Virus record (IMG/VR): IMGVR_UViG_3300023210_000012 | Length of the DNA: 56,751 nt | Direction: 5' to 3' (one strand) | Source: an uncultured virus (IMG/VR IMGVR_UViG_3300023210_000012) | Lineage: Duplodnaviria > Heunggongvirae > Uroviricota > Caudoviricetes | In this document: positions 1-56,751 of the stretch, piece after piece | Layout: each line of letters begins with the position of its first letter | Numbering within the stretch: the first letter of the stretch is position 1 | Made by a program: the position numbers and the translations under genes | Notes under the pieces: generated by a model | The model's database searches: none | The model's input: the letters and a program-made list of their open reading frames with translations, nothing else | What the model was told of the DNA's origin: nothing

Positions 1-1530
1 AGCGTCACGCTCAAAGAACAGTGGAACAGTGCGGGCCGCGACAATGCAAGCATTGTGATGCGCCTCACTGAGGCTGATGGGTCAAATCCTCACTACGTTA
101 CTGGTTGGGATGGCAGAGAAACATTCGTCTGCATGACCGAGTCCGGCCTGACCTACGCCAACTACCACAAGCTCACAAAGATGACCCAGGACGCTGACTG
201 GGACACCACCACTCGCCTGATCGAGGTGCGCCAGCCTCTTCTCCGAGAGACGATGGAGCGCACCGACGTCGACATGCTGCTCGACCGTATCAAGAAGACT
301 CTGACCAAGAGCTCAAAGGGCCGTCGCAAGAGCCGTCTCCGGAACATGGAGAAGTTCTTTACCGAGAACGAGTGCAAGAAGGGCCCAGGCCCTGAGAGCG
401 AGACGGAGTTCGAAGAGGTCAAGGAAAAGGACGATCGCGTTCCTAAGGCCCCTGAAGGTGCGGGCTCCAAGAGTGAGTCTTGGGATATGGAAGACGAGAA
501 CGGCTTTGTTCATCGTCGCCCTCTACGACACTCGATGATGCACGTCGAAGATGGAGATGCCCAGCTCGACAAGCGCGAACTGGTCGACGTCAACAGCGAG
601 ACTGGCGGTGGCAGCGGTGGCGCTACTTCTGGTGGAAACAAGTGCGACCCGCAGATGAAGCTGCGCCAGCTGGTCCGCATGAACAAGGACACTGGCGCGT
701 TCAGTGAATCAGTCCGCAGGGACACCGGCCCTGGAAAGCAGTCCGGACTTGGCGGCGCTCCTCACCAGAACAGCTACCCGATCAAATCACCAGCTTACAA
801 TTTCGCCGACCACCTAAACCGCGCAACGACGAGTCACACGGGGCAGAAGACTGGACAGACTCCCTACTCCAAGCCTCAAGGGAAGGCCTACGACCGTACC
901 GGTGATGGTCGTAGCGGAAACGCCGAGCGGAGGGGTATTACCAGGAGAGCGCGTCGTTCTGGTAATCAGGCAGCGCGTCAAGCGGGTGATGCCGAACACT
1001 TCCAGCGCAATCCAGACACTCAGTATTCGCTCGCAGCGTCAACTGACCCCCAGTTGACCTTGCGCCAGCAAGTCGCCATGAACAAAGAGGGCAAAGGCGG
1101 CGGCGGTTCAGCTACGCCTGGTGGCAACAAGACCGATCCTCAGCTCAGTGATCGTGAGCAGATCGATGTTCGCAACGAGGACAAATCCTGCGGCTGTAAG
1201 GGCTGCGGCGCGAGCGGTACGAGCTATACCGACTACGCCGGTCAACACGGCAAGTGCCCAGAATGTGGAGCACGTCCTGACATCGAAGTCCGCCACGAGG
1301 GTCTAGACCTTCCTGATGCGCTGAAGAAGAAGTTCGGCAAGAGCAAGTCGCCTAAAAAAGGTAACGAGGGGTTCATGTTCAGCCTCATCTTGGGCAAAAA
1401 GCCTGGCGCGTCCTCCATGTCCGAGAACACCACGAGCCGTAGCCGTCTAACTCTGGTCCGCGCCTCTGGTCGGACGCCTCGTTTGGGTAACCTTGCCGCC
1501 ATTCGCAGCAAGGCCCGGACGCGTAGCTAA
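1..1530 (+). CDS. Large low-complexity hypothetical protein (frame open to window edge) with internal GGNK-DPQ repeats and a CxxC zinc ribbon; possibly virion-internal
   Basis: Frame of ORF 55..1530 has no stop back to base 1; repeats GGNKCDPQMKLRQ, STDPQLTLRQ, GGNKTDPQLS; CKGC...CPEC. Confidence 0.65.
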   Translation, partial: SVTLKEQWNSAGRDNASIVMRLTEADGSNPHYVTGWDGRETFVCMTESGLTYANYHKLTKMTQDADWDTTTRLIEVRQPLLRETMERTDVDMLLDRIKKTLTKSSKGRRKSRLRNMEKFFTENECKKGPGPESETEFEEVKEKDDRVPKAPEGAGSKSESWDMEDENGFVHRRPLRHSMMHVEDGDAQLDKRELVDVNSETGGGSGGATSGGNKCDPQMKLRQLVRMNKDTGAFSESVRRDTGPGKQSGLGGAPHQNSYPIKSPAYNFADHLNRATTSHTGQKTGQTPYSKPQGKAYDRTGDGRSGNAERRGITRRARRSGNQAARQAGDAEHFQRNPDTQYSLAASTDPQLTLRQQVAMNKEGKGGGGSATPGGNKTDPQLSDREQIDVRNEDKSCGCKGCGASGTSYTDYAGQHGKCPECGARPDIEVRHEGLDLPDALKKKFGKSKSPKKGNEGFMFSLILGKKPGASSMSENTTSRSRLTLVRASGRTPRLGNLAAIRSKARTRS

Positions 1531-1550
1531 TCACCAGAAGAGGAGACGAC

Positions 1551-1922
1551 GTGGGCAATCACGACCTAAAGTTGATGGCTGAGGATCTTGCTAAGCTCCT
1601 GACAGCGGCTCCGCGTACCCACGACGCCCCTCAGATCGATGAGTCATTCTTCCTCGCAGCCGAGCCAACTACGAGCCCAGAGCAAAAGGCTATCGATGAG
1701 CGGGAGGAGCTGCTCCCAGAGCTGGTTCGCTCGATCGTTGAATACGCCATCACAAGGGCGCCGGGCGCGGCGACCCCTCGCAGTATCGGCGAGGCTATCG
1801 GCGTCGGCGTCGAAGCAGCCGTCGATCAGCTCAAACTTAACGATGAGTCCGTTTCCAAAGCGGTCAACTCATTTCTAACCGAACTCTGCGCAACAGTACG
1901 CGCCACGTTGACGACGGGATAG
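1551..1922 (+). CDS. Hypothetical protein
   Basis: 123-aa ORF, GTG start preceded by GAGGAG. Confidence 0.7.
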   Translation: MGNHDLKLMAEDLAKLLTAAPRTHDAPQIDESFFLAAEPTTSPEQKAIDEREELLPELVRSIVEYAITRAPGAATPRSIGEAIGVGVEAAVDQLKLNDESVSKAVNSFLTELCATVRATLTTG

Positions 1923-1925
1923 CTC

Positions 1926-2234
1926 GTGCGCCGCTCAAGGCTAATGTGCCTAGAGAAGATCGGACTGGTCCATGAAATGGACTTCGGCTACGGGGCTGCC
2001 TTCACAAGTGATGGGGTAAATCCTGTTCCACCGTCTGGTGATCCAGCCGAGGACGAGAAGCTCCGCGTCTACATGATCAAGAAGGCGCACGAAGAGACCA
2101 CGGCTCGTGAGAGGCGCCTGAAGCGTCTCCGTAAGCTCGCCCGCATGGATTTCAAGATGGTGGGCGGCGTGGCGCCTGTGAGCGGCTCTAGGGGCGCTGG
2201 TGGTAGTTCCGGAAGCATGGGCTCCCGCACCTAG
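1926..2234 (+). CDS. Hypothetical protein
   Basis: 102-aa ORF directly after the previous gene; stop abuts the convergent dnaX stop. Confidence 0.55.
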   Translation: MRRSRLMCLEKIGLVHEMDFGYGAAFTSDGVNPVPPSGDPAEDEKLRVYMIKKAHEETTARERRLKRLRKLARMDFKMVGGVAPVSGSRGAGGSSGSMGSRT

Positions 2235-3275
2235 TCACCTCGATAACTTCTCATAGCAGCACCGCATGCTTCGTAGCACGAGAAGGTTGTACTGCTCACG
2301 CTTGGGCTCATTCCACATCGAACCGCCTAGGTGTCCTAGGGCAGCGGCGATCTTCATCTTCAAGTCTTTGAACTTGAGGGCGTCCCGTGAGAGGAAAGTA
2401 CAGACCGTCTCTCGGTAGCCGTCCGGGTCACCTTTGACGTTCTCGGTCTGCAGGATTTTGCGGACCGCATCCCAGTCTTTGTTGATGTATCCCGCAACAA
2501 GTTTGCGGATGTCCGGTGAACCAGTGCTCAGAGCCTCACCAGAGTCATCTGATCCGACGTTGTAGGTGCCGAGGACTACCTTGTCCAAGAGGTTCAGAAG
2601 GTCGCGGACTGACCCCTCGGCACGCATGAACAGGTCGTCCAGCACGGACTCTTCGGGGAGTTCCTTGCCTACGTCAGCCATCACCTGCTCGATCAGAGAG
2701 TTGGCCTGAGACCTCGTCACTCTCCTAAAGTTGATCTTGTTGCACCGGCCCAATAAGGTTCGTTTAAGTCCTTTTTTGTTAGTCGTGCAGAGGAAGATTT
2801 TGATGTGCTCGGGCGGCTCCTCTAGAACCTTATTGAGAAGCTCTTGTGCTGCGGGCGTAATCTGCTGCGCTTCATCGAAGATGTAAATCTTCGTGCCCTT
2901 ACCAGGCTGAAGCTGTCCACCGTACTGTCGGAACCCAGGCGTGATCGCTCGCATAGCTTCGATGCCACGAACGTCTGCTCCGTTGATCTCCATGTAGTCG
3001 TTACTGGACTCCATTGCCTTGCACGGAGTGCATTGGAGGCACGGCTTCTCGGCCTCTGTCGAACTGCAGACCGTGGCCCTGGCGATGATCCTAGCCAGCG
3101 TAGTTTTTCCGCACCCCGTCAACCCCTCAAACAGGTAAACCTGTGAGGCATTTGGGTCTGTGAGGATGTTCTTGGCCTCTTTGACCGGGAAGGTCGGGCA
3201 GATTTCACTGAGTCTCTGCGGCCTATACCGAGTCTTAAGGTCACCTTCGCCGCGAGCTTTGATCTTGAATGCCAT
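2235..3275 (-). CDS. dnaX: DNA polymerase III gamma/tau-like clamp loader AAA+ subunit
   Basis: RYRPQ motif, Walker A GLTGCGKTT, Cys4 cluster, Walker B FDEAQ, LCTTN, GRC at the SRC arginine-finger position. Confidence 0.88.
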   Translation of the reverse strand: MAFKIKARGEGDLKTRYRPQRLSEICPTFPVKEAKNILTDPNASQVYLFEGLTGCGKTTLARIIARATVCSSTEAEKPCLQCTPCKAMESSNDYMEINGADVRGIEAMRAITPGFRQYGGQLQPGKGTKIYIFDEAQQITPAAQELLNKVLEEPPEHIKIFLCTTNKKGLKRTLLGRCNKINFRRVTRSQANSLIEQVMADVGKELPEESVLDDLFMRAEGSVRDLLNLLDKVVLGTYNVGSDDSGEALSTGSPDIRKLVAGYINKDWDAVRKILQTENVKGDPDGYRETVCTFLSRDALKFKDLKMKIAAALGHLGGSMWNEPKREQYNLLVLRSMRCCYEKLSR

Positions 3276-3303
3276 ATAAGGTTCTACCCGAATGAGCGGT
3301 AAC

Positions 3304-3334
3304 GAAAGAAAGAGGACCCATTAGGCCCTCTTTC
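3304..3334 (-). terminator. Probable intrinsic terminator downstream of nrdJ
   Basis: Stem GAAAGAGG (3308-3315) / CCTCTTTC (3327-3334), followed by TTTCGTT on the minus strand. Confidence 0.5.
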
Positions 3335-3364
3335 CTTCCCTGCTCACCTCCGGTTGGGACCAAG

Positions 3365-6300
3365 CTACGGGAGAGCTTGCTCCGTGGATCCGAACGAGAC
3401 GGTGCACTGATCGCCGTCACAGTACTTCGGTGTCGCGTCGATGTCGTGTCCGATTCCAGTGAAGCTGGTTGAACTGAGTTTAGCCGCAGCTTCTTTGTAG
3501 GTGTCCACATCGATCGTGATGTATGGCGCCTGCTCATACCCATGATCGTTCAATGGGAGGAAGGACACCGTCTTGAGTCGACTCTCATAGAGCTCCAGGC
3601 AGCGCTGAACGTCGTCGCCCTCTTCGGGCTTAAACGAGACAGTGATGGAGACACTGTTGTCAGACCAATACTTCTGTAGCTTGGCCGCGTTTTCCATTTG
3701 CTCCCAGATGGAAACATCGGACTTGCCGCGCTCAAAGAGCTCGGCTTTGATGGGGAAGTAGATGACCGAAGTGCGGCCCGACTTGTCGTAGACGTCTTGC
3801 TCCACGCGATACCCAGCATTGCGGTATTCCTCCACTAGAGGGCTGTGAGCCGCAATCCGCACCGTACGGAAGTAGTATTCCGCGTGTTCGTAATGGATAC
3901 CAGGCGTGACTCCAGGTAGCAGCGATGTAGTCCCTGCGGGCTTGACCGTGGTGGTCTTGATGGATTTGCGAATGCAAAGCCATTCCGAGTAGAGCCGATC
4001 CGTCTTTTGGATGTAGTTGTAGCCCCGATCGCACCACTCGAAGTGCCGACGGCGCCCGTGGCGCTTGAAGCTCTGGACGATCCCAGACTGGCTCACACCT
4101 ATCCGCCGGTTGCGGAGCGTGACCATGTTGGTCTTGGGGTTATGCGTCGGGATAAGGGACACCGTCTTCGCGTAGAGGTAAGCGAACTTGAGGGTTCGCT
4201 CGAATTCCTCGTAGGAGGCGTGACGTGATGGGAAGGTCTCAACCAGGTTGCAGAGTTCGTTACTCTCCAAACTGATCTCGGCGCATGGGTTGAACCCGAG
4301 GACGCGGCTGTCCTCGCGAAGCTCGCCCATACGACCATACTTCCGGGCGTTATCCATCCACATGTAGCCCGGCTCACCGGCCTTAGCTGCGATTGCGGCC
4401 GTCTCGGTGTAGTCCATGCCGACATCAGCGAAGATTGAGTTGTTGGACGCCCACCGGTGGCTCTTCATGGCCTCTGAGTTGACCTTTGGGTTCTTAAGGT
4501 TGAGGAACTCGGTGTCGTCCTTCTCGCCGAACATGATAATTGCGGTCCGACGGACGTTACCAGCGACCACACAGACGCCCACAAGGTCGCACAGATCAAC
4601 GATCGCCTCAGAAGTGATCGGTTGGTCAATCAGGGCATTCAAGATGCGCTGCACCTCCTCAATGAGGCGAATCAGCGGATCCGGCCCGGACGCTGTCCCG
4701 CCGAAGCCTTTGATGAGAGCCCCGTAAGGGCGGACCTTGCTGTAGTCGATGGACTTGGGAAGTGAGCCGTTGCCGACGTATGCCTCCAGGATGCGGAAGA
4801 GTAGATCGACCCACCCTTCGCGGGTATCCGCGACGACGTGGACGTCATCACCTTGGACTGGTCGCTGAATGACAACCTTGCCAGCGCCACGGCAATCACT
4901 CCCGACGCCGACGCCGAGCATAGAAAAGTCCATGAGGTAGCAGAAGGGCTCTGCGAAGGCGAGGTCGATCTCGTTGGTGCTGACGAACGCGCAGTTACCA
5001 GTCAGGATGTTATCCGCCAGCGCAAAGGCCCCGTAACCATCTACGGTAGCACAGAAGACCTCTTCGACAGCGTTGGTCTTCTGCACATCAGACACGGTCC
5101 AATACCTAGATGAGGCATCGGAATTGGCGGCGAAGTTGCGCCGGTGTTCATCGACTAGGAAGAATTTCTCGCTCAACGTATCTCGCATGAGTGTCAGGCG
5201 ATACATGGTTGATTCTCTGCCCGTCAGGTTTGACTCTCTAGTCTGCTCAGAGATGGAGTAGCTCCCCACGCCGAGGACGGCGCACACATCTTTCACGAAG
5301 AGGATGTTTTCGCGGATGCTGCTCGACAGCGATACCTGACCCTGCTTGCTTACATTCCCATCAGCCGCGAGATAACCGGCCAACCAGCCGAAGAGGAAGG
5401 CCTTGTTCTCCCGAATCGATGGCAATTCCCGGAAACTATTGGGGATCCCAGCTACTCTGATCGCCCCGCCATCGGACACCTCGGGGGCGTCGGTAACTGC
5501 ACAATGTGAGAAGAACTTAGCCAACTGTTCATCCTTCTCACCGCAGAGGTACAAGCAGTTAGCATTTCGTTCACCGGGAATGGTGGTGCCATCTCCGAAA
5601 GCGATTCCGTGCGCGATGCCGAACGCCGATGGCTTGACGTTCTTGATCCCCTGCCCAAAGACATACTGGAGGCGATGAACCTCGGGCCGGAGGTTCTCGG
5701 TCGTGAACTCCGAGTGTCCCTTGTCCCGGTGCGCCTGTCGTCGATCCTTGGCAAACCAGCGATGGTCGGGAGTGGCGTAGATCTCCTTCTCCGCGCCTTG
5801 ACGCCTCAGCGTTACCCTCATCAGTTTCTGGTGTCCAAATGACCGAACTGGAGCGTCGACCCACTTGCCGCCCCGCGTCAGCAGCGTCTGGACTGTCCCT
5901 GCACAGTCACCGATCTTCTTGATCCCGTCAGCGGTGATGATCTCCGTGTTGTATCCGAGGCAGTTGTTGAGCGCAGCTGACCCGTGCTTTTCCACGTAGT
6001 CGGTGCCCATCATCCACAGCCCACGACCGCCAGGGAGGAACTTGAAGTCCCACATGAGCTCGAACATTATCTGGGCGCTGCGCTGGGCCTTGGAATCGAG
6101 CCACGGCAGGTTGAGGCGGAGGCAATGCGCCTTCTGGACCGTGTAAACGCCGTTGACGATTCGCTCTAGGCACTGCCAGAACTCTTCCGTCTCCAGGTTG
6201 TCCTCGCTGAGGGGACGTGCGTAAGTCCTTTTGAACGTGAACTTTCCGACTGGACCCCACTCAGGCTCTTGTCCCTCAAACTTAGCCAGGAACTCCGGGG

Positions 6301-6385
6301 CTAGCTTGAAGCGGTCACTGTCTCGGATGTTGAGCACGGGGCGTTGAACGGCGTTTGAATAGTAGGATTTGGTCCCGAAATCCAT
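3365..6385 (-). CDS. nrdJ: Class II (adenosylcobalamin-dependent) ribonucleotide reductase, RTPR-like, interrupted by an intein
   Basis: FKRTYAR, PGGRGLW, NNCAF (split by the intein), GNVRRTA, FNPCAEI active-site loop, TVKPAGT, C-terminal CDGDQC. Confidence 0.93.
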   Translation of the reverse strand: MDFGTKSYYSNAVQRPVLNIRDSDRFKLAPEFLAKFEGQEPEWGPVGKFTFKRTYARPLSEDNLETEEFWQCLERIVNGVYTVQKAHCLRLNLPWLDSKAQRSAQIMFELMWDFKFLPGGRGLWMMGTDYVEKHGSAALNNCLGYNTEIITADGIKKIGDCAGTVQTLLTRGGKWVDAPVRSFGHQKLMRVTLRRQGAEKEIYATPDHRWFAKDRRQAHRDKGHSEFTTENLRPEVHRLQYVFGQGIKNVKPSAFGIAHGIAFGDGTTIPGERNANCLYLCGEKDEQLAKFFSHCAVTDAPEVSDGGAIRVAGIPNSFRELPSIRENKAFLFGWLAGYLAADGNVSKQGQVSLSSSIRENILFVKDVCAVLGVGSYSISEQTRESNLTGRESTMYRLTLMRDTLSEKFFLVDEHRRNFAANSDASSRYWTVSDVQKTNAVEEVFCATVDGYGAFALADNILTGNCAFVSTNEIDLAFAEPFCYLMDFSMLGVGVGSDCRGAGKVVIQRPVQGDDVHVVADTREGWVDLLFRILEAYVGNGSLPKSIDYSKVRPYGALIKGFGGTASGPDPLIRLIEEVQRILNALIDQPITSEAIVDLCDLVGVCVVAGNVRRTAIIMFGEKDDTEFLNLKNPKVNSEAMKSHRWASNNSIFADVGMDYTETAAIAAKAGEPGYMWMDNARKYGRMGELREDSRVLGFNPCAEISLESNELCNLVETFPSRHASYEEFERTLKFAYLYAKTVSLIPTHNPKTNMVTLRNRRIGVSQSGIVQSFKRHGRRRHFEWCDRGYNYIQKTDRLYSEWLCIRKSIKTTTVKPAGTTSLLPGVTPGIHYEHAEYYFRTVRIAAHSPLVEEYRNAGYRVEQDVYDKSGRTSVIYFPIKAELFERGKSDVSIWEQMENAAKLQKYWSDNSVSITVSFKPEEGDDVQRCLELYESRLKTVSFLPLNDHGYEQAPYITIDVDTYKEAAAKLSSTSFTGIGHDIDATPKYCDGDQCTVSFGSTEQALP
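4994..5962 (-). mobile_element. Intein (323 aa) with LAGLIDADG homing endonuclease in nrdJ
   Basis: Starts CLGYNTEI, block B ATPDHRW, motifs GIAFGDG and LAGYLAADG, ends LTGN before extein Cys. Confidence 0.92.
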
Positions 6386-6810
6386 AAGGATCTCCCCGTA
6401 GTAGCTATTGATGCTTGGTTAGAGAGGGGGTTCAGGCAGTTGATGCTTAAGCTATCAGACTTCACAGCGCCCCTCACGACTCAGACATGATACTCCCCGA
6501 CGACACCGAACGCGGTGAAGTTGCTAAGGAGAAATCCCAGTCGCTAGATCGGTCTTATACCGACGAATGGCAGTAGCGAAATGAAAGATTTTCGAGAAGT
6601 TTTTGATATCAGAAGTGAGGTGTTTTTCACAATTTTCTGAATCTCTACTCACGCTTGATCTCTTAGTCCCGCTGCCGCCCTCAAGGAATATCACCCCCTC
6701 GCGGTCCGCGTCAAGAGTTCATTATGAGATCAGCGGCAACGCCTTTCAGCTCGGTGAGATGACTTAGTGCGTCGTAAAAACGAGCATCGATAGCTCAGCC
6801 TACCAAGTGA

Positions 6811-6825
6811 TGAGTCTGATAGAAT
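6811..6825 (+). promoter_or_regulatory. Putative extended -10 promoter (TGAGTCTGATAGAAT)
   Basis: TGn+TAGAAT about 35 nt before the ATG at 6860; identical 15-mer at 22149-22163. Confidence 0.55.
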
Positions 6826-6859
6826 ACCTAGAAGTTACGACCACCCTGCTGGAGCAGTT

Positions 6860-7651
6860 ATGGCCCTTCTAGATGCGATTGCAGCGCCTCGGCAGAGTGT
6901 GGCTTATCTATTCCCAGAGTTTAGCGGAACGACCAACCAGGCTGGCAAAGGAAACGGTAGCGGCGGATTTACAGCTGGGGCTAACACTAACGATGTTTTC
7001 GTATTCCAGTTCTGGCCCAGTCAAGTAACAGACAGCTACACGCCTAACTATTCAACAAAGCAAATTCCCGGTGCGAGCCACCCCCTCTTTCAATACATCG
7101 GCGGTTCAGGTCGTAACATCTCCTTCACCGCAAACTTTGTTGCTGAAATTCGCGAGCAGGAGGTTGGGAACAACGTCCCGTTTAACCAACGAATCCAGGA
7201 CGCGTCTGCTGGCTCTCCCACCAATGTTGAGATAACAACGGCTCGGCTCGGGGCTGGGATGCTTCCATCCTCTCGTTACAGGGTAAACGTGTCAGCCGCG
7301 TTGGCGGCGCTCCAACAATACCTCTACCCAACATACGGAGATCAGACAGCTGGAAAGGGCGTCACGAGACCGCCCAAAAAGCTGGTATTGGTGCTTCCTG
7401 GGACCAAACTCGGTCGCGCCAAAGATCAGGACGGCATCCTGTGCATTATGAAGGCTGCGAACGTCACGATGGAATCATGGTTCCCTTCTGGCGAATTGCG
7501 GTCCGCATCAGTATCATTGCAATTTGCCGAAATCGTCCAACTTACGTCCTCCCAGGGCACAAACGTTCGCTACATTGGCGCAGAGGCTTACTCGGCGTTG
7601 GCCAGGGATTACCAAATCTCCGCCCACAGCCCAACTGATCTTTCATTGTAA
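6860..7651 (+). CDS. Tail tube initiator / baseplate hub-like protein (contractile-tail tube N-terminal domain)
   Basis: FQFWP...YSTKQIPGASHPLFQYIGGSGRNISF and SASVSLQFAE resemble tube-initiator domains. Confidence 0.65.
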   Translation: MALLDAIAAPRQSVAYLFPEFSGTTNQAGKGNGSGGFTAGANTNDVFVFQFWPSQVTDSYTPNYSTKQIPGASHPLFQYIGGSGRNISFTANFVAEIREQEVGNNVPFNQRIQDASAGSPTNVEITTARLGAGMLPSSRYRVNVSAALAALQQYLYPTYGDQTAGKGVTRPPKKLVLVLPGTKLGRAKDQDGILCIMKAANVTMESWFPSGELRSASVSLQFAEIVQLTSSQGTNVRYIGAEAYSALARDYQISAHSPTDLSL

Positions 7652-7661
7652 GGTATAGAAC

Positions 7662-7991
7662 ATGGGACCTTTTGATTCGAGCGTTCGTAGTTACCGCTTC
7701 TACGTACGAGACAACGTCAGCGGCGGAACCGGTCCGACGTTGACCACTGATTTTGCGGACTGCAAGCTCGTGATCGTTGACAAAGGCGACGGAAAGACCA
7801 ACTTCGTCAGTCAGGGCATGATCATCGCCAATGACGACACCGTAACTGAGATTCAATTCTCGTTTGACGGCATCACCATCGAGGGCGACCTTGTGGCAGG
7901 GGAATCCATGAACTTCTTCACCTTCAGACGCAAAGTCGTCTACCTGCGCGGCGGGTCTGGTGGGGAAGAATACCGGGTCTGGGCCTGGTAA
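7662..7991 (+). CDS. Small beta-rich putative virion protein, paralog 1
   Basis: About 80% identical to 8004..8336 by hand alignment. Confidence 0.8.
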   Translation: MGPFDSSVRSYRFYVRDNVSGGTGPTLTTDFADCKLVIVDKGDGKTNFVSQGMIIANDDTVTEIQFSFDGITIEGDLVAGESMNFFTFRRKVVYLRGGSGGEEYRVWAW

Positions 7992-8003
7992 GGAGAGTAA
8001 TCA

Positions 8004-8336
8004 ATGTCTGGACCATTCGATTCGAGCGTTCGTAGCTACCGCTTTTACGTGAGGGACCTCGCCAGTGGCGGCATCGGGCCAGACCTGACTACCGACTTCG
8101 CCGACTGCAAACTCGTGTTCATCGACAAGGGTGACGGAAAAACCAACTTCATCAGTCAGGGACTGATCGTGGCGAATGATCACTCCGCCAGAGAGATCCA
8201 GTTCTCATTCGATGGTGTCACCGTCGAAGGCGATCTCCTCGCCCAGGAATCGATGAACTTCTTCACCTTCAGGCGGAAAATCGTCTACTTGCGGGGCGCT
8301 ACTGGAGACGAAGAGTATCGGGTCTGGGCTTGGTAG
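8004..8336 (+). CDS. Small beta-rich putative virion protein, paralog 2
   Basis: AAGGAG RBS; tandem duplicate of 7662..7991. Confidence 0.8.
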   Translation: MSGPFDSSVRSYRFYVRDLASGGIGPDLTTDFADCKLVFIDKGDGKTNFISQGLIVANDHSAREIQFSFDGVTVEGDLLAQESMNFFTFRRKIVYLRGATGDEEYRVWAW

Positions 8337-8381
8337 AAAAGGACTGATGCCTGTTAAGCTATAGGCCTAGGAGACGAAATC

Positions 8382-10493
8382 ATGCTCAGTAAAGGCGGAT
8401 CACACGGGGGAGGAGTAAAGCGGCAGCCGCGCTTCCAGAAGATCGTCAACACGGTAGCGGATCTCCCATCTGCGCTCGATACAGAACCTGGAACACGCAT
8501 CATCGTGCGGGAGTCGGAAGAGGTCTTTGGCCTGGACAAGACCACCCGCATGTGGTCAGTCATCGGAACTCTGAAGAAGGTTGGCGGCAAGCTCCCAGAA
8601 GAACTTGCGGACCATGTCGACTCCGAGGGGAACCCTCACAAGACAACGCTCCAAGACATCGTTGGAGATGGCGCGTCGGTAAAGGTCCCCAAGGGCGTTG
8701 CCCTCTCGGGCAAAAATAAGGCCGACCAACTGCGCATCATGTCTGGTGACACCGTCCTACGGGTCGGCCTAGACGCCGGAAATAAAGAAGGCCTCCTGTG
8801 GGTCAACGCCGGTAACGGCGCCCAAACCGTCCTCCGCGTTGTAGGCGGCAAGGGCTCGGACTTGTTCGTGGTATCCGGGGACGGCTCACTGAAGTCGTCA
8901 GGCGCCGCACAATTCGCCGGTGGGTTCAAGGGACCAGCCGCCTTTGACGACGAAATCACCGCGTCAGAGGGACTCTACGGCGCCAAGGGGCACGACCTGG
9001 TTCTCGGTGCGGACAAAGGCACCATTTTCATGGTTGGCAAACAGATCAAGGCGCAGCTCACTTCGAGTGGCCTGAATCTGTCTGGCTCACTTGATGTGAA
9101 AAACCACCTCTCTGTTGGTGGGACCGTGCGGTCCAGCCTGAACCCGAACCCGTCCAGGAGTCTCACGCTAGGCGTGCCCCTATCTCGGTGGAAGTCGGCC
9201 GCACTTGTTGATCTCGACATCAGCGGCGGAGCGGTGTTCCAGATCGCTTCTAACTCGAAGCAGTCTCCACTAAAGATTCTCGGATCGGCCCCCGGAAACT
9301 CTCTTATCGTCTCCCCAACCGGCCAGCTTGGACTTGGAACTGAGTCCCCTGAAGGACGTCTTGATGTTCGCGGTGACATCCTAGTCGGAGACGGGACCTC
9401 TCGTCTCAAGCTGACAAGCGGAGAGATTACCGGAGGCTCATGGGGCGCTGTATTCGGCGACGAATTCGTTCTGAGGGACGGGGATAGCGCCCGTCTGCGG
9501 GTCAACGATGACGGCACAACCATCTTTGGTGGCGCCAAAGTCCAGGGCGACCTAATCGTGCTCGGCCAGATATCGATCGATGGGATCTCCGGTCACGCCG
9601 ATGAGAGCATGACCTTCTCGAATGGCGCTACCTCCTACAAGGCTAGGTCGCACACCTTCTCAGGTGCGGTCCGCGTATCGTCCGACACCAGCACACCGTT
9701 TGAGGTGGCTGGAGGCTTTGCCTCTACGGATGGGGATCTAGTCGGGGTTGGCGGGGCTCTGAAGAAGTGGAGCTCGCTGACAGTTAAGAAGTTCGTCTCC
9801 GTAGCCGATACGGGTTACAGGTCGGGCAGCATTTCTCACCCTGTCGACTTCGCTATCGATGCACCGGTCCTGGTGACCAACAACCTCCAGTTGCTTAAGT
9901 CTCCGAAGATCGAGGTCAGCAACACGCTGCGCCTGCAGGGAGCGGGGGGCTCTGCCACGTTCTCGATGGGTGGGCCCAACTGCGGACTCTCCTTTGAGGG
10001 CAAGAGCTGGGAGCTGCTTGGTGTGTCGAAACTGGATGCCGGTGAAGTCAAGGCCAAGGCGCTTGGCGTTGCTGGCGGCGCCAGTTTCTGTGATGACAAA
10101 GTCGTTTTCGAGAAGAGCGGGGTTCACCTTTCGTGCGATCTTGCAGTAGGTGGACTCGTATTCAAGAGTCACACAGAAGAGCTCGATCTCAGCAAGGGCA
10201 ACAGCACTAGTTTCGAGATCCCGGCCGGTGTTCGAGTCGAGGCCGTGATGGTCAAGCTCGTGACCGACGTTGGCGGGGTTCGCTTCCTGATGGTCGGAGA
10301 CACTGCAGACCCGAACAGGTTCTCAGGGCCGAGCACCGATCTCGCTGGTGGCGCGTTGATCTATGGCATGGACCACTGGGCTCAAAGTCGCATGGTTCAG
10401 AAGAGTAAAGCACCAATCATTGTGTCCGGAGACGCCCCAGCAAGTGGAATCGTTTCCGTCACTATTCATTATGTTGATCCCGCCGCTCTCTAA
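8382..10493 (+). CDS. Putative tail fibre-like structural protein
   Basis: 703 aa, Gly-rich beta repeats, GQLGLGTESPEGRLDVRG fibre-type motif. Confidence 0.6.
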   Translation: MLSKGGSHGGGVKRQPRFQKIVNTVADLPSALDTEPGTRIIVRESEEVFGLDKTTRMWSVIGTLKKVGGKLPEELADHVDSEGNPHKTTLQDIVGDGASVKVPKGVALSGKNKADQLRIMSGDTVLRVGLDAGNKEGLLWVNAGNGAQTVLRVVGGKGSDLFVVSGDGSLKSSGAAQFAGGFKGPAAFDDEITASEGLYGAKGHDLVLGADKGTIFMVGKQIKAQLTSSGLNLSGSLDVKNHLSVGGTVRSSLNPNPSRSLTLGVPLSRWKSAALVDLDISGGAVFQIASNSKQSPLKILGSAPGNSLIVSPTGQLGLGTESPEGRLDVRGDILVGDGTSRLKLTSGEITGGSWGAVFGDEFVLRDGDSARLRVNDDGTTIFGGAKVQGDLIVLGQISIDGISGHADESMTFSNGATSYKARSHTFSGAVRVSSDTSTPFEVAGGFASTDGDLVGVGGALKKWSSLTVKKFVSVADTGYRSGSISHPVDFAIDAPVLVTNNLQLLKSPKIEVSNTLRLQGAGGSATFSMGGPNCGLSFEGKSWELLGVSKLDAGEVKAKALGVAGGASFCDDKVVFEKSGVHLSCDLAVGGLVFKSHTEELDLSKGNSTSFEIPAGVRVEAVMVKLVTDVGGVRFLMVGDTADPNRFSGPSTDLAGGALIYGMDHWAQSRMVQKSKAPIIVSGDAPASGIVSVTIHYVDPAAL

Positions 10494-10565
10494 GGAGTCC
10501 ACGTAGGCACAAGACACGTCAGAGGAGCATCAGCTGAGTTAGACTGGGGGTTCCAGGGATAGATT

Positions 10566-11831
10566 ATGGGCACCTTCGGCCTCGGCGGACTACATAGAAA
10601 GAGCACGTGGCTCTACCCAGTACCCACGTTCGGGGACCTTCCCGTATCGTGCGTCGACGGGTCTGTGGTCGTCGTCAAAGACACCAACCTTCTCTATCAA
10701 TGTGATGCTGGTGTCTGGATTCCTGTCGGTGGGGGCGGTAGCGGCAGCATTAACTCGCACTGGGATCCTGTCCGAGTCACCTCAGTCGGGAACATCGTCC
10801 TCTCAGGTGAGCAGGTTATTGATGGCGTTCTCACGAGTGCGGACCGCGTATTGGTTAATGGTCAAGCGGTTCCAGCTGACAACGGCATTTATGTGTCCGA
10901 CGCAGGAGCCTGGGTCCGCTCTACAGATGCCGACACTGACGCAGAGATCCTCGCAGCAAAGCTGGTCTCGGTCAGTGAGGGCACCGCATACAGCGATTCG
11001 CTCTGGATCCTAACTACCAACAATCCGATCACAGTTGGCGCTACCGGCCTGTCCTTCGCTGAGATCAAGAGCGCCACTGGTGGCAGCAATGCTCACTGGG
11101 ATCCTGCTCGGGTAGCCACAACCGGCAACATCACCCTCTCAGGTGAGCAAGTCATCGACGGTGTTCTGACTAGTGCCTATCGGGTGCTGGTTAAGAACCA
11201 GACCACTGCCAGCGAGAATGGTATCTACGTTTCTGATGCAGGAGCTTGGGTCCGAGCCGTTGATGCTGATGCTGACCCAGAGGTTGTTGGCGCCAAGATG
11301 GTCTCGGTCAGTGAGGGAACCGCGCACGGGGACACCCTCTGGCAGCTAACGACTAACGATCCGATCACAGTCGGAGTTACCGGTCTCACTTTTACCGAGA
11401 ATCAGAGCACTGGCGGGGGCGGCGGAGGCGGCGGAAGCACCGTTACTCTGGGTTATCGTGGGGTCATTCCGGCTTCCACTACCTTCCAATACCTCAGCGT
11501 TTGGGGTCCGACCGCGTCGTCCGATGTCGGGTTTACGCCGATGGCTGCATCAACGCTAATCGGCTGCTCGATTACGGTAAACCTCGCCCATCCGACGAAT
11601 ACTTACACATTAGAGATTATGGAGGACCCTACAGGTCGCCAGGGGACCGGACCTCTCGTGCTGGGATCAATCGTGCTCTCGCCGACTGACCGAAACAACG
11701 AACGACGAAATCTATCCGTGGCAATTGGGCTGGGTGTCGAAATTGGGGCCCGAGTTCGACGGACAGGCGGTTCTGGTAATTCTAATCCCATCAAGAGCAT
11801 CATTGGTGCGCTAGAATACACAACGCCATGA
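10566..11831 (+). CDS. Putative fibre/decoration protein with a duplicated domain
   Basis: Two copies of HWDP.RV...GNI.LSGEQVIDGVLTSA.RVLV..Q....NGIYV, a common phage structural domain. Confidence 0.75.
   Translation: MGTFGLGGLHRKSTWLYPVPTFGDLPVSCVDGSVVVVKDTNLLYQCDAGVWIPVGGGGSGSINSHWDPVRVTSVGNIVLSGEQVIDGVLTSADRVLVNGQAVPADNGIYVSDAGAWVRSTDADTDAEILAAKLVSVSEGTAYSDSLWILTTNNPITVGATGLSFAEIKSATGGSNAHWDPARVATTGNITLSGEQVIDGVLTSAYRVLVKNQTTASENGIYVSDAGAWVRAVDADADPEVVGAKMVSVSEGTAHGDTLWQLTTNDPITVGVTGLTFTENQSTGGGGGGGGSTVTLGYRGVIPASTTFQYLSVWGPTASSDVGFTPMAASTLIGCSITVNLAHPTNTYTLEIMEDPTGRQGTGPLVLGSIVLSPTDRNNERRNLSVAIGLGVEIGARVRRTGGSGNSNPIKSIIGALEYTTP
10756..11400 (+). repeat. Internal direct repeat (two copies of about 310 bp) encoding the duplicated domain
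   Basis: CACTGGGATCCTG...CTCTCAGGTGAGCA recurs near 10758 and 11094. Confidence 0.8.
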
Positions 11832-12205
11832 CCTTCAGAACCCTCACAATCACTACTCACCCGTCTACAGGTAGTCCTGTCATCATCCCGGACTTGGGAT
11901 TCGACGTCCCGGCTGCAGCTGCGACACCTGTCAGCATCACTGATCCAGTGCTCCTAGACAACGCGGCAAATTCCGATTCGTTACGGACTTTAGCAACTGA
12001 TGCGGCTTTCCCATCCGGGTTTGGTACGATCAGCCTAGACGATGGCGGAAGGCCTATTCCTCCGTCTCTCGTATCTGCACGTCTCGACGCCCTTTCAAGG
12101 TTTGAGGAGGATTGGATTGTTGTCGCTTCTGGACCGCTCACCAGCCTTCACGAGACAACTGTGGTTACGGCCGGGGGTGATGCGGTAGTGGCTACCGGAC
12201 CATGA
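11828..12205 (+). CDS. Hypothetical structural protein
   Basis: ATGA overlaps at both ends within the structural operon. Confidence 0.7.
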   Translation: MTFRTLTITTHPSTGSPVIIPDLGFDVPAAAATPVSITDPVLLDNAANSDSLRTLATDAAFPSGFGTISLDDGGRPIPPSLVSARLDALSRFEEDWIVVASGPLTSLHETTVVTAGGDAVVATGP

Positions 12206-12786
12206 CTGAGCACCGCGATCTACCTCCGGTTCACTGGCACGGCAACACGTTTGTCGGCGCTGCCGGTACACCCGTAGGCTCGGTCACTCCGGACCAGATT
12301 GGTCAGACCTATCGCAATACGACCGACGACTCGATTTGGATGGCCACCGGGTTTACAGACTCGGACTGGGTCCAGATATTCCCGATCCTTGTGCCTAGTG
12401 GACTCCTGCTCACAGACCAGGGCTCCTCAGACGGAACGTCCATCTCCAACGGAACAACAGCGTTTCAGGTCAAACTAGCCTTTGCCCCCACTGGGGCACC
12501 ATTTACAGGCACATTTAGATTGGGTTGGAGTTCTGAATTCTCACACACTCCAGCAGGCGGCGATACCGAATGTCAGGTAGTGCGGACCGATGGTGGTTCG
12601 ACCGTGCTGGGCTACGCCGAGGAGGAAGCCCAAGACGGCGATGACTGGAATTCCTTTTCGGGGTTCATCTACGTCGTACTCGCCGCTGAAACACCCACCT
12701 TTGAATTACAATACCGAACTGTCCAGGCACTACAGAATGGACTGATCCGCAGGACTCGCTTTGAGTTCTTTGAGGTGGCGACCTAA
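12202..12786 (+). CDS. Putative structural protein; C-terminal domain shared with 19721..21409
   Basis: FQVKL...TGTFRLGW...FELQYR versus FQTKI...TGTYRVGW...FELQYR. Confidence 0.7.
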   Translation: MTEHRDLPPVHWHGNTFVGAAGTPVGSVTPDQIGQTYRNTTDDSIWMATGFTDSDWVQIFPILVPSGLLLTDQGSSDGTSISNGTTAFQVKLAFAPTGAPFTGTFRLGWSSEFSHTPAGGDTECQVVRTDGGSTVLGYAEEEAQDGDDWNSFSGFIYVVLAAETPTFELQYRTVQALQNGLIRRTRFEFFEVAT

Positions 12787-13445
12787 TGTCGGTCCATAAT
12801 TATGTAATCAGCACGGACTTCGGATGGCCAGGATCCCCTGCACAGGTCACCGACTACGTCTACCCTTCTCAGCTCAACCAGGAGATCGAAGACTCGCTCG
12901 GGTTTGCAGCCGACACCATCTTCGTTGACGAAGACGCTGATGATGTAGAGATCACGTTTACGGCTGTTTTAACGGGTCCACAGGTCACCGCCCTAGACGC
13001 TGTAGTCGCGGCCCACACCCCAGTTGACCCGACACCAGAGGACCCAACCGAGGGCAGGCCTGGAGTTATCTCGCGTCTATACGAGACGGGTGTTGCCGTT
13101 AGAGACGTGGTCTACCAGAAGGCCAACGGGAAAGTCGAGAAGGCCTCGTGCGCCACTGTAGCTACCTCGATCCTCGCTGGGTTTGTCGAGCAAATCGACG
13201 TTCCAATGGTCGGTTACGCCGTTATTCGCTACCTGGGCGATCTAGAGGGATTTACCGGCCTAACCGTTGGTGAAATTTATCTGCTCGGCCAGACCGCCGG
13301 GTTAATTGTCGAAGAAACAGACACCGTAGACGTAGACTATCCAGACGAAACACCACAAAGCGGCCATACACGATACAAGGTGGGTTTGGCCGCATCAGCT
13401 AGTAAGCTATGGGTGGACATCAGTAGGGGATTCGATGAATACTAA
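12786..13445 (+). CDS. Putative structural protein with a DUF2190-like C-terminal domain
   Basis: VRDVVY...GLTVGEIYLL...KVGLA pattern; N-terminus resembles 21409..21999. Confidence 0.65.
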   Translation: MSVHNYVISTDFGWPGSPAQVTDYVYPSQLNQEIEDSLGFAADTIFVDEDADDVEITFTAVLTGPQVTALDAVVAAHTPVDPTPEDPTEGRPGVISRLYETGVAVRDVVYQKANGKVEKASCATVATSILAGFVEQIDVPMVGYAVIRYLGDLEGFTGLTVGEIYLLGQTAGLIVEETDTVDVDYPDETPQSGHTRYKVGLAASASKLWVDISRGFDEY

Positions 13446-13481
13446 TCCCTGTTATGATGCCACTTCCGTGGAGGAACACAG

Positions 13482-15977
13482 ATGGCTGACGTAATTCTTC
13501 TCAAGAGAGCCGCCGGTAAGGGCCACCTTACCTCTCTCGCCGAGGGCACCGACGATGCTGTTCTGAGCAGTCTCGTAAGGCGCACCACCGGCGTGACTAC
13601 CCTCTGGAATGAGGCGTTCACCACGGGAATCACCATTGGTGGTTCGGTGCAGACCACTGGCTCGCTCTTCGATGGTGTGTTGATGGACACGCTAACCGTC
13701 GGCGCAGGCATGGGTGTCGGCGACAACCTCACACTAGGCGGGGCGGGTTCAACCGTAACCGTCAGCGGTGACCTGGTTGTGAGCGGGACCACTGTCTCGG
13801 TCGACTCCGAGGTGGTCAACATCGCCGACAACCACCTCTACCTGAACAAGGACTACACCACGGTCGCGGCCCAGACTGGCGGGCTCGTAGTCAACTACCT
13901 GCCCACAGCGACCGCCTCCACGACGGACACAGGTGGGTTTGCCACCACGTCCACGGTCAATGTGGTCGACGGAACGGCGATTGCCGCCGGTGACTTCATC
14001 CAGGTAAGCGGCGCAGCCATCGCCGCTAACGACGGCCTCTACGAGGTCCTGTCCGTCGCCGCCGGTGGTGACCCGGACATCATCACGATCGACACCACCC
14101 CAACCCACTCCTTCTCGCAAACAGCCTTCACGGTTGATGCGACGGACACCACGGCCACGATCACAAAGGTCACGGTCTCGGCAATCCAGTCCGGAACAGA
14201 CGGCATTTGGGAGACTGGCGCCGGTTCCACGGTCGGCGCTCTGGTTTTCACGGACCTGGCCTCGGCCGCCGGTTCTACGCTGCAGGCGTCCTACGTCGCT
14301 GGTAACACGATCTCGATGACGGACGCCGAGGGAGACTTCGACGTCTCCGTCACGTCTGGCACACCGGCGATTAGCCTCGACGCCGCTGATGCCTCGAACT
14401 TCACGGTGGCCAGCGGTAACCTCACGCTGAGCACGACCACCTCTGGTGCGATTGACGTCACGAGTGCGGGAATCCTCGACCTCGACGCTGCTGGCGCTCT
14501 CTCGGTCAACAGCTCGGGCGGCGCGATCAACGTCGGTGACGACGCCAACGCTCAGGCGATCAACATTGGAACGGCGGCGGCCCGCACAATCACCATTGGT
14601 AACGCCTCAGCCACTGAGGTTCAGGTCGACGCCCTTCTGGTCGACATCAATGCTGGTGCGACCGGCATGACAGTCGACAGCGCCGCAGGCGTTGCGATCG
14701 AGGCCGACACGGCTTCTACCTTCAACGTCACCACCGGCCCGCTGACCCTTAGCACGACCACTTCTGGCGACCTGACTCTCTCGACCGTAACCGCAGGCAA
14801 CATTCTTCTGAGTGGTGCAGCTGAGATCGACCTGGACGCCGCCGGTCTGATCGACATCAACGCAGGCGCCAACCTCGACATTGACGTCACTGGCACCTAC
14901 GACATGCTCGCCACGAGCACGTTCAGCATCGACGGAACGGGCGCCAGCAACGTCTCGGCCACTTCTGGCAACCTGTCTCTTCAGACGGTGAGCTCGGGAA
15001 CCCTGATCCTGGGGTCGGCCGGTGCGGTCACCATCGACGCCAGCGCCGCAAACGACTCCGGTGTCAGCATCGACGCCTTCGGTGACTCGAACCTGACGGC
15101 CACCAACACGGCAGCTTCGACCAACATCACCCAGACGATCACGGTCGACAACACCGGCGCCATTGCTGGCGACTCCACCCTGGATATCAACGCCACGAGC
15201 ACCAACGGCTCGGGCGTCATTGATATTGATGCTGACGACACGATCACCGTCGACACGCTCGCCTCGGGCACGATCAGCATTGGGGCAGACGCCGTTGCTG
15301 GCACGCTGAACTTCGGAACCGGTGCTGCGGCCAAGACCCTCACCATTGGCTCGCTGACCACGACGTCCTCGCTTCTGCTCCAGTCTGGTGCAACCGGGGA
15401 TATCACTTTCGACGGCAACACCATGACGACGCCGTTGCCGTTCAACGGAACGACATCAGGCGACACGGGTAACCAGGATCTCTCCTCTAGCTTCACGGCA
15501 ACCACACTTGTCGGTGTCCTGAACGAGTTGAAGGAAGCTGGAGAGGCTGACGCCGTCATCAGTGATCTGATCACTACTGGCCTGGCCATTGGAAACCCCG
15601 TTTACATTACAACGACCGACGACACTACGGCCGCGACCCAGGCCGACGTTCTAGCTACCTCTGAGGCTTTCGTCGGAATCGTTCGGACAATCGGGGCGCT
15701 CGGCACCGGTGAGGTCGTCACATCTGGAACGGCCTCGGCCCTGGTCGAAGCAGGGCTCACTACCACCGACTACCCAGTTGCTGGTGACCCGGTTTACCTG
15801 TCTGAGCTTGTGGCCGGGCGCGTTACGACCATCGCCCCGTCTGGTAACCCCCAGTCAGGTGAGGTGATCTACCAGATCGGCTACGTGCGGAACGACACGG
15901 GCCTAACCGCCACCACGACCGGAGCCTCCGATCTGCTCAACATTGAGCTGCGTCCCGGCACGTTTATCGAGTTGTAA
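13482..15977 (+). CDS. Long Thr/Ala/Gly-rich fibre-like structural protein
   Basis: 831 aa, GGAGG RBS, repetitive beta-strand pattern, DUF2190-like C-terminus (GDPVYLS...QIGYV). Confidence 0.75.
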   Translation: MADVILLKRAAGKGHLTSLAEGTDDAVLSSLVRRTTGVTTLWNEAFTTGITIGGSVQTTGSLFDGVLMDTLTVGAGMGVGDNLTLGGAGSTVTVSGDLVVSGTTVSVDSEVVNIADNHLYLNKDYTTVAAQTGGLVVNYLPTATASTTDTGGFATTSTVNVVDGTAIAAGDFIQVSGAAIAANDGLYEVLSVAAGGDPDIITIDTTPTHSFSQTAFTVDATDTTATITKVTVSAIQSGTDGIWETGAGSTVGALVFTDLASAAGSTLQASYVAGNTISMTDAEGDFDVSVTSGTPAISLDAADASNFTVASGNLTLSTTTSGAIDVTSAGILDLDAAGALSVNSSGGAINVGDDANAQAINIGTAAARTITIGNASATEVQVDALLVDINAGATGMTVDSAAGVAIEADTASTFNVTTGPLTLSTTTSGDLTLSTVTAGNILLSGAAEIDLDAAGLIDINAGANLDIDVTGTYDMLATSTFSIDGTGASNVSATSGNLSLQTVSSGTLILGSAGAVTIDASAANDSGVSIDAFGDSNLTATNTAASTNITQTITVDNTGAIAGDSTLDINATSTNGSGVIDIDADDTITVDTLASGTISIGADAVAGTLNFGTGAAAKTLTIGSLTTTSSLLLQSGATGDITFDGNTMTTPLPFNGTTSGDTGNQDLSSSFTATTLVGVLNELKEAGEADAVISDLITTGLAIGNPVYITTTDDTTAATQADVLATSEAFVGIVRTIGALGTGEVVTSGTASALVEAGLTTTDYPVAGDPVYLSELVAGRVTTIAPSGNPQSGEVIYQIGYVRNDTGLTATTTGASDLLNIELRPGTFIEL

Positions 15978-15981
15978 GCCA

Positions 15982-16017
15982 CAAGTAACCCAGTTCTCGG
16001 CTAGGCTGGGTTACTTG
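15982..16017 (+). terminator. Hairpin, probable terminator
   Basis: Perfect 12-bp inverted repeat CAAGTAACCCAG / CTGGGTTACTTG just after the stop. Confidence 0.65.
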
Positions 16018-16043
16018 ATCCCTGCTCTAGCACTGGTGGGTGA

Positions 16044-16649
16044 ATGGCTGTTCTGCTCGAAGGAATTGGCGACGACTGGGTGGTCATGAGACGAGAAGGG
16101 GGAAGTCCTGAACTTCTGACCTTCTCGTCCATGTCTGATTTCAGGGCCCAGGCCACCAGGATGCTCGCTAAGGCTGAGCAGACCCGGTCCGTAAAGCGAA
16201 CCCCGGTCAAGCTGCCACAGGCATCACAAGCACCTCCTCCGCCTCCTCTGTCGGCGGTGATCGGAGCCGCGAAGCCGACTGTGTTCCGCGAGCCGGAGAA
16301 GAGGCAGAAGAAGCAATACCCGCCTCTGCCAGATGATGCGGACTGCAGGAAGTGCGGGGCATGCTGCGGTCCCAGGGACCAGCGGAAAGACACACACGCG
16401 GCGCTTGAGCCAGAGGATGTGGCCAATATCCCCTCGGTAATGCGTAAGACGCTGATTGTCAGAGACGGTGGTCACCCATACATCAAGACCAAGAAAAACG
16501 CCGATGGTCACACAGTTTGCGCCGCTCTCAGCGGGTCGATTGGCAAGTCGTGCAAGTGCGGCATCTACAGCAAACGCCCAATGGTGTGCGTTATCTTCGA
16601 GAAGGGAAGTGAGGAGTGTCTCGCAGCACGGGCGAGCTTTGGAGTATGA
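16044..16649 (+). CDS. YkgJ/CxxCxxCC family cysteine-cluster protein with N-terminal extension
   Basis: CRKCGACC...CAALSG..GKSCKCGIYSKRPMVC. Confidence 0.82.
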   Translation: MAVLLEGIGDDWVVMRREGGSPELLTFSSMSDFRAQATRMLAKAEQTRSVKRTPVKLPQASQAPPPPPLSAVIGAAKPTVFREPEKRQKKQYPPLPDDADCRKCGACCGPRDQRKDTHAALEPEDVANIPSVMRKTLIVRDGGHPYIKTKKNADGHTVCAALSGSIGKSCKCGIYSKRPMVCVIFEKGSEECLAARASFGV

Positions 16650-16653
16650 TGTG

Positions 16654-16691
16654 GATGGTAGACTCACCCGCAGATGGTAGACTCACCCGCA
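16654..16691 (+). repeat. Perfect 19-bp tandem duplication containing TGG-TAGACT (extended -10-like)
   Basis: GATGGTAGACTCACCCGCA at 16654-16672 and 16673-16691. Confidence 0.9.
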
Positions 16692-16731
16692 TCAGGCAGT
16701 AGGCGGAGATACACATGACAAGGGATTACGC

Positions 16732-17157
16732 ATGTCGAAGCGCAAGCGCAAGAGGACATCAGTGAAGAATCGAATCAATGGCGCAGCCAACAACGAGGGA
16801 CTCGGAGGGGTCAGTAAGCCCTCTCAGCCGACTCCAGAATTCGAGAGGGTTCCTGCTACCGATGCTGCGTGGGAGGCTGGCCAGCTACATGAGGCTCGTG
16901 CGGACAACTGCGAGCTCCGGCAGAAGCTCCTTGAGCAGGAACAGCTCATCATCAAGAAGGATCAGCTGATCATCGCGCTTCGTCAGAAGGTCCACGACAA
17001 CGACCTGAAGGCTCTGGAGACAAAGCGGACCGAGGTCAACGACGCGAACACCAAGCTGCGCGAGGACTACGGCCTCGTCGTAGGACGACAGCTCAAGAAG
17101 GATCCCAAAACGGGAGAGGTTTACTGGCTCGTCGCAAGGTCCGAAGAACAGAAGTAA
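16732..17157 (+). CDS. Small coiled-coil protein
   Basis: Heptad-like stretch ELRQKLLEQEQLIIKKDQLIIALRQK. Confidence 0.75.
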   Translation: MSKRKRKRTSVKNRINGAANNEGLGGVSKPSQPTPEFERVPATDAAWEAGQLHEARADNCELRQKLLEQEQLIIKKDQLIIALRQKVHDNDLKALETKRTEVNDANTKLREDYGLVVGRQLKKDPKTGEVYWLVARSEEQK

Positions 17158-17173
17158 GGTCTGAGGCTGTTAC

Positions 17174-19720
17174 GTGCCGTCAATCACCATCCTAAAGAGA
17201 CAAACCGGCAAGGGACACCTAACGTCGGCTGATGAGGCGAACGATACCGTCGCCATCTCTGGATTGGTACGTACGGCCGCTGGAACCGCCGCTCTCTATA
17301 CTGACGCCTTTACGACCGCGATCACGATTGGCTCCGCTGGGACGCCTGTCACGATTGCAGACGCGCTCCGAGGACCGGACGACGGAACCGGGCTCGTGAT
17401 CGGCCACGCGCCGTCTGGCGCTACGACTGGGTCTGCTCCTCAGGCAGTCTCGGTCACCACAGCGCAGAAGGGTCAGCTTGTCGCCGCCAACGGTATGTCG
17501 ATCTACGACACAGACCTTGGCGAGTATCAGGTCCGCTCTGGAGGGGCTTGGGTCACTGTTGGTGGTGGTGGCAGCGGCAACATCGACACAGCCAATACCG
17601 TCTGGGTAGCCAAAGACGGCAATGACGGCACCGGAACAACCGCTCGTCAAGACTTGCCATTTCTAACCATCAGCGCAGCATTTGCTGTGGCAGTGAGTGG
17701 GGATACGGTGCGCGTCAGAGGAGGCACCTATGTCGAATCTGGACTCACTGTCCCGACTGGCGTAGCTTGCATCGGAGACGGGTTGCTGACCACCATTGTC
17801 GGTGACGCAAGTGCAACGGCTGACATCTTCACGTTGTCTAGTGGGAGCCTATTACAGGGCTTCCGACTCACCCTCCCGGCTCCGGTTTCGGCATCCCCGA
17901 TCTATGCGGGGATTAAGCACTCAGCAGGCACCGGCACGCTGTATGACTTGGATCTCCGAGGTAATGGAGCGACCGGCAAAGGAACTGGCATCTACAAGAC
18001 GGGGACCGGGAAGATCGTTGGGGGCAACGTCCGATGCGAGGGAGGCGGCATGGCTGCTCTGCTTCGCGTTGATGCGGCAGTGCTTGCCTTGGATGATGTG
18101 CATGTTCCACAGTCTGCGGGCACGATTGACGACGTAGTTCTGGTGCAAGGAACGGGAAAGTTCCAAGGCCAAGGGGTCAACATCGAGAGCAGCAATGCCG
18201 TTGATTGCTTGCACATCGAAGGCACAGCCACCGCGATTATCTACTCACCAAACTGGGGGGCGGCACCAATCGGCGGGCATATCGCAGCTGATGGAATCAC
18301 CGTAGTTATTGAAGGCGGTCGTATTGCTACGACAGTCTCCACGCTCCTAGTGGACCCGGCGCTGACAGGTGTGGGCACGACCATCACAGTGACCGGCACC
18401 GACATCCAGCCGCTGTTCTCGTTCCCTTCGGCGGCTATAGCCGAGATGAAGCTGTCTGCGTCGTTTCACCAGCCTGAAACAGATGTTCGGAACGCAGAGT
18501 CCAGAGTGGTCGGCTCGGCCCTTGTGACTGGGTTCCCGGAGCTTGGGTCTGGCCTGATGGTCGGTGAGGGGTCGTCGTATTCGGATGGGATCAAGGTCGT
18601 CACAAGTGACGGCACCGCGACCAGCACGACCCTCGGAGGCAACCTGACGGACGCTACGGCAGCGGCGCAATCCCGTAGCGGGTCCACGGTGTCGTTCCAG
18701 GGCTTGACGGCAAATCACTGTATCTACGTCGCGAGCACCAGGACGCTGCCTGCGGGCACCGAAATGAAGCATTGGGGGCTATTCACTTCACAGGTGACGG
18801 CAGGCGTGGGCGGCTCCTACGCTGTTGAGATTTGGGATGGTGCCGCATGGGTTGCGGTTGGCGTCATGGCGTCCAGCTTGGTCGAGACATATCGTTATGC
18901 TGATGCGCTGTTTCTGCGGGCAGCATCAGAAGAGATCATCCAGTACGGTATCGACGCCACGACGACTCAGGCAGTGATTGCAGTCGATGGTACGACTGCC
19001 TACTGGGTCCGTCTGCGGGTAGCGACGACACTAACCACGGCTCCGACATTTGAGCGACTGTGGCTCACTCCGTCCCATGTGATGTATTCACCCCTGGGGC
19101 GTAGGCGTGCGCTCGGCCTGTCTTCCTGGCGGCAGACCTTAGTGTCTGCCGGGAACGTCTTCGGGGAAACTGGGACAGTGGTATCCGCGAACTTTGATGT
19201 AGGTACGGGTGGAATCCCTACTGAGTGGACGCACAACTCCCCAAACAGCTTGATGAATTCGAATGGCGACGCGATATACGCGCAGTTCGCGCTACCTGGC
19301 GGCATCTGCACAGCATTCCCTTTAAGGGTTGAGATTGTTTTTGCCATGCAACCTGGAGGAACACTATCTGCTCCGGTCATTGGGTTTGTGTCTGCGATAC
19401 CTGTGCAAACGGCATTCAACACGGTGGCTGATTCAGCAGGAGGCAAAGTGCCTGTCCCGCGAGCTATTGCTGACACCGAGACGACTATAGCGAAAGCGGC
19501 TATCTCTTACACGTTCGACTCGTCACTGATAGGAACCGTCTGGCCCGCAGACACCCTTTACAAAGCTGATTTCGGGCCGTACCCCATCGCAGGCTATTAT
19601 GCCGAAGATGTGATCCTGGTCCGGATGGAGCTAGACAATGACGGCACTCCGAACCAGAACATTGCGATCATTGCGATGATCATTGAAGGTGTAATGTTCA
19701 CTGACGGAGAGACACTGTAA
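17174..19720 (+). CDS. Tailspike/fibre protein with a pectin-lyase-like beta-helix
   Basis: VWVAKDGNDGTG...PFLTISAA...GDTVRVRGGTY motif; N-terminus paralogous to 13482. Confidence 0.75.
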   Translation: MPSITILKRQTGKGHLTSADEANDTVAISGLVRTAAGTAALYTDAFTTAITIGSAGTPVTIADALRGPDDGTGLVIGHAPSGATTGSAPQAVSVTTAQKGQLVAANGMSIYDTDLGEYQVRSGGAWVTVGGGGSGNIDTANTVWVAKDGNDGTGTTARQDLPFLTISAAFAVAVSGDTVRVRGGTYVESGLTVPTGVACIGDGLLTTIVGDASATADIFTLSSGSLLQGFRLTLPAPVSASPIYAGIKHSAGTGTLYDLDLRGNGATGKGTGIYKTGTGKIVGGNVRCEGGGMAALLRVDAAVLALDDVHVPQSAGTIDDVVLVQGTGKFQGQGVNIESSNAVDCLHIEGTATAIIYSPNWGAAPIGGHIAADGITVVIEGGRIATTVSTLLVDPALTGVGTTITVTGTDIQPLFSFPSAAIAEMKLSASFHQPETDVRNAESRVVGSALVTGFPELGSGLMVGEGSSYSDGIKVVTSDGTATSTTLGGNLTDATAAAQSRSGSTVSFQGLTANHCIYVASTRTLPAGTEMKHWGLFTSQVTAGVGGSYAVEIWDGAAWVAVGVMASSLVETYRYADALFLRAASEEIIQYGIDATTTQAVIAVDGTTAYWVRLRVATTLTTAPTFERLWLTPSHVMYSPLGRRRALGLSSWRQTLVSAGNVFGETGTVVSANFDVGTGGIPTEWTHNSPNSLMNSNGDAIYAQFALPGGICTAFPLRVEIVFAMQPGGTLSAPVIGFVSAIPVQTAFNTVADSAGGKVPVPRAIADTETTIAKAAISYTFDSSLIGTVWPADTLYKADFGPYPIAGYYAEDVILVRMELDNDGTPNQNIAIIAMIIEGVMFTDGETL

Positions 19721-21409
19721 ATGGCGGGCAATTTCTACAAGCTACACGAAAAGGCATTCGTATCCCAAACTAGTGTGACTGTGGTGCATGGTTTGGATCG
19801 CCTCCAGGTTGCCATCTCTGTCCGCATCGGTGAAGTAGCTCGCAACGACCTAATCGAGTCTGCGTACCCAAACCCGGCAGATCCTCGTAACGAGGTGGTC
19901 GTTACCTTTGGGACTGCACAGACAGGCAACATCGTAATCATCGACACGGACTACGTCTTCAGCAGCATCCCTACCCCAGAGAATACAGCAGTGCTATCAG
20001 GCGGCACTGCGATGACTGCTGATGTCTACGATCCAACAACCGTGGCTGCCGATACTTTCGCCAGAGGTAACCATACGGGCACTCAGACGGCGAGCACCAT
20101 TTCGGACTTTGATACAGAGGTCGACAATAACACCACGGTGCAAGCTGCGATTCACGACAACACAGCTGGTGAGATTGCGGCTGTGACTTTGAAGGGCACG
20201 CCGGTTTCTGCCGATGTTCTCCTGATCGAGGACTCGGCGGCAGCCAATGCGAAGAAGCGAGTCACCATTGGCAGTCTGCCTGGCGGTGGTGGTGGCTCGA
20301 CTATTGTCGTTGAAGAGGATGGCAGCATCGTCAGTGGTGGGCCGCACTCGACGCTGAATTTCGTTGGCCTGACTGCGACAGACGCCGGGACTGGCGTTGC
20401 GGACATAGCACCCGTCCCTGCTATCTACGTGGATTTCTACCATGCGGTGGCTTATGCCGGGATCACCACGAGCGCCAGCACCCTGCCGCTGGACACGACC
20501 CGCCAGACCGACGCCGCATTCAGTAAGAATGTGAATGGGGAGATCACCTGTAACACTGCTGGCGACTATCGCATTGACTACGACTGTTCTACAGCGGAGG
20601 CGTCAGCAAACGACCTCACCGCAGAAATGTGGATTGAGGTCAATGGCGTCGAGCAAGGCGGCACCCGGTCCAGGCTTTTCCATGACTCCAATCAAGACGA
20701 CAATGGGAGCCACGGAATGGCGATCCTGACCCTTGCCGCTACGGAGGTGATACGGATCAGGGCACAGGTCGTGATGGGGTCCAGTCAGCTAGACACCGCA
20801 CCAAACAGCGTCCGCGTAATGATTCACGCTATCGGCGCGAATGGCGCAACAGGCGCAACAGGCGCAACGGGTGCAACGGGCTCCGGCAGCAATGTCATCG
20901 TCCAAGACGACGGAGTAACGGTCAGCGGTGGACCGCACGGGACACTTAATTTCATTGACTGCGCGGTAGCTGACGGGGGTGGAGGTGTAGCGGAGATCAC
21001 GCCAGCCGCGCTATTCGGTCGGGACTACCAGACGGCGGTTTCGGTAGCCTTGTCCACCACGACGAGCACGACGTTTCAGACAAAGATCACCATGACTACG
21101 CCTTCTCTGACGGGCACATACCGGGTCGGCTGGTGTGCGCTTGTAGGCCAATCCAATACTAGAGACCAGGTCGAGTGCCGGCTGCGAAACACCACTGACG
21201 GCGTCACTCTCGGGGCCGACCCTGCGGGAAGCGGCGCGAACGGGTCGAGAAACGAGCCGAAAGACATACTGGATCGAATGACCACGGCGGGGTTTGCTGA
21301 GGTCGTGTTTTCTGGCGCGGCAAAAACGTTCGAGCTTCAGTATCGCCAGCAGGGCGGCAACACGGCGAGTATTCGCAACGCGCACGTGGAAATCTGGAGG
21401 GTGGCCTAG
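19721..21409 (+). CDS. Fibre protein with a short collagen-like segment and C1q-like domains
   Basis: GANGATGATGATGATG; twice-repeated V..DG..VSGGPH.TLNF module. Confidence 0.72.
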   Translation: MAGNFYKLHEKAFVSQTSVTVVHGLDRLQVAISVRIGEVARNDLIESAYPNPADPRNEVVVTFGTAQTGNIVIIDTDYVFSSIPTPENTAVLSGGTAMTADVYDPTTVAADTFARGNHTGTQTASTISDFDTEVDNNTTVQAAIHDNTAGEIAAVTLKGTPVSADVLLIEDSAAANAKKRVTIGSLPGGGGGSTIVVEEDGSIVSGGPHSTLNFVGLTATDAGTGVADIAPVPAIYVDFYHAVAYAGITTSASTLPLDTTRQTDAAFSKNVNGEITCNTAGDYRIDYDCSTAEASANDLTAEMWIEVNGVEQGGTRSRLFHDSNQDDNGSHGMAILTLAATEVIRIRAQVVMGSSQLDTAPNSVRVMIHAIGANGATGATGATGATGSGSNVIVQDDGVTVSGGPHGTLNFIDCAVADGGGGVAEITPAALFGRDYQTAVSVALSTTTSTTFQTKITMTTPSLTGTYRVGWCALVGQSNTRDQVECRLRNTTDGVTLGADPAGSGANGSRNEPKDILDRMTTAGFAEVVFSGAAKTFELQYRQQGGNTASIRNAHVEIWRVA

Positions 21410-21999
21410 TGCCCGCGACAAAATATACCCTGAGCCTCGCAGCCGACTTTGGCGGATCGTTCGACTCGGACGGCTGGGTCGCTGAGGTGGGCTTTTCAAT
21501 CACCAGCCCGATTGACCATGAGGCGGGCGGCGTATCCACCGAGGGCGACATCATAGACACATGGTTCGTTTCCGCGCTCAGCCCCGCAGAGGAAGCGACC
21601 TTCCTCGCGCTCCCGGCAAGTCATTACCCTCTCTGGCGCGAACCGATCTTGGACTCGATCACAAGAAAACGAGAGAAGCGGCTAGCGACTGTAATCCTGG
21701 CAGAGTATCCACCTGCCTCTGGCCTGATGTTCGGCTGTTCGACTGCTGACCAAGATAATTGGTCCAAGCTGGCAATGCTCGACTCGCGCGGGCTCATAAC
21801 CTATCCGTTCACGACCCACACGGCAGACCACGCGGGGTCGTATGACTTGGTGAGCAGCGCCGACCTCACAGGGGCACTTGGAACGATCTCGCTGGCTGTT
21901 CTGACGGAACGTAATCTGGCTGAAACCTACCTTGCTGCCGTTGCCGCGGCACCGGACGAAGCAAGCGCGGAAGCCGCCGCAGCACCATATTTAACCTAG
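21409..21999 (+). CDS. Putative fibre-associated protein (DUF4376-like C-terminus)
   Basis: Translationally coupled to the fibre gene; ITRKREKRLA...DQDNW pattern. Confidence 0.6.
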   Translation: MPATKYTLSLAADFGGSFDSDGWVAEVGFSITSPIDHEAGGVSTEGDIIDTWFVSALSPAEEATFLALPASHYPLWREPILDSITRKREKRLATVILAEYPPASGLMFGCSTADQDNWSKLAMLDSRGLITYPFTTHTADHAGSYDLVSSADLTGALGTISLAVLTERNLAETYLAAVAAAPDEASAEAAAAPYLT

Positions 22000-22186
22000 A
22001 TGCTATGCGTCCTCGATTCCCCTACTTTCCAGCCAGCTGATGTATATGCAGGTCCACCTCGGTGGCCCTGTCGAGTTCGACGGGACTTGGGCCACTATTG
22101 TCATCTACGGGATTGAAGTGGACGAATAGAAGTATCGAAGAAGGTGGGTGAGTCTGATAGAATCCTATGATGCGTAAGGATGGGAC

Positions 22187-22465
22187 ATGGCAGTAGACAC
22201 TACACCTGGGGTCAAAACTCTTGAACTCCCAACTTCCGACAAGCATCATCTGATTCGGCTAGCACTTGCTGCTGAGGTCCAGAAAAAGAAGGCCGAACTC
22301 GCCAGGGTGGAGTGGGAACAGTCTAGCGCCATTTCAGAGGCAGCGGGCGATGCAGTAACGACCAGAATGGGAGTTCCGCGCGAGGCTAAGGACGTTACGA
22401 TTAACCTCAACGAGGGCATCGTTACCTACAAGATGCCCGGCATCGAAGCGAGCGAGGTCATCTAA
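22187..22465 (+). CDS. Small coiled-coil protein
   Basis: 92-aa ORF after the promoter motif, TAATG-coupled to the next gene. Confidence 0.7.
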   Translation: MAVDTTPGVKTLELPTSDKHHLIRLALAAEVQKKKAELARVEWEQSSAISEAAGDAVTTRMGVPREAKDVTINLNEGIVTYKMPGIEASEVI

Positions 22466-25413
22466 TGGCAGCCACGAAGCAGGTACTACGTCTCCAGAGT
22501 GACCAGACTCTAGATGATCCGCAAATAGCCACACGCGTCCGCCTGTTGGACCTGGCGGCTACTCGTGCCATCAATCTCATCTGGGTTGAGCCAGCGGTAA
22601 CTGACCGCGACATCACATTTAAGGACCCAACTGCTAACGACGCGGTCGTCTACGAGAACCTAGCGCAGACCCTCTCGAACAAGACTCTGCCTACTCCTAC
22701 GATCACCGATTTCACCAACGCCCAACACGACCACTCATCCCCGGCGGAGGGCGGAGCGGTTGATCACAACGGTCTCAGCAGCCTGACCGTTGGCGATGTT
22801 CACACTCAGTATGGGATCCTTGCGGGCCGTGCGGGTGGACAGGTACTAATCGGTGGCTCTGCTGCCAACGAGGACCTATCACTCCAATCGACTTCTGATG
22901 TCACCAGGGGCGAGATTGTCGCCATTGACGACATTCTCATGGGCTCGGGTAAAGAGGTGCTCGGTCTCCCGGTGACTCCTAGTGGGCCTACGGCGGCAGC
23001 CTCCAAAGCCTACGTCGATGTAGCCGTATCTGGCGGAGCTAGCTGGAAAGAGACTTTGCTCTCAGCGAACCAGCTCGACAGCGTTAACAACGCAGTCTCT
23101 AACGGTGGTGCGTTCTACCTGGTCAATACAGCACAAATCGGCGATACGTTTGTTCTCTCAGACGGAGGAACCACCGAAACCTGGACATTTGCAGGCGGTT
23201 CTGGGGCCTTCGCTCCAGCGATAGGTGCGTCGGCGCTTGATTCGATGACTGATCTTGCGGCCCGTATCAACACTGATTCGACCGCATGGGCAGCAATCTT
23301 CTACGCCAGTACTCTTCAAGGAATCAACTCAGGCACCGGTGATGTCGTAATCGTTTACCGCCAGGTCCCTACCGCCGTTACCGCCGACAGGCTCTACGGA
23401 GTGTTTGCCACCCCAGCAGATGCTCAGTTTGTCGATTTCGGCGGCGACACAGACTACCGGGATGGGACCAGCATTCAGGTAGTACCCGCTGACCCAACAA
23501 CGGCTAACTTCGGGCTCGGTCGTATTACCTCAGCGCTGCAGCCAAACGATACTCACCTCGTCCGTGCTGAGGATAGCGCCTTCGTGTGGAATGAGGATGC
23601 CGGGACCTGGCAGCTAAGTGCTGGAGCCGTCTCCCTGGCCACCTCTGGTCCCGGTGGACTCGTCGTAGGGCAATCCACGTTCGATGAAGACTTCGGACTT
23701 GAGGTCGTTGGTGGCGGCATCGCTAGAGTTCGCGTTGATACCTCCTCAATTACCTTCGACGGTGGCGGACAGCTCACAATAGCTGGAGGAGCAATCGCCT
23801 TCTCGACATCTGGCTCTGGGGGTGCGGTAGCTGGCAAGGTGACGATGGACTCTGACAAGGGTCTGTTGATCACCGGCGGTCCGACTAATGCAATCGCAGA
23901 AGTGAGAGTTGACACTACCTCTATCGCTTTCAATGTCAGCGGTGAACTCACAGCCACGGGAGCGCCCATCAGCCCTACAGGGCTTGTCTCGCACGGTGTG
24001 CTTACTACTAGAGATATCCTAGGAGTCACCGCACCCACAGCAGGCTTCATTTCTGCTGATGTCCCGGTTCAGGACTACGTTGACGTCATCACCACAGGAC
24101 AACTATTCGACTTCGTAGTCCCTGCAGACTACGACGGCGGGGACATGGAGCTCCTGGCGTCCTACCAGATGACTACGGCCGTAGCCCAGGACATCGTGCT
24201 AGAGACGACAGCTAAGATCATCAGATCGTCGACCGGCACCGTCGATACTGTAACTTTCCCAGCTGCAACCGCCAATCTGGTCGTACCTGCTACTACCGAC
24301 CTAACCCGCAGCGTAATCAAAGTACTGGTAAACCCAGGAGAGATCAACTTTCTCCCCGGAGACACCATTCAGTTTTATGTGAAGCGACTGGGGGGAGATG
24401 GCGCTGACCTTCACACAGGCAGCTGGCGCGTCACGGCGTTTCAATTCCGCTATACAGGTCAAGTCAGCACGCGGCTCATGGAGCCGGTCGTTGATATCTT
24501 CACGCCAGTTTCAGGATCAGCCTCTCCCAGCAACGATTTCTTCGCGACTGACATTCCAGTCATCACCTACTCAGATTTGACCGACCAGGCCGCATCTGCC
24601 AGGTTCGTAGTTCCAGACAACTGGGATGGCAACAGTGACGCACTCTTGAGGCTCCAATACGGCCTTGATACTGCCTCTGGCGGAACAGTTCGCCTGAACA
24701 CTTCGGGTAATATCGCAGACGTTGGCGGTGGGGCCGTAATCCCAATTTCTTCAGTAGATTTCGACGTAACCGTAACTGCCGATATCGATCCTCACCGAAC
24801 GTCCATTATCAGATCAATCCCAGCTAGCCTAATGACACCTGGCAGTGTCATCCAGATCGCTATCACACGAGACATTTCTGTGGGCGGCAACGCAGCAGCA
24901 GGTTACTCAGCCATTAACGCCACCCTTGCGTTTGGCGTGGTGCCGATCGCCGGGTTCGCATCGATCACCGATTTCTACCTCGATGATCCAGTGTTCGGCA
25001 ACATTGCTGGAACTGTAGACGCGAGGCCGGTTTACCCGTTGTTCGCTTCAGACTTCGAGTATTTCTTTGAAATGAGCTCGACGGCTGCTGCTGGTGCAGT
25101 TCATGGCGCATTTGTAGGGCGTCTGGCGCCGGTTCAAACCGAGATATCTCAGATTTGCATCTTCGTCAAAGGCGTTGATACGGGGACCGTAACCTACGAC
25201 ATCAAGGTCTACGCTGAGGGGTCCGGGGCGGTGCCAGTATTTTCCACCGGAGCTGCTACTCCGCCAGCGTCCTCAACCGAGATCGGTATTCTCGGAACGG
25301 CCTTGTCCGCCCAACCAACCGGCGATAAGCGATTCTTCGTCGTGATTGAAGCCGCTGCCATGGAGAATGGCGAATCAGTGAGCTTCAGCAAGCCATTTGT
25401 GCAGGTGCAGTAA
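22465..25413 (+). CDS. Large fibre/structural protein
   Basis: 982 aa; HTQYGILAGRAGGQ and AASKAYVD fibre motifs; repeated VP.DYDG/VPDNWDG domains. Confidence 0.75.
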   Translation: MAATKQVLRLQSDQTLDDPQIATRVRLLDLAATRAINLIWVEPAVTDRDITFKDPTANDAVVYENLAQTLSNKTLPTPTITDFTNAQHDHSSPAEGGAVDHNGLSSLTVGDVHTQYGILAGRAGGQVLIGGSAANEDLSLQSTSDVTRGEIVAIDDILMGSGKEVLGLPVTPSGPTAAASKAYVDVAVSGGASWKETLLSANQLDSVNNAVSNGGAFYLVNTAQIGDTFVLSDGGTTETWTFAGGSGAFAPAIGASALDSMTDLAARINTDSTAWAAIFYASTLQGINSGTGDVVIVYRQVPTAVTADRLYGVFATPADAQFVDFGGDTDYRDGTSIQVVPADPTTANFGLGRITSALQPNDTHLVRAEDSAFVWNEDAGTWQLSAGAVSLATSGPGGLVVGQSTFDEDFGLEVVGGGIARVRVDTSSITFDGGGQLTIAGGAIAFSTSGSGGAVAGKVTMDSDKGLLITGGPTNAIAEVRVDTTSIAFNVSGELTATGAPISPTGLVSHGVLTTRDILGVTAPTAGFISADVPVQDYVDVITTGQLFDFVVPADYDGGDMELLASYQMTTAVAQDIVLETTAKIIRSSTGTVDTVTFPAATANLVVPATTDLTRSVIKVLVNPGEINFLPGDTIQFYVKRLGGDGADLHTGSWRVTAFQFRYTGQVSTRLMEPVVDIFTPVSGSASPSNDFFATDIPVITYSDLTDQAASARFVVPDNWDGNSDALLRLQYGLDTASGGTVRLNTSGNIADVGGGAVIPISSVDFDVTVTADIDPHRTSIIRSIPASLMTPGSVIQIAITRDISVGGNAAAGYSAINATLAFGVVPIAGFASITDFYLDDPVFGNIAGTVDARPVYPLFASDFEYFFEMSSTAAAGAVHGAFVGRLAPVQTEISQICIFVKGVDTGTVTYDIKVYAEGSGAVPVFSTGAATPPASSTEIGILGTALSAQPTGDKRFFVVIEAAAMENGESVSFSKPFVQVQ

Positions 25414-25461
25414 ACTACTCGCTTGTTATAGGTTACGTCGTGCGGGATACTGATATCAGTA

Positions 25462-25920
25462 ATGACCCACGACGACCTAGTAAAAATCGCTAAGAAGTGG
25501 CTAATCAAGGGCCGCAACTGCTCTGTTGTACTTACGGAAACTCAAGCTCAGAGCGGGGAAGTTCCGGACGCGATAGGTTGGCGAGGGCAGCATTCGACCC
25601 TAATCGAATGTAAGACGTCTAAAGCTGATTTCCGCCGGGATCTGAAGAAGTGGTATCGGAACTCTGGGCCAGGCATCGGCCAGCAGCGCTATTTTATGGC
25701 CCCCAAGGGCATTATCCCGGTATCAGAGGTTCCGGTCGGCTGGGGGCTTCTGGAGGTCTCTGGGAAGCTCGTGAAGACCACTAAGAAGCTCGACCTCCTC
25801 TACCTTGATGAGCGTGTAGCTTCGGCCGAAGTTCCGCTATTAGTTGCGGCCCTCCGGAGAACTCAAATACGCGCATCAGGGCGTCGTAAAAGGCGTAAAA
25901 AAGCGTATAGTCGGGCCTGA
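25462..25920 (+). CDS. PD-(D/E)XK nuclease-like protein (MmcB-like)
   Basis: GEVPDAIGW...LIECKTSKADFRRDLKK motif. Confidence 0.65.
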   Translation: MTHDDLVKIAKKWLIKGRNCSVVLTETQAQSGEVPDAIGWRGQHSTLIECKTSKADFRRDLKKWYRNSGPGIGQQRYFMAPKGIIPVSEVPVGWGLLEVSGKLVKTTKKLDLLYLDERVASAEVPLLVAALRRTQIRASGRRKRRKKAYSRA

Positions 25921-25934
25921 AAGAGAGACTCCAA

Positions 25935-26276
25935 ATGAAGGAAGCACTCAAGGGCCTGTTCGGCTCCAAGAAGGCACTCGCAGCTATTGGCGGGGCAGCC
26001 GCATCGGCCGCTGTCCTCCTCGCAAACAAATACGGCTTCGGACTCGATCCAGAAGCTACAGCTACTCTCGTCCAAGCGATCCTTGGACTCGCTGGCGTCT
26101 TCATCCTCAGCCAGGGTGCTGCGGACATCGGTAAGGAGAAGGCTAAGGTGGAGTCAGCGGTGGTGGAGCTTGCCATGTCAGCTCACAGGCTAGAAAACGC
26201 GGAGCTCGACGACGATGACGCTGAGGACGCCGTAGAGGCTGATGAGGCCCCTGAGCCAGAAGTCCTCACCGAATAG
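25935..26276 (+). CDS. Small membrane protein, holin-like
   Basis: SKK followed by two hydrophobic helices and an acidic tail. Confidence 0.55.
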   Translation: MKEALKGLFGSKKALAAIGGAAASAAVLLANKYGFGLDPEATATLVQAILGLAGVFILSQGAADIGKEKAKVESAVVELAMSAHRLENAELDDDDAEDAVEADEAPEPEVLTE

Positions 26277-26435
26277 CCGTGGGGTTCTTCCCCTGCGCTA
26301 CAGAGGGCTGTGGGGGCTACTTCTGTAGTGTAGACATGTCCTCACGGCCCCACGCCACGTTCTGCGAGCTTTACGTGGAGCCAGAGCCTAATCCCCCGGA
26401 AGCGCCTCAAGGCTCGTAGAGACATCAGTACAAGG

Positions 26436-26470
26436 AACAAGCCCAGAGGGAAACCCTCTGGGCTTGTTTT
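26436..26470. terminator. Bidirectional intrinsic terminator between convergent operons
   Basis: Perfect 15-bp stem AACAAGCCCAGAGGG / CCCTCTGGGCTTGTT. Confidence 0.8.
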
Positions 26471-26487
26471 GATCCTTGGGTCTAGGC

Positions 26488-26922
26488 CTAGAAGATGCCC
26501 TGGACCTTGCTGTCGACGCCGTGCGCCAGAGCAGCCGCGTTGGACACGCGGGTCGCCGAGAAGCGGCAATCGAAAGCGGTGCCATCCGTCGCTGCAGCAG
26601 CGGTGGTGGTGTTCGCCGTCAGCGCAACCACGTGCTCACCCTTGGTGAGGGTCACGGGAAGCGTGAAGTTCACGGGAAGCTGAAGCTGCCCAGTGAGGAA
26701 CGTGTGACCCAAAAGGGGCAGAGCGGTCGCGGCAACGCCATCGACCTCGAAGCCCATCGTGAGAACGGCGGCGGTAACACCGAGAATGTTGCCTTGGAAG
26801 TTGAGATGAAGAAGCATCTCGTCTTCCTCGACGCGGACGCTCATCTGAGCGCCAGTGACGACGGCGGTTCCGCCGGAGGGGAGGGTGACATTTCCGAGAG
26901 GCAGTTGACTGTAAAGACTCAT
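26488..26922 (-). CDS. Hypothetical protein, beta-rich, possibly capsid-associated
   Basis: 144-aa ORF with AAGGA RBS. Confidence 0.7.
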   Translation of the reverse strand: MSLYSQLPLGNVTLPSGGTAVVTGAQMSVRVEEDEMLLHLNFQGNILGVTAAVLTMGFEVDGVAATALPLLGHTFLTGQLQLPVNFTLPVTLTKGEHVVALTANTTTAAAATDGTAFDCRFSATRVSNAAALAHGVDSKVQGIF

Positions 26923-26981
26923 GTTGGTTTTCCTTCTTGTTTCCTAGGAAGATCAGCCAGGTGTGTTCTAAGCCGTTAGGC

Positions 26982-27446
26982 TTAGAGGCCCTGGTTGCTC
27001 CCGTAGTTGGCGTTGTGGAGGCCGAAGTCGAACCGACCGGTGAGTCCACAGCTAGCGATGGTGCCGCCGGTGACTTTGAAGAGAGAAACGCGGGCGCCAG
27101 CCTCGTCTTCCGCGATGATCAGCCGAGCCAGAAGCTCAGTCGTGATTGTCGCGTTACCGAGATACTCGTTGCCAGTGGTGCTGAGCACGGTCCGAGCGAC
27201 CGTTCCGTCCCAAGCCATGATCTCGACCGCGCGAACGGCGACATCGCCGATAGCGCATGCTGCGTTGAGCTGCAGGACGGCAAGGCCACCCTCAAACTCC
27301 TGACGACGGTATGGACGAGCCACGTGGTCGATGGTGTTCCGCTCTACCGGAAGGGTACGCGGACGGTTGACGGTGAAGGCGACCGGGGCGGTGTTGTTGA
27401 CCGTAGCCAACGCCGATGGCACACCGTATTGAGTGCGAACTGTCAT
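26982..27446 (-). CDS. Hypothetical protein, possibly capsid-associated
   Basis: 154-aa ORF with the same AAGGAAAA leader as the next gene. Confidence 0.7.
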   Translation of the reverse strand: MTVRTQYGVPSALATVNNTAPVAFTVNRPRTLPVERNTIDHVARPYRRQEFEGGLAVLQLNAACAIGDVAVRAVEIMAWDGTVARTVLSTTGNEYLGNATITTELLARLIIAEDEAGARVSLFKVTGGTIASCGLTGRFDFGLHNANYGSNQGL

Positions 27447-27583
27447 GTTGTTTTCCTTGCCCTATTGTTTAGGCCTGGTTTCGTCACCGAAGTTGGTGAT
27501 GCGGTCATCCTATATGCATCACTAGGGCGAGTCAACGGAGATGGACCACTAAAACCCAGGAAATTCCTGGGTTAGTGGCATAT

Positions 27584-27943
27584 CTATCCCAGTCCGCCTA
27601 GGAGCGTCTTAATCCCAGCCTTGGCGATGGCACCGAGGCCAGTTCCGATCACTTCCATGACCTTGCCGAAGGATTCCCAGAAGGTGCGGACCGCGAGGAT
27701 CTCACCTGCGACCTTCAGATTGAGGAGCTGCGCGTTGATGTGCTTCTCGGCCTCAGAGACGTCCTCGCCCTGGAGCTTCTTGACTGCAAGACGCCCCGCA
27801 TCCTTGGCTACGTCAGCGAGGATGTCCTTGACCTCATCCTTGACGCTGTCCCAGGCATCACCGAAGTCGTCCTTAACCTGATCGAGGACCTTACCGCCGA
27901 GATCCTTCGCGAGGTCTTCAAGGCTACCTGTGAGTTCGGCCAC
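27584..27943 (-). CDS. Hypothetical helical protein with hydrophobic C-terminus
   Basis: 119-aa ORF closely following the lipoprotein gene. Confidence 0.7.
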   Translation of the reverse strand: MAELTGSLEDLAKDLGGKVLDQVKDDFGDAWDSVKDEVKDILADVAKDAGRLAVKKLQGEDVSEAEKHINAQLLNLKVAGEILAVRTFWESFGKVMEVIGTGLGAIAKAGIKTLLGGLG

Positions 27944-27945
27944 GG

Positions 27946-28215
27946 CTACTCTCCTTCGCCATCAGCAGGAAGCACGGGAGCTTCAGCTTGCTCCAGGCGG
28001 AGGCGCCAGGTGGTGATAGTCCGCTTACCTCGCTTCTTCGCGTCCTTGTCGAGCGTCGTGTCCCCGTCGAGGTAAGCCTCGTAGGCGGGAGCGACTGCAT
28101 CGAAGGTAGCTCGGTCAGCCTTCGTGTAGTCGGCCCGGATCAGGTCTACGGTAGCGCAGCAGCCGGTGGACAGGGCCAGCCCGATGGCGAAGATGGAATT
28201 TCGTAGTGCTCTCAT
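27946..28215 (-). CDS. Putative lipoprotein
   Basis: Start moved to MRALRNS (GAGGAAG RBS); signal peptide ending LSTG-C. Confidence 0.7.
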   Translation of the reverse strand: MRALRNSIFAIGLALSTGCCATVDLIRADYTKADRATFDAVAPAYEAYLDGDTTLDKDAKKRGKRTITTWRLRLEQAEAPVLPADGEGE

Positions 28216-28265
28216 GTGACTTCCTCTGTGCATCAGATTAACACTTTCAGGCCAAAAAGAGCGTA

Positions 28266-28838
28266 TCAAATAGAAGCTCCTGGGACCCCTGGGACCACTG
28301 GAGCATTTGGAACACTGGGGGGTCCTGGGATCCCTGGGAGAACCTCTACCTGGTGCACAGACACGGTTAAGCTCTCGATCGATAGCTCGCTGGAACTGGC
28401 ATCAAAGTTAGAAGACGGCTGCCAGCTTTTAGGGACGCACCCAAAGAGATTGACGACCCGCCTGGGGATGAGCTTGTCAGCTCTCGTGTGGACCACAGTG
28501 AAGTTACGCCGGGGCGCCCCTGTTCCCCACACTGCCTGGAAGAACCACAGATAGAAGTCCATTGAGAGCGGGGTCACAGCAGCCTCGATAGTCGTATCTC
28601 CTGTTGTGATCTGTCCTGTAGGAATTTGGTGTGCATACGGCCAGTTTCCCTCCTGAATCGTCTTCATCCCCATTGATACGGATGGAATTGAGATGGACTT
28701 AAAGCTCAGTAGCTGTCCCTCTGAAAGTCCCTGGCCGATTTTGAATGGGAACGCTACTGGAGGGCTTGCCGCGACTGGAATGTCTAGCAGGTAATAGGAG
28801 AAGTTCTGTAGGGGATCGGTGCTGAGCGCTCTGGCCAC
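28266..28838 (-). CDS. Tail tube protein (T4 gp19-like), paralog 2
   Basis: TDPLQNFSY, IQEGN, FYLWF, FDASSSELSIESLTV. Confidence 0.82.
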   Translation of the reverse strand: MARALSTDPLQNFSYYLLDIPVAASPPVAFPFKIGQGLSEGQLLSFKSISIPSVSMGMKTIQEGNWPYAHQIPTGQITTGDTTIEAAVTPLSMDFYLWFFQAVWGTGAPRRNFTVVHTRADKLIPRRVVNLFGCVPKSWQPSSNFDASSSELSIESLTVSVHQVEVLPGIPGPPSVPNAPVVPGVPGASI

Positions 28839-28890
28839 GGGGTTAACCTCCGGTGTGCATCACATCAATGAGTCTATCAGATTCGCCCGC

Positions 28891-29283
28891 TCAGAGACGC
28901 GCCATTCTGTCCAGAACCTCTGGAACGTCGATGAAGTTAGAGAGCGTTACCCTCGCGTGAGGCTGCAGGGACCCAGGCTCATCAACTATCAGGATCTCGG
29001 CTCCACCAATAGAGACGTCAGCCCACACCGAGATACCACCTATGGCCCCGACCTCGACCGGCCATTCTTGGGCCTCGTGAAACTTGAACGACCCGAAGCG
29101 GGCCGGATCTACCACGCTCAGCATTGACGCGATCATCGGATGGACCGCAAAAATTCCAGTCCCTCCAGCCTGCCAGTACATCTGGACCAACATCAGAGGA
29201 AGAGATTGAACGTGCTCGGTGTAGGAGACGCCGCTCGGGCAGGCATTGTCCCACGATCCGTGGTACTTGAGTCCGTTCTCCAT
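28891..29283 (-). CDS. Hypothetical protein (start uncertain)
   Basis: ORF track 28891..29373; internal Met (MENGLK) avoids overlap with the divergent gene. Confidence 0.5.
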   Translation of the reverse strand: MENGLKYHGSWDNACPSGVSYTEHVQSLPLMLVQMYWQAGGTGIFAVHPMIASMLSVVDPARFGSFKFHEAQEWPVEVGAIGGISVWADVSIGGAEILIVDEPGSLQPHARVTLSNFIDVPEVLDRMARL

Positions 29284-29367
29284 ACGGTCTGGTCTTCTCT
29301 TGCTGTAAACTGATGCTAATTCCGGCACCGCCGGGTGAGATCTCAGATTACCCGATAGGCGCCCACG

Positions 29368-29574
29368 ATGCACCTCCAGCGCAACTTCGTATGGACTCTG
29401 GACCTGAGCGATAGGGAGCTCAAGGTCATCATCAAGTGCCTGGAAGGGGGAACAGGCCTCGACGCGGCTGAGGTGAGCCTAGCTAAGAAGTTGGCTGACG
29501 CCATTCCCGGAATGGCCTCACGTCTTGAGCGTGTGAGCAGCGGAAAGCGACGTCGACACACCAAGTCTGACTGA
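29368..29574 (+). CDS. Hypothetical protein
   Basis: 68-aa ORF ending just before a terminator hairpin. Confidence 0.5.
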   Translation: MHLQRNFVWTLDLSDRELKVIIKCLEGGTGLDAAEVSLAKKLADAIPGMASRLERVSSGKRRRHTKSD

Positions 29575-29575
29575 T

Positions 29576-29606
29576 GAAAAAGAGCGCCCACTAGGGGCGC
29601 TATCTT
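29576..29606. terminator. Intrinsic terminator, T-tract on the minus strand
   Basis: Stem AGCGCCC (29583-29589) / GGGCGCT (29595-29601) with AAAAAG on the left. Confidence 0.65.
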
Positions 29607-29631
29607 CCAATTGGGTCTAGATACGGGGCGT

Positions 29632-30759
29632 CTAGTTGACGACCAGTTCCACGACTATCTTCTTGGCGTAGTAGTTGATGAGGCTATGACTCACGCCTAG
29701 TTCTTCTGCCAGCTGCTTCTGATTCAACCCTGCAGCGAGCTTCGCTGGAATAGACGCGATCTGCTCTTTAGTGAGCTTCGCGTTGCCGTGCTTCTTGATG
29801 AGATTCGGCAGGTCCCAACTCTCACCACGAAGTACACGAGATATCTGGGTAGGAGTCACGCCATAATCTGCGGCCAGGCGCTTCCCGGTTACTCGCTTCC
29901 CTGAGTCCAATCCCTCTTGATACCGCGCACGGATCCTCGTGACCTGCTGGTAATCCAGCTTCGACATCCCGTGCTTGGCGCCGCGAACCCGGCACTCAGG
30001 CTTAGTGTATGCGCCGTTTTGCGGCCCGCGTGCGGCTCGACTAGGATCCCTCCGCATGGGATGGCTCTCACCTCGTAGAACCTTCTCCGGATGCCTACGC
30101 GTCCAGTGGTCATCGCCAGTGGGCGCCGTCTGACCACCAGAGGCATCGTTTGCAAGAAGGTTCAATCCTATTGAACTAATGTGCTCGACTTCGAGCTTGA
30201 GCGCTTTGGACTCGGTGAGGTTCTCGGCGATCCTATGCTCAACGGGCTTGAGACCGGCCGCAAGTAGCTTGCGGATGATCGCGAACTTGTGCCCCTTCTT
30301 CCCGGACTTAGCCTTCCGGATGTGAGCGTCAACTCGTGGTTGCTGACGATCTGACCCCTTGCCCACGTAGAACACATTGTCGGTGTCTGGCCGGATCAGT
30401 TCGTAGACGTAGTAGACCTCTGCTTTGTCCAAATATGGCGAGTTGGGATCGGTTTTCTGGTGGACACGAGGCCGAGTGGACCCGTAACGGGAGAGCTGAA
30501 CTCCGTGCTGTTCCCGTAGCTCGTTCACCAGCTTCTTAGCTGCATTTACGTGCAGATTCTCGGCGATAGCTAGGTAGCACAAACTAAGGCCTTGTTCGAC
30601 CAAGCGTCTGACCACTAAATGACGTTTGCTGTTACCGCCACGCCTTGTATCCGACAAAAGCCTGTTGAGCGCGTATCGGCCGTTTCCAGACTGCTTCTCT
30701 CGGCCAACGTAAATTACTGCGCCATCAATTGGATTCTTGATAACTACGACTCTGTACAT
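29632..30759 (-). CDS. Free-standing GIY-YIG homing endonuclease with NUMOD/HTH DNA-binding repeats
   Basis: YYVYELIRP...FYVGKG, a second degenerate N-terminal GIY-YIG, RGESHP and RGAKHGMSKL repeats, C-terminal HTH. Confidence 0.85.
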   Translation of the reverse strand: MYRVVVIKNPIDGAVIYVGREKQSGNGRYALNRLLSDTRRGGNSKRHLVVRRLVEQGLSLCYLAIAENLHVNAAKKLVNELREQHGVQLSRYGSTRPRVHQKTDPNSPYLDKAEVYYVYELIRPDTDNVFYVGKGSDRQQPRVDAHIRKAKSGKKGHKFAIIRKLLAAGLKPVEHRIAENLTESKALKLEVEHISSIGLNLLANDASGGQTAPTGDDHWTRRHPEKVLRGESHPMRRDPSRAARGPQNGAYTKPECRVRGAKHGMSKLDYQQVTRIRARYQEGLDSGKRVTGKRLAADYGVTPTQISRVLRGESWDLPNLIKKHGNAKLTKEQIASIPAKLAAGLNQKQLAEELGVSHSLINYYAKKIVVELVVN

Positions 30760-30763
30760 GGAA

Positions 30764-30802
30764 TTGCGGGCTCCTGGGTTTGTATCCCAGACTAGCCCGC
30801 AA
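30764..30802 (-). promoter_or_regulatory. RBS-sequestering hairpin upstream of the GIY-YIG gene
   Basis: TTGCGGGCT/AGCCCGCAA and CTGGG/CCCAG stems enclose AGGAG (30771-30775). Confidence 0.6.
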
Positions 30803-30834
30803 CTATGCCCGAATCAAGGTAGAAACCTAAGTCT

Positions 30835-31317
30835 CTAGTTGACAACGAGTTCCACGACTATCTCCTCGACAGCGAGGGTGATCTCCTGGATGGCGACGTC
30901 GGAGCTCGAAGCGTCCTTGTCACCGGTCGGCTTGACAGAGGTCGGGAAGACCTCCTTGAGCTGAATGACCTTCGAGGGACTACCGTCAATGCCCCATTCG
31001 TCGGCAATGTGGTATTCCTGGATCGTGATGTCAGAACGGTAGGTCTCACCGCCGTTGATGCACTTGAAGATCCAGAGGAGGAAGTCGGAGTCCTTCTTGA
31101 CCACGCCCTTGCTCAGGGAGCAATCACCGACCTTCGGAATGCCAGGATACTTTCGGGTGTACTTGAACACGCCCTCACGGTACTCCGCCATGTCGACGGT
31201 GAGGTCGGGGATGCTGGCGGTCCGGAAGCCTGCAACTGGGTCCAGGTTCTGACCCGCCGGGTCGACAACGTGAAACCGGAAGTTGTGATAGAGGTCTGTG
31301 TCAACTGCTCTAGCCAT
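30835..31317 (-). CDS. Tail tube protein (T4 gp19-like), paralog 1
   Basis: NFRFHV, EYREG...RKYPG, LSKGV, DASSSDVAIQEITLAVE. Confidence 0.9.
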   Translation of the reverse strand: MARAVDTDLYHNFRFHVVDPAGQNLDPVAGFRTASIPDLTVDMAEYREGVFKYTRKYPGIPKVGDCSLSKGVVKKDSDFLLWIFKCINGGETYRSDITIQEYHIADEWGIDGSPSKVIQLKEVFPTSVKPTGDKDASSSDVAIQEITLAVEEIVVELVVN

Positions 31318-31342
31318 AAGGGTTTATGCTCCTGTTCATACC

Positions 31343-32176
31343 TTAAAAAAGGCGAACGCCTGATCCCTTTAGGACGCGAGCGTCCCAAATCTCGAACGGA
31401 ATGTGGGGATACTGTTGGCAGAAGAGTTCGATTTTCTCCTGCTGCCCAGTGGGCCACCATCGGCCCTTGACGTCCACAACAGCCTCCAGCTCTCCGCACG
31501 TTGCGTAGATCCAAAAGTCTGGCGTGTAGGTGGCGACACCATCATCTACGATGACTGTGTATTTAGCTTTTTCGTAGTCCCAAGACTTCCCAAGCAGGTC
31601 CAAATGCTGGGCAACTCGTAGCTCCCAGAGAGACTTGAATGTGAAGGCGCGACCGCAGTCATCAGTCCACGTGTGGAAGCCAGGGCGTTTCCTAATCTTC
31701 GCTCCCATACGCCTGAGCTCGACGAGAATGCGCTTGTGGAAGACGTCAAAGTCTTCAGCAATAGCGCCTGCCGTCTCTCCGGCCTCATACCGATTCTTAA
31801 CGCTCTGCAGCTCAGTCGCAGAAAGCTCTCGCTTTTTGTAGCGCGTTTGGGTTCCCGTCCTTTTCAGGATCGAGGAGATCGCTGACTGGCTTGTATTCCA
31901 GGTTCGGGCTAATCCGACCTGAGTCTCGCCCTCCAGGTAAGCATCAATGATCTGGTCTTCTTGATCGTCCGTCCATCGCCGGTTTCGACAGCCAGTCACA
32001 TCGCGGCACACGCCTGCGGTATGGAGTACCTTGTAGACCTGGTCAACTCCTACATCAAACTGCAGAGCGATTTTAGGACCAGATAGGCCGAGCTCATAGA
32101 GACGCACCGCTTCGGTCCGCTGCTTGGAATCCAAGCTGCGGCGCCGCTTGCGCTGCTTCTCAACTGCTCTGGCCAT
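31343..32176 (-). CDS. Putative free-standing endonuclease: three HTH repeats plus a PD-(D/E)XK nuclease domain
   Basis: Repeats LYELGLS, AYLEGET, RYEAGET; FKSLWE...YE...YTPDF...DVKG. Confidence 0.8.
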   Translation of the reverse strand: MARAVEKQRKRRRSLDSKQRTEAVRLYELGLSGPKIALQFDVGVDQVYKVLHTAGVCRDVTGCRNRRWTDDQEDQIIDAYLEGETQVGLARTWNTSQSAISSILKRTGTQTRYKKRELSATELQSVKNRYEAGETAGAIAEDFDVFHKRILVELRRMGAKIRKRPGFHTWTDDCGRAFTFKSLWELRVAQHLDLLGKSWDYEKAKYTVIVDDGVATYTPDFWIYATCGELEAVVDVKGRWWPTGQQEKIELFCQQYPHIPFEIWDARVLKGSGVRLF

Positions 32177-32203
32177 GTCGTCTCCTGTGACAGATGCTCG
32201 TGT

Positions 32204-32235
32204 TGTGCATCACCACAACTGAGTCTAACAGAATC
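32204..32235 (-). promoter_or_regulatory. Putative promoter shared with the second tube gene (28854-28884)
   Basis: GATTCTGTTAGACTCAGTTGTGGTGATGCACA versus GAATCTGATAGACTCATTGATGTGATGCACA. Confidence 0.6.
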
Positions 32236-32252
32236 GGATGCGTCGGTCCATA

Positions 32253-32777
32253 TTACCGCCGCGCTTTCGGAGATTCCCTGTTCCACTTGGTCCAGGTCGA
32301 CTTAGACCCGCTTGTAGCGCCAAGTTTGCGGATCATTTCCACGAATTTTCTGTTGCAGAGGGCGCTCAACCCTTGTTGGGGAGTCCTATTCCGCCTCACA
32401 AGACTGATCGCCTCTTCAGGTCCCATGTGGGTCGCTTTCATCAACGTAAGAGCCGTCACCAACCCAGAGCGATTGAGGCCCATGTTGCACGACGACACGC
32501 ACCCTTTCCCCTCGCGTAGAGCAACCGCGAATCTATCCGAGAAATGACTGGCTAATTCTCCAACTTTTTTCAACTCATCATCATTTGCAGCGTCATTATC
32601 GTCGTACCCGCCCCTAAGTAGTTCGTAATGATTATTTGGATCAGTCGGCTGAAACTCCTGCGCAAATAGACCGATTAGATCAACTTCTTTATTAGGGCGC
32701 TGAAGGAGGGCTTTAACGTCGTTCTTATCCCCCTGCCAAATACGACCACCAGACCTATGCGTGTAAATGAGATTCAT
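32253..32777 (-). CDS. Dual-specificity / tyrosine phosphatase family protein
   Basis: CX5R loop CNMGLNRSG, then AISLVRRNR and LCNRKF. Confidence 0.85.
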   Translation of the reverse strand: MNLIYTHRSGGRIWQGDKNDVKALLQRPNKEVDLIGLFAQEFQPTDPNNHYELLRGGYDDNDAANDDELKKVGELASHFSDRFAVALREGKGCVSSCNMGLNRSGLVTALTLMKATHMGPEEAISLVRRNRTPQQGLSALCNRKFVEMIRKLGATSGSKSTWTKWNRESPKARR

Positions 32778-33318
32778 GCGGTTTATGGACTATGGCTGTA
32801 AGGTATTAAAGGGCGCATCAGAGGTAAGTACCGCGAGCAGGGGGCCAAGGGCGTTGGCAACAGACAGGCGACTTTTGTTCATCGAAGCTCTTCGCAGATC
32901 GTCTAACAAACCGGCGAGGCGTCGTCGCGGGTCTGCTCGTTGCTATGGTCCCCCATGTGAGATTCCAGATTGCACGGGCCGCACCGTCGGAAACAAACCT
33001 TACTGTCTCGATCATGTAGTAATGATGCCCTATGCAGCCAAGATACAACGTCGGGAGGAAGCACGCGAGGAGGAGATCATAACTACGACACCTCCTATCG
33101 ACGGTTATGTAGCCCAAGACCTACTCGGTGCGATCCAACTTAATCAGTCATCAATCCCGGCGCTCTCTAGGGATCTACGCGTTCCACATGATGTAGTGGA
33201 GTGGCTCGTATACAGATTGGTGGACGCAAAGATAGTCACCATTCGCCGGTCGAAGCGGAGCGTATACGTTAAGTTGGTTCCGAAAGCAGTTCCACGACCA
33301 TCGGGAGGATCTCTCTAG
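32767..33318 (+). CDS. Hypothetical protein with a Cys/His zinc motif and winged-helix-like C-terminus (start uncertain)
   Basis: CEIPDC...YCLDH; SIPALSRDLRV...LVYRL. Confidence 0.5.
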   Translation: MRFMRFMDYGCKVLKGASEVSTASRGPRALATDRRLLFIEALRRSSNKPARRRRGSARCYGPPCEIPDCTGRTVGNKPYCLDHVVMMPYAAKIQRREEAREEEIITTTPPIDGYVAQDLLGAIQLNQSSIPALSRDLRVPHDVVEWLVYRLVDAKIVTIRRSKRSVYVKLVPKAVPRPSGGSL

Positions 33319-33550
33319 TAAACCACTCGCCACGGTGGTGCCACCTACTGAACAGCCTGTGAAGCTGGAGCTCTGTTGTCCCCGCCGCTTGATCCGCGAT
33401 AACGGAACCAAGAAGTCGTAACTGGCAATCAGATCCCGTCTGAAGCGCAACTACGCGAGCGTTAACCGAGCTTGTCGTGAACCCCACTTTGATGCGGCCC
33501 GTCTCAGTATTTTCTATGAAATAGACCTTGGTTCTAGTATGAGAGGGCAT
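33269..33550 (-). CDS. GIY-YIG (T5orf172/MUG113-like) domain protein
   Basis: VYFI...IKVGFT...LQTG...LHRLF...RGEWF. Confidence 0.8.
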   Translation of the reverse strand: MPSHTRTKVYFIENTETGRIKVGFTTSSVNARVVALQTGSDCQLRLLGSVIADQAAGTTELQLHRLFSRWHHRGEWFTREILPMVVELLSEPT

Positions 33551-34067
33551 GACTACTTCATACCCTCCTGGCCTCTACAACATGATCCGCATTACAGATC
33601 AGACCGGTGTTTCCGGAACAGGTCGCGTTGCACAGGTAGCCGTTTTCGAGGACGGCTCTGCCGTCACAAGGTGGATGACCGGAAAGGACTCCTTCGCCGT
33701 CTGGGCATCGATTGAGGACCTACTTGATATCCACATACGATCTCACCCAGACACTACGAAGCTCTTACCGGCTGGTGTGGACCTCTGCGAGCACGGGGTC
33801 GACAATCACGCGGAATACTGCGACCCCTGCGCGGAAGCTGCAGTTGCTGCCGATAGGGCAGCGCACAGACGTGCTCCTACTCAGATGTTCAAGCGCGGTG
33901 ATGGGGGCCCGGCAACCATCACCGACGGACCAGCGAACATTGGCGTTCTATGCCTCACATGCACCCTGCCATTCACTACAAGCAACGACTCCTACCAAAC
34001 CAGTGAAGCTAAATGCCCAGCATGCGGCGGTGGTAGGCTCTCCAAGAAGCCCGAGCAGATCGGGTAG
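33549..34067 (+). CDS. Hypothetical protein with zinc-ribbon motifs
   Basis: DQTGVSGTGRVA N-terminal motif; CLTC...CPAC. Confidence 0.7.
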   Translation: MTTSYPPGLYNMIRITDQTGVSGTGRVAQVAVFEDGSAVTRWMTGKDSFAVWASIEDLLDIHIRSHPDTTKLLPAGVDLCEHGVDNHAEYCDPCAEAAVAADRAAHRRAPTQMFKRGDGGPATITDGPANIGVLCLTCTLPFTTSNDSYQTSEAKCPACGGGRLSKKPEQIG

Positions 34068-34094
34068 AAAGTATCAGAGAGAAGGGAGGTCCTA

Positions 34095-34421
34095 ATGGCC
34101 ATTAAACTGGAGAACGCAGGGCAGAAGAAGATCGCAGTGATTAAGGAGATCAGGTCCGCCTACGGGTTCGACCTCAAGACCTCCAAACAATGGATGGACA
34201 TGGCTCCGGTCGTTCTTCCGGACTTGAACCCGGCCATGACCCAAGCACTCGCCATGAAGTTGCGTGAATGCGGAGCTAGGGTCTTCACTGACCCAGGACC
34301 CCTCGATCGTCTAACCGCCCTCGGCTGTATTCATACCGCAGAAGAGGCTCTTGGTAACGGTGAGATAGACGAGGCTCGCGCTAATTTGCGGAACGCGCTA
34401 ACCCTAATCGGGGACATGTAG
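34095..34421 (+). CDS. Ribosomal protein bL12 (L7/L12) C-terminal domain-like protein
   Basis: LENAGQKKIAVIKEIR...DLKTSK...AP...KLRECGA matches the bL12 CTD pattern; GGAGG RBS. Confidence 0.8.
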   Translation: MAIKLENAGQKKIAVIKEIRSAYGFDLKTSKQWMDMAPVVLPDLNPAMTQALAMKLRECGARVFTDPGPLDRLTALGCIHTAEEALGNGEIDEARANLRNALTLIGDM

Positions 34422-34769
34422 TTGGTCGACCCGGAGGGCATTGACTGCAAGTCCTGCGGGGCATGCTGTATCTCCTCCAACAAGGCTGATACCTACGTCT
34501 ATGTCGGGGATGGCGATGTTCGTCGTCTCCGACTGGCGTATACCGAGAAGACGGTCAGACGCCTCGTCAGCAAGATAAACGACCCCTTCGAGATAGGGGT
34601 GCGAACCAAGACGAACGTTCAGGGGCTCGTGACCTGCATATCGCTTCGTGGGTCTGTAGGAAAGCAGTGCTCTTGTTCAATCTACGATGCACGTCCTGAT
34701 GCTTGTAGGGAGTTCATTCCGAGCGAGTTCGCCTGCCTTGCGGCCCGTAAATCAGCTGAGATCGACTAG
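34422..34769 (+). CDS. YkgJ/CxxCxxCC family cysteine-cluster protein, paralog 2
   Basis: CKSCGACC...CISLRGSVGKQCSCSIYDARPDAC. Confidence 0.8.
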   Translation: MVDPEGIDCKSCGACCISSNKADTYVYVGDGDVRRLRLAYTEKTVRRLVSKINDPFEIGVRTKTNVQGLVTCISLRGSVGKQCSCSIYDARPDACREFIPSEFACLAARKSAEID

Positions 34770-35092
34770 CCCTGCTTCTGCAGAAGCTCTGGTGGGATTC
34801 GCCAAACACTCCCATCAGGTCGCTTCTGGAGGACCGTGCCCTCTCCTACATCGAACTCCGCCTCAAGTCCATCAATCTCAGACTGCGACTGCTTAGCCCG
34901 GAAAAGGGCATTCTCGGATTGTAGCTCGGCCACTAGAGTCCTAAGGTTTGCCTCTGTGGCGAGGAGCTCGCGAAGCCGAGCCGCCAGGAATACGACCCGT
35001 TCGACCTGCACTGGGACAGGCGGCGGCGCGACAGCTGGTTTCTCGGTTTGCGGCACGATCTCTTGTGGGAGTGACGTAATGGGGTCTGTCAT
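34766..35092 (-). CDS. Small coiled-coil protein
   Basis: CAGGAG RBS; LRELLATEANLRTLVAELQSE. Confidence 0.72.
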   Translation of the reverse strand: MTDPITSLPQEIVPQTEKPAVAPPPVPVQVERVVFLAARLRELLATEANLRTLVAELQSENALFRAKQSQSEIDGLEAEFDVGEGTVLQKRPDGSVWRIPPELLQKQG

Positions 35093-35169
35093 GTGTATTC
35101 TCCTGCACTTACCGGGGATTGATGGAGCGTACCAGAGAATGACCTAAATGTCATCAGCTGATGCGATGA

Positions 35170-35397
35170 CTACGAAATCGGCCCCGGAAGATCGAATCTT
35201 CTATTTCTAGGGAAGAATCTAGGCTTCAGCCCTGTAGTCACCAGGGAGGGAAGCACTGGGGCGCCCTTCAGCCATCGGAAAGGCGCACTGGGGCGCGGAG
35301 TCTGAGCCGCCCCCTTCGTCCAGAGGAATGGAGCACTAGGGCGTGGTGTTTGTGCTGCCCCTTTCGTCCAGAGGAATGGTGCGCTTAATTCGGCCAC
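35170..35397 (-). CDS. 75-aa protein built from 16-residue tandem repeats
   Basis: SAPFLWTKGAAQTPRP twice plus SAPFRWLKGAP; DNA copies differ mainly at third codon positions. Confidence 0.7.
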   Translation of the reverse strand: MAELSAPFLWTKGAAQTPRPSAPFLWTKGAAQTPRPSAPFRWLKGAPVLPSLVTTGLKPRFFPRNRRFDLPGPIS

Positions 35398-35401
35398 AGA
35401 A

Positions 35402-37612
35402 CTATGCCAGTTCTGCGATCAAGAGGCCCGTGTCGCCCTCGTCAATGCCCGCGCTCGCCGTGTCGAGGATCACGCTGTAGAGCGTCCTACCGCCGTCTGG
35501 GGTCAGATTGATAACAGTGTTCGCACTGATCGACGGCTGACCCGCCGCGTAGGGAGTGAGCCCCTCTAGCTCAAAGCCTGCGCCTGAATTGTAGACGTAC
35601 CCGCGCTCAGTTGCGCCCAAGGCTCGTGTCCAAATTGCAAGCTCGTCAATCACTCCGTTGAATGGCGCGACTTGACTCACCGAGTCTCCGATCCAGAACG
35701 GAGTAGCGGTGGCTGCATTGGCTACGAATGCAGTGGACGCACGCTCGACCCCGTCTACGAAAATCTTGATCGTATCTCCGTCTGCGACCACCATGACGTG
35801 CTGGAGGGTCGCAGCGGTAATGTCCCCCGTAGGTGTGAGGACTATGCCTGTGCCGTTGTAGACGAACTCAACTTCTCCTGTGGGTTCGACGTAGAGAGTC
35901 CAGCCTCCAGGGTTGCTATATTTCTCGCAGATCACGGAGCGCGTGGCCAGCGACGTGAGATTGATCCACGCGGAGATCGTGTAGTGGCCGACCAACTCAA
36001 GAGCGGTGAGATCAGTAGGGCTCGTTTCGGCGTGGACGCCGTCCACGCCCGCTAGCGAGTAACCGTTCCCAAACCTCCCGGTCGCGTAGGCTTCAGCGCC
36101 TGAGTAGGTGAGGTGCCGAAGGTTGGGGGAGGAGTCGTCACCGTTGTCGTTGAATTTGTAGTAGACCTCCAGGTCAAGGTCGAGCAATGGCTTGGTTAAC
36201 GTGAGAGACGCAGCAACGATAGGAACGATAGTGGTCGGTGCGCCTTGGTTGTCGGAGCCTCTGAACTGGAGAGTCTTGGCTGTATCTGCTCCTGCTGCGC
36301 GGAAGAATATCTGAGTGCCACCCGAGACTTCAGCGGGTGGATTCGCGATGTCGCCGATTGAGATTCGCGCCGTGCTGGGTGTACGGTGTCCCCCACCCGC
36401 CGTCACGTAGGGGATCGCGTAGTTGTCGGAAATCCCAGCACCCGCACCGACCGACTCGATCTCTGCTCCGATACCCTTCCACTCCCAGCACTCGGTAGTG
36501 CCGCCAGGGAGCCAGGTGTAAATGAACGTGCGAACAGTGCCAGGGGCAGTGACGATGTCTACGAAAACAGAGAAGCGGCGAATCTCGCTCGCGGCCCCGC
36601 CACCGGCTGCGTATTTATCTGCCCCTTCGACAGCACCCAAGACTGTCGCTTGGATCTCCGAGAACGAAGGGGAACCGCCGGTTGCGTTTTGAATGCGTCC
36701 GACACGGACACCGGGGATACCGCCACCACCGTTCGTGTCGCCAGACATGAAGACGATCAGGTCTCCAGTGGCCGGGTCAGTGAACATGGCCGAGTGACCG
36801 TAGGCTCCCGTGTTACCAGCGGCAGCTTCGCCAAACTGATTCGTAGCGGTCTGGACGGCTGCGAACGAACCAGCGAGTTTAGCCACGCTGTAGCCTGCCG
36901 TCCCTGGTGTCCAGCCGAACACGAACAAGACGCTGTCGTGAACGTGCAGCCCGTAAGAGCAGCCTGGGTTGACCGCGTCGAAGAGAGCTACAGGGTCGTA
37001 GCGCGTGAGCAGCCCCGTACTGAAATCGAACTGGGTGATACAGCCGTTGCCCGCAGAATCAGAATGACGGATATGCGACCAAACGATTGAACTCTTGAAG
37101 GCAATAGCCTGACCCGCCTGGAGAACGGTCGCCCCCGTTGCAGCAATCACGCCCGTCGAGATCCAGTTCGATCCGCTGACGCCGTCTGTCGTACTAAACG
37201 CCATGATCCTGTTGCCGGTAGTGTTCTTGAGATAGCAGAGCGTTGGGACGCCATTCGGGTGAAGAACAAACAGTCCACTGGTCGCGCCAACCTGTAGAGC
37301 CTCGTCACCAGCCTCAGAAACTAGGCCCCACTGTTCAACCCCACCTTGACCTCTCCGGTAGCAGCCAGACTGATTCAAGCCCCCGGCTGTTGAGGCGGTG
37401 AGCGCGTAGCGGTCGTCCCTGAATTCCACGGCGCGGTTGAAGGCGATAGTTCCCGCGTGTGCTGCGGCCTCTGCCTGTGCCACGGCAGCGCCGCCCGTGC
37501 CCAAATCAGCCCCGTCCTGAGCGCCAAGACTAGCGCCGCCCAAGAGAACGGACACAATCGGAGCCGCGCCTTCGATAAGTACGACTATCTGTGCTGCTGG
37601 CGTGTTAGCCAT
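35402..37612 (-). CDS. Structural/receptor-binding protein with a LamG (concanavalin A-like) domain
   Basis: YYKFND..DSS, TISAWI, IFVDG, FNGVIDELAIWTRAL. Confidence 0.85.
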   Translation of the reverse strand: MANTPAAQIVVLIEGAAPIVSVLLGGASLGAQDGADLGTGGAAVAQAEAAAHAGTIAFNRAVEFRDDRYALTASTAGGLNQSGCYRRGQGGVEQWGLVSEAGDEALQVGATSGLFVLHPNGVPTLCYLKNTTGNRIMAFSTTDGVSGSNWISTGVIAATGATVLQAGQAIAFKSSIVWSHIRHSDSAGNGCITQFDFSTGLLTRYDPVALFDAVNPGCSYGLHVHDSVLFVFGWTPGTAGYSVAKLAGSFAAVQTATNQFGEAAAGNTGAYGHSAMFTDPATGDLIVFMSGDTNGGGGIPGVRVGRIQNATGGSPSFSEIQATVLGAVEGADKYAAGGGAASEIRRFSVFVDIVTAPGTVRTFIYTWLPGGTTECWEWKGIGAEIESVGAGAGISDNYAIPYVTAGGGHRTPSTARISIGDIANPPAEVSGGTQIFFRAAGADTAKTLQFRGSDNQGAPTTIVPIVAASLTLTKPLLDLDLEVYYKFNDNGDDSSPNLRHLTYSGAEAYATGRFGNGYSLAGVDGVHAETSPTDLTALELVGHYTISAWINLTSLATRSVICEKYSNPGGWTLYVEPTGEVEFVYNGTGIVLTPTGDITAATLQHVMVVADGDTIKIFVDGVERASTAFVANAATATPFWIGDSVSQVAPFNGVIDELAIWTRALGATERGYVYNSGAGFELEGLTPYAAGQPSISANTVINLTPDGGRTLYSVILDTASAGIDEGDTGLLIAELA

Positions 37613-37791
37613 TAGACGACCACCGGAGCAGACAGGACTTCGTTATGAGGCTGGCCTGCAACATTGCAGATTTTGTCACCCTGCACGACGTTTTGCGCCT
37701 CGACCATACCCTTACCAAGCACATCGATTAGGTGTGCGTTATCCTCAACATGGGCACTAGTGCCGTTACCTAAATCAAATGTTACAGCCAT
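37612..37791 (-). CDS. Small hypothetical protein
   Basis: Start moved to MAVTF, giving TAATG coupling at both ends. Confidence 0.6.
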   Translation of the reverse strand: MAVTFDLGNGTSAHVEDNAHLIDVLGKGMVEAQNVVQGDKICNVAGQPHNEVLSAPVVV

Positions 37792-38132
37792 TAGGAGATC
37801 CTGTTCACCCAACCGAACACTGATACGACAGCGGTCGTATCAGCAAAAGCTCGGACTACGAGGCTGTTGGTCATGGGCGTGCCAGGAACAATCAGCACCG
37901 GCCCACCATCAGCGGTGAGGGTAACGGTGATCAGATCACCAGCGGTTACGCCGCCAAGCTCGATAGTGAGTACGACATCGCCCGTATGCCGGTTTAGCGC
38001 GTAGAGCCATACCTCATCGATCGCCGAGGCATCAGCGGTGTGTAAGAGATCACCAGCGGTGGCTGTTTGCACCACAGAAACGGGGCGTCCATCAGTACTG
38101 CCTGAGAGAATTACCTTTGAAAATGTAGCCAT
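37791..38132 (-). CDS. Small beta-rich virion-associated protein
   Basis: MATFSKVILSGSTDGR...DEVWLYA...VRAFA; lies inside the fibre operon. Confidence 0.7.
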   Translation of the reverse strand: MATFSKVILSGSTDGRPVSVVQTATAGDLLHTADASAIDEVWLYALNRHTGDVVLTIELGGVTAGDLITVTLTADGGPVLIVPGTPMTNSLVVRAFADTTAVVSVFGWVNRIS

Positions 38133-38140
38133 TGGCGTCC

Positions 38141-40033
38141 CTACCTAAAGACCTGGTTGGCGATAATGTGGTTGTCCGAGTCAGTAGCAGTGGCCACATC
38201 AAGTTCATTGATGGCCTCGACAAGGGTCTGTGCCGTCGTGGTCAGCGCGGGCCCAGAGGTCGTTGCGTCCGTAAGCGGATAGGATGTGCCACTAGACGTG
38301 AGGAGAATACGGCCAGGATTCCCTGCACCATTCTCATTACCAGGCAGAAGCGTGACGTCCCCACCGTCGTTGTTCGTCGGACCGTTGGCGTTACCAGCGG
38401 AAATGGTCACGGTTCCAGGAACCGTGTCTCCTGCGGGGTCGGTGCAGGAGATTGAGAGCGAATCGCCCGGCGCGGCCGTCAGTTCCTGGCCTGCTGCAAT
38501 CAGGATATCGTTGGCGCCGGTGGTGTTTCCAAGTCCAAGAACGGTGGCCAGGTCTGGTGTGCCAGCCGTCTCAATCGTGTTGACGGCGCGAACCACCGAG
38601 AACCCGGCCACTGTGCCGGTAAAGGCCAGGTGGCCGACTTCGTTAAATGGGATAGCGGTGCTGCCACGCGCAGCTAGGTCTAGGTCGCCTGCCGCCCCGG
38701 CCGTGAGTCCCAGCCCGACGGTGGCTGTGATCGCGCCATCACCGATCGTGACAGCGCTCGTTCCTCCCTCCGCGACTACACCGCTAGTTCCGATGAAGAC
38801 GGTTCTTGGGCGAGTCGCCGCCGATGCGCCGATGTCATAGGTGTTATCGACTCCGGCCACGAGGTGGCCGGTCGGACCGACGATCCACCTATCGGTGTTT
38901 CCGGTTCGGAGGCGTAGCTCGCCATCAGTTCCTGAGCCAAGGGCGCGACCCGCCTCCAGTGTGAGGACACCGCCGTTCTCAACCCCATCGGCATTTCCAC
39001 CACGGAGGAGAACAGATAGGACCGCGTCCACTCCAGTTCGGTCCGCAGCGTCTTCAGCTCTAAACTCGGCCGTTCCGCCGTTTACAGTGGCCTTTAGCCC
39101 TCGAATGCCGGTAGAGCCGTAGATGGCGAGCTCATTTGAGGCCCCTCCAATAAGCATCATCCGGTTGGCGGTATTGTCCCTGAGCACCAGCTCCGAGGTG
39201 CTCGCATCCCAGAATAGGATCCCTGTCTGAACTCCGGTCAGCGTAGCGTCGTTGCCAAAGATGAAGTCACCCTCGGCTGCGGTCAGTGCGGTATTGCGGC
39301 CCACCCTAAGAGCCCCTGGGTCTGCAAGGAGCTCAATGACCTTATTTGCAGACGTATCGTAGAGGTTGACGGCTCCATCAACGTCCATGACAAGGGGGTT
39401 CGCGTAGTTTCCACGGAACTCGATCTTGCCGTCTGTTCCTATACCGTTCTTTGCTCCAGCGGTAAGGACGACAGCTCCACCATTATCGTTGGAGAGCGCT
39501 ACAGCATCGCCCCCAGAGAGGCTCAGGTCAGTTGCCGCTCCGGAGATCACTAATAGAGCGGCGCTGCCGGTGACCGCTCCAGTGTTGACTGTGACCGTGT
39601 CCCCGATGATGATGCTGGTCTTTACATAAATCGTATCGGGTCGGAGCAGAGTCGCCCCCGCGTCCGGTGTCCCGATTCCCCAACCACCATCAGACTGGCC
39701 GATGATGTTGTCAGCATCGGTCATCTCGATGTCGTTCCCGCCGGTTGTGGGATCGATCACGAGCGCGACTAGGAGCCCCCCATTCGGACCAATGGGGCCG
39801 ATGGGACCAACAGGCCCGATAGGGCCAATGGGCCCTTGAATTACCGTTGTTCCGGTCGATGAAGGCCCTGTCGTCTCGATGATTTGCTCAATCCCGAGCA
39901 GTCTTACAACAGAAGGGTTCGAGGTTAGAGCCTCGAAAACAGCCCCCGGCTGGTAGCTGATCGAGATGCCCCCGTCCTCTACCACTACTGGTAGAGCAGA
40001 GACTACAAGATAAGTCTTGGTGGACGCTGACAT
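38141..40033 (-). CDS. Fibre protein with a collagen-like segment
   Basis: GPIGPIGPVGPIGPIGPNG (39779-39835); DNTYDIGAS..RPR; LVEAINEL. Confidence 0.78.
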   Translation of the reverse strand: MSASTKTYLVVSALPVVVEDGGISISYQPGAVFEALTSNPSVVRLLGIEQIIETTGPSSTGTTVIQGPIGPIGPVGPIGPIGPNGGLLVALVIDPTTGGNDIEMTDADNIIGQSDGGWGIGTPDAGATLLRPDTIYVKTSIIIGDTVTVNTGAVTGSAALLVISGAATDLSLSGGDAVALSNDNGGAVVLTAGAKNGIGTDGKIEFRGNYANPLVMDVDGAVNLYDTSANKVIELLADPGALRVGRNTALTAAEGDFIFGNDATLTGVQTGILFWDASTSELVLRDNTANRMMLIGGASNELAIYGSTGIRGLKATVNGGTAEFRAEDAADRTGVDAVLSVLLRGGNADGVENGGVLTLEAGRALGSGTDGELRLRTGNTDRWIVGPTGHLVAGVDNTYDIGASAATRPRTVFIGTSGVVAEGGTSAVTIGDGAITATVGLGLTAGAAGDLDLAARGSTAIPFNEVGHLAFTGTVAGFSVVRAVNTIETAGTPDLATVLGLGNTTGANDILIAAGQELTAAPGDSLSISCTDPAGDTVPGTVTISAGNANGPTNNDGGDVTLLPGNENGAGNPGRILLTSSGTSYPLTDATTSGPALTTTAQTLVEAINELDVATATDSDNHIIANQVFR

Positions 40034-40083
40034 GGCTACTCCGCCGGGGAAGCTGCAGTTACAGCATCAGTATACACCAGCTG

Positions 40084-41523
40084 CTAGCTGAGCATCACCA
40101 TGTGAAAATCGGTAATGTCACCCCCACCTGTGGAGTGGCGGAAGGCCAGGTAGGTATTGGCCGCAGCCTTGGTGAAATAGGCGCTATCGCCCACTGCGGT
40201 CAAAAGAGCCAATTCTGCCGTGAACACAGGAGAAGCTCCGGCGTAAGCAATACCGGTCGAGTTCGTGATACCGCTACTGACCGAGAGCGTAGGCGTGACG
40301 ACGCTCGTTCCGAAGTAGCCTGTGCGAGGACGAGTAGTACCAGAGGCACCAATGTCGTAGGCGTTGTCGGCAACCGCAACGAAGTGTCCCGCGCTCAACA
40401 TCTCCCAGCGGCTGGTGCTGAATTGGGCGCCCGTAGGCGTAGTCCCAAACTGGAGCTTTCCTGGTGCCGAAGTAGCACCAGGGACACCGTCCGCGATAAC
40501 TCGGATGGCACCAAGCTGCATCATGCCGTCACCACCAGCGCTTGGGTGGTAGCCAAAGCCGGACACGGAGAGAGCGGTATCGCCATTAAGGTAGACCGTA
40601 GGAGAGCCTGGTGTGCCGCGAGCCTTCAACCCCCTGAAGGTGCCGCCAGCAGTGTTCGCTGATATGCGGTAGTGGTCAAACCCGCCAGCACCAGTAGCCG
40701 TTACAGAAAGCGGTGTCGCTGCGCCATAAAGCGCATCACCAACACGAAGCAGTTTTGCGCTCGCGTCCCAGGACATCTCATTGGTGCCATCACCTGCGGA
40801 TAGATCGCCATCTGCAGCCGCAGAAGTTGCGCTCCCGAAGTTTGCGCGTCCGCCGCCGATTTGCTGGCCACTAGTGATGACGATGCTAGTCGGCCCTGTG
40901 GTGTTTCCCGCAACGAGAACCGCAGGCAAATCAATTGAGATCGCTGCAATGGCCGCATCAAGCTCGTTGATAGATCCGACGATTGTCTGGTTTGTCGTGT
41001 CGAGCGTCAGCTCCGTAGCCTCATTTAAGGCGATTGCGGTCCCTCGCCCGGTGAGGGTCAGATCAGAGGTCGCACCAGTCGAGGACAGCGCCAAAGCGCC
41101 GCTTCCCACAATGGAGTTGGTATCGATGGTGATCGTGTTCCCAACCACGATCTGCGTTCCAACGTAGATATTTGCGGGCCGTCTAGCTCCAGGTTGGCCA
41201 ATACTCCATCCACCGTCAGTGGCACCAATGAGGTTGTCCCCATTGGACATGATGATCGGGTTACCACCGGTGATATTTCCTACACCCAGTACAGCCTGGA
41301 GGCTGTTAATGCCGGTGGTGTTGTCAATTACGAACCCAGAAGGGGAGGGGCCGAACGACTCAACAATATGCTGCGCTGCGAGCAGCCGAACTACAGATGG
41401 GTTGTTCTCACTAGCAGTGAAAAACTCTCCCGCCTCGTAGCTTGTAGTAGTCCCAAGCGCCAAGTCCTCGACCACGATTGGGGTCTGAGAGATGACGACG
41501 TAAGTCTTGACAATCCATGCCAT
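40084..41523 (-). CDS. Fibre protein, paralog of 38141..40033
   Basis: Start moved to MAWIVK (GGGAGG RBS, promoter motif); shared N-terminus and DNAYDIGAS..RPR motif. Confidence 0.78.
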   Translation of the reverse strand: MAWIVKTYVVISQTPIVVEDLALGTTTSYEAGEFFTASENNPSVVRLLAAQHIVESFGPSPSGFVIDNTTGINSLQAVLGVGNITGGNPIIMSNGDNLIGATDGGWSIGQPGARRPANIYVGTQIVVGNTITIDTNSIVGSGALALSSTGATSDLTLTGRGTAIALNEATELTLDTTNQTIVGSINELDAAIAAISIDLPAVLVAGNTTGPTSIVITSGQQIGGGRANFGSATSAAADGDLSAGDGTNEMSWDASAKLLRVGDALYGAATPLSVTATGAGGFDHYRISANTAGGTFRGLKARGTPGSPTVYLNGDTALSVSGFGYHPSAGGDGMMQLGAIRVIADGVPGATSAPGKLQFGTTPTGAQFSTSRWEMLSAGHFVAVADNAYDIGASGTTRPRTGYFGTSVVTPTLSVSSGITNSTGIAYAGASPVFTAELALLTAVGDSAYFTKAAANTYLAFRHSTGGGDITDFHMVMLS

Positions 41524-41662
41524 AGGTGATGCCCTCCCCAGATAAGGGACTGAAGCATCAGTATACACCGGCGACTAGCGATAAGTCCCAGGCAGGTCGA
41601 GTATCCTGCTCGTCCGCAGAGGCCGAGAAGGGTAGAAGTAATCAACGACTGGAGGTGTAGGG

Positions 41663-41908
41663 ATGGATCAGCAGAATTCAGAGCTCAAAATGTTCAAGCA
41701 CGGCGAAACTGTAAGGTTCATAGGTGACGGCTGGACGCCAAGTCAGCGACAGTGCCTCTGGGTCGTGGAGTTCGAGAACAGGGATCGCGACGACTGGGGC
41801 GCATCAAACGTGAAGGTATACCGACAGACAGACCCAGACTGCATTATCTGGGCGCCTCGACGGTTAATCACGACGGCAACCGTGTTGGACTTGCTGGCTA
41901 GTGTCTAG
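41663..41908 (+). CDS. Hypothetical protein
   Basis: 81-aa ORF with GGAGG RBS. Confidence 0.6.
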   Translation: MDQQNSELKMFKHGETVRFIGDGWTPSQRQCLWVVEFENRDRDDWGASNVKVYRQTDPDCIIWAPRRLITTATVLDLLASV

Positions 41909-42135
41909 TGACGCCTGCGGGCCCGCTTAAGACCCTTCGGTCGGTCGAGCTTGGGAATGTTCCCATAGTAGATTTCGCCGTAGCAAGAGCCGCAGAAGGC
42001 GCCTGATCTCTTCCCTACTAGCTTGATCTTGGTGGCCTTGGTTCCACACCCGGCCATACAGGGGAGACGCCTGTGGGCGACCTCCTCCTTGATCCACGCG
42101 ACCCATTCTCGGTCGTGTTTTGGTACCACAAACAT
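41905..42135 (-). CDS. Small basic protein with a Cys motif
   Basis: AGGAGG RBS; CMAGC...CGSC. Confidence 0.62.
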   Translation of the reverse strand: MFVVPKHDREWVAWIKEEVAHRRLPCMAGCGTKATKIKLVGKRSGAFCGSCYGEIYYGNIPKLDRPKGLKRARRRH

Positions 42136-42380
42136 TGCATCCTCCTAGGATTACGGGATTTAGGGGTCCGTTGGTACGTACCCTGGGCCCGTAATTCAAC
42201 TAGGAGGGCTGGTGAAAGCTCCTGTGACGCCCGGCGTCGATTCGGATTGCAGTTCGTGGAATTCGCATGACTTAGTTGCGGATACTAGGCCCCCGCACAG
42301 GCTTGTCGAATTAGAAAGCTACCATCTCAGTGCGGCTAAGGAAGAGACTGGAACAGATTGGTTAGGTATCCGTACATGAA

Positions 42381-42408
42381 GAAACCCCCGTCTAAGACGG
42401 GGGGTTTC
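42381..42408 (-). terminator. Intrinsic terminator after the tail sheath gene
   Basis: GAAACCCCCGTC / GACGGGGGGTTTC stem. Confidence 0.75.
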
Positions 42409-42431
42409 GACAGAGGCCGAGTGACCGGGCC

Positions 42432-45365
42432 TTAGACCGACGCCTGCGAACTAGCAGTGCCAGCTGGCTGAGACAGCGTGAAGATCACGAACTCAGCTGG
42501 CTTGTTCGGCGAGAAGCCAATGTCGATCAGGACCTTGCCCTGGTCGATCGTCACCGAGCTGTTGTTGTTCGCGTTGCACTTGATGAAGAACGCTTCTTCC
42601 TGAGTGTTCCCGAAGAAGTAGCCCAAACGGAAGAGCGAGCTGTAGTAGCCCCGGAGAGCCGTTTCGATCTTCTGCCAGAGTGCCGGTCCGTTGTTCTCGA
42701 ACACGGTCCACTGAAGCTGCAACGACGTGGTGTACATCAGGAAGTTGTTGAGGAGGCGAGCATTGACGTAGCGCCAGCGCGGCTCCTTCGACAGAGAACG
42801 AGCACCGTTGATGATGAACCCCGTAGCCGCAGTAGACGGCAGCGGGTTGACCCTAGACTGGTAGAGGTTGTCCTGGTCCAAGCGAGTGAGCTTGAACTCA
42901 GGTCCGACCGTTCCAGCAGCGTCCAGCGCTCCATCGACGACACCGGCAGGTGACTTGCCGATGTTCTTGTTCCGAGCCGTCTTCGCGATCACGCCTGCGG
43001 CAAAGCCACTGGCGGGAATGAGCTCGGGCAGGTCGGTCGAGTCGTTGATGAAGTAGACGTTCGGGTAGTAGATAGCCGCGTTCTTCGTGTTGAAGGCCTG
43101 GGTCACCAGCACATACTGGATCGCCTCGGGCACCGTAGTGCCGTTAGCTAGCGCGAAGAGCGCGAACCTATCTTGACGGGCATCGCAGAAGTCTACGATG
43201 TCTGCCTGTACGAACGCTGAGCCCTCGAAGTCTGGCACCACCACGTTAAGAGGTTCCTCAACGAGATCCAGGGCGTAAATACCCGTCTTGGTCCCATCCA
43301 GCGTCGGGTTCGATATCTCGTTCCGCGAGATAACCGTTCCATCAGTTCCACCAGTCATCTGGAACTGAATTGCGGACGACAGCTTGGTGTATGACGCCGT
43401 GATCGGTGTCGCAGCCGGTGGCGGCGAAACCCAGGTGAAGTCCAAGGCTCCAGTAGCGTAGTTGATTGTGTTCGTGCCAGTGGCATCAACATCACCAACA
43501 ATCGCGCCCAGGCCGTTGTCCTCGGCATACTGACCAGTCTGATACCAGGAATTGATAGTCGAGCCCGTGAGGGGCGCGAACACTGTCGTCATCGAGACGG
43601 CACCAGTATCAGCGTTGATCGTGGACGTAGCCGTCACGTCGCCGAGCAGGTTTCCAGTCGTGTTCGACCAGACGTTACCGAGGCAGACGTAGTCGAGGAA
43701 GAAGAACGTCCCCGCCAGAGGAGCCACGAGAGTCGTGACCTCGATCAGCCCAGAGCCAACTGAAAGGTTGGTTGCGCTGTCGGTCAGGTCGATCAGGTTA
43801 ATTCCAGCGCCATCGATAGATCCGAGGAGAGGGACATCCTGTTCCACTTCACTGGCGTAAGCCAGATCGACCGTTCCAGTTCCAGGCCCATCGGTCGTGA
43901 AAGCGCCTGCGATGAACGGGCCACCTGTGACACCGCCCACCTTCCATACACTTCCCAAAATGGACAGGATCGTTCCTGTTACACCACCCTGAGAGACGAC
44001 GTTACCAACGATGTTGGTGCCACCAAGGCCACTGACCTCAAGGGTCTCGACGGCGTCCTTAGTGATGAGGTTGGAGACGGCGTGGTTAGCGTCGACATCG
44101 GAAAGCGCTACGAGCGGCGCCGTGATACCGGTCATCAAACCAGAAGCGTAATCAACGGTCCCACCGAGTGGGAGGGAGCCACTGCCGCCGGTCAGATTAC
44201 CAGCACCGTCATCGGTGATAGTCGCCAGGCCAACGCCATCAACATTCACCGAAATGGCGAGCGTTCCTGGGTGAACTTCTGTGGACGACAAGGCCACGCC
44301 TGACAAGTCATAGACTGCGGCCACACCACCAGTGGTCGACAGCGTCTGAGTCACGGCCGCAGAGCCAGCATACTTCAGGCTGAAGCTGGTAATTTCCTGG
44401 TGGACCGGGTTGTCCACAACACCAGCGTTGAAGGTGAAGACCTTGTTGACGCCGTCTACGAGACCAGCGCTAGCAGGAAGCACCTCGTTGGTGAGAAGCT
44501 GCTTCTGGTAGAAGACGCGGGCTGAGCCCTCAACCACTGGAAGGTTAGTAAGCTGGAGCGTGAAAGCTGTATCCGTGCCGTTAATCGTTCCGGTCGTAGG
44601 AGTGTGGGCCAGGAACTTAGTCGTCCCGGACACCGCAATCAACTTCAACGTGTTCTCCAGAACAGGTACGTTCTGGATAGTCGTTGTGAATTGGGAGGCA
44701 AGAGGAGCCCCACCACCAGTGCCCACTGACTCGGCTAGTACGGTGACAGGGAGCATCCCTGAAGGTACGCCACCTACGCCAATGGTCGTGGTGACCAGGA
44801 GACTCGGACGGCGGGGGTCCGCAATCACGTTCAGAAGATAGTCCGGAGCAGCCGGATCATCGAACTGAATTGCCTCGTAGGTTTCCACAGCATCATCGAA
44901 CGCCGGGTTGAAGTCGGCGGGGGCGAGGATCTGGAGATCGTACTTGTCCCACGAATTCGTGGTGAAGTTGAGGAAGTTCCTGTTTCCGCTTACACGGATT
45001 TTCAGGTCGTTGCCCCAGAGACCCTGGCCGTTGGCCGTAAAGGTCCACTTCTCCGGTCCGGGAGTGTCATCGATGGCCACCGACGCGAAGGTCGAGTCGG
45101 CGGGTGCGATGCGGTTAACCCATGCTCGCTCTCCACCAGTTCCGAAGAACCCACGAATCTCCTGAGGAACTACACCGCGTGTGTTGGACGGACCGAACAC
45201 ACGAGTAAAGTCCTCAACCGAGCGGATCTCGATTGGGAAGTTGGTGGGGCCCTTCTGGGTCCAACCGACGATGCCCATTTTTGCGGGCGAGAACTGATCA
45301 GGGGCACGTGCTGGAGCCTTCTCCTGGCCGTAAACACCTGCTGACCGATATTGAATAATCGGCAT
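42432..45365 (-). CDS. Contractile tail sheath protein
   Basis: SAGVYGQE, GWTQKGP, AAIYYP, WRYVNAR, VFENN, GF.PNKPAEFVIF. Confidence 0.93.
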   Translation of the reverse strand: MPIIQYRSAGVYGQEKAPARAPDQFSPAKMGIVGWTQKGPTNFPIEIRSVEDFTRVFGPSNTRGVVPQEIRGFFGTGGERAWVNRIAPADSTFASVAIDDTPGPEKWTFTANGQGLWGNDLKIRVSGNRNFLNFTTNSWDKYDLQILAPADFNPAFDDAVETYEAIQFDDPAAPDYLLNVIADPRRPSLLVTTTIGVGGVPSGMLPVTVLAESVGTGGGAPLASQFTTTIQNVPVLENTLKLIAVSGTTKFLAHTPTTGTINGTDTAFTLQLTNLPVVEGSARVFYQKQLLTNEVLPASAGLVDGVNKVFTFNAGVVDNPVHQEITSFSLKYAGSAAVTQTLSTTGGVAAVYDLSGVALSSTEVHPGTLAISVNVDGVGLATITDDGAGNLTGGSGSLPLGGTVDYASGLMTGITAPLVALSDVDANHAVSNLITKDAVETLEVSGLGGTNIVGNVVSQGGVTGTILSILGSVWKVGGVTGGPFIAGAFTTDGPGTGTVDLAYASEVEQDVPLLGSIDGAGINLIDLTDSATNLSVGSGLIEVTTLVAPLAGTFFFLDYVCLGNVWSNTTGNLLGDVTATSTINADTGAVSMTTVFAPLTGSTINSWYQTGQYAEDNGLGAIVGDVDATGTNTINYATGALDFTWVSPPPAATPITASYTKLSSAIQFQMTGGTDGTVISRNEISNPTLDGTKTGIYALDLVEEPLNVVVPDFEGSAFVQADIVDFCDARQDRFALFALANGTTVPEAIQYVLVTQAFNTKNAAIYYPNVYFINDSTDLPELIPASGFAAGVIAKTARNKNIGKSPAGVVDGALDAAGTVGPEFKLTRLDQDNLYQSRVNPLPSTAATGFIINGARSLSKEPRWRYVNARLLNNFLMYTTSLQLQWTVFENNGPALWQKIETALRGYYSSLFRLGYFFGNTQEEAFFIKCNANNNSSVTIDQGKVLIDIGFSPNKPAEFVIFTLSQPAGTASSQASV

Positions 45366-45368
45366 GAC

Positions 45369-45671
45369 TTACTCCCCGCCGCCCGAAGGCTGCTTTTTGG
45401 TTGACTTCTTGGACTTCTTGGCCACGGCAGGAGTTGGAGCTGCCTTAGCTGGCTGAGACGATGACGCTACGTCGATCTTCTTGGCAAAGGTCGGGATCTC
45501 TCGATCAGTGACCTTGCGGATCGAGTTGTTTCGCAAGAGGCGGGCAACTGATGCGTTGGTTGGGTGCGAGGTGAACATGAACCCTGCTGGGTAGCTCACG
45601 ACGTTACCGTTCGCGAATTCCACCGTGACAGCGTTTCGTGACACCACTTGATAAGTCTGATCGCGTTTCAT
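45369..45671 (-). CDS. Small protein upstream of sheath sharing the fibre N-terminal module
   Basis: TYQVVS...VSYPAG..F....NASVARLL. Confidence 0.72.
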   Translation of the reverse strand: MKRDQTYQVVSRNAVTVEFANGNVVSYPAGFMFTSHPTNASVARLLRNNSIRKVTDREIPTFAKKIDVASSSQPAKAAPTPAVAKKSKKSTKKQPSGGGE

Positions 45672-46534
45672 TATTGACTCCCGTAAACGCCCGATCGGAC
45701 GATTGGTTTGCCTGTGCCGTAGCTTCCGCCAACACCAGGATCAGGATCACGTTCACCACCAGGGCAAAGCGGGATCCCATTAGCATCAGCAGGAACAAGG
45801 CCGTAGCCGCCAGGCCCTGGAACGAGCTGGTAGCCCGGTCCACCAACCCCAGGAAGGGGTTGATCAGTAACCGTGCCGGTGAAGGCTGGTATACAGATAG
45901 GCTCTTTGTCCAACGTCAGCTCCGCTTCGACCTTTACAGATAGAGAGTACCCTGGGATACGCTCCACCAGAGAGCTTACATCAGTAAGGTCGTCAACGCC
46001 CTGTTGGAATGTGGCATAGACGCGAGGATTATTGATGCCGTCGACGACGGTCACAGTCCCCCGGTGGGGAAATCGCTTCATCATCATTTGCAGCAGGATT
46101 TGTGCAACGGTGCGAAACCGGGCCCAGCATTCAATGGTGTAGAAAAAGTCGTATGGCTGCTCTTTGTCCTTCTGCTCGTAGGAGGTCCACCCTAGACAAC
46201 CGCCAGCAGAGACCTGCTGTGCGCCCTCGCAGGGGAGGCGGTAAGAGACTACAGGAGTGAGAAGTCGCTCTTCGGACGGTGTCGTAGAGTCACGAATGAT
46301 TGCGATCATTGGGACTGTCGCACTGATCTGCGTCGGTTCAGGCCTCTTGTAGACGACCAAAGCCCGGTCAATAGGCTCCTGGCGCCCATCGATGCGAACG
46401 AAGATACCTTCAAGCGGTAGGTAGTATTGGTTCTTTGCAGTGTCCGGTAGCGCCCCGAGTCCCCTGACCAGGGCCTCATCGAAATCGTAGAAGTCTACGT
46501 TTCCAGTACGCTCACCAAACTCTAACCCAGCCAC
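45671..46534 (-). CDS. Putative tail terminator / completion protein
   Basis: Position before sheath; VPMIAIIR and PYDFFYTIECWA resemble gp15-like proteins. Confidence 0.55.
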   Translation of the reverse strand: MAGLEFGERTGNVDFYDFDEALVRGLGALPDTAKNQYYLPLEGIFVRIDGRQEPIDRALVVYKRPEPTQISATVPMIAIIRDSTTPSEERLLTPVVSYRLPCEGAQQVSAGGCLGWTSYEQKDKEQPYDFFYTIECWARFRTVAQILLQMMMKRFPHRGTVTVVDGINNPRVYATFQQGVDDLTDVSSLVERIPGYSLSVKVEAELTLDKEPICIPAFTGTVTDQPLPGVGGPGYQLVPGPGGYGLVPADANGIPLCPGGERDPDPGVGGSYGTGKPIVRSGVYGSQ

Positions 46535-46641
46535 AAACTCCCCTATCGCATCAGGTCGTAATGATAACTGTTGACCTTAGAGCTAGTCGAGGGTCCACAG
46601 CACTATTAGGTGCTAACAAAGCAATTGATGCGCACTAGAGG

Positions 46642-46671
46642 TTGACCCTGTCAGCAACGAGTGCGTAGACT
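46642..46671 (+). promoter_or_regulatory. Putative sigma70-type promoter for tnpB, probably leaderless
   Basis: TTGACC-18 nt-TAGACT ending 6 nt before the ATG; no SD visible. Confidence 0.55.
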
Positions 46672-46677
46672 GGTCTG

Positions 46678-47793
46678 ATGCAGAAAGTGCTTCCACTTAG
46701 GATTGCCAACGACGCTGATCTTATGGCAACAATTGAGTCATTCAGACTCATCCAAGAGCGCGTGTCTGAGATTGCGTTTGAAGACGGAACCGCGCTTTCC
46801 GCAGTAGATATGCATCAGCTCAGCTACGCAAAAGTGAAAGGCTCTCTGAAATCTCAGCTCACATGCACTGCTATTCGATCGGTGGCATCTGAATACTCAC
46901 GCGCTCGGAGGAGAAACCGGAGGATATATGGGCCGATTCACTTCAGTAAGCCACGCGCCCTATTCTTGATCGGCAAGGCAAAGCGCGATGCCTGCCCACC
47001 CCGTAAAGAGACGATCAGAATTTGGACAATTGCGGGCCGTAAGGACATACCTTGCAGCATTCCAGCCCGGTTCGAGGCTGACTATAAAAACGTGAAGTCC
47101 TTCGACACACTCGCGGTCTCCCTTAAAAGGGGACGACTCGTAGCGACCGTGTCCGTGACTCTTAAAGAATCAAAACGAGAAGGAACCCTTCCTGCTGGCG
47201 TTGCAGTAGGGAGTAAGAATGAAGTAGCAGCGGTAAGCGCCGAGGGGAAATCTCTCCGAATCGTCACCGTTGCTCAGAATGTAATGGAGGAGACAAGCCG
47301 AAAAACAAAGAGAAGACTTGAGCGGCGACTGGCTGTGCGTAAGGCAGATGGACTTGAGACGCGTTCTGTGCGTCGAGTCCTCAAACGGCTAAGCAGACGG
47401 CGTCACATGCGAACTAGGACTTTTTGCCACGCAGCAGCTAACCGACTCGTTGAGTGGGTTGGAAGCGGATCAATCCTCGTCATCGAGGACCTTCGCATCC
47501 CTCCACCTTCGAAGAGGAAAAGAAGCAAGCCATCGATGAGGCCGCACTTCTATGAAGTGCTTCGTCGTAGGATTGAAGAGAAGGCTGCGGCTGCGGCGAT
47601 ACCGGTTTATTACGTGAACGTATCCGGTAACGAGAAGAGGTGCTCGCTTTGTGGAGCTTCTGGGAGCATCACAAAACACACCTTCCTCTGCGATTCGTGT
47701 GGCAACGAAAGTCCGATGAGCAAGAATGCCGCGCTCAATGTCAGGAACAAATTTACGGTCACCAGGCCGTGGGCTGCTGTTAACCGGCCTTGA
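46678..47793 (+). CDS. tnpB: TnpB (IS200/IS605) family protein, predicted nuclease-dead (TldR-like)
   Basis: RuvC-I GVAVG (D to A176), RuvC-II LVIEDL intact, CSLC/CDSC zinc finger, RuvC-III SKNAALNV (D to S348). Confidence 0.85.
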   Translation: MQKVLPLRIANDADLMATIESFRLIQERVSEIAFEDGTALSAVDMHQLSYAKVKGSLKSQLTCTAIRSVASEYSRARRRNRRIYGPIHFSKPRALFLIGKAKRDACPPRKETIRIWTIAGRKDIPCSIPARFEADYKNVKSFDTLAVSLKRGRLVATVSVTLKESKREGTLPAGVAVGSKNEVAAVSAEGKSLRIVTVAQNVMEETSRKTKRRLERRLAVRKADGLETRSVRRVLKRLSRRRHMRTRTFCHAAANRLVEWVGSGSILVIEDLRIPPPSKRKRSKPSMRPHFYEVLRRRIEEKAAAAAIPVYYVNVSGNEKRCSLCGASGSITKHTFLCDSCGNESPMSKNAALNVRNKFTVTRPWAAVNRP

Positions 47794-47851
47794 AGCTCGT
47801 CATCGGGCAAGCGGTTTTGGCCGCAGTTGACTAAAAGCTATTTTTCCCTAT
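47760..47851 (+). ncRNA. Candidate omega-RNA 3' scaffold plus guide
   Basis: Hairpins AGGCCG/CGGCCT, GCTCG/CGGGC, GCGG/CCGC, then AGTTGAC; 5' boundary unknown. Confidence 0.5.
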
Positions 47852-48540
47852 TGCTGCTTGTCAAAGTTCTTGGCAAACAGTTCAAGCGCCTCTTTACCGA
47901 ATCCAGAGGAGTTCATAATTCTGTCTCCCTCTGTTTCGAGTCGGTTCCAGATTGGCAGACGTGGGAACCCTCCGAGGCCATACTCCATTCGGAGGGCTAA
48001 AAACGGGACATCCGCCAATGTGCGGCCGTTTATGACGGCTAGTTCATTCGGCTGGATAGGCCTCCTAAGCCTGCTCAACGCCGTCTTTAGCTCGGTCGCA
48101 TTCGATCGATGTCGTCTTCGGTGGAAATCAGTCTCGGACTCAGAAGCTGGTCTAACGATCAACTCTGTAGTGATTCCATCTTTTACTGACGGGAGCGTGT
48201 CAACGGTCCACGGGTTCTCTGTGGCCATTAGCAGCGCCACATCATCACCACCGGTGAGCCACAATAAAGTAGTGTCGGCTTCGAGATCGCCGTAGTTCAG
48301 TTCGATGATCTTCGCTACTACATCATACTCATCTGGGCTAATCTCATCCAACTGGATGCTGTCTCGGTAGATGTCGTACCAACCGCCATCATTAGGGATC
48401 ATATCCCTAACACGTTGTGCCGTTTTTTCAGCCAGCTCTCTAAGAGAGTTCCGCCCTGCCTCTTTAGCAGCCGCAGGAATGCTCGTCTTCAAGTTTTCGA
48501 TGCTCTTGCGAAGCTCTTCGTCATCGACGAAGAATTTCAC
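47848..48540 (-). CDS. Putative neck / head-tail morphogenesis protein
   Basis: Overlaps the portal stop; ALRMEYG...PIW resembles HK97 gp10-like proteins. Confidence 0.5.
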   Translation of the reverse strand: MKFFVDDEELRKSIENLKTSIPAAAKEAGRNSLRELAEKTAQRVRDMIPNDGGWYDIYRDSIQLDEISPDEYDVVAKIIELNYGDLEADTTLLWLTGGDDVALLMATENPWTVDTLPSVKDGITTELIVRPASESETDFHRRRHRSNATELKTALSRLRRPIQPNELAVINGRTLADVPFLALRMEYGLGGFPRLPIWNRLETEGDRIMNSSGFGKEALELFAKNFDKQQ

Positions 48541-50816
48541 TTAATGCGACGTCGTCGATGACCGCCGCCCTGAGGGGCTGAGATCAGACCGCCGTTCCCG
48601 TTCCGGGAGAATGCGGCGTGCTTGAACTCGCGGAAGAATTGCTGTTGATGGGCGAGCTGTGCGGCCATCTGCTTATTACCGACAATGACCTTGTGCATTG
48701 TGTCTTGAATCTCTTGATCACGCTGCCGGGACATGCGATCACGTTTTTCCTCAATGCGCCGCGCCCTATCGTAAGACTTCCACTCCGACTTACTGTCTGG
48801 TCGACCCCCAGAGCCCGGTGGTGGGCCGATCTCAGCGTTTCCTGGGTGCATTGGAGCGTCATCTGGCGGAGAACCATCAGCAGCAGGAGCGCCGCCACCA
48901 CCGCCATCATCACCTCCGCCCATAGCCTGTTGCTGAGCAGCTTCCTTCTTTTGATCCTCTTCCCGCTCCTTCTCGATCCGCTCTATCTGATCGCCGGTCA
49001 GTTTGAGAATCTTCTCCTGGATATAGCGCATTGAGACAAACGGCTGGACTCGCGTTGCGAAGTCAGCTCTCGCGTTCTTGATCTCGTTGTGCGCCAGCTC
49101 ATAGATCCCGGACGGGACCGTCATCATCACCTGAAGGTCTTGCCTGAAGGGGTTGATCCCTCGGGCCGCAAGATCGATCTGAATCAGACGACGAATGCTG
49201 TTCCTGACCTCGCGCTGGATTCCCATCGTGACGCGTGCGGACCGCACATCCTCGTAAGAGAGGATCGATCGGGCTGGGATGCCGTCGTCTTGCCCTAGAT
49301 AGTTCCTGGGGATCTTCAGGACGCCGTGTAGCTTCCGCTGGAAGTACTCCACATCCTCGGTCGCCTGATAGTCAGGGCCTTGGAGAACCTCTACACGGGC
49401 TAGCTCGCGATTTTCGCGGACCGCGATGAAGAAGTCCTGAAGGTTGTCCATCGGATTCATACGCATGTCGAGGCGCTGGGTCCTCGGGTTAACAAGTTTC
49501 TGCTTCCGCAGGTCTTGCTTGGCTTTGCGTAGGAAGGACTCCACCTTGTCAGATGGAATATCGGTGACGTCGATGTAGAAGGCGAACCGGGCTGGAGCTC
49601 GGGTCAGCTTGTAGATGAGCATCGAGTCTTCGAGAAGAACCAGTCTCTTCCAGATCCAGCGAGCTCCATCAGCCACACCGAACCCGTATGGAGTTCTGCG
49701 GGCCGTGCCACGAAGGCGCGTATGTAGGACTTGCCACTCCTCGAACAGGGCGACGTGGTCCGGGACCTTAGCCTGACCGGCCAGCATCCCGCGAAGGTCC
49801 GAGGCGTCCTGCGTGAACTTCCCAGTGATGTCCTGGACGTAACCAATGATCGAGCCATTGGACTGCTCGACACGGCGCATGGTGGGGCAGGGAAGAGAGT
49901 TGAGGCCGACAACGCCGTTATCAGTGATCAGCACCTCCTCGTAGTTATTGCCCATCTTCACGGTCGTGTAGACCATGGACCAGATATCGTCTTCAATTCG
50001 TAGCCGCTTGTTGAGCAGCACGTCCGACATGCTCTTGATAGCTTCGTCGCTAGAATGGACCCAAACGGTTTTTCCGGTGTCAATATCCGGCTGGGTCGCA
50101 TCGTTTGTGAAGTAGTGGTGGGCGCTGTTATGGACAACAATCCCATTAGCGATGAAGTTGTGGGTCTTAGTTGTGACGTCGTAGACGTCTTCGACCCCAG
50201 CCGGAATCGCGGCCTGGGTCACCTTCAATCGGCCTGATGTTGAGTGCAGAAAGGCGGTCATTCCTGTTGGGTCAAACCCAGACCAACAAGAGACCACAAC
50301 CGTTCCCTCGACTAGATCAGAGGCATTGATGTAATCGTGCTCGACCGTGAGGAACTTGTGCCCAGGGGTGCACTTGATTTTCTCACCATTGCTAAACCCG
50401 ACCTCAACCACCTCCTGCTTATCGCCAGAAATGCGAGGATTCTCAGACGCCACTACGACGAGCTTGTCCTTCTCTGTGTCGTAGGCCAGGATCTTGGGGC
50501 CACCGCCGTGAGCAGCTAGGTCGTGGATCCTAGTGGGCTTGATAATGGAGTCTTCAACCACGTAAATCGTAGTATCTGCAGTGAGACAGTTGATGTCCGG
50601 ATAATCATCCATCTGCTCATAATCTGCATACCTGTCCATCAGGTTCTGCGAGACGCTGAGTAGTCCGCCGACGTCTTCTCGGCCCCATACCGAGAAGATG
50701 GATGACGGGATGTGCTTCTCGGCCTCGGCCGAGGGAGATTCAGCCCGATCACGCTCGGCGCGTTCACGGCCGAATACCTGGCGCAGGTAGTTTAGCGCAT
50801 CGTCGCGAAGTGCCAT
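48537..50816 (-). CDS. Portal protein (T4 gp20-like) with a mini-intein
   Basis: WKRLVLLEDSMLIYKLTRAPARFAFYIDV, EDVEYFQRKL...LKIPRNYL. Confidence 0.92.
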   Translation of the reverse strand: MALRDDALNYLRQVFGRERAERDRAESPSAEAEKHIPSSIFSVWGREDVGGLLSVSQNLMDRYADYEQMDDYPDINCLTADTTIYVVEDSIIKPTRIHDLAAHGGGPKILAYDTEKDKLVVVASENPRISGDKQEVVEVGFSNGEKIKCTPGHKFLTVEHDYINASDLVEGTVVVSCWSGFDPTGMTAFLHSTSGRLKVTQAAIPAGVEDVYDVTTKTHNFIANGIVVHNSAHHYFTNDATQPDIDTGKTVWVHSSDEAIKSMSDVLLNKRLRIEDDIWSMVYTTVKMGNNYEEVLITDNGVVGLNSLPCPTMRRVEQSNGSIIGYVQDITGKFTQDASDLRGMLAGQAKVPDHVALFEEWQVLHTRLRGTARRTPYGFGVADGARWIWKRLVLLEDSMLIYKLTRAPARFAFYIDVTDIPSDKVESFLRKAKQDLRKQKLVNPRTQRLDMRMNPMDNLQDFFIAVRENRELARVEVLQGPDYQATEDVEYFQRKLHGVLKIPRNYLGQDDGIPARSILSYEDVRSARVTMGIQREVRNSIRRLIQIDLAARGINPFRQDLQVMMTVPSGIYELAHNEIKNARADFATRVQPFVSMRYIQEKILKLTGDQIERIEKEREEDQKKEAAQQQAMGGGDDGGGGGAPAADGSPPDDAPMHPGNAEIGPPPGSGGRPDSKSEWKSYDRARRIEEKRDRMSRQRDQEIQDTMHKVIVGNKQMAAQLAHQQQFFREFKHAAFSRNGNGGLISAPQGGGHRRRRIK
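50127..50588 (-). mobile_element. Mini-intein (154 aa, no endonuclease) in the portal
   Basis: CLTADT start, CTPGHKF block B, VYDVT...HNFIANGIVVHN end, +1 Ser. Confidence 0.92.
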
Positions 50817-50857
50817 CTTAGTCCCATGGTTTCAACAGTTAGCTCGATCCTACTCTA

Positions 50858-51586
50858 TCAGGCCGGGAGGTCCAGGAACACACCGGATATGGACAACGAG
50901 CCCATAGTTCGGACAGATGCGGTAAAAACTTCGTCTAGCCGACCAGGCGTAGATCGCACCACCTTGTGGTTGGTCTTCTTCTTTGGTTTGACGATTTCAG
51001 CCATCAATGGGCTGGCAGCAGCACACTCGTTGAAGAGCGCGTCCGCTGCGCCTACCGTCTTGACAGCGATGTTCTTGTGGGACCTCTTGGCCTTCTGTGC
51101 GTCGAAGTATATCCGGAGATTATCTGGGTGATAGTTTTCTCTGTTCCCATCGATGTGCTCAACGTAGGTGCCCTTTTCTAGGGCATGGCCAAGCACCCAT
51201 TCCGCCATAAGTCTAGATATTTTCTTTTTTACAGCGTGTCCTGGGATCTGATAGGTCGGATAGCCGTTCGCGTTTTTGGCTAAGTAAAGCGGCAGAAGCG
51301 AATCCCCAGGACTCAGCTCCGGGGGCATCTTCGTGGAGCCATTTTTGAGAATGAACTGTGAGGAGGGGGACACTTTAACGAGTGAGCCATCATCAAGTTC
51401 AACATCGAAAATCTGTTGTTCGCCGATTGACCGGAAGTCAAACGCCTCAGTTACGAAGAGGCGTGAACCAGTCCACGTCAGCACCACCACAGAAAAATCT
51501 GGGTTTAGGACAGTCTTATTGGCTAAAACGCCGATTTGGACCGGTCCAGAGGCTGTTTCGATCTGCATCTCAGAGAGAAGGCCCAT
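50858..51586 (-). CDS. Free-standing degenerate intein-like (Hint) protein with an internal HNH motif
   Basis: Hint-like blocks without C1, block B His or terminal HN; HIDGNRENYHPDNL. Confidence 0.72.
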   Translation of the reverse strand: MGLLSEMQIETASGPVQIGVLANKTVLNPDFSVVVLTWTGSRLFVTEAFDFRSIGEQQIFDVELDDGSLVKVSPSSQFILKNGSTKMPPELSPGDSLLPLYLAKNANGYPTYQIPGHAVKKKISRLMAEWVLGHALEKGTYVEHIDGNRENYHPDNLRIYFDAQKAKRSHKNIAVKTVGAADALFNECAAASPLMAEIVKPKKKTNHKVVRSTPGRLDEVFTASVRTMGSLSISGVFLDLPA

Positions 51587-51594
51587 GTTCCTAC

Positions 51595-52887
51595 CTACCG
51601 TCCAGCAAGCAGTAGTGGCTCCCGGACAAGTTCTTCAGCTTGGGTGGTGCGGATCATTGATTCGATTCCAACCGAATCTATTACCGTTACTCGACGTGCA
51701 CTAATGATCATCCGCAAAGGATTTGATCCGATGAATTTCCTAGCTGAACCCTTTTTCATATAGGCCACAGTCAAATGCGGCACGTAATCTGGGTGCGTCG
51801 GCGGTCTAGTATTTGGGAGTTTTTTGATCTGCGCGTGTAGAGTTGGCAGAGGATCGCCGATCAGCTCAAAATAGAGGATGTCCTTATCCTCGTGCTCGAA
51901 TACGTTGAGCGACCCAAGCATCATCCTTAATGACCGACCATGCCCTCCGATGATCTTTTGGATCTGAGCTAGGTCTCGCCTATCGGCCCCGTAATAAAGT
52001 GTCGCGTGAGGTCGCTCCTCTAACTTGATTACATCACTACTAGACAGGCGCTTGCGGACCCAATCGCCTAATTTCCAACGCAAGTAGTAGAAGTCCACCT
52101 GCAGCTGGAGAAAATTCGGATCTGATCGAGCTTCTCCGGGGCCGGGAACGTGTCGAACCAGTGCTATGTCCTCGGACATCTCTTCATGGCGAAGGTTCTG
52201 AACCAGGGACAAGAACACTTTCTTGACCATAGACCCAGACCGGCGAATCTCTCGGCCAGCTCGACCTCGCCCAAGGATTATGTCCGCTCCTACTTCAGCG
52301 AACGCCTCAGACGGGTTTGCGTTGGAGTAGTCACTAGGGAACGAATCGCTCATCTTTTTGGTCGTGAGCCAGTTGCGAAACACCCCTAAGTCATCCCCAA
52401 AGTGCTTCTGAAAGAAGAACCAGAGACTAGAACGCTCAGGATTGGATTTGACGGTCCTGGTCAGAGCATCGGCCATATCTCCATCGATCGGCTTACCAAT
52501 CGAATTGCAGATTAAGCCCCAAATTTTATGTGACTCTTTGGTGAGCTGCTTCGCCCAGATGCGGTGCAACGTCTCGTGGATAATTACCCACAGCACATCT
52601 GGGGCGCTTCTGACCGGTGGGTGGAAGATGACTGTTGAGTCGGTGCCCGGCGTGTAGCGACCATTCGCCTTCTCATCGCCTTTTCTGGCGACAAGTTTGA
52701 TTGGACCGCCAAAGTCCTTATCAGAGAGCCCGAACGATCTCAGCTTCTCGGTTGCTATATAAACTGAATCAAAAAACTCAGCAACAGCCTCAGGGCATAC
52801 ATCATCATCAGCGCTAGGCTTTAGGGGCCCATTTGCTGTTCTTGTCCCTGAGGGGAGCAGTCGAAAACCGGAGATAAGACGGTCCAC
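51595..52887 (-). CDS. Zinc metallopeptidase-like domain fused to an Acb1/gp57B-like 2H phosphoesterase
   Basis: IHETLH and SDYSNANPSEAFAE; RPHATLYYG and DYVPHLTVAY. Confidence 0.75.
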   Translation of the reverse strand: MDRLISGFRLLPSGTRTANGPLKPSADDDVCPEAVAEFFDSVYIATEKLRSFGLSDKDFGGPIKLVARKGDEKANGRYTPGTDSTVIFHPPVRSAPDVLWVIIHETLHRIWAKQLTKESHKIWGLICNSIGKPIDGDMADALTRTVKSNPERSSLWFFFQKHFGDDLGVFRNWLTTKKMSDSFPSDYSNANPSEAFAEVGADIILGRGRAGREIRRSGSMVKKVFLSLVQNLRHEEMSEDIALVRHVPGPGEARSDPNFLQLQVDFYYLRWKLGDWVRKRLSSSDVIKLEERPHATLYYGADRRDLAQIQKIIGGHGRSLRMMLGSLNVFEHEDKDILYFELIGDPLPTLHAQIKKLPNTRPPTHPDYVPHLTVAYMKKGSARKFIGSNPLRMIISARRVTVIDSVGIESMIRTTQAEELVREPLLLAGR

Positions 52888-53169
52888 CTAATAAATCTCG
52901 TCCGAAGGAGTCTTGCCAGTATAGCCCGATGCCCCATTCGCACGCATCGATAAGACCTTGCGCACCTGCCCGGTAGCCAACGTCATGTATTTGCCATCTA
53001 GGAGCTGAATTTCGACGTAATCATCTCCTAGGACAACTCTGCGGGCCGAGTAGAACACACTGTTCCCAGGTCCCGTTGGCTCTACCTCGACGCCCCACGA
53101 GGGTCCTGAACCGGACTCCTCGTTAGTCGTATTAAGGTCCAAGTCTTCTTCAGGGTTCTTCCTAGTCAC
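52888..53169 (-). CDS. Hypothetical protein
   Basis: 93-aa ORF adjacent to the next gene. Confidence 0.6.
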   Translation of the reverse strand: MTRKNPEEDLDLNTTNEESGSGPSWGVEVEPTGPGNSVFYSARRVVLGDDYVEIQLLDGKYMTLATGQVRKVLSMRANGASGYTGKTPSDEIY

Positions 53170-53178
53170 ATTAACCCC

Positions 53179-53379
53179 TTAAGAGAGAGGCATGGTTTCG
53201 GTCAGCAGACGACTTCCGCCATCAGAGGTTTGGGCGTTTAGTGCCTGCTCAAACCGCTGAGCTTCAGCCTCGCCAACCTCGATTCTGGTCCTGGAACCGC
53301 CGCCGCCTTCAAGCGTTACGAACCAAGTAACCTTGCCTCCAGAAGAAAGAGACTTGTCTACACTCACGACGCGATTCAT
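53179..53379 (-). CDS. Hypothetical protein
   Basis: 66-aa ORF with GGAGG RBS. Confidence 0.62.
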   Translation of the reverse strand: MNRVVSVDKSLSSGGKVTWFVTLEGGGGSRTRIEVGEAEAQRFEQALNAQTSDGGSRLLTETMPLS

Positions 53380-53402
53380 TATGTCCTCCAGAGGGGTGTC
53401 AG

Positions 53403-54260
53403 ATGGAGCATCAGGATCATTCTACAGAGAATGGCGCTTCAGGGCACCTTATCTCTCCCGTAACTTCTACGACCTCAAGCGGAACTCCGTCGTTTCGGGT
53501 ATACAAGGATATGGGAACGGAGACATTCGCAAACGGTCAAGTGAACTACAAGGCTGCAGACGGTTCGACAAAGAACTGCCTTGATTCGCTAGATGACGAC
53601 GAACGATACAAATACGGGTGCCGCTGTGGCTGCACCGCAGTGTTCAGTGGATTCGGCCGTGACATCAAGGCTGCCTTCAAGGTCGGCCAGTCCACCTTTC
53701 CAGCCATCCAGGCGCTCGCCGCCGGAACCAACAACGTGCTCTACGATGCTTCGACCGGCGCTGTGACGGTGACGACCGGAGGCCACACCGCCATCGAGGG
53801 CGATATTGCCGAGAAGATGAGACAGGACTTCGCAGAAAAGATCCGGCCATTCGTCTCCGACAGATACATCAAAAAGGCCGTGTTCGGCCTTACAGATGAT
53901 GAAATCGATGCGGACCACGCTGAGAACCCAGAACAAATGGAGGACGTGAAGCTCTCCGACCGCCAGCCCCCGGCCATTAGCGACCTAGTCTACTCACTGG
54001 CCACCAACGAGGGCCCATACACCCTCGTGGACTACGCCAGGAAGAAGATCAAGCTGGATGATGGCTCGGAGCACGATGTGTTCTGTGGGATCGTGCGGAC
54101 CGACAAAGGTAAGCACATCAGCATTCCTCTGGCAGACCTTGCCCTGCACTGGGCAGAACGGCCAGTAGTCGAGCCCAAGAAGCTCCGAGTGGGCCTCATG
54201 ATGGTCGCCTCGTCAGTCATCGGGTCGGCGATCGGCATCGCCTGCTATCTCTTCCTCTAA
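53403..54260 (+). CDS. Hypothetical protein with a C-terminal transmembrane helix
   Basis: 285 aa ending VGLMMVASSVIGSAIGIACYLFL. Confidence 0.7.
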   Translation: MEHQDHSTENGASGHLISPVTSTTSSGTPSFRVYKDMGTETFANGQVNYKAADGSTKNCLDSLDDDERYKYGCRCGCTAVFSGFGRDIKAAFKVGQSTFPAIQALAAGTNNVLYDASTGAVTVTTGGHTAIEGDIAEKMRQDFAEKIRPFVSDRYIKKAVFGLTDDEIDADHAENPEQMEDVKLSDRQPPAISDLVYSLATNEGPYTLVDYARKKIKLDDGSEHDVFCGIVRTDKGKHISIPLADLALHWAERPVVEPKKLRVGLMMVASSVIGSAIGIACYLFL

Positions 54261-54604
54261 GGGAGAGTCCCGGCCCTACGGTGCTTCGTGTAGTGCTTCG
54301 CGCACAGACCACGAGCTCTAACCTTCGTATCGCAATCTAGCTCTGCGCACAGCTTCTTACCGGTCATGTATTCACGATCTGGCCGCAGTTCCCCGTAGAG
54401 TTTGATCTGTCGGGCGTGCTTTCTGCAGTGACCTCCGCTGGCCTGCCCTGAAGTGCAGCCAGTGGCATCGCATTCCTTAGGTCCACCCCGCTCTGATTCC
54501 AGCGTCAGGTGTCCGTGCCTCAAAATCTGCATGTAGTGGCGTTTACAATACCCGCGTGCATAACCCAAACGCTCGCAATGTTCGACGACACAGTAACCAG
54601 TCAT
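54257..54604 (-). CDS. Triple C-x4-C...C-x2-H zinc-finger repeat protein
   Basis: CVVEHC..CKRHY, CDATGC..CRKHA, CAELDC..CAKHY. Confidence 0.75.
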   Translation of the reverse strand: MTGYCVVEHCERLGYARGYCKRHYMQILRHGHLTLESERGGPKECDATGCTSGQASGGHCRKHARQIKLYGELRPDREYMTGKKLCAELDCDTKVRARGLCAKHYTKHRRAGTLP

Positions 54605-54658
54605 TGATGTCCTTGTAGGTATCTTAACTAGTTAACCTAGTGATGCGGTAGTGCCATC

Positions 54659-55201
54659 ATGCGACATATCCTTCTGACAATCGTGCTTCTTACAACCGGC
54701 TGCGGTGCTTTCAAGGAAAGCACTGGAGAGTTCGTCACCGAAGCGGTCGTAGACCACATCGCCGAGGCGGTTGACCTGAAGCTGGAGCGCCGAGGACTGT
54801 CTCGCGAGAAGCTCGTAAAGGTCGCCGACCTCAACAACGATGGCAAGGTCGACATGGCCGAGGTCCGGGAGACTGCGAAGCTCGCGGCCGGTGACCTAGC
54901 CAACGCTTGGGCGGAGAAGCAGCGGAAGGAGTGGGAGAAAGCCACCGAGGACTTGGTCACCCGAGACGAAGAGGCTGGCCTCAAGGGGGACGTTCAGGAC
55001 TTCTGGACGTGGCTGAAGGCGACGATCGGCCTGCTCATCACCACGATCGGTGGCTACCTGACCAAGCAGGTGTTCTCAGCTAAGAGCGATGGTAAGCGAG
55101 ACACTGAGATCGCAAAGGGCGCGGCCCGCCTGGACATGATGGAGAAACTGCTCGGCAAGGACCTGGATGGAGATGGAGACATCGGCGGAGTCGCAGTCTA
55201 G
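54659..55201 (+). CDS. Putative lipoprotein with EF-hand-like loops and a transmembrane helix
   Basis: Lipobox LTTG-C; DLNNDGKVD and DLDGDGDIG. Confidence 0.72.
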   Translation: MRHILLTIVLLTTGCGAFKESTGEFVTEAVVDHIAEAVDLKLERRGLSREKLVKVADLNNDGKVDMAEVRETAKLAAGDLANAWAEKQRKEWEKATEDLVTRDEEAGLKGDVQDFWTWLKATIGLLITTIGGYLTKQVFSAKSDGKRDTEIAKGAARLDMMEKLLGKDLDGDGDIGGVAV

Positions 55202-55437
55202 TCCTCCTCCTGCTCCTCTTCCCAGTCCTCTACTGCCTCAGTCTCGTCCTCTTCGCCACCAGACTTGTGATCCTCCAGGCGTTTGATCCGCTCCTTCAGC
55301 ATGGCTACGCGGTCACCGCGTTCCCAGCCGAGGCAGTCAGGGCACTCCCGTCTCGTGTCGATGACGCAGCCGAAGTGTCCGGTCATTCCAAAGTCACCGG
55401 ACTTCATCTCATGCCCACAGGCGAAGGTGTGACTCAC
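55198..55437 (-). CDS. Small Cys-containing protein with acidic tail
   Basis: GTGA overlap with the HU/IHF gene; CGH...CPDC. Confidence 0.55.
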   Translation of the reverse strand: MSHTFACGHEMKSGDFGMTGHFGCVIDTRRECPDCLGWERGDRVAMLKERIKRLEDHKSGGEEDETEAVEDWEEEQEED

Positions 55438-55742
55438 TCGGCTGATGGCTTGTAGGACTCTGCCAGGCGGGTCTTGAGGGCCTTGCCCACCTTGAAGCCG
55501 CAGACCTTGGTGGCCTTGACCTCGACTGGGGCTCCAGTCTTGGGATTGCGGGCCACACGAGCCTTGCGATCCTTAGGGGTGAACACGCCGAAATCTCGTA
55601 GCTCAACACGCATGTCCTGCGTGAGGCTAGTCCCGATGGTGTCCAAGAATGTGGTGATAGTGTTGGTCACATCTGTCTTGCGAAGCTCAGGGCGCCTCTC
55701 GCAGATACGGTCAATCAGATCACGCTTCGTCATAGTCTTCAT
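55434..55742 (-). CDS. HU/IHF family DNA-binding protein
   Basis: MTKRDLI...VELRDFGVF...ARNPKTG...FKVGKALK. Confidence 0.92.
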   Translation of the reverse strand: MKTMTKRDLIDRICERRPELRKTDVTNTITTFLDTIGTSLTQDMRVELRDFGVFTPKDRKARVARNPKTGAPVEVKATKVCGFKVGKALKTRLAESYKPSAE

Positions 55743-55966
55743 TTAGGTTCCTCTATACTCTCTTTTACCTGGTTTTGGCCCCGTTGCCACTCGATCCCAG
55801 CCTTGAAAGCCTGAGCCACAAACTCAATGACTCCGTTACCTGATGAGCGGTGAATGCTGACATCAATACCGTGTCGCGCTTTGATGTAGTCGGCGATGGC
55901 CTTTTCGACCATGGCTATGCCCTCCCACAGCAACAGTTGTCCCTGACTCTCGCACAGTAGGCGCAA
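55739..55966 (-). CDS. Hypothetical protein (start possibly internal)
   Basis: ATGA overlap with the HU/IHF gene. Confidence 0.5.
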   Translation of the reverse strand: MRLLCESQGQLLLWEGIAMVEKAIADYIKARHGIDVSIHRSSGNGVIEFVAQAFKAGIEWQRGQNQVKESIEEPK

Positions 55967-56059
55967 AAAGTGCTGTTGATCGTGTTCAGCACGCGAGTCC
56001 TGGTTTCCTGGTCTAGTGTCTTCATCCAGAGAACGAAGGTGTCAGCTTTTGCAATGGGG

Positions 56060-56293
56060 TTAATCGAGGTCATATCCCCACAAAGCGTGTATGTCCTCTT
56101 TGGCGCTCAAGACCTCACCGTGGAAGCAGGTCTGACATATCTTCAGCCGCACAGAGACCATGGTCCTCCGACCACAGCTTGTGCAGTTGGTCCGCTTGCG
56201 CTTGAGAGCGCGGAACCTGTTCTGGACGTTCTTGGTCCGCATATCAGCGATGTTCAGGTTGGCCATCATTCTTCCAATTTTCATCGGTATCAA
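56060..56293 (-). CDS. Hypothetical protein with CxxC pairs
   Basis: CTSC...CQTC. Confidence 0.45.
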   Translation of the reverse strand: MIPMKIGRMMANLNIADMRTKNVQNRFRALKRKRTNCTSCGRRTMVSVRLKICQTCFHGEVLSAKEDIHALWGYDLD

Positions 56294-56421
56294 ACGGATC
56301 CAAAGGGCAGTGCTCTTTGGATGGAGTGTAGACAGGTTCGATCCGTTTGGCCGAGGAGTTTGCCGCCAGGACCGTGACTAGTATCAACAGCTGACACGAC
56401 AGGAGGACAAAGAGTGGTTTT

Positions 56422-56628
56422 TTACGCATCAGGGCTCGTCTCCAAGTTTAGGACCGCGAGAACGGATGCGACGTTTAGTCGCAAGCACTCTCTTGGATGG
56501 GCAGGAATACTCTCGTAATGAGAGGACACCTTTCTACCCTGCTGCCTGAGCTCTTTGCACCACGCAGCGTGGGCGGCATAGACTAAACGCATAATATGCG
56601 GATCGTCCAGCCCCTCATCGATCGTCAC
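56422..56628 (-). CDS. Hypothetical protein
   Basis: 68-aa ORF, GTG start with GAGG RBS. Confidence 0.5.
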   Translation of the reverse strand: MTIDEGLDDPHIMRLVYAAHAAWCKELRQQGRKVSSHYESIPAHPRECLRLNVASVLAVLNLETSPDA

Positions 56629-56751
56629 GCTATCCTCGTTTCATGATGTCGTCGTGTAGTGCCCAGTAGTTCAGACAGACGGCTTTGCATCGCTTACAGC
56701 GATAGATCCCGTCCAACTCAATCTTCCCCGGAATGGGCTCGATGCCGTGCT

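Follow-up and report, generated by a model that had tools for sequence, protein, structure and literature searches.

A free-standing GIY-YIG endonuclease that probably homes into a phage tail tube gene by replacing the end of the gene

Homing nucleases that settle in a host gene by replacing one of its ends have been described in yeasts and in fungal mitochondria. In Torulaspora and Lachancea yeasts, the WHO elements are intron-free homing units that combine the 3′ part of a host gene with a nuclease, and both the replacement and the resistance of the element to its own nuclease are experimentally supported (PMC7282813; bioRxiv 10.64898/2026.08.13.744650). According to the sections of these reports cited here, old gene ends are pushed downstream and start at about one position, the duplicated fragment is proposed to act as a second homology arm, the carried 3′ part is highly diverged, and successive invasions nest. 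The WHO nuclease is an intein-like LAGLIDADG protein with a zinc finger, and about 400 bp of the nuclear FBA1 gene are replaced. In fungal mitochondria, mobile endonuclease ORFs (mORFs) have been reported at atp6, atp9, cox2 and nad3 of Glomus (PMC3630166), at atp6 and cox2 of Phlebia and rps3 of Ophiostoma (PMC4019555), and at atp6 of Allomyces (Paquin 1994, as cited in PMC3630166 and PMC4019555). In the cited parts of these papers, a C-terminal segment of foreign origin comes with the nuclease ORF, the native segment is left stranded downstream, and in Glomus atp9 the nuclease is of the GIY-YIG type. A C-terminal duplication around an intron-less nuclease ORF characterises these mORFs.

Phage homing nucleases offer further points of comparison. 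The T4 seg and mob genes, known for intronless homing, encode, like I-TevI, a GIY-YIG domain followed by DNA-binding modules, and in the passages of PMC2988022 cited here, I-TevI has a 38-bp site and cuts 23-25 nt upstream of its insertion point, whereas T4 seg nucleases cleave hundreds to thousands of bases from their gene. The same passages describe, for I-TevI, SegB and the MobE of Aeh1, a hairpin that covers the ribosome-binding site and contains a promoter, a layout that blocks translation from read-through transcripts. The homing genes of ICP1 and other phages, which encode nucleases of the GIY-YIG superfamily, lie beside essential or structural genes, vary in their presence and swap domains (PMC10448857). 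The cited passages do not mention gene-end duplication for T4 seg (PMC2988022) or terminal replacement for ICP1 and the other phages (PMC10448857), and the phage case is not mentioned in the sections used of PMC2988022, PMC10448857, PMC2248197, PMC12724721 and PMC3029335. A literature search, mainly of open-access texts, found no phage description of gene-end replacement.

The locus described here is probably a phage variant of this scheme, and since the principle is known from yeasts and fungal mitochondria, the surprise is limited. It lies in a stretch of 56,751 nucleotides (the window) that is part of a 134.7-kb virus record with Gp23 capsid, sheath, tube and polymerase genes. Two minus-strand ORFs, encoding the tail tube protein and a GIY-YIG endonuclease, both end in IVVELVVN-stop, and positions 29632-29660 match 30835-30863 at 27 of 29 bases; we call the copy in the tube gene T and the copy at the nuclease end D (Table 1). 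The two differences, CTC/CTG (Leu) and GTT/GTC (Val), are synonymous. The number of pairs in the window expected by chance to reach at least 27/29 is about 3e-5; six such pairs occur, and the five others lie within repeated gene stretches or a short tandem repeat. Between 28000 and 33500, a scan from which about four terminator-like sites were expected by chance found only one, at 29583-29601, past copy D. The shared end, the number of matching bases, the synonymous mismatches and the terminator after the endonuclease copy had all been pointed out in an earlier note made from the letters alone, and all were reproduced.

Table 1. Features of the tube locus: feature, position in the window, strand, and basis or remark.
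Tail tube gene, T4 gp19 family, 160 aa	30835..31317	-	PF06841 E 2.9e-17; PHROG 4542 tail tube; gene that carries the two inserts
Copy T, present tube 3′ end, 8 codons + stop, working copy	30835..30863	-	Repeat
Copy D, displaced tube end = last 8 residues + stop of the nuclease, in frame	29632..29660	-	Repeat
Inferred element-borne replacement tract, last 14 tube codons	30835..30879	-	Clear in relatives, weak in the window allele
Intrinsic terminator	29575..29601	-	After copy D; also behind the stop of the tube gene in empty L029; region folds, z -3.7
Endonuclease, 375 aa	29632..30759	-	GIY-YIG-like N-terminal repeat, GIY-YIG domain ~116-205, linker, two HTH modules, tube-derived tail
Candidate sigma-70-like promoter, two hexamers, 17-nt spacing	30789..30817	-	Spacer pattern
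Predicted RNA hairpin over the nuclease ribosome-binding site	30756..30808	-	z -4.8
Second, unrelated nuclease ORF, HTH + PD-(D/E)XK-like, 277 aa	31343..32176	-	PF02796 above cut-off, PF05367 weak
Captured original tube 5′ end (MARAV)	32160..32176	-	16/17 nt identical to tube start
Present tube 5′ end, behind new leader from upstream insert	31301..31317	-	Sequence comparison

Comparison of related loci makes it quite likely that a free-standing homing element of the GIY-YIG type is at work here, aimed at the last tube codons, and that it exchanges the gene end rather than being spliced out. Like a WHO element, it would be an intron-free unit of nuclease and host-gene 3′ part that carries, at family level, a diverged replacement end. 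Old ends start at about one position (copy D begins directly after the Glu-Glu codons in 5 of 8 pairs), the duplicated fragment could serve as a second homology arm, and invasions appear to have nested at one locus. Unlike the WHO elements, this one joins a GIY-YIG domain to HTH modules, with LAGLIDADG and zinc-finger domains absent from the nuclease, and it affects 8-14 codons of a phage structural gene, the old end often being fused in frame. With the mORFs the locus shares the C-terminal duplication around an intron-less nuclease ORF. The mORFs differ in their mitochondrial host and longer segments, and mirror 5′-end capture and hairpin control are not mentioned in the cited parts of those reports. 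Because protein family and host differ, the element belongs to neither group. The cut proposed here, some 30-45 nt ahead of the point of insertion, would lie nearer to the distance given for I-TevI than to that of seg, and the copy boundary hints at a near cut. A ribozyme core around the nuclease ORF, as in a mobile group I intron, is absent, and unlike an IS element with target-site duplication, the locus has no transposase, no inverted ends and no identical repeats.

One comparison is with an empty allele, L029, from a related phage of another population, whose tube is 96% identical to that of the window (37 of 134 body codons differ) and has the nuclease on neither side. Its tube stop runs directly into the sequence that follows copy D in the window (57/65 aligned bases through the terminator, 110/145 overall); no useful alignment was obtained between this post-stop sequence and the window sequence after copy T. 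Because the L029 stop joins the post-D sequence directly, the insert is 1,203 bp bounded by the repeat, and it comprises a spacer and an intact GIY-YIG/HTH endonuclease gene. The earlier note had predicted this junction of tube gene, 29632 copy and terminator, and its claim of an intron-free insertion into the last tube codons is supported by the junction and by the lack of any Rfam intron in the window, which also rules out an intron around the nuclease gene. Misassembly, which the earlier note had raised as the danger to its reading, was looked for and is not supported: a contig from run X5, not flagged as a possible source, covers 29493-31164 and both copies with zero differences, and L028 and L001, which may come from the same sample as the window, differ from it at 0 and 1 positions over 6.5 and 8.5 kb.

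Among sequencing runs, those that match best come from seawater or are marine metagenomes. No tube homologue was found among 50,697 phage records in a search of named phages, a bacterial genome collection gave no tube matches and only partial HTH matches to the nuclease, and there was no RNA dataset among the 20 runs listed. In contigs from four runs, from which rare variants are lost, we found no joint that skips the element and no empty allele. Run X4 contains a minor contig corresponding to 29794-30183 (depth 4 versus 24-29) with a diverged variant of the nuclease linker, and a second allele of the element may co-occur there.

The nuclease has the features of a GIY-YIG homing endonuclease: a domain with Arg, Glu and Asn, separate C-terminal DNA-binding modules, and occupied and empty alleles at one site. 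Its LEM-3-like GIY-YIG domain is above the curated cut-off (PF22945, E 4e-9, 37.2 bits against 27), as are HTH_3 and HTH_23, and a structure model places helical modules at residues 270-374. The Y/G motif, Arg142, Glu183, Glu190 and Asn204 are invariant in 16 nuclease homologues, and Arg, Glu and Asn are the residue types named for I-TevI in the cited part of PMC2988022. A fold search gave nothing at E ≤ 0.001; the weaker matches include the GIY-YIG domains of I-TevI and UvrC. Residues 1-85 have their fold elements in the same order as the catalytic domain, to which they align at 27%, are poorly conserved and are missing in three homologues, and they are probably an inactive GIY-YIG-like repeat. 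The ends of these proteins vary: among the 16 close homologues, six end in the exact six-residue tube tail (of four tube types), one does so partly and nine do not; the junctions are of the AKK-, RRE-, PP- and stop-separated types; and in L027, a stop stands just before the gene-end copy, whose peptide is still conserved with 7 synonymous changes. The in-frame fusion is optional, since the tail is missing in nine of the 16 homologues and L027 has a stop before the copy, and the earlier note's view of the fusion as part of the mechanism is not supported.

The spacer may control when the nuclease is made. A promoter-like pattern, chosen after the loci had been seen, is present in 8/9 nuclease-bearing spacers and in 0/7 spacers of empty or scarred loci, against a background of 0.015 per spacer; a consensus promoter scan did not call the candidate in the window. 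The predicted hairpin overlaps this motif, all seven spacers of relatives fold (z -2.8 to -8.5), and nine pairs are 100% paired in five distinct sequences, four of them changed on both sides. By analogy with the T4 layout described above, the hairpin would block nuclease translation from read-through transcripts.

We surveyed 54 distinct tube loci with a stop codon. A related nuclease lies directly downstream in nine: six have a gene-end copy, two (L005 and L041) have none, and one is cut by the contig end. Among the other 45, two have a copy, 23 and 52 nt downstream, and 43 have none. The two nuclease-free copies appear to be scars, and in one of them, L031, the bases between the copies are the start of the element's spacer, so this locus can be read as a deletion scar. 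In the tube tree, occupied, scarred and empty alleles are interleaved, and presence is patchy among close tubes; all six full-length viral nuclease matches stand behind a tube gene. Trees of the tube body and of the nuclease are mostly unresolved, with no supported conflict, and their resolution is too low to reveal horizontal transfer. In L039, a nuclease relative (38%) lies downstream of the second tube paralogue rather than the first (2612-3427).

L035 holds a nested arrangement. Taken with the next eight bases, its copy D agrees at 33 of 35 positions with L031, where the tube end meets the spacer, but at 20 of 35 with its own copy T. Around 1666-1980, this locus contains nested relics: nuclease, a small ORF, the displaced end of the other lineage, a spacer start and a C-terminal nuclease remnant. 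In our reading, a second element has apparently invaded an occupied allele and pushed the older end downstream.

Codon composition bears on which of the two copies is foreign. In ten occupied or scarred loci, G+C at third positions drops from 0.84 (through codon -7) to about 0.5 at codon -6 and beyond (201/240 upstream, 19/40 in codons -6 to -3, 45/79 in the last eight), whereas in 28 distant loci it stays at 0.76-0.86 (577/672, 87/112 and 171/224); the nuclease gene has 0.63, and six close empty alleles also dip, to 0.71. The loci compared are related and the P values overstate the case; L033 and L039 (near-duplicates of L035 and L038), L034 (AT-rich throughout), L049 and L056 (anchor misplaced), and L072, L074, L077, L081 and L082 were left out. 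Because the drop falls there in occupied and scarred loci, about 14 last codons would seem to travel with the element. The nesting in L035 and the shift in composition thus support, at family level, an upstream copy that is element-borne and a downstream copy that is displaced, and the re-invasion together with the element-like last 14 codons fits the replacement model for the family.

For the window allele alone, the picture is less clear. Relative to L029, it differs at 7 of 14 tract codons (37/134 in the body) and at four of the last eight (P 0.12, not significantly above the gene body), so that its tube end does not appear clearly recoded relative to the empty allele; the last 14 codons of L030 differ from those of L029 at ten positions, against 38/134 in the body. 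In the window element, copy T has five codons common to the T of L005, the spacer end is L005-like, the nuclease N-terminus is 63% identical to that of L005 and 40% to that of L030, and the HTH part is 98% identical to that of L030. That T, spacer end and N-terminal domain are all L005-like fits a linkage of T to the front of the element. Copy D differs between the window and L030 at 6/27 bases, with only 19 differences in the preceding 360 nt (P 0.005), which argues that the D of the window has been replaced or converted. Within genomes, the two copies differ at 2/27 in the window and 0/27 in L030, compared with 6/27 between orthologous copies. Simple homing would not predict this likeness; it would need conversion between the copies, or loss via the repeats followed by re-invasion. 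The earlier note's proposal that the element supplied a replacement 3′ end is supported for the family and is weak for the window allele taken alone, and its proposal that the nuclease ends on the displaced original end is supported for the family too, with the qualification that D in the window is not pristine.

The loci display empty, occupied, scarred and re-invaded alleles at one site, an intact catalytic motif and a conserved left edge of D, and from these a mechanism can be proposed. The mobile unit would consist of about 14 last tube codons with their stop, the spacer with its promoter and translation-blocking hairpin, and the nuclease gene. During co-infection, the nuclease would cut the empty allele at the conserved Glu-Glu codons or a short way upstream of them; the left broken end would be repaired on the donor tube gene, copying the donor end and the nuclease, and the right broken end would anneal to copy D, a built-in second homology arm. 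The recipient's own tube end would thereby be stranded downstream, and the in-frame fusion would merely follow from the way the junction forms, providing the nuclease with a stop codon.

How the element escapes its own nuclease can be pictured in two ways. With some confidence, we suggest that the carried end protects because its sequence departs from that of sensitive empty alleles. Hints in favour of resistance by allele sequence are the apparent re-invasion of L035 and the high variability of residue 154, which ranks second among the 160 residues across 22 close tubes. Protection by breaking a site that spans the stop codon is possible given the 38-bp site of I-TevI and its cut 23-25 nt upstream, and we think it rather doubtful. 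The two mismatches between T and D, which the earlier note had taken as protective recoding, do not appear to play this role: L030 has an intact nuclease and copies that agree at 27/27, and T and D of the window each differ from L029 at 4/27.

Other readings of a repeat around a nuclease gene have to be weighed against this one. If the repeat arose by target-site duplication or by integration of the Campbell type, each insertion would have doubled about 29 bp of recipient sequence and supplied nothing foreign, which would suit the near-identical copies within L030 (27/27) and the window (25/27), and the capsid and polymerase repeats described below, also of 26-27 nt, which differ by at most one base before the stop. 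We nevertheless consider it very improbable: T and D differ at 12, 9 and 8 of 27 bases in L002, L035 and L027 and at 4/21 in L040, the displaced copy of L035 comes from another lineage, the foreign composition reaches six codons upstream of the repeat, inverted ends are absent, and no transposase or integrase domain was found above cut-off. One could also imagine a single old accident, in which a nuclease that cuts elsewhere, in the manner of T4 seg, or nowhere landed once, and the repeat was inherited and kept alike by conversion. The identities of tube and nuclease are indeed roughly parallel in some pairs, the trees are without supported conflict, and T4 free-standing nucleases do cut far away in the cited part of PMC2988022. 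Patchy presence among close tubes, several junction types, displaced tails that follow different tube lineages and the nested re-invasion leave this idea little chance of being right.

The tube tail on the nuclease might instead be functional and dock the enzyme into the virion or on the tail tube. The window, L030 and L002 all have the tail IVVELVVN despite base differences at 5-6/27 positions, all synonymous, and the exact tube tail recurs in six of the 16 close homologues; nevertheless, nine of these lack it, the peptide of L027 is conserved beyond a stop, which renewal of the copies from working tube genes would explain, and the tail is only 8 residues long, so that we find this explanation hardly credible.

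Homing by replacement of the gene end remains the preferred reading, and the tube gene seems to have met a similar fate at its other end. An upstream insert of 859 bp, which L029 lacks (its tube leader agrees at 58/75 with the sequence that precedes 32176), holds a nuclease ORF that begins with the tube's native leader, ribosome-binding site and first five codons; it appears to be a mirror 5′-end replacement. The upstream element is present and the GIY-YIG element absent in L032, and distant relatives repeat the capture pattern with MARAAS and MARAAAT. Relatives of the upstream nuclease also precede the second tube paralogue and start with its first codons, intact in L011 (2826-3677) and truncated in L005 (6120-6372). 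An ORF-less group I intron (Rfam RF00028) stands after tube codon 11 in L002 (3689-3965) and L005 (3688-3964), where collaborative homing with the free-standing upstream nuclease is possible, and the tube gene of L041 is interrupted after codon 16.

When 134 ORFs of the genome were scanned, two more genes turned out to have end copies. The major capsid gene end, 8 codons plus stop, is repeated 2,084 bp downstream (G000:C1 127646-129730; L085 3647-5731), with 26/27 bases alike before the last base and a similar terminator-like hairpin after each copy; the repeat encloses two HNH-type ORFs, one by Pfam and the other by eye, and a capsid relative, L088, lacks the insert and has downstream sequence that matches the post-copy region at 47/60. 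The DNA polymerase gene end is repeated 1,012 bp downstream (G000:C1 28354-29366; L084 6355-7367), enclosing a 249-aa Cys/His-rich ORF, with a nuclease-like His-rich end by eye, and a 67-aa ORF. Polymerase relatives were not found in the viral scan, and two of five records searched had one: the same nuclease lies downstream in L102, where the next 1.5 kb hold no copy, and L100 has neither. The earlier note mentions neither the capsid and polymerase repeats nor the mirror element at the tube 5′ end. Among more distant GIY-YIG-like phage ORFs, generality is low: 64 of 80 loci entered the test (5 had already been analysed and 11 near contig starts were left out), 51 were testable, and two had a copy, one of them the L027 tube locus again (as L108) and the other L121, with 0 in the opposite-strand control. 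In L121, from another virus, an unrelated GIY-YIG ORF ends by repeating, in recoded form, the final 11 codons of the upstream gene (2045-2923).

It is tempting, at somewhat less than even odds, to regard terminus replacement as a third way, general in scope and additional to introns and inteins, for homing nucleases to settle in essential phage genes. In this phage group it would be used by unrelated folds (GIY-YIG, PD-(D/E)XK-like and HNH-like) at both tube ends and at the capsid and polymerase ends, with stranded arms of about 27 nt, and it would drive an arms race like that of WHO elements, in which the final residues of virion proteins are rewritten again and again. If so, the ends of phage structural genes would be horizontally exchanged pieces shaped by nuclease conflict, and short terminal repeats would offer a way to find homing elements and their targets. 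For the tube gene, a selfish nuclease could occupy an essential virion gene without splicing, and the empty, occupied, scarred and re-invaded alleles provide natural material for a direct test, with the cut predicted within a few codons.

Other ORFs of the record may also be of interest. At 33269-33550 (minus strand), 1.1 kb upstream of the locus, lies a 93-aa ORF of the MUG113/T5orf172 family (GIY-YIG superfamily). A 371-aa ORF at 46678-47793 (plus strand), opposite in strand within the structural region, has a start that, we presume, resembles a TnpB/OrfB-type nuclease. Finally, the reductase-like, portal-region and polymerase ORFs at 3365-6385 and 48537-52887 of the window and at 1418-6355 of L084 are long or split by eye, which suggests inteins or introns.

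Follow-up and report, generated by a model that had tools for sequence, protein, structure and literature searches.

The tail tube gene in the window, by which we mean the whole 56,751-nt stretch of uncultured-virus DNA analysed here, has been entered at its 5' end by a gene for a 277-aa nuclease. The join lies within codon 6 of the ancestral tube gene: the nuclease frame continues from the former tube ATG, with the former upstream box and RBS ahead of it, and a spare start downstream keeps the tube gene whole. The best reading of this arrangement, with a probability of roughly 0.75, is that the element homes without an intron and exchanges the 5' end of the tail tube gene for one that it carries. 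The window is part of a 134,749-bp single-contig genome present in seawater runs. The minus-strand gene order is a phosphatase-like gene, the nuclease, the tail tube gene, a GIY-YIG/HTH gene and, two genes further along, the tube paralog. The features are as follows, all on the minus strand:

32253..32777, minus: dual-specificity-phosphatase-like gene (PF00782 below cut-off), the conserved left flank
32204..32235, minus: upstream box, originally that of the tube gene (core 32235-32220, TGATGCA at 32212-32206)
32177..32188, minus: original tube RBS and spacer, now the nuclease's, equal at 12/12 nt to the leader of the empty alleles L008 and L010
32160..32176, minus: upstream copy of the tube start, the ancestral first 17 nt, in frame with the nuclease, 16/17 against both the window's tube start and that of L008
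31343..32176, minus: 277-aa nuclease gene, with HTH repeats and a T7-endonuclease-I-like PD-(D/E)XK domain
31318..31342, minus: element-borne spacer with a second RBS (ACAGGAG, 31335-31329), conserved in L009 and L011 and resembling no empty-allele leader
31301..31317, minus: replacement tube start (downstream copy), its first 26 nt identical in the window, L009 and L011
30835..31317, minus: tail tube gene, 160 aa, intact (PF06841, E 2.9e-17)
30834..30866, minus: upstream copy of the 3' repeat, forming the present end of the tube gene; beyond it the sequence does not continue like L008
29632..30759, minus: 375-aa LEM-3-like GIY-YIG and HTH gene, ending in the tube's last residues (PF22945, E 3.6e-9)
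29631..29663, minus: downstream copy of the 3' repeat, the ancestral end of the tube gene that now closes the GIY-YIG gene; the DNA beyond it matches that after the tube stop of empty L008 at 78% over 159 nt
28854..28884, minus: second upstream box, before the tube paralog, similar to the first box
28266..28838, minus: tube paralog, empty in the window; other loci carry nuclease copies here

The tube ORF of the window is uninterrupted, with no intron or intein that houses the nuclease, and the phosphatase-like gene keeps its position in empty and occupied alleles. No paralog of either the 5' nuclease or the GIY-YIG protein was found in their own genome, and the best pairwise score between the two proteins was 22.7 bits, confined to the HTH region. 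Further along the window are a short T5orf172/MUG113-like gene (33269-33550, minus strand), conserved in relatives, and an intergenic stretch of short tandem repeats with a 48-nt period (35261-35382).

The original prediction held that the nuclease begins with a copy of the tube gene's own start. On the minus strand, 32176-32160 and 31317-31301 match at 16 of 17 nt, the sole mismatch being the third base of codon 2, and the proteins begin MARAVE (nuclease) and MARAVD (tube). ACAGGAG precedes both ATGs, at a spacing of 5 nt for the nuclease and 11 nt for the tube. As had also been claimed, the box shared with the tube paralog precedes the nuclease and not the tube gene: it lies 59 nt before the nuclease ATG and is absent from the 25-nt gap between the nuclease stop and the tube ATG.

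Relatives of the locus provided an allele series. A total of 23 loci were found, collapsing to 16 distinct ones; L013 does not show its 5' side, so 15 were scored. The nuclease is in frame at the tube start in 3 of the 15 (window, L009 and L011). In two others, L002 and L005, the tube start opens a mini-ORF of 11 codons; behind it come a nuclease of 40-45% identity and a tube gene interrupted after codon 11 by a group I intron. The nuclease of L018 lies directly behind the box and its frame is still open, the captured start having been lost; here the intron follows codon 16. Only the last nuclease codons and an intron are left in L020. The remaining 8 have no nuclease (L008, L010, L012, L014, L015, L016/17, L019 and L021), and in 6 of the 15 (L008, L010, L012, L015, L016/17 and L019) the box stands directly before the tube gene, 58-84 nt from its ATG, so the predicted empty allele exists. 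L008 lacks both nucleases and matches the outer flanks of the window, although it could be a product of precise excision instead of a locus that was never invaded. The joint of an excised form was not seen in contigs of 4 of 20 runs, where contigs at that depth prove nothing. GenBank phages gave no tube match and one weak nuclease match, and a genome-contig collection gave one weak locus (L067). Alleles with none (L008), only the 5' (L011), only the 3' (L012) or both inserts (window, L009, L002, L005 and L018) were all found.

The empty alleles also show which copy of the start is the older. The nuclease ATG and the tube ATGs of L008 and L010 are preceded by the same 12 nt, whereas the leader of the window's present tube start matches the empty-allele leader at 4/12 and spare-start leaders in general at 3-5/12, differing by element type. 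The upstream copy is therefore the original. The insertion point, predicted at about codon 5, is refined to a junction inside codon 6. The nuclease did take over the original RBS and start, while the same claim for the promoter would depend on a promoter role for the box.

A second tube start is present as predicted, but it was most likely brought in with the element rather than rebuilt on the spot, because its 26 nt are identical in three carriers despite tube-gene divergence of up to 20%. Between L011 and the window the tube genes are 80% identical overall and the phosphatase genes 55%. Synonymous differences for this pair numbered 85/183 ahead of the nuclease's last 57 codons, 10/49 in those codons, 0/7 in tube codons 2-8 and 65/131 in tube codons 14-160 (Fisher 4e-5 for the two low stretches against the last, with borders chosen after seeing the data). 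The low-divergence tract ends near tube codon 9, again by post hoc borders. Over whole genes, 4-fold divergence was 0.51 for the nuclease and 0.60-0.73 for its neighbours; block-wise identity along the tube gene revealed no long conversion tract. Spare starts are near-identical copies in the window, L009 and L011 (16-17/17) and recoded in L028, L002 and L005. The junction falls at about 17, 19, 21 or 28 nt in different alleles, always before the intron site at nt 33. Taken together, the junction range of 17-28 nt and the intron sites at nt 33 and 48 suggest a cut within the first dozen codons.

These introns are ORF-less group I introns of 302-309 nt in the tube gene, downstream of the nuclease (L002 4699-5000, L005 4698-5000, L020 2332-2640, L033 from 894 and L018 3696-4000). 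They occupy two sites, after codons 11 and 16, and each exon ends in CAT. Of the 11 loci that bear a nuclease or a remnant of one, 5 had an intron, as against none of the 14 others (p 0.009, a generous value since the loci are related). At L005 3801-5450 the nuclease frame reads through the first tube exon (11 codons) and terminates with the first codon of the intron; splicing would give a single 448-aa nuclease-tube frame. P0023 likewise ends in a tube start.

If the start was captured, it should follow the neighbouring gene, and it does so outside the window's own clade. In a second clade (L028/L031), situated behind the sheath gene, the nuclease begins MARAAS, and in L028 it stands before a MARAAS tube. 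The nuclease start of L028 equals that of L074, an empty allele of the same clade, at 19/19 nt; the working tube start of L028 has synonymous changes in codons 2-7 relative to L074 and then rejoins it. L074 and L076 are empty where L028 is occupied, so the nuclease is optional in this clade too. MARAV irrespective of the neighbour, which would have spoken against start capture, was not seen: the L028 nuclease begins MARAAS, and those of L032, L034, L036 and L040 have no tube-like start. These results come from 12 new loci read among 42 loci (L045-L066, weak domain-only matches, were left out) and 17 read among 26 further loci, the remaining 9 being contigs already seen. Of 69 nucleases, 22 begin MAR or MPR, and 16 of those match one of 20 five-residue tube starts, against a MAR start in 0 of 89 HTH-only proteins; the 16 are only supporting because six are close kin and most have no context. 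No viral locus was found for P0005, and the paralog search returned only the window's twin. A quick tree of 75 catalytic domains required 7 start-capture changes, of which 1 was forced by strong branches, and the unresolved tree is compatible with a single origin of start capture. Other family members occupy nearby tail sites (L032 and L036, behind the sheath gene, and L074 from about 6680); two of these have a TTGACA-type element upstream, and one genome (L002/L036) has two members. Distant NUMOD3/PD-(D/E)XK nucleases in L041-L044 (e.g., L043 2369-3953 and L042 2346-4096) lie behind mini-ORFs of about 55-60 codons that resemble, by eye, the start of the downstream phrog_5417 gene, with stop and start overlapping.

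The nuclease has three HTH repeats (residues about 17-54, 70-106 and 120-156) and a T7-endonuclease-I-like PD-(D/E)XK domain (about 180-262). Pfam HTH_7 and Phage_endo_I matched below cut-off (21.4 vs 29.1 bits for the Phage_endo_I-type domain), and a profile of 10 homologs matched T7 endonuclease I (PDB 1m0d) over residues 180-262 with an E of 2.4e-7. When the motif was aligned to T7 endonuclease I, E185, D220 and K237 were invariant in the 10 homologs and D235 nearly so; we take these to be the catalytic residues by assignment from that enzyme. The structure model consists of three three-helix bundles and an alpha/beta domain (pLDDT 80.6), for which a whole-chain Foldseek search gave no clear match (best E 1e-3). 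Among the three carriers dN/dS was 0.07-0.12, indicating purifying selection on the frame. An intact catalytic motif and DNA-binding modules, as required of a free-standing homing endonuclease, thus appear to be present, and the 277-aa protein is predicted to have nuclease activity. T7 endonuclease I shares the catalytic domain and the order of the PD-(D/E)XK motif but has no HTH repeats. It is a structure-specific junction resolvase, and the fact that the nearest solved relative is a Holliday-junction resolvase and not a homing enzyme counts against the homing reading.

The upstream box had been described as promoter-like and shared with the paralog. The sharing was confirmed (core 28884-28869, then TGATGCA), but the box is a near-palindrome, its core having dyad symmetry of the GAGTCT-N3-AGACTC type, and looks more like a regulator site followed by a TGATGC block. 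Judged by this symmetry, it is probably a site for a dimeric phage regulator. It precedes both tube paralogs in relatives, and it recurs intergenically in the window at 32220-32235, 28869-28884, 22147-22165, 6809-6827 and 46735-46749. A box profile gave 16 matches, compared to 3-4 in shuffles, although its top scores are circular because the profile was trained on these sites. The RBS was predicted to be unpaired at 0.70-0.76 for the nuclease and 0.48-0.52 for the spare tube start, the nuclease being better exposed, and no RBS-hiding hairpin was found on the nuclease leader. Since T4 homing endonucleases are kept at low expression according to the available text of PMC2988022, the exposed nuclease RBS counts against the homing reading.

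The tube gene also bears an end-duplicating element at its 3' end, as predicted, with repeats at 29631-29663 and 30834-30866 that are 91% identical over 33 nt, and the two elements belong to different nuclease families (GIY-YIG and PD-(D/E)XK). A GIY-YIG gene follows the tube in 7 of 16 loci. Its end is visible in 6, and 3 of these finish in the tube's last residues (window, L009 and L002); those of L005 and L018 have no tube end, and in L013 a displaced copy lies further on. L010 and L014 have two copies of the tube end and no GIY-YIG nuclease. We propose that the GIY-YIG gene is a separate element acting in this way on the 3' end. Within a genome the 3' copies resemble each other more closely (25/27 and 27/27 nt) than those of the window resemble those of L009 (21/27), so that later conversion, or duplication at insertion, is needed; such homogenisation is not expected if a donor simply brings a foreign end. 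At L013 1666-1975, the GIY-YIG gene is followed by a displaced copy of the tube end and another GIY-YIG tail, resembling a decayed tandem array. The tube paralog has been visited as well: L005 and L009 carry internally deleted 5' nucleases there that begin with the paralog's own kind of start, L010 retains only a nuclease tail, and L017 has a 3' GIY-YIG gene ending in the paralog's last residues.

Under the homing reading, the mobile unit would be the nuclease body, the second RBS and the spare first codons. The HTH repeats would read a site spanning the RBS and the first ~11 codons of the empty allele, the PD-(D/E)XK domain would cut that allele during co-infection, and repair from the carrier would copy the element together with the spare start. 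Carriers would escape cutting: in the window type the insertion divides the site, leaving nearly identical copies, and in L028, L002, L005 and L018 recoding or an intron has altered it. The first entry was probably by a free-standing nuclease before a tube gene, as in L040, and the break would have been repaired homologously towards the tube and illegitimately at the opposite junction. Empty alleles with the nuclease's leader, the prefix that follows the neighbour, the differing junctions, the invariant motif, the introns at nuclease-bearing loci, low dN/dS and the short tract shared by divergent hosts count for this reading, and so do decayed remnants at both paralogs, which are expected of a selfish gene. 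The candidate cut site is narrowed to about 35 bp, and the alleles form a readable series of how a homing gene could invade an essential phage gene of high expression, with no splicing involved, and itself be expressed immediately. If the reading is true, a T7-endonuclease-I-like family would be added to the homing enzymes. For annotation, MAR- starts on such nucleases should be regarded with caution as stolen gene starts.

The closest known systems affect 3' ends. According to the available text of Coughlan et al. 2020 (PMC7282813), WHO elements of Torulaspora/Lachancea also place a homing gene beside, and not spliced from, its host gene, carry a replacement gene end, leave the old end as a fragment and pile up remnants. 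They replace the 3' ~400 nt of FBA1, encode a LAGLIDADG enzyme, have their own transcription and have been shown to cut; in one clade an intron lies at the inferred cut site, a likeness to the intron-bearing phage loci. The phage element differs in affecting the 5' 17-28 nt, in its PD-(D/E)XK enzyme and in that the displaced piece supplies the nuclease start, and its nuclease lies outside WHO elements strictly defined (LAGLIDADG plus zinc finger, FBA1 3' end). The mORFs of fungal mitochondria (Allomyces atp6; Glomus atp6, atp9, cox2 and nad3) bring a foreign gene end and push the native end beyond the ORF; the one in atp9 is GIY-YIG, and the window's 3' element has the mORF layout. As far as the available portion of PMC3630166 goes, however, all are C-terminal, 51-240 nt and organellar, and no gene affected at both ends is described. 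The accessible part of PMC6279837 mentions decayed nucleases flanked by duplicated C-termini of cob and atp6. Mobile pieces that carry a second copy of host coding sequence to replace the native one are also similar, but there the copied exon lies downstream of the insertion and the host start is not captured by the nuclease. Judging by the repeats and the alleles, a displaced native end and a replacement carried by the element appear at both the 5' and the 3' end of the phage gene. By analogy, the phage element is best described as a mirror image of the WHO/mORF 3' design, moved to the 5' end, and a member of neither group.

Among phages, T4 seg/mob and Aeh1 mobE in nrdA are free-standing nucleases beside essential genes, with borrowed host signals and translational coupling; they differ in being intergenic or gene-splitting and GIY-YIG/HNH, and gene-end duplication is not mentioned in the available text of PMC2988022. 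Collaborative homing and HEG-islands (Barth et al. 2023) involve tail genes flanked on both sides by nucleases, one of them PD-(D/E)XK, and a nuclease beside a short first exon and an ORF-less intron, as in L002, L005, L018, L020 and L033 but not the window; the accessible part of that paper (PMC10448857) does not describe gene-end duplication. The presence of nuclease, remnant and ORF-less intron in the same loci bears on the origin of collaborative homing and mobile introns. A literature search, in which subscription papers were little covered, returned no phage gene-end replacement, and the available text of PMC5626475, PMC12724721 and PMC8393795 held no phage case. A broader proposal, which we put forward tentatively and consider somewhat doubtful, is a general phage class of splice-free, gene-start-replacing homing elements built on resolvase-type PD-(D/E)XK nucleases. 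Such elements would take the promoter, RBS and ATG of each gene entered, jump between paralogs via the MAR- start, pair with 3' elements so that both ends of the tube gene could be exchanged and the gene between them carried along, and illustrate stages on the way to a mobile intron (L005).

The main alternative is that the nuclease is an ordinary free-standing HEG that cuts elsewhere nearby, the repeat being the scar of a one-time insertion with no role in spread or immunity. We consider this unlikely but worth weighing. Against it, several different junctions at two paralogs all fall within the first ten codons, and the shared tract ends near tube codon 9. The recoding of spare starts in L028, L002 and L005 also speaks against it, although the window-type copies (16-17/17) are not recoded. 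Introns at codons 11 and 16 are confined to nuclease-bearing loci. The alternative does account for relatives without a tube-like start that adjoin sheath and tube genes (L032, L034, L036 and L040), for 3' copies homogenised within genomes, and for the open nuclease frame of L018 despite loss of the captured start.

A domesticated late-expressed phage function, for instance resolution of junctions or regulation by DNA binding, that is driven by the tube's signals, passed on vertically and occasionally lost through recombination between the repeats, is considerably less probable. The T7 endonuclease I fold, purifying selection and a strong, exposed RBS would suit it, and direct repeats permit clean loss. 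However, the nuclease is missing from 8 of 15 close loci, some of which have other family members instead, is decayed at both paralogs, and is present in divergent L011 yet absent from the closer L008.

Finally, assembly artefact or chance likeness can be practically dismissed: a 16/17 match by itself is not rare (34 same-strand pairs in the window), but among the 31,125 pairs of starts formed by the genome's 250 ORFs of at least 100 aa, only 2 share at least 16 of their first 17 nt, and the same layout in other assemblies and divergent phages, namely L009, L011 and run X5, which is not marked as a source of this DNA and whose contigs span both 5' junctions with zero differences, refutes an artefact. 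The two qualifying pairs are the nuclease/tube pair and one pair of tandem paralogs. The latter (L095 317-1327 and 1370-2512; C1 131816-134011, outside the window) have an identical RBS and first 22 codons, then diverge, and have no Pfam match; as a guess, their shared leader is perhaps capsid-targeting.

Follow-up and report, generated by a model that had tools for sequence, protein, structure and literature searches.

The window studied here, a stretch of 56,751 nucleotides, is part of a large myovirus from seawater and marine metagenomes. Its genes include a T4 gp20-type portal protein with an intein, a tail sheath protein, a clamp loader, HNH and GIY-YIG genes, and a ribonucleotide reductase with a LAGLIDADG intein. 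The 134.7-kb record of this phage (55.8% G+C and 48% complete by CheckV) additionally encodes a family A polymerase with inteins, a DnaB-like helicase, a primase, a RecA-like protein, thymidine and deoxynucleoside kinases, methylases, a baseplate gp25 protein and a T4-type prohead protease. No integrase-type family was found among the scanned ORFs of this incomplete record. The region of interest lies between the genes for the tail sheath and the portal and comprises the following features:

42432-45365, minus strand: tail sheath protein, from family matches
45671-46534, minus strand: g287, a conserved ORF of the structural module, located downstream of the divergent candidate promoter (ORF call and synteny)
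46535-46641, no strand assigned: conserved intergenic "left end" of the former element, defined by conservation across loci and devoid of an IS200/IS605-type hairpin
46561-46590, minus strand: divergent sigma-70-like candidate promoter TCGACT-18-TATCAT directed toward g287, with its hexamers in invariant blocks and a variable spacer
46642-46671, plus strand: sigma-70-like candidate promoter TTGACC-18-TAGACT, matching the consensus and lying in a block conserved in 14 loci
46678-47793, plus strand: TnpB-derived, TldR-like ORF of 371 amino acids with Ala176 and Ser348 in the RuvC motifs and with Glu270 and the zinc finger kept (alignments, AlphaFold and Foldseek)
47702-47831, plus strand: predicted omegaRNA-type guide-RNA scaffold, from covariance and compensatory changes, overlapping the last ~30 codons of the ORF and ending in GTTGAC
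47832-47851, plus strand: candidate guide adjoining the scaffold end, with a variable position 1, AAAAGCTA at positions 2-9, and the rest antisense to the 3' end of g230
47848-48540, minus strand: g230, an ORF that evolves fast and converges with the TnpB-like gene, possibly encoding a neck protein
48537-50816, minus strand: intein-interrupted T4 gp20-type portal protein, from family matches

From sheath to portal, everything around the TnpB-like gene is encoded on the minus strand and the gene itself on the plus strand. The first-pass annotation, made from the sequence of the window, had placed it inside the head-tail operon, which is right in that it sits within the structural module but not in the sense of the operon's transcript, outside of which it lies. 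That annotation had also described the neighbors as neck and tail-completion genes. Neither g287 nor g230 has a match in Pfam, PHROG or the PDB sequences and the model of g230 has no Foldseek match at E ≤0.001, but such functions are suggested by the position of both ORFs between portal and sheath and by a weak fold match of the g230 model to the SaPI1 neck protein (Z 5.2). Across relatives, g230 is 24-47% identical where the sheath is 47-81% identical.

The product of the TnpB-like gene is matched by Pfam family PF07282 (E 1.3e-8) and scores 66.4 bits with the NCBIfam model guided_TnpB, which is below the curated cut-off of 100; a protein atlas returned generic TnpB clusters only. Its AlphaFold model (pLDDT 90.6) is best matched in Foldseek by ternary complexes of Cas12f and TnpB over its whole length (E 1e-16 to 1e-10), in line with the ORF having been called full length, and a dCas12f-gRNA structure appears at rank 19 among the matches. 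Model, Foldseek and Pfam thus agree on a TnpB/Cas12f-type fold that includes the WED, REC, RuvC and zinc-finger (TNB) parts. The sequence itself has GCA (Ala) at codon 176 (47203-47205), GAG (Glu) at codon 270 (47485-47487) and AGC (Ser) at codon 348 (47719-47721). In HMMER alignments to solved TnpB and Cas12f chains, in which the single protein and a profile of 34 sequences gave the same placement, AGVAVG aligns with AGVDLG or VGVDLG so that Ala176 occupies the position of the RuvC-I Asp, VIEDL aligns with AVEDL so that Glu270 is the RuvC-II Glu, and SKNAALNV aligns with DENAALNI or ADRNASFNI so that Ser348 occupies the position of the RuvC-III Asp. Both Asp residues are therefore replaced at their canonical positions while the Glu is kept, and the ORF lacks the intact Asp-Glu-Asp triad of active TnpB proteins. 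This bears out the first-pass reading of all three residues and of an intact zinc finger: the alignments could have placed the catalytic Asp residues elsewhere and instead set Ala176 and Ser348 opposite them, and the CxxC..CxxC finger (C322, C325, C338 and C341) is invariant or nearly so across 59 homologues.

These homologues come from a search of 5.8 billion proteins that returned 64 sequences, of which 59 were aligned after five fragments of 235-318 amino acids (P0027, P0028, P0037, P0045 and P0063) had been left out. Both Asp residues are absent from 34 of them, which carry Ala or Ser at position 176 and Ser at position 348 (Gly once) and all keep Glu270; the Asp-Glu-Asp triad is found in 22, and in the remaining 3 the first Asp alone is missing. 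A quick maximum-likelihood tree unites the 34 proteins in a single clade (SH-aLRT 100, stem length 0.62), here called the dead clade, so that at least two residues of the RuvC triad are mutated across the whole group. Its sister group consists of nine proteins, six with the Asp-Glu-Asp triad and three without the first Asp. The members of the dead clade are mutually 58-100% identical over their full length and share many invariant Arg and Lys residues in the helices spanning 198-261. When 1.84 billion representatives were searched with HMMER, 686 relatives were obtained at E ≤0.001, none of them closer than the homologues described above, and the dead clade was not found in the GTDB species genomes and was seen on phage contigs only.

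The hosts of this clade are related large myoviruses from marine metagenomes. The order sheath-g100-g287-[TnpB-like gene]-g230-portal is conserved in the same orientation in 11 of 18 viral loci (L001-L010 and L018), across which the sheath is 70-100% identical, and several short metagenome contigs agree with the placement between g287 and g230. At every dead-clade locus examined, the gene occupies this slot and runs antisense to the structural-module ORFs on either side, while the 7 remaining viral loci (32-39% identity) have no neighbors in common. In the outgroup phages L107-L110, whose g287 is 45-48% identical, g230 directly adjoins g287 without an insert. Taken together, the shared slot and the insert-free outgroup phages point to a single entry at the junction of g230 and g287 followed by inheritance with the phage. 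Contigs of four marine DNA runs covering 45400-48800 contained no joint that skips the insert, which says nothing against the existence of empty sites. The syntenic sister loci L008, L009 and L033 have Ser, Asn or Gly at the RuvC-I Asp and keep the RuvC-III Asp, and on this basis the loss of activity may have been gradual.

The gene is under strong purifying selection. Among 11 non-redundant full-length dead-clade genes (55 pairs), pN is 0.085-0.238 and pS 0.52-0.85. For the 38 pairs whose dS is finite, dN/dS amounts to 0.063-0.175, and saturation affects the remaining 17. No internal stop was found in 27 loci, some of which are cut by contig ends. Selection has thus been maintained after inactivation, and the low dN/dS together with the open frames excludes neutral decay. 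Synteny, selection and tree topology in relatives had been proposed in the first-pass annotation as checks on a domesticated gene, with frameshifts and decay as the signs that would speak against it, and these analyses instead revealed a fixed slot, constraint, intact frames and a double Asp loss common to one monophyletic group.

Features of mobility are missing as well. As had been noted for the window, there is no tnpA; across the 134.7-kb record, 48% complete, we found neither a Y1 transposase nor a serine recombinase. Fold z scores give no left-end hairpin in the window (-0.8) or in L008 (-0.4), compared with -2.2 and -4.1 in two distant relatives. Two divergent promoter-like sites occupy the conserved left region in place of such a hairpin. 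Active TnpB elements are bounded by a left-end and a right-end hairpin and occur in multiple or mobile copies; here the left-end hairpin is missing and there is one copy per genome at one fixed, syntenic site. The proposed promoter of the TnpB-like gene matches the consensus as claimed in the first-pass annotation and stops 6 nt upstream of the ATG, from which a leaderless mRNA seems probable. An inverted repeat (GCGCACT..AGTGCGT) flanks it and has a family-wide counterpart in distant relatives (CCACTAG..CTAGTGG). The two promoter-like sites of the region compare to 0.9 expected from shuffles. As a separate lead only, the loose pattern C[AC]A[TC][CAT][ATG]A[AG] occurs upstream of the ATG in 21 of 34 distant loci, mostly as CCAY..AA-type matches 100-150 nt upstream and beside the left-end hairpin; the window reads GCATCAG at the corresponding place.

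At its other end, the gene runs into a nearly invariant structured RNA made up of its last ~110 nt and 38 nt downstream. Third-position identity at codons for the same residue is 0.37-0.56 along the ORF, 0.69 at codons 221-240 and 0.87 over the last 12 codons, with synonymous sites frozen from codon ~349 on; the 38 nt 3' of the stop are nearly invariant and conservation stops abruptly at 47840. In L025, a point change puts the stop three codons earlier within the conserved stretch, which indicates that the constraint acts on the RNA or its nucleotides. RNAalifold on a 26-sequence alignment gives 21 pairs in four stems, located in about 47755-47831, with compensatory changes in 11 of the 21 pairs. 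Pairing is kept in 98.2% of paired cells, compared with 27-46% when the partners are slid by 1-3 columns, none of 500 shuffles reached the observed pairing values, and the G-U pairs fit the plus strand. Ten distant Asp-Glu-Asp relatives have the same layout of hairpin, hairpin, GAAGC-stem-GGGCAAG, hairpin and YTGAC, with longer third and fourth stems. A scaffold with compensatory changes that is common to these relatives argues for an omegaRNA-type guide scaffold, so that conserved sequence and covariation predict a guide RNA adjacent to the gene. A covariance model (R1) scores the scaffold of the window at 123.9 bits (E 6e-30) and finds one copy in the 134.7-kb genome and one in a 203.5-kb relative (89% complete), each beside the gene, with no orphan scaffold in 338 kb. 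No Rfam family matches 46400-48100 at E ≤1.

The sequence 3' of YTGAC varies from locus to locus in distant relatives, as expected of a guide read from the flank. At the dead-clade loci, positions 2-9 of the candidate guide (47833-47840) are invariant as AAAAGCTA in 13 of 13 cases, and the three sister loci have AAAAACTA or AAAATCTA there. In the window, this 8-mer is distinct from the stop codon of g230, which occupies 47848-47850 in a different frame. The contig of a relative diverges from the window at 47840. Beyond position 9, the guide is pyrimidine-rich and antisense to the variable C-terminus of g230; its conservation is not cleanly readable there because the same nucleotides also code for g230.

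A second target of this guide was sought in the phage itself and in the 203.5-kb relative. In the 134.7-kb record (48% complete), exact 11-mers of the guide and the 8-mer gave chance-level matches only, with no 12-nt match at ≤2 mismatches and none that convinces among 16-nt matches at ≤4. A pattern search of the 203.5-kb relative likewise gave nothing convincing and no TAM-flanked match, and reversed-pattern controls gave 3+1 matches compared to 2 observed. The relative has one 13-nt match within a helicase-like ORF, an orthologue of which was not found in the 134.7-kb record or three other records, and one 9-nt match at a gene start where 1.55 are expected by chance. The 8-mer AAAAGCTA is neither depleted nor enriched (2 observed, 1.4-1.8 expected). 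In the window, the left flank GTTGACCTTAGAGCTA resembles the right end plus guide (GTTGAC-TAAAAGCTA), but the idea of a self-target or a duplicated target was rejected since other loci do not conserve this resemblance.

Domestication of this TnpB-like gene is strongly supported by the clade-wide loss of two Asp residues, the single syntenic position, purifying selection, the retained scaffold and the lost left-end hairpin. We think it probable, if far from certain, that the product is a TldR-like, non-cutting RNA-guided DNA-binding protein that is vertically inherited in a lineage of large marine myoviruses; RNA binding, DNA binding and repression are what we infer. An ancestral tnpB-only element of the IS200/IS605 type would have landed between the stop codon of g230 and the ribosome-binding site of g287 and become immobile upon losing the hairpin recognized by TnpA, and one clade of it would then have lost both RuvC Asp residues. 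Transcription from the host-type promoter at 46642-46671 would yield a probably leaderless mRNA, the 3' part of which (47702-47831) would serve as the guide-RNA scaffold. The protein would bind this scaffold and use the adjoining guide from 47832 on, with the 9 nt N-AAAAGCTA as the conserved part, and the resulting RNP would block RNA polymerase with an R-loop at complementary, TAM-flanked DNA that it leaves uncut, as described for TldR and Cas12m. Since no target turned up in the phage itself, the guide is most likely directed at a conserved site of the host or of competing phages. Of the first-pass proposal of a domesticated programmable regulator, the domestication is thus well borne out, while its function as an RNA-guided repressor stays an expectation for which neither genome searched offers a TAM-flanked guide match.

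The lack of such a target in either genome searched also fits the alternative that protein and RNA are kept for a task other than DNA targeting. They might act on the convergent transcripts of the TnpB-like gene and g230 by stabilizing or processing them, as could be imagined from a candidate guide that is antisense to the 3' end of g230, or the insert might be retained mainly as a promoter for g287 and the tail genes, given the promoter-like site toward g287 inside the conserved left end whose hexamers are conserved around a variable spacer. However, a promoter needs no 371-codon ORF at a dN/dS of ~0.1, the whole TnpB fold including REC, WED and zinc finger is conserved, and the invariant 8 nt lie exactly where the guide starts in relatives. 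We regard this guide-independent role, including its promoter variant, as unlikely.

Slightly less likely still is that the protein has been rewired and still cuts DNA using relocated carboxylates (E182, E204/E205, E270 and D271), acting as a homing endonuclease between co-infecting phages that would cut relatives without the insert. The dead clade has gained three invariant acidic residues (E182, E204 and E72). All 34 dead-clade proteins, but none of the 22 Asp-Glu-Asp proteins, have an acidic residue at position 182, where active relatives have Ala; in the model this residue opens strand 182-186 beside strand 169-177 that carried the Asp. The model places the invariant E204 at the N terminus of the helix that follows strand 3, which is topologically where RNase H1 has its catalytic Glu. 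However, two of the three canonical residues are gone at once, and we know of no case of a relocated RuvC-I Asp. Residues 177 and 182 are partners in a hairpin whose loop has 4 residues, from which we infer that the side chain of 182 should face away from 176. Positions 204/205 are Lys, Arg or Asn in active relatives, E205 is also found in some sister proteins, and the Glu-Glu pair looks more like a DNA-excluding charge reversal; such a reversal would fit the sequence at least as well as a metal site. The genome is rich in homing elements (inteins, HNH, GIY-YIG and LAGLIDADG), but the insert is already present in every close relative seen, which leaves little to home into. A caution that apparent inactivation can be spurious is given in the 2023 TldR preprint.

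A more speculative thought that combines homing with binding, and that we deem improbable, is that a homing nuclease was turned into a binding-only weapon against rival phages in mixed infections. By descent, the guide would be the sequence after the insertion point and would match the empty g230|g287 junction of insert-free relatives. A dead RNP on the junction of a rival might keep late transcription from passing from g230 into g287 and the sheath gene and starve the rival of tail parts, without making the double-strand break by which the insert, and immunity with it, would be copied into the rival. If true, this would be a natural CRISPRi-like interference between virulent phages and would explain why loss of cutting was selected in the interest of the phage against that of the element. 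An inert relic awaiting decay, as the joint loss of catalytic residues, TnpA and end hairpin and the missing target might suggest, is hardly credible given that the 27 loci are free of internal stops at dN/dS 0.06-0.18 and pS 0.52-0.85, that dead-clade proteins retain 58-100% identity over their full length beside a nearly invariant scaffold, and that saturated synonymous sites rule out the loci being recent copies of one another.

The locus thus represents a separate TnpB lineage tamed in the structural module of marine myoviruses with their own replication genes, and nature has kept the series from mobile Asp-Glu-Asp elements with end hairpins via syntenic genes that lost one Asp to the clade that lost two. 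If our favored reading of an RNA-guided binder is correct and DNA is bound via a conserved 9-nt guide, the protein would be another compact natural RNA-guided repressor. This raises possible phage-side uses of an RNA-guided binder in host takeover, late-gene timing or competition with other phages.

The closest parallel is found in the TldR proteins. In the literature, 506 TldRs are catalogued as polyphyletic and three clades are characterized, associated with prophage fliC_P, csrA and oppF, the last with a 9-nt guide according to the 2026 TldR preprint; the clade described here adds to the evidence for a repeated origin of RuvC-dead TnpBs. TldRs share with it a TnpB fold with mutated RuvC Asp residues, the loss of transposon ends and a conserved guide-RNA scaffold at the 3' end, one published clade is phage-borne, and the short guide of the oppF clade parallels N-AAAAGCTA. 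In contrast, published TldRs regulate flagellin, CsrA-linked or peptide-transporter genes of the host and the phage-borne ones reside in temperate phages, whereas our clade is a separate lineage seen on phage contigs only. Its place is the structural module of large, replication-autonomous myoviruses and not the vicinity of fliC, csrA or oppF; it has no partner cargo gene and no C-terminal truncation, and its guide overlaps the end of a neighboring gene. Our literature search, limited to material other than the supplementary lists of the 506 TldRs, in which this clade may be included, found neither a description of this phage-module clade nor a paper that reports a RuvC-dead TnpB from the structural genes of a virulent-type phage.

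With tnpB-only elements of the IS200/IS605 type, such as that of ISDra2 TnpB, the locus shares the fold, an omegaRNA overlapping the 3' end of the gene and a guide read from the flank. With the nearest Asp-Glu-Asp relatives (32-40% identity), it specifically shares the scaffold stems, the terminal YTGAC and a promoter with an inverted repeat. Unlike these elements, the gene in the window lacks two Asp residues and the left-end hairpin and has one vertically inherited position instead of multiple mobile copies. Cas12m, Cas12c and dCas12f with its sigma factor are likewise RNA-guided R-loop formers that bind instead of cutting, but the locus described here has no CRISPR array, no associated sigma factor and a single guide that is fixed by the flank. 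The free-standing homing genes of T4-like phages (Seg and Mob) resemble it as genes of selfish elements wedged between conserved phage genes, in a genome that is here similarly crowded with inteins and HNH, GIY-YIG and LAGLIDADG genes. Homing between co-infecting phages, a concept set out in PMC13565253, is also the likely ancestral role of the TnpB-like gene, which differs from Seg and Mob in being predicted to be RNA-guided and in lacking the canonical catalytic residues throughout its clade.

Syntenic sister copies of the TnpB-like gene are present at three loci of related phages:

L008:5139-6260, sister copy
L009:5735-6856, sister copy
L033:7-1110, sister copy

All three have lost the RuvC-I Asp (replaced by Ser, Asn or Gly) while retaining the RuvC-III Asp, and the last hairpin of their guide-RNA scaffold is longer. 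The sister copies look like an intermediate state of inactivation.

The whole TnpB-like family shares one promoter layout, seen at 46630-46677 of the window and at distant loci (e.g., L043:1900-1952). An inverted repeat encloses the -35 hexamer and spacer (CCACTAG..CTAGTGG family-wide, GCGCACT..AGTGCGT in the window), and in the window as at distant loci the ATG lies 6 to 7 nt past the end of the -10 hexamer, an arrangement suggesting that the mRNAs are leaderless and that a hairpin serves as an operator or insulator. Within the coding sequence, synonymous conservation is raised again (0.63 to 0.69) at codons 221-240 (window 47338-47400), which encode an Arg-rich helix; either an additional RNA element or an effect of codon usage may account for this. 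For the contig of one relative, nucleotide-level alignment is confined to 47258-47413 and 47719-47845.

For the relative G001, 13 consecutive bases of its own candidate guide are repeated at L112:1501-1516 (G001:C1:4983-4998), where, just as at the element's right end, they follow CAGTT. This match falls within a 623-aa helicase-like ORF; no orthologue of it was found in G000, the 134.7-kb record of our phage, or in three other records. The structural-module ORF g230 (window 47848-48540, minus strand), which directly adjoins the old insertion point of the element, shares only 36% to 47% identity with its orthologues in phages whose sheath and g287 are ca. 70% to 83% identical; by this comparison, it is evolving much faster than its neighbors.

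The homing-element load of G000 is unusually high:

Window 3365-6385, minus strand, ribonucleotide reductase with LAGLIDADG domain
Window 29632-30759, 31343-32176, 50858-51586 and 54257-54604, all minus strand, free-standing GIY-YIG/HNH endonuclease-like ORFs with HTH domains
Window 48537-50816, minus strand, portal gene with intein (Intein_splicing match, residues 87-229)
L132:3417-8351, family A DNA polymerase (1645 aa) with intein-splicing and LAGLIDADG domains
L133:10111-12717, 869-aa ORF with intein

The free-standing ORFs are dispersed over the structural and replication modules of the window. In the related loci L003-L009, further inserts of 1.3 to 2.5 kb, some with HNH-like matches, break up the portal match at positions other than that of the window's intein.

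The closest relatives of the phage lineage with an intact Asp-Glu-Asp triad share 37% to 39% identity with it and come from archaea and several bacterial phyla, namely Methanoculleus (L113, L116), Patescibacteria (L114) and Chloroflexales (L115, L117).
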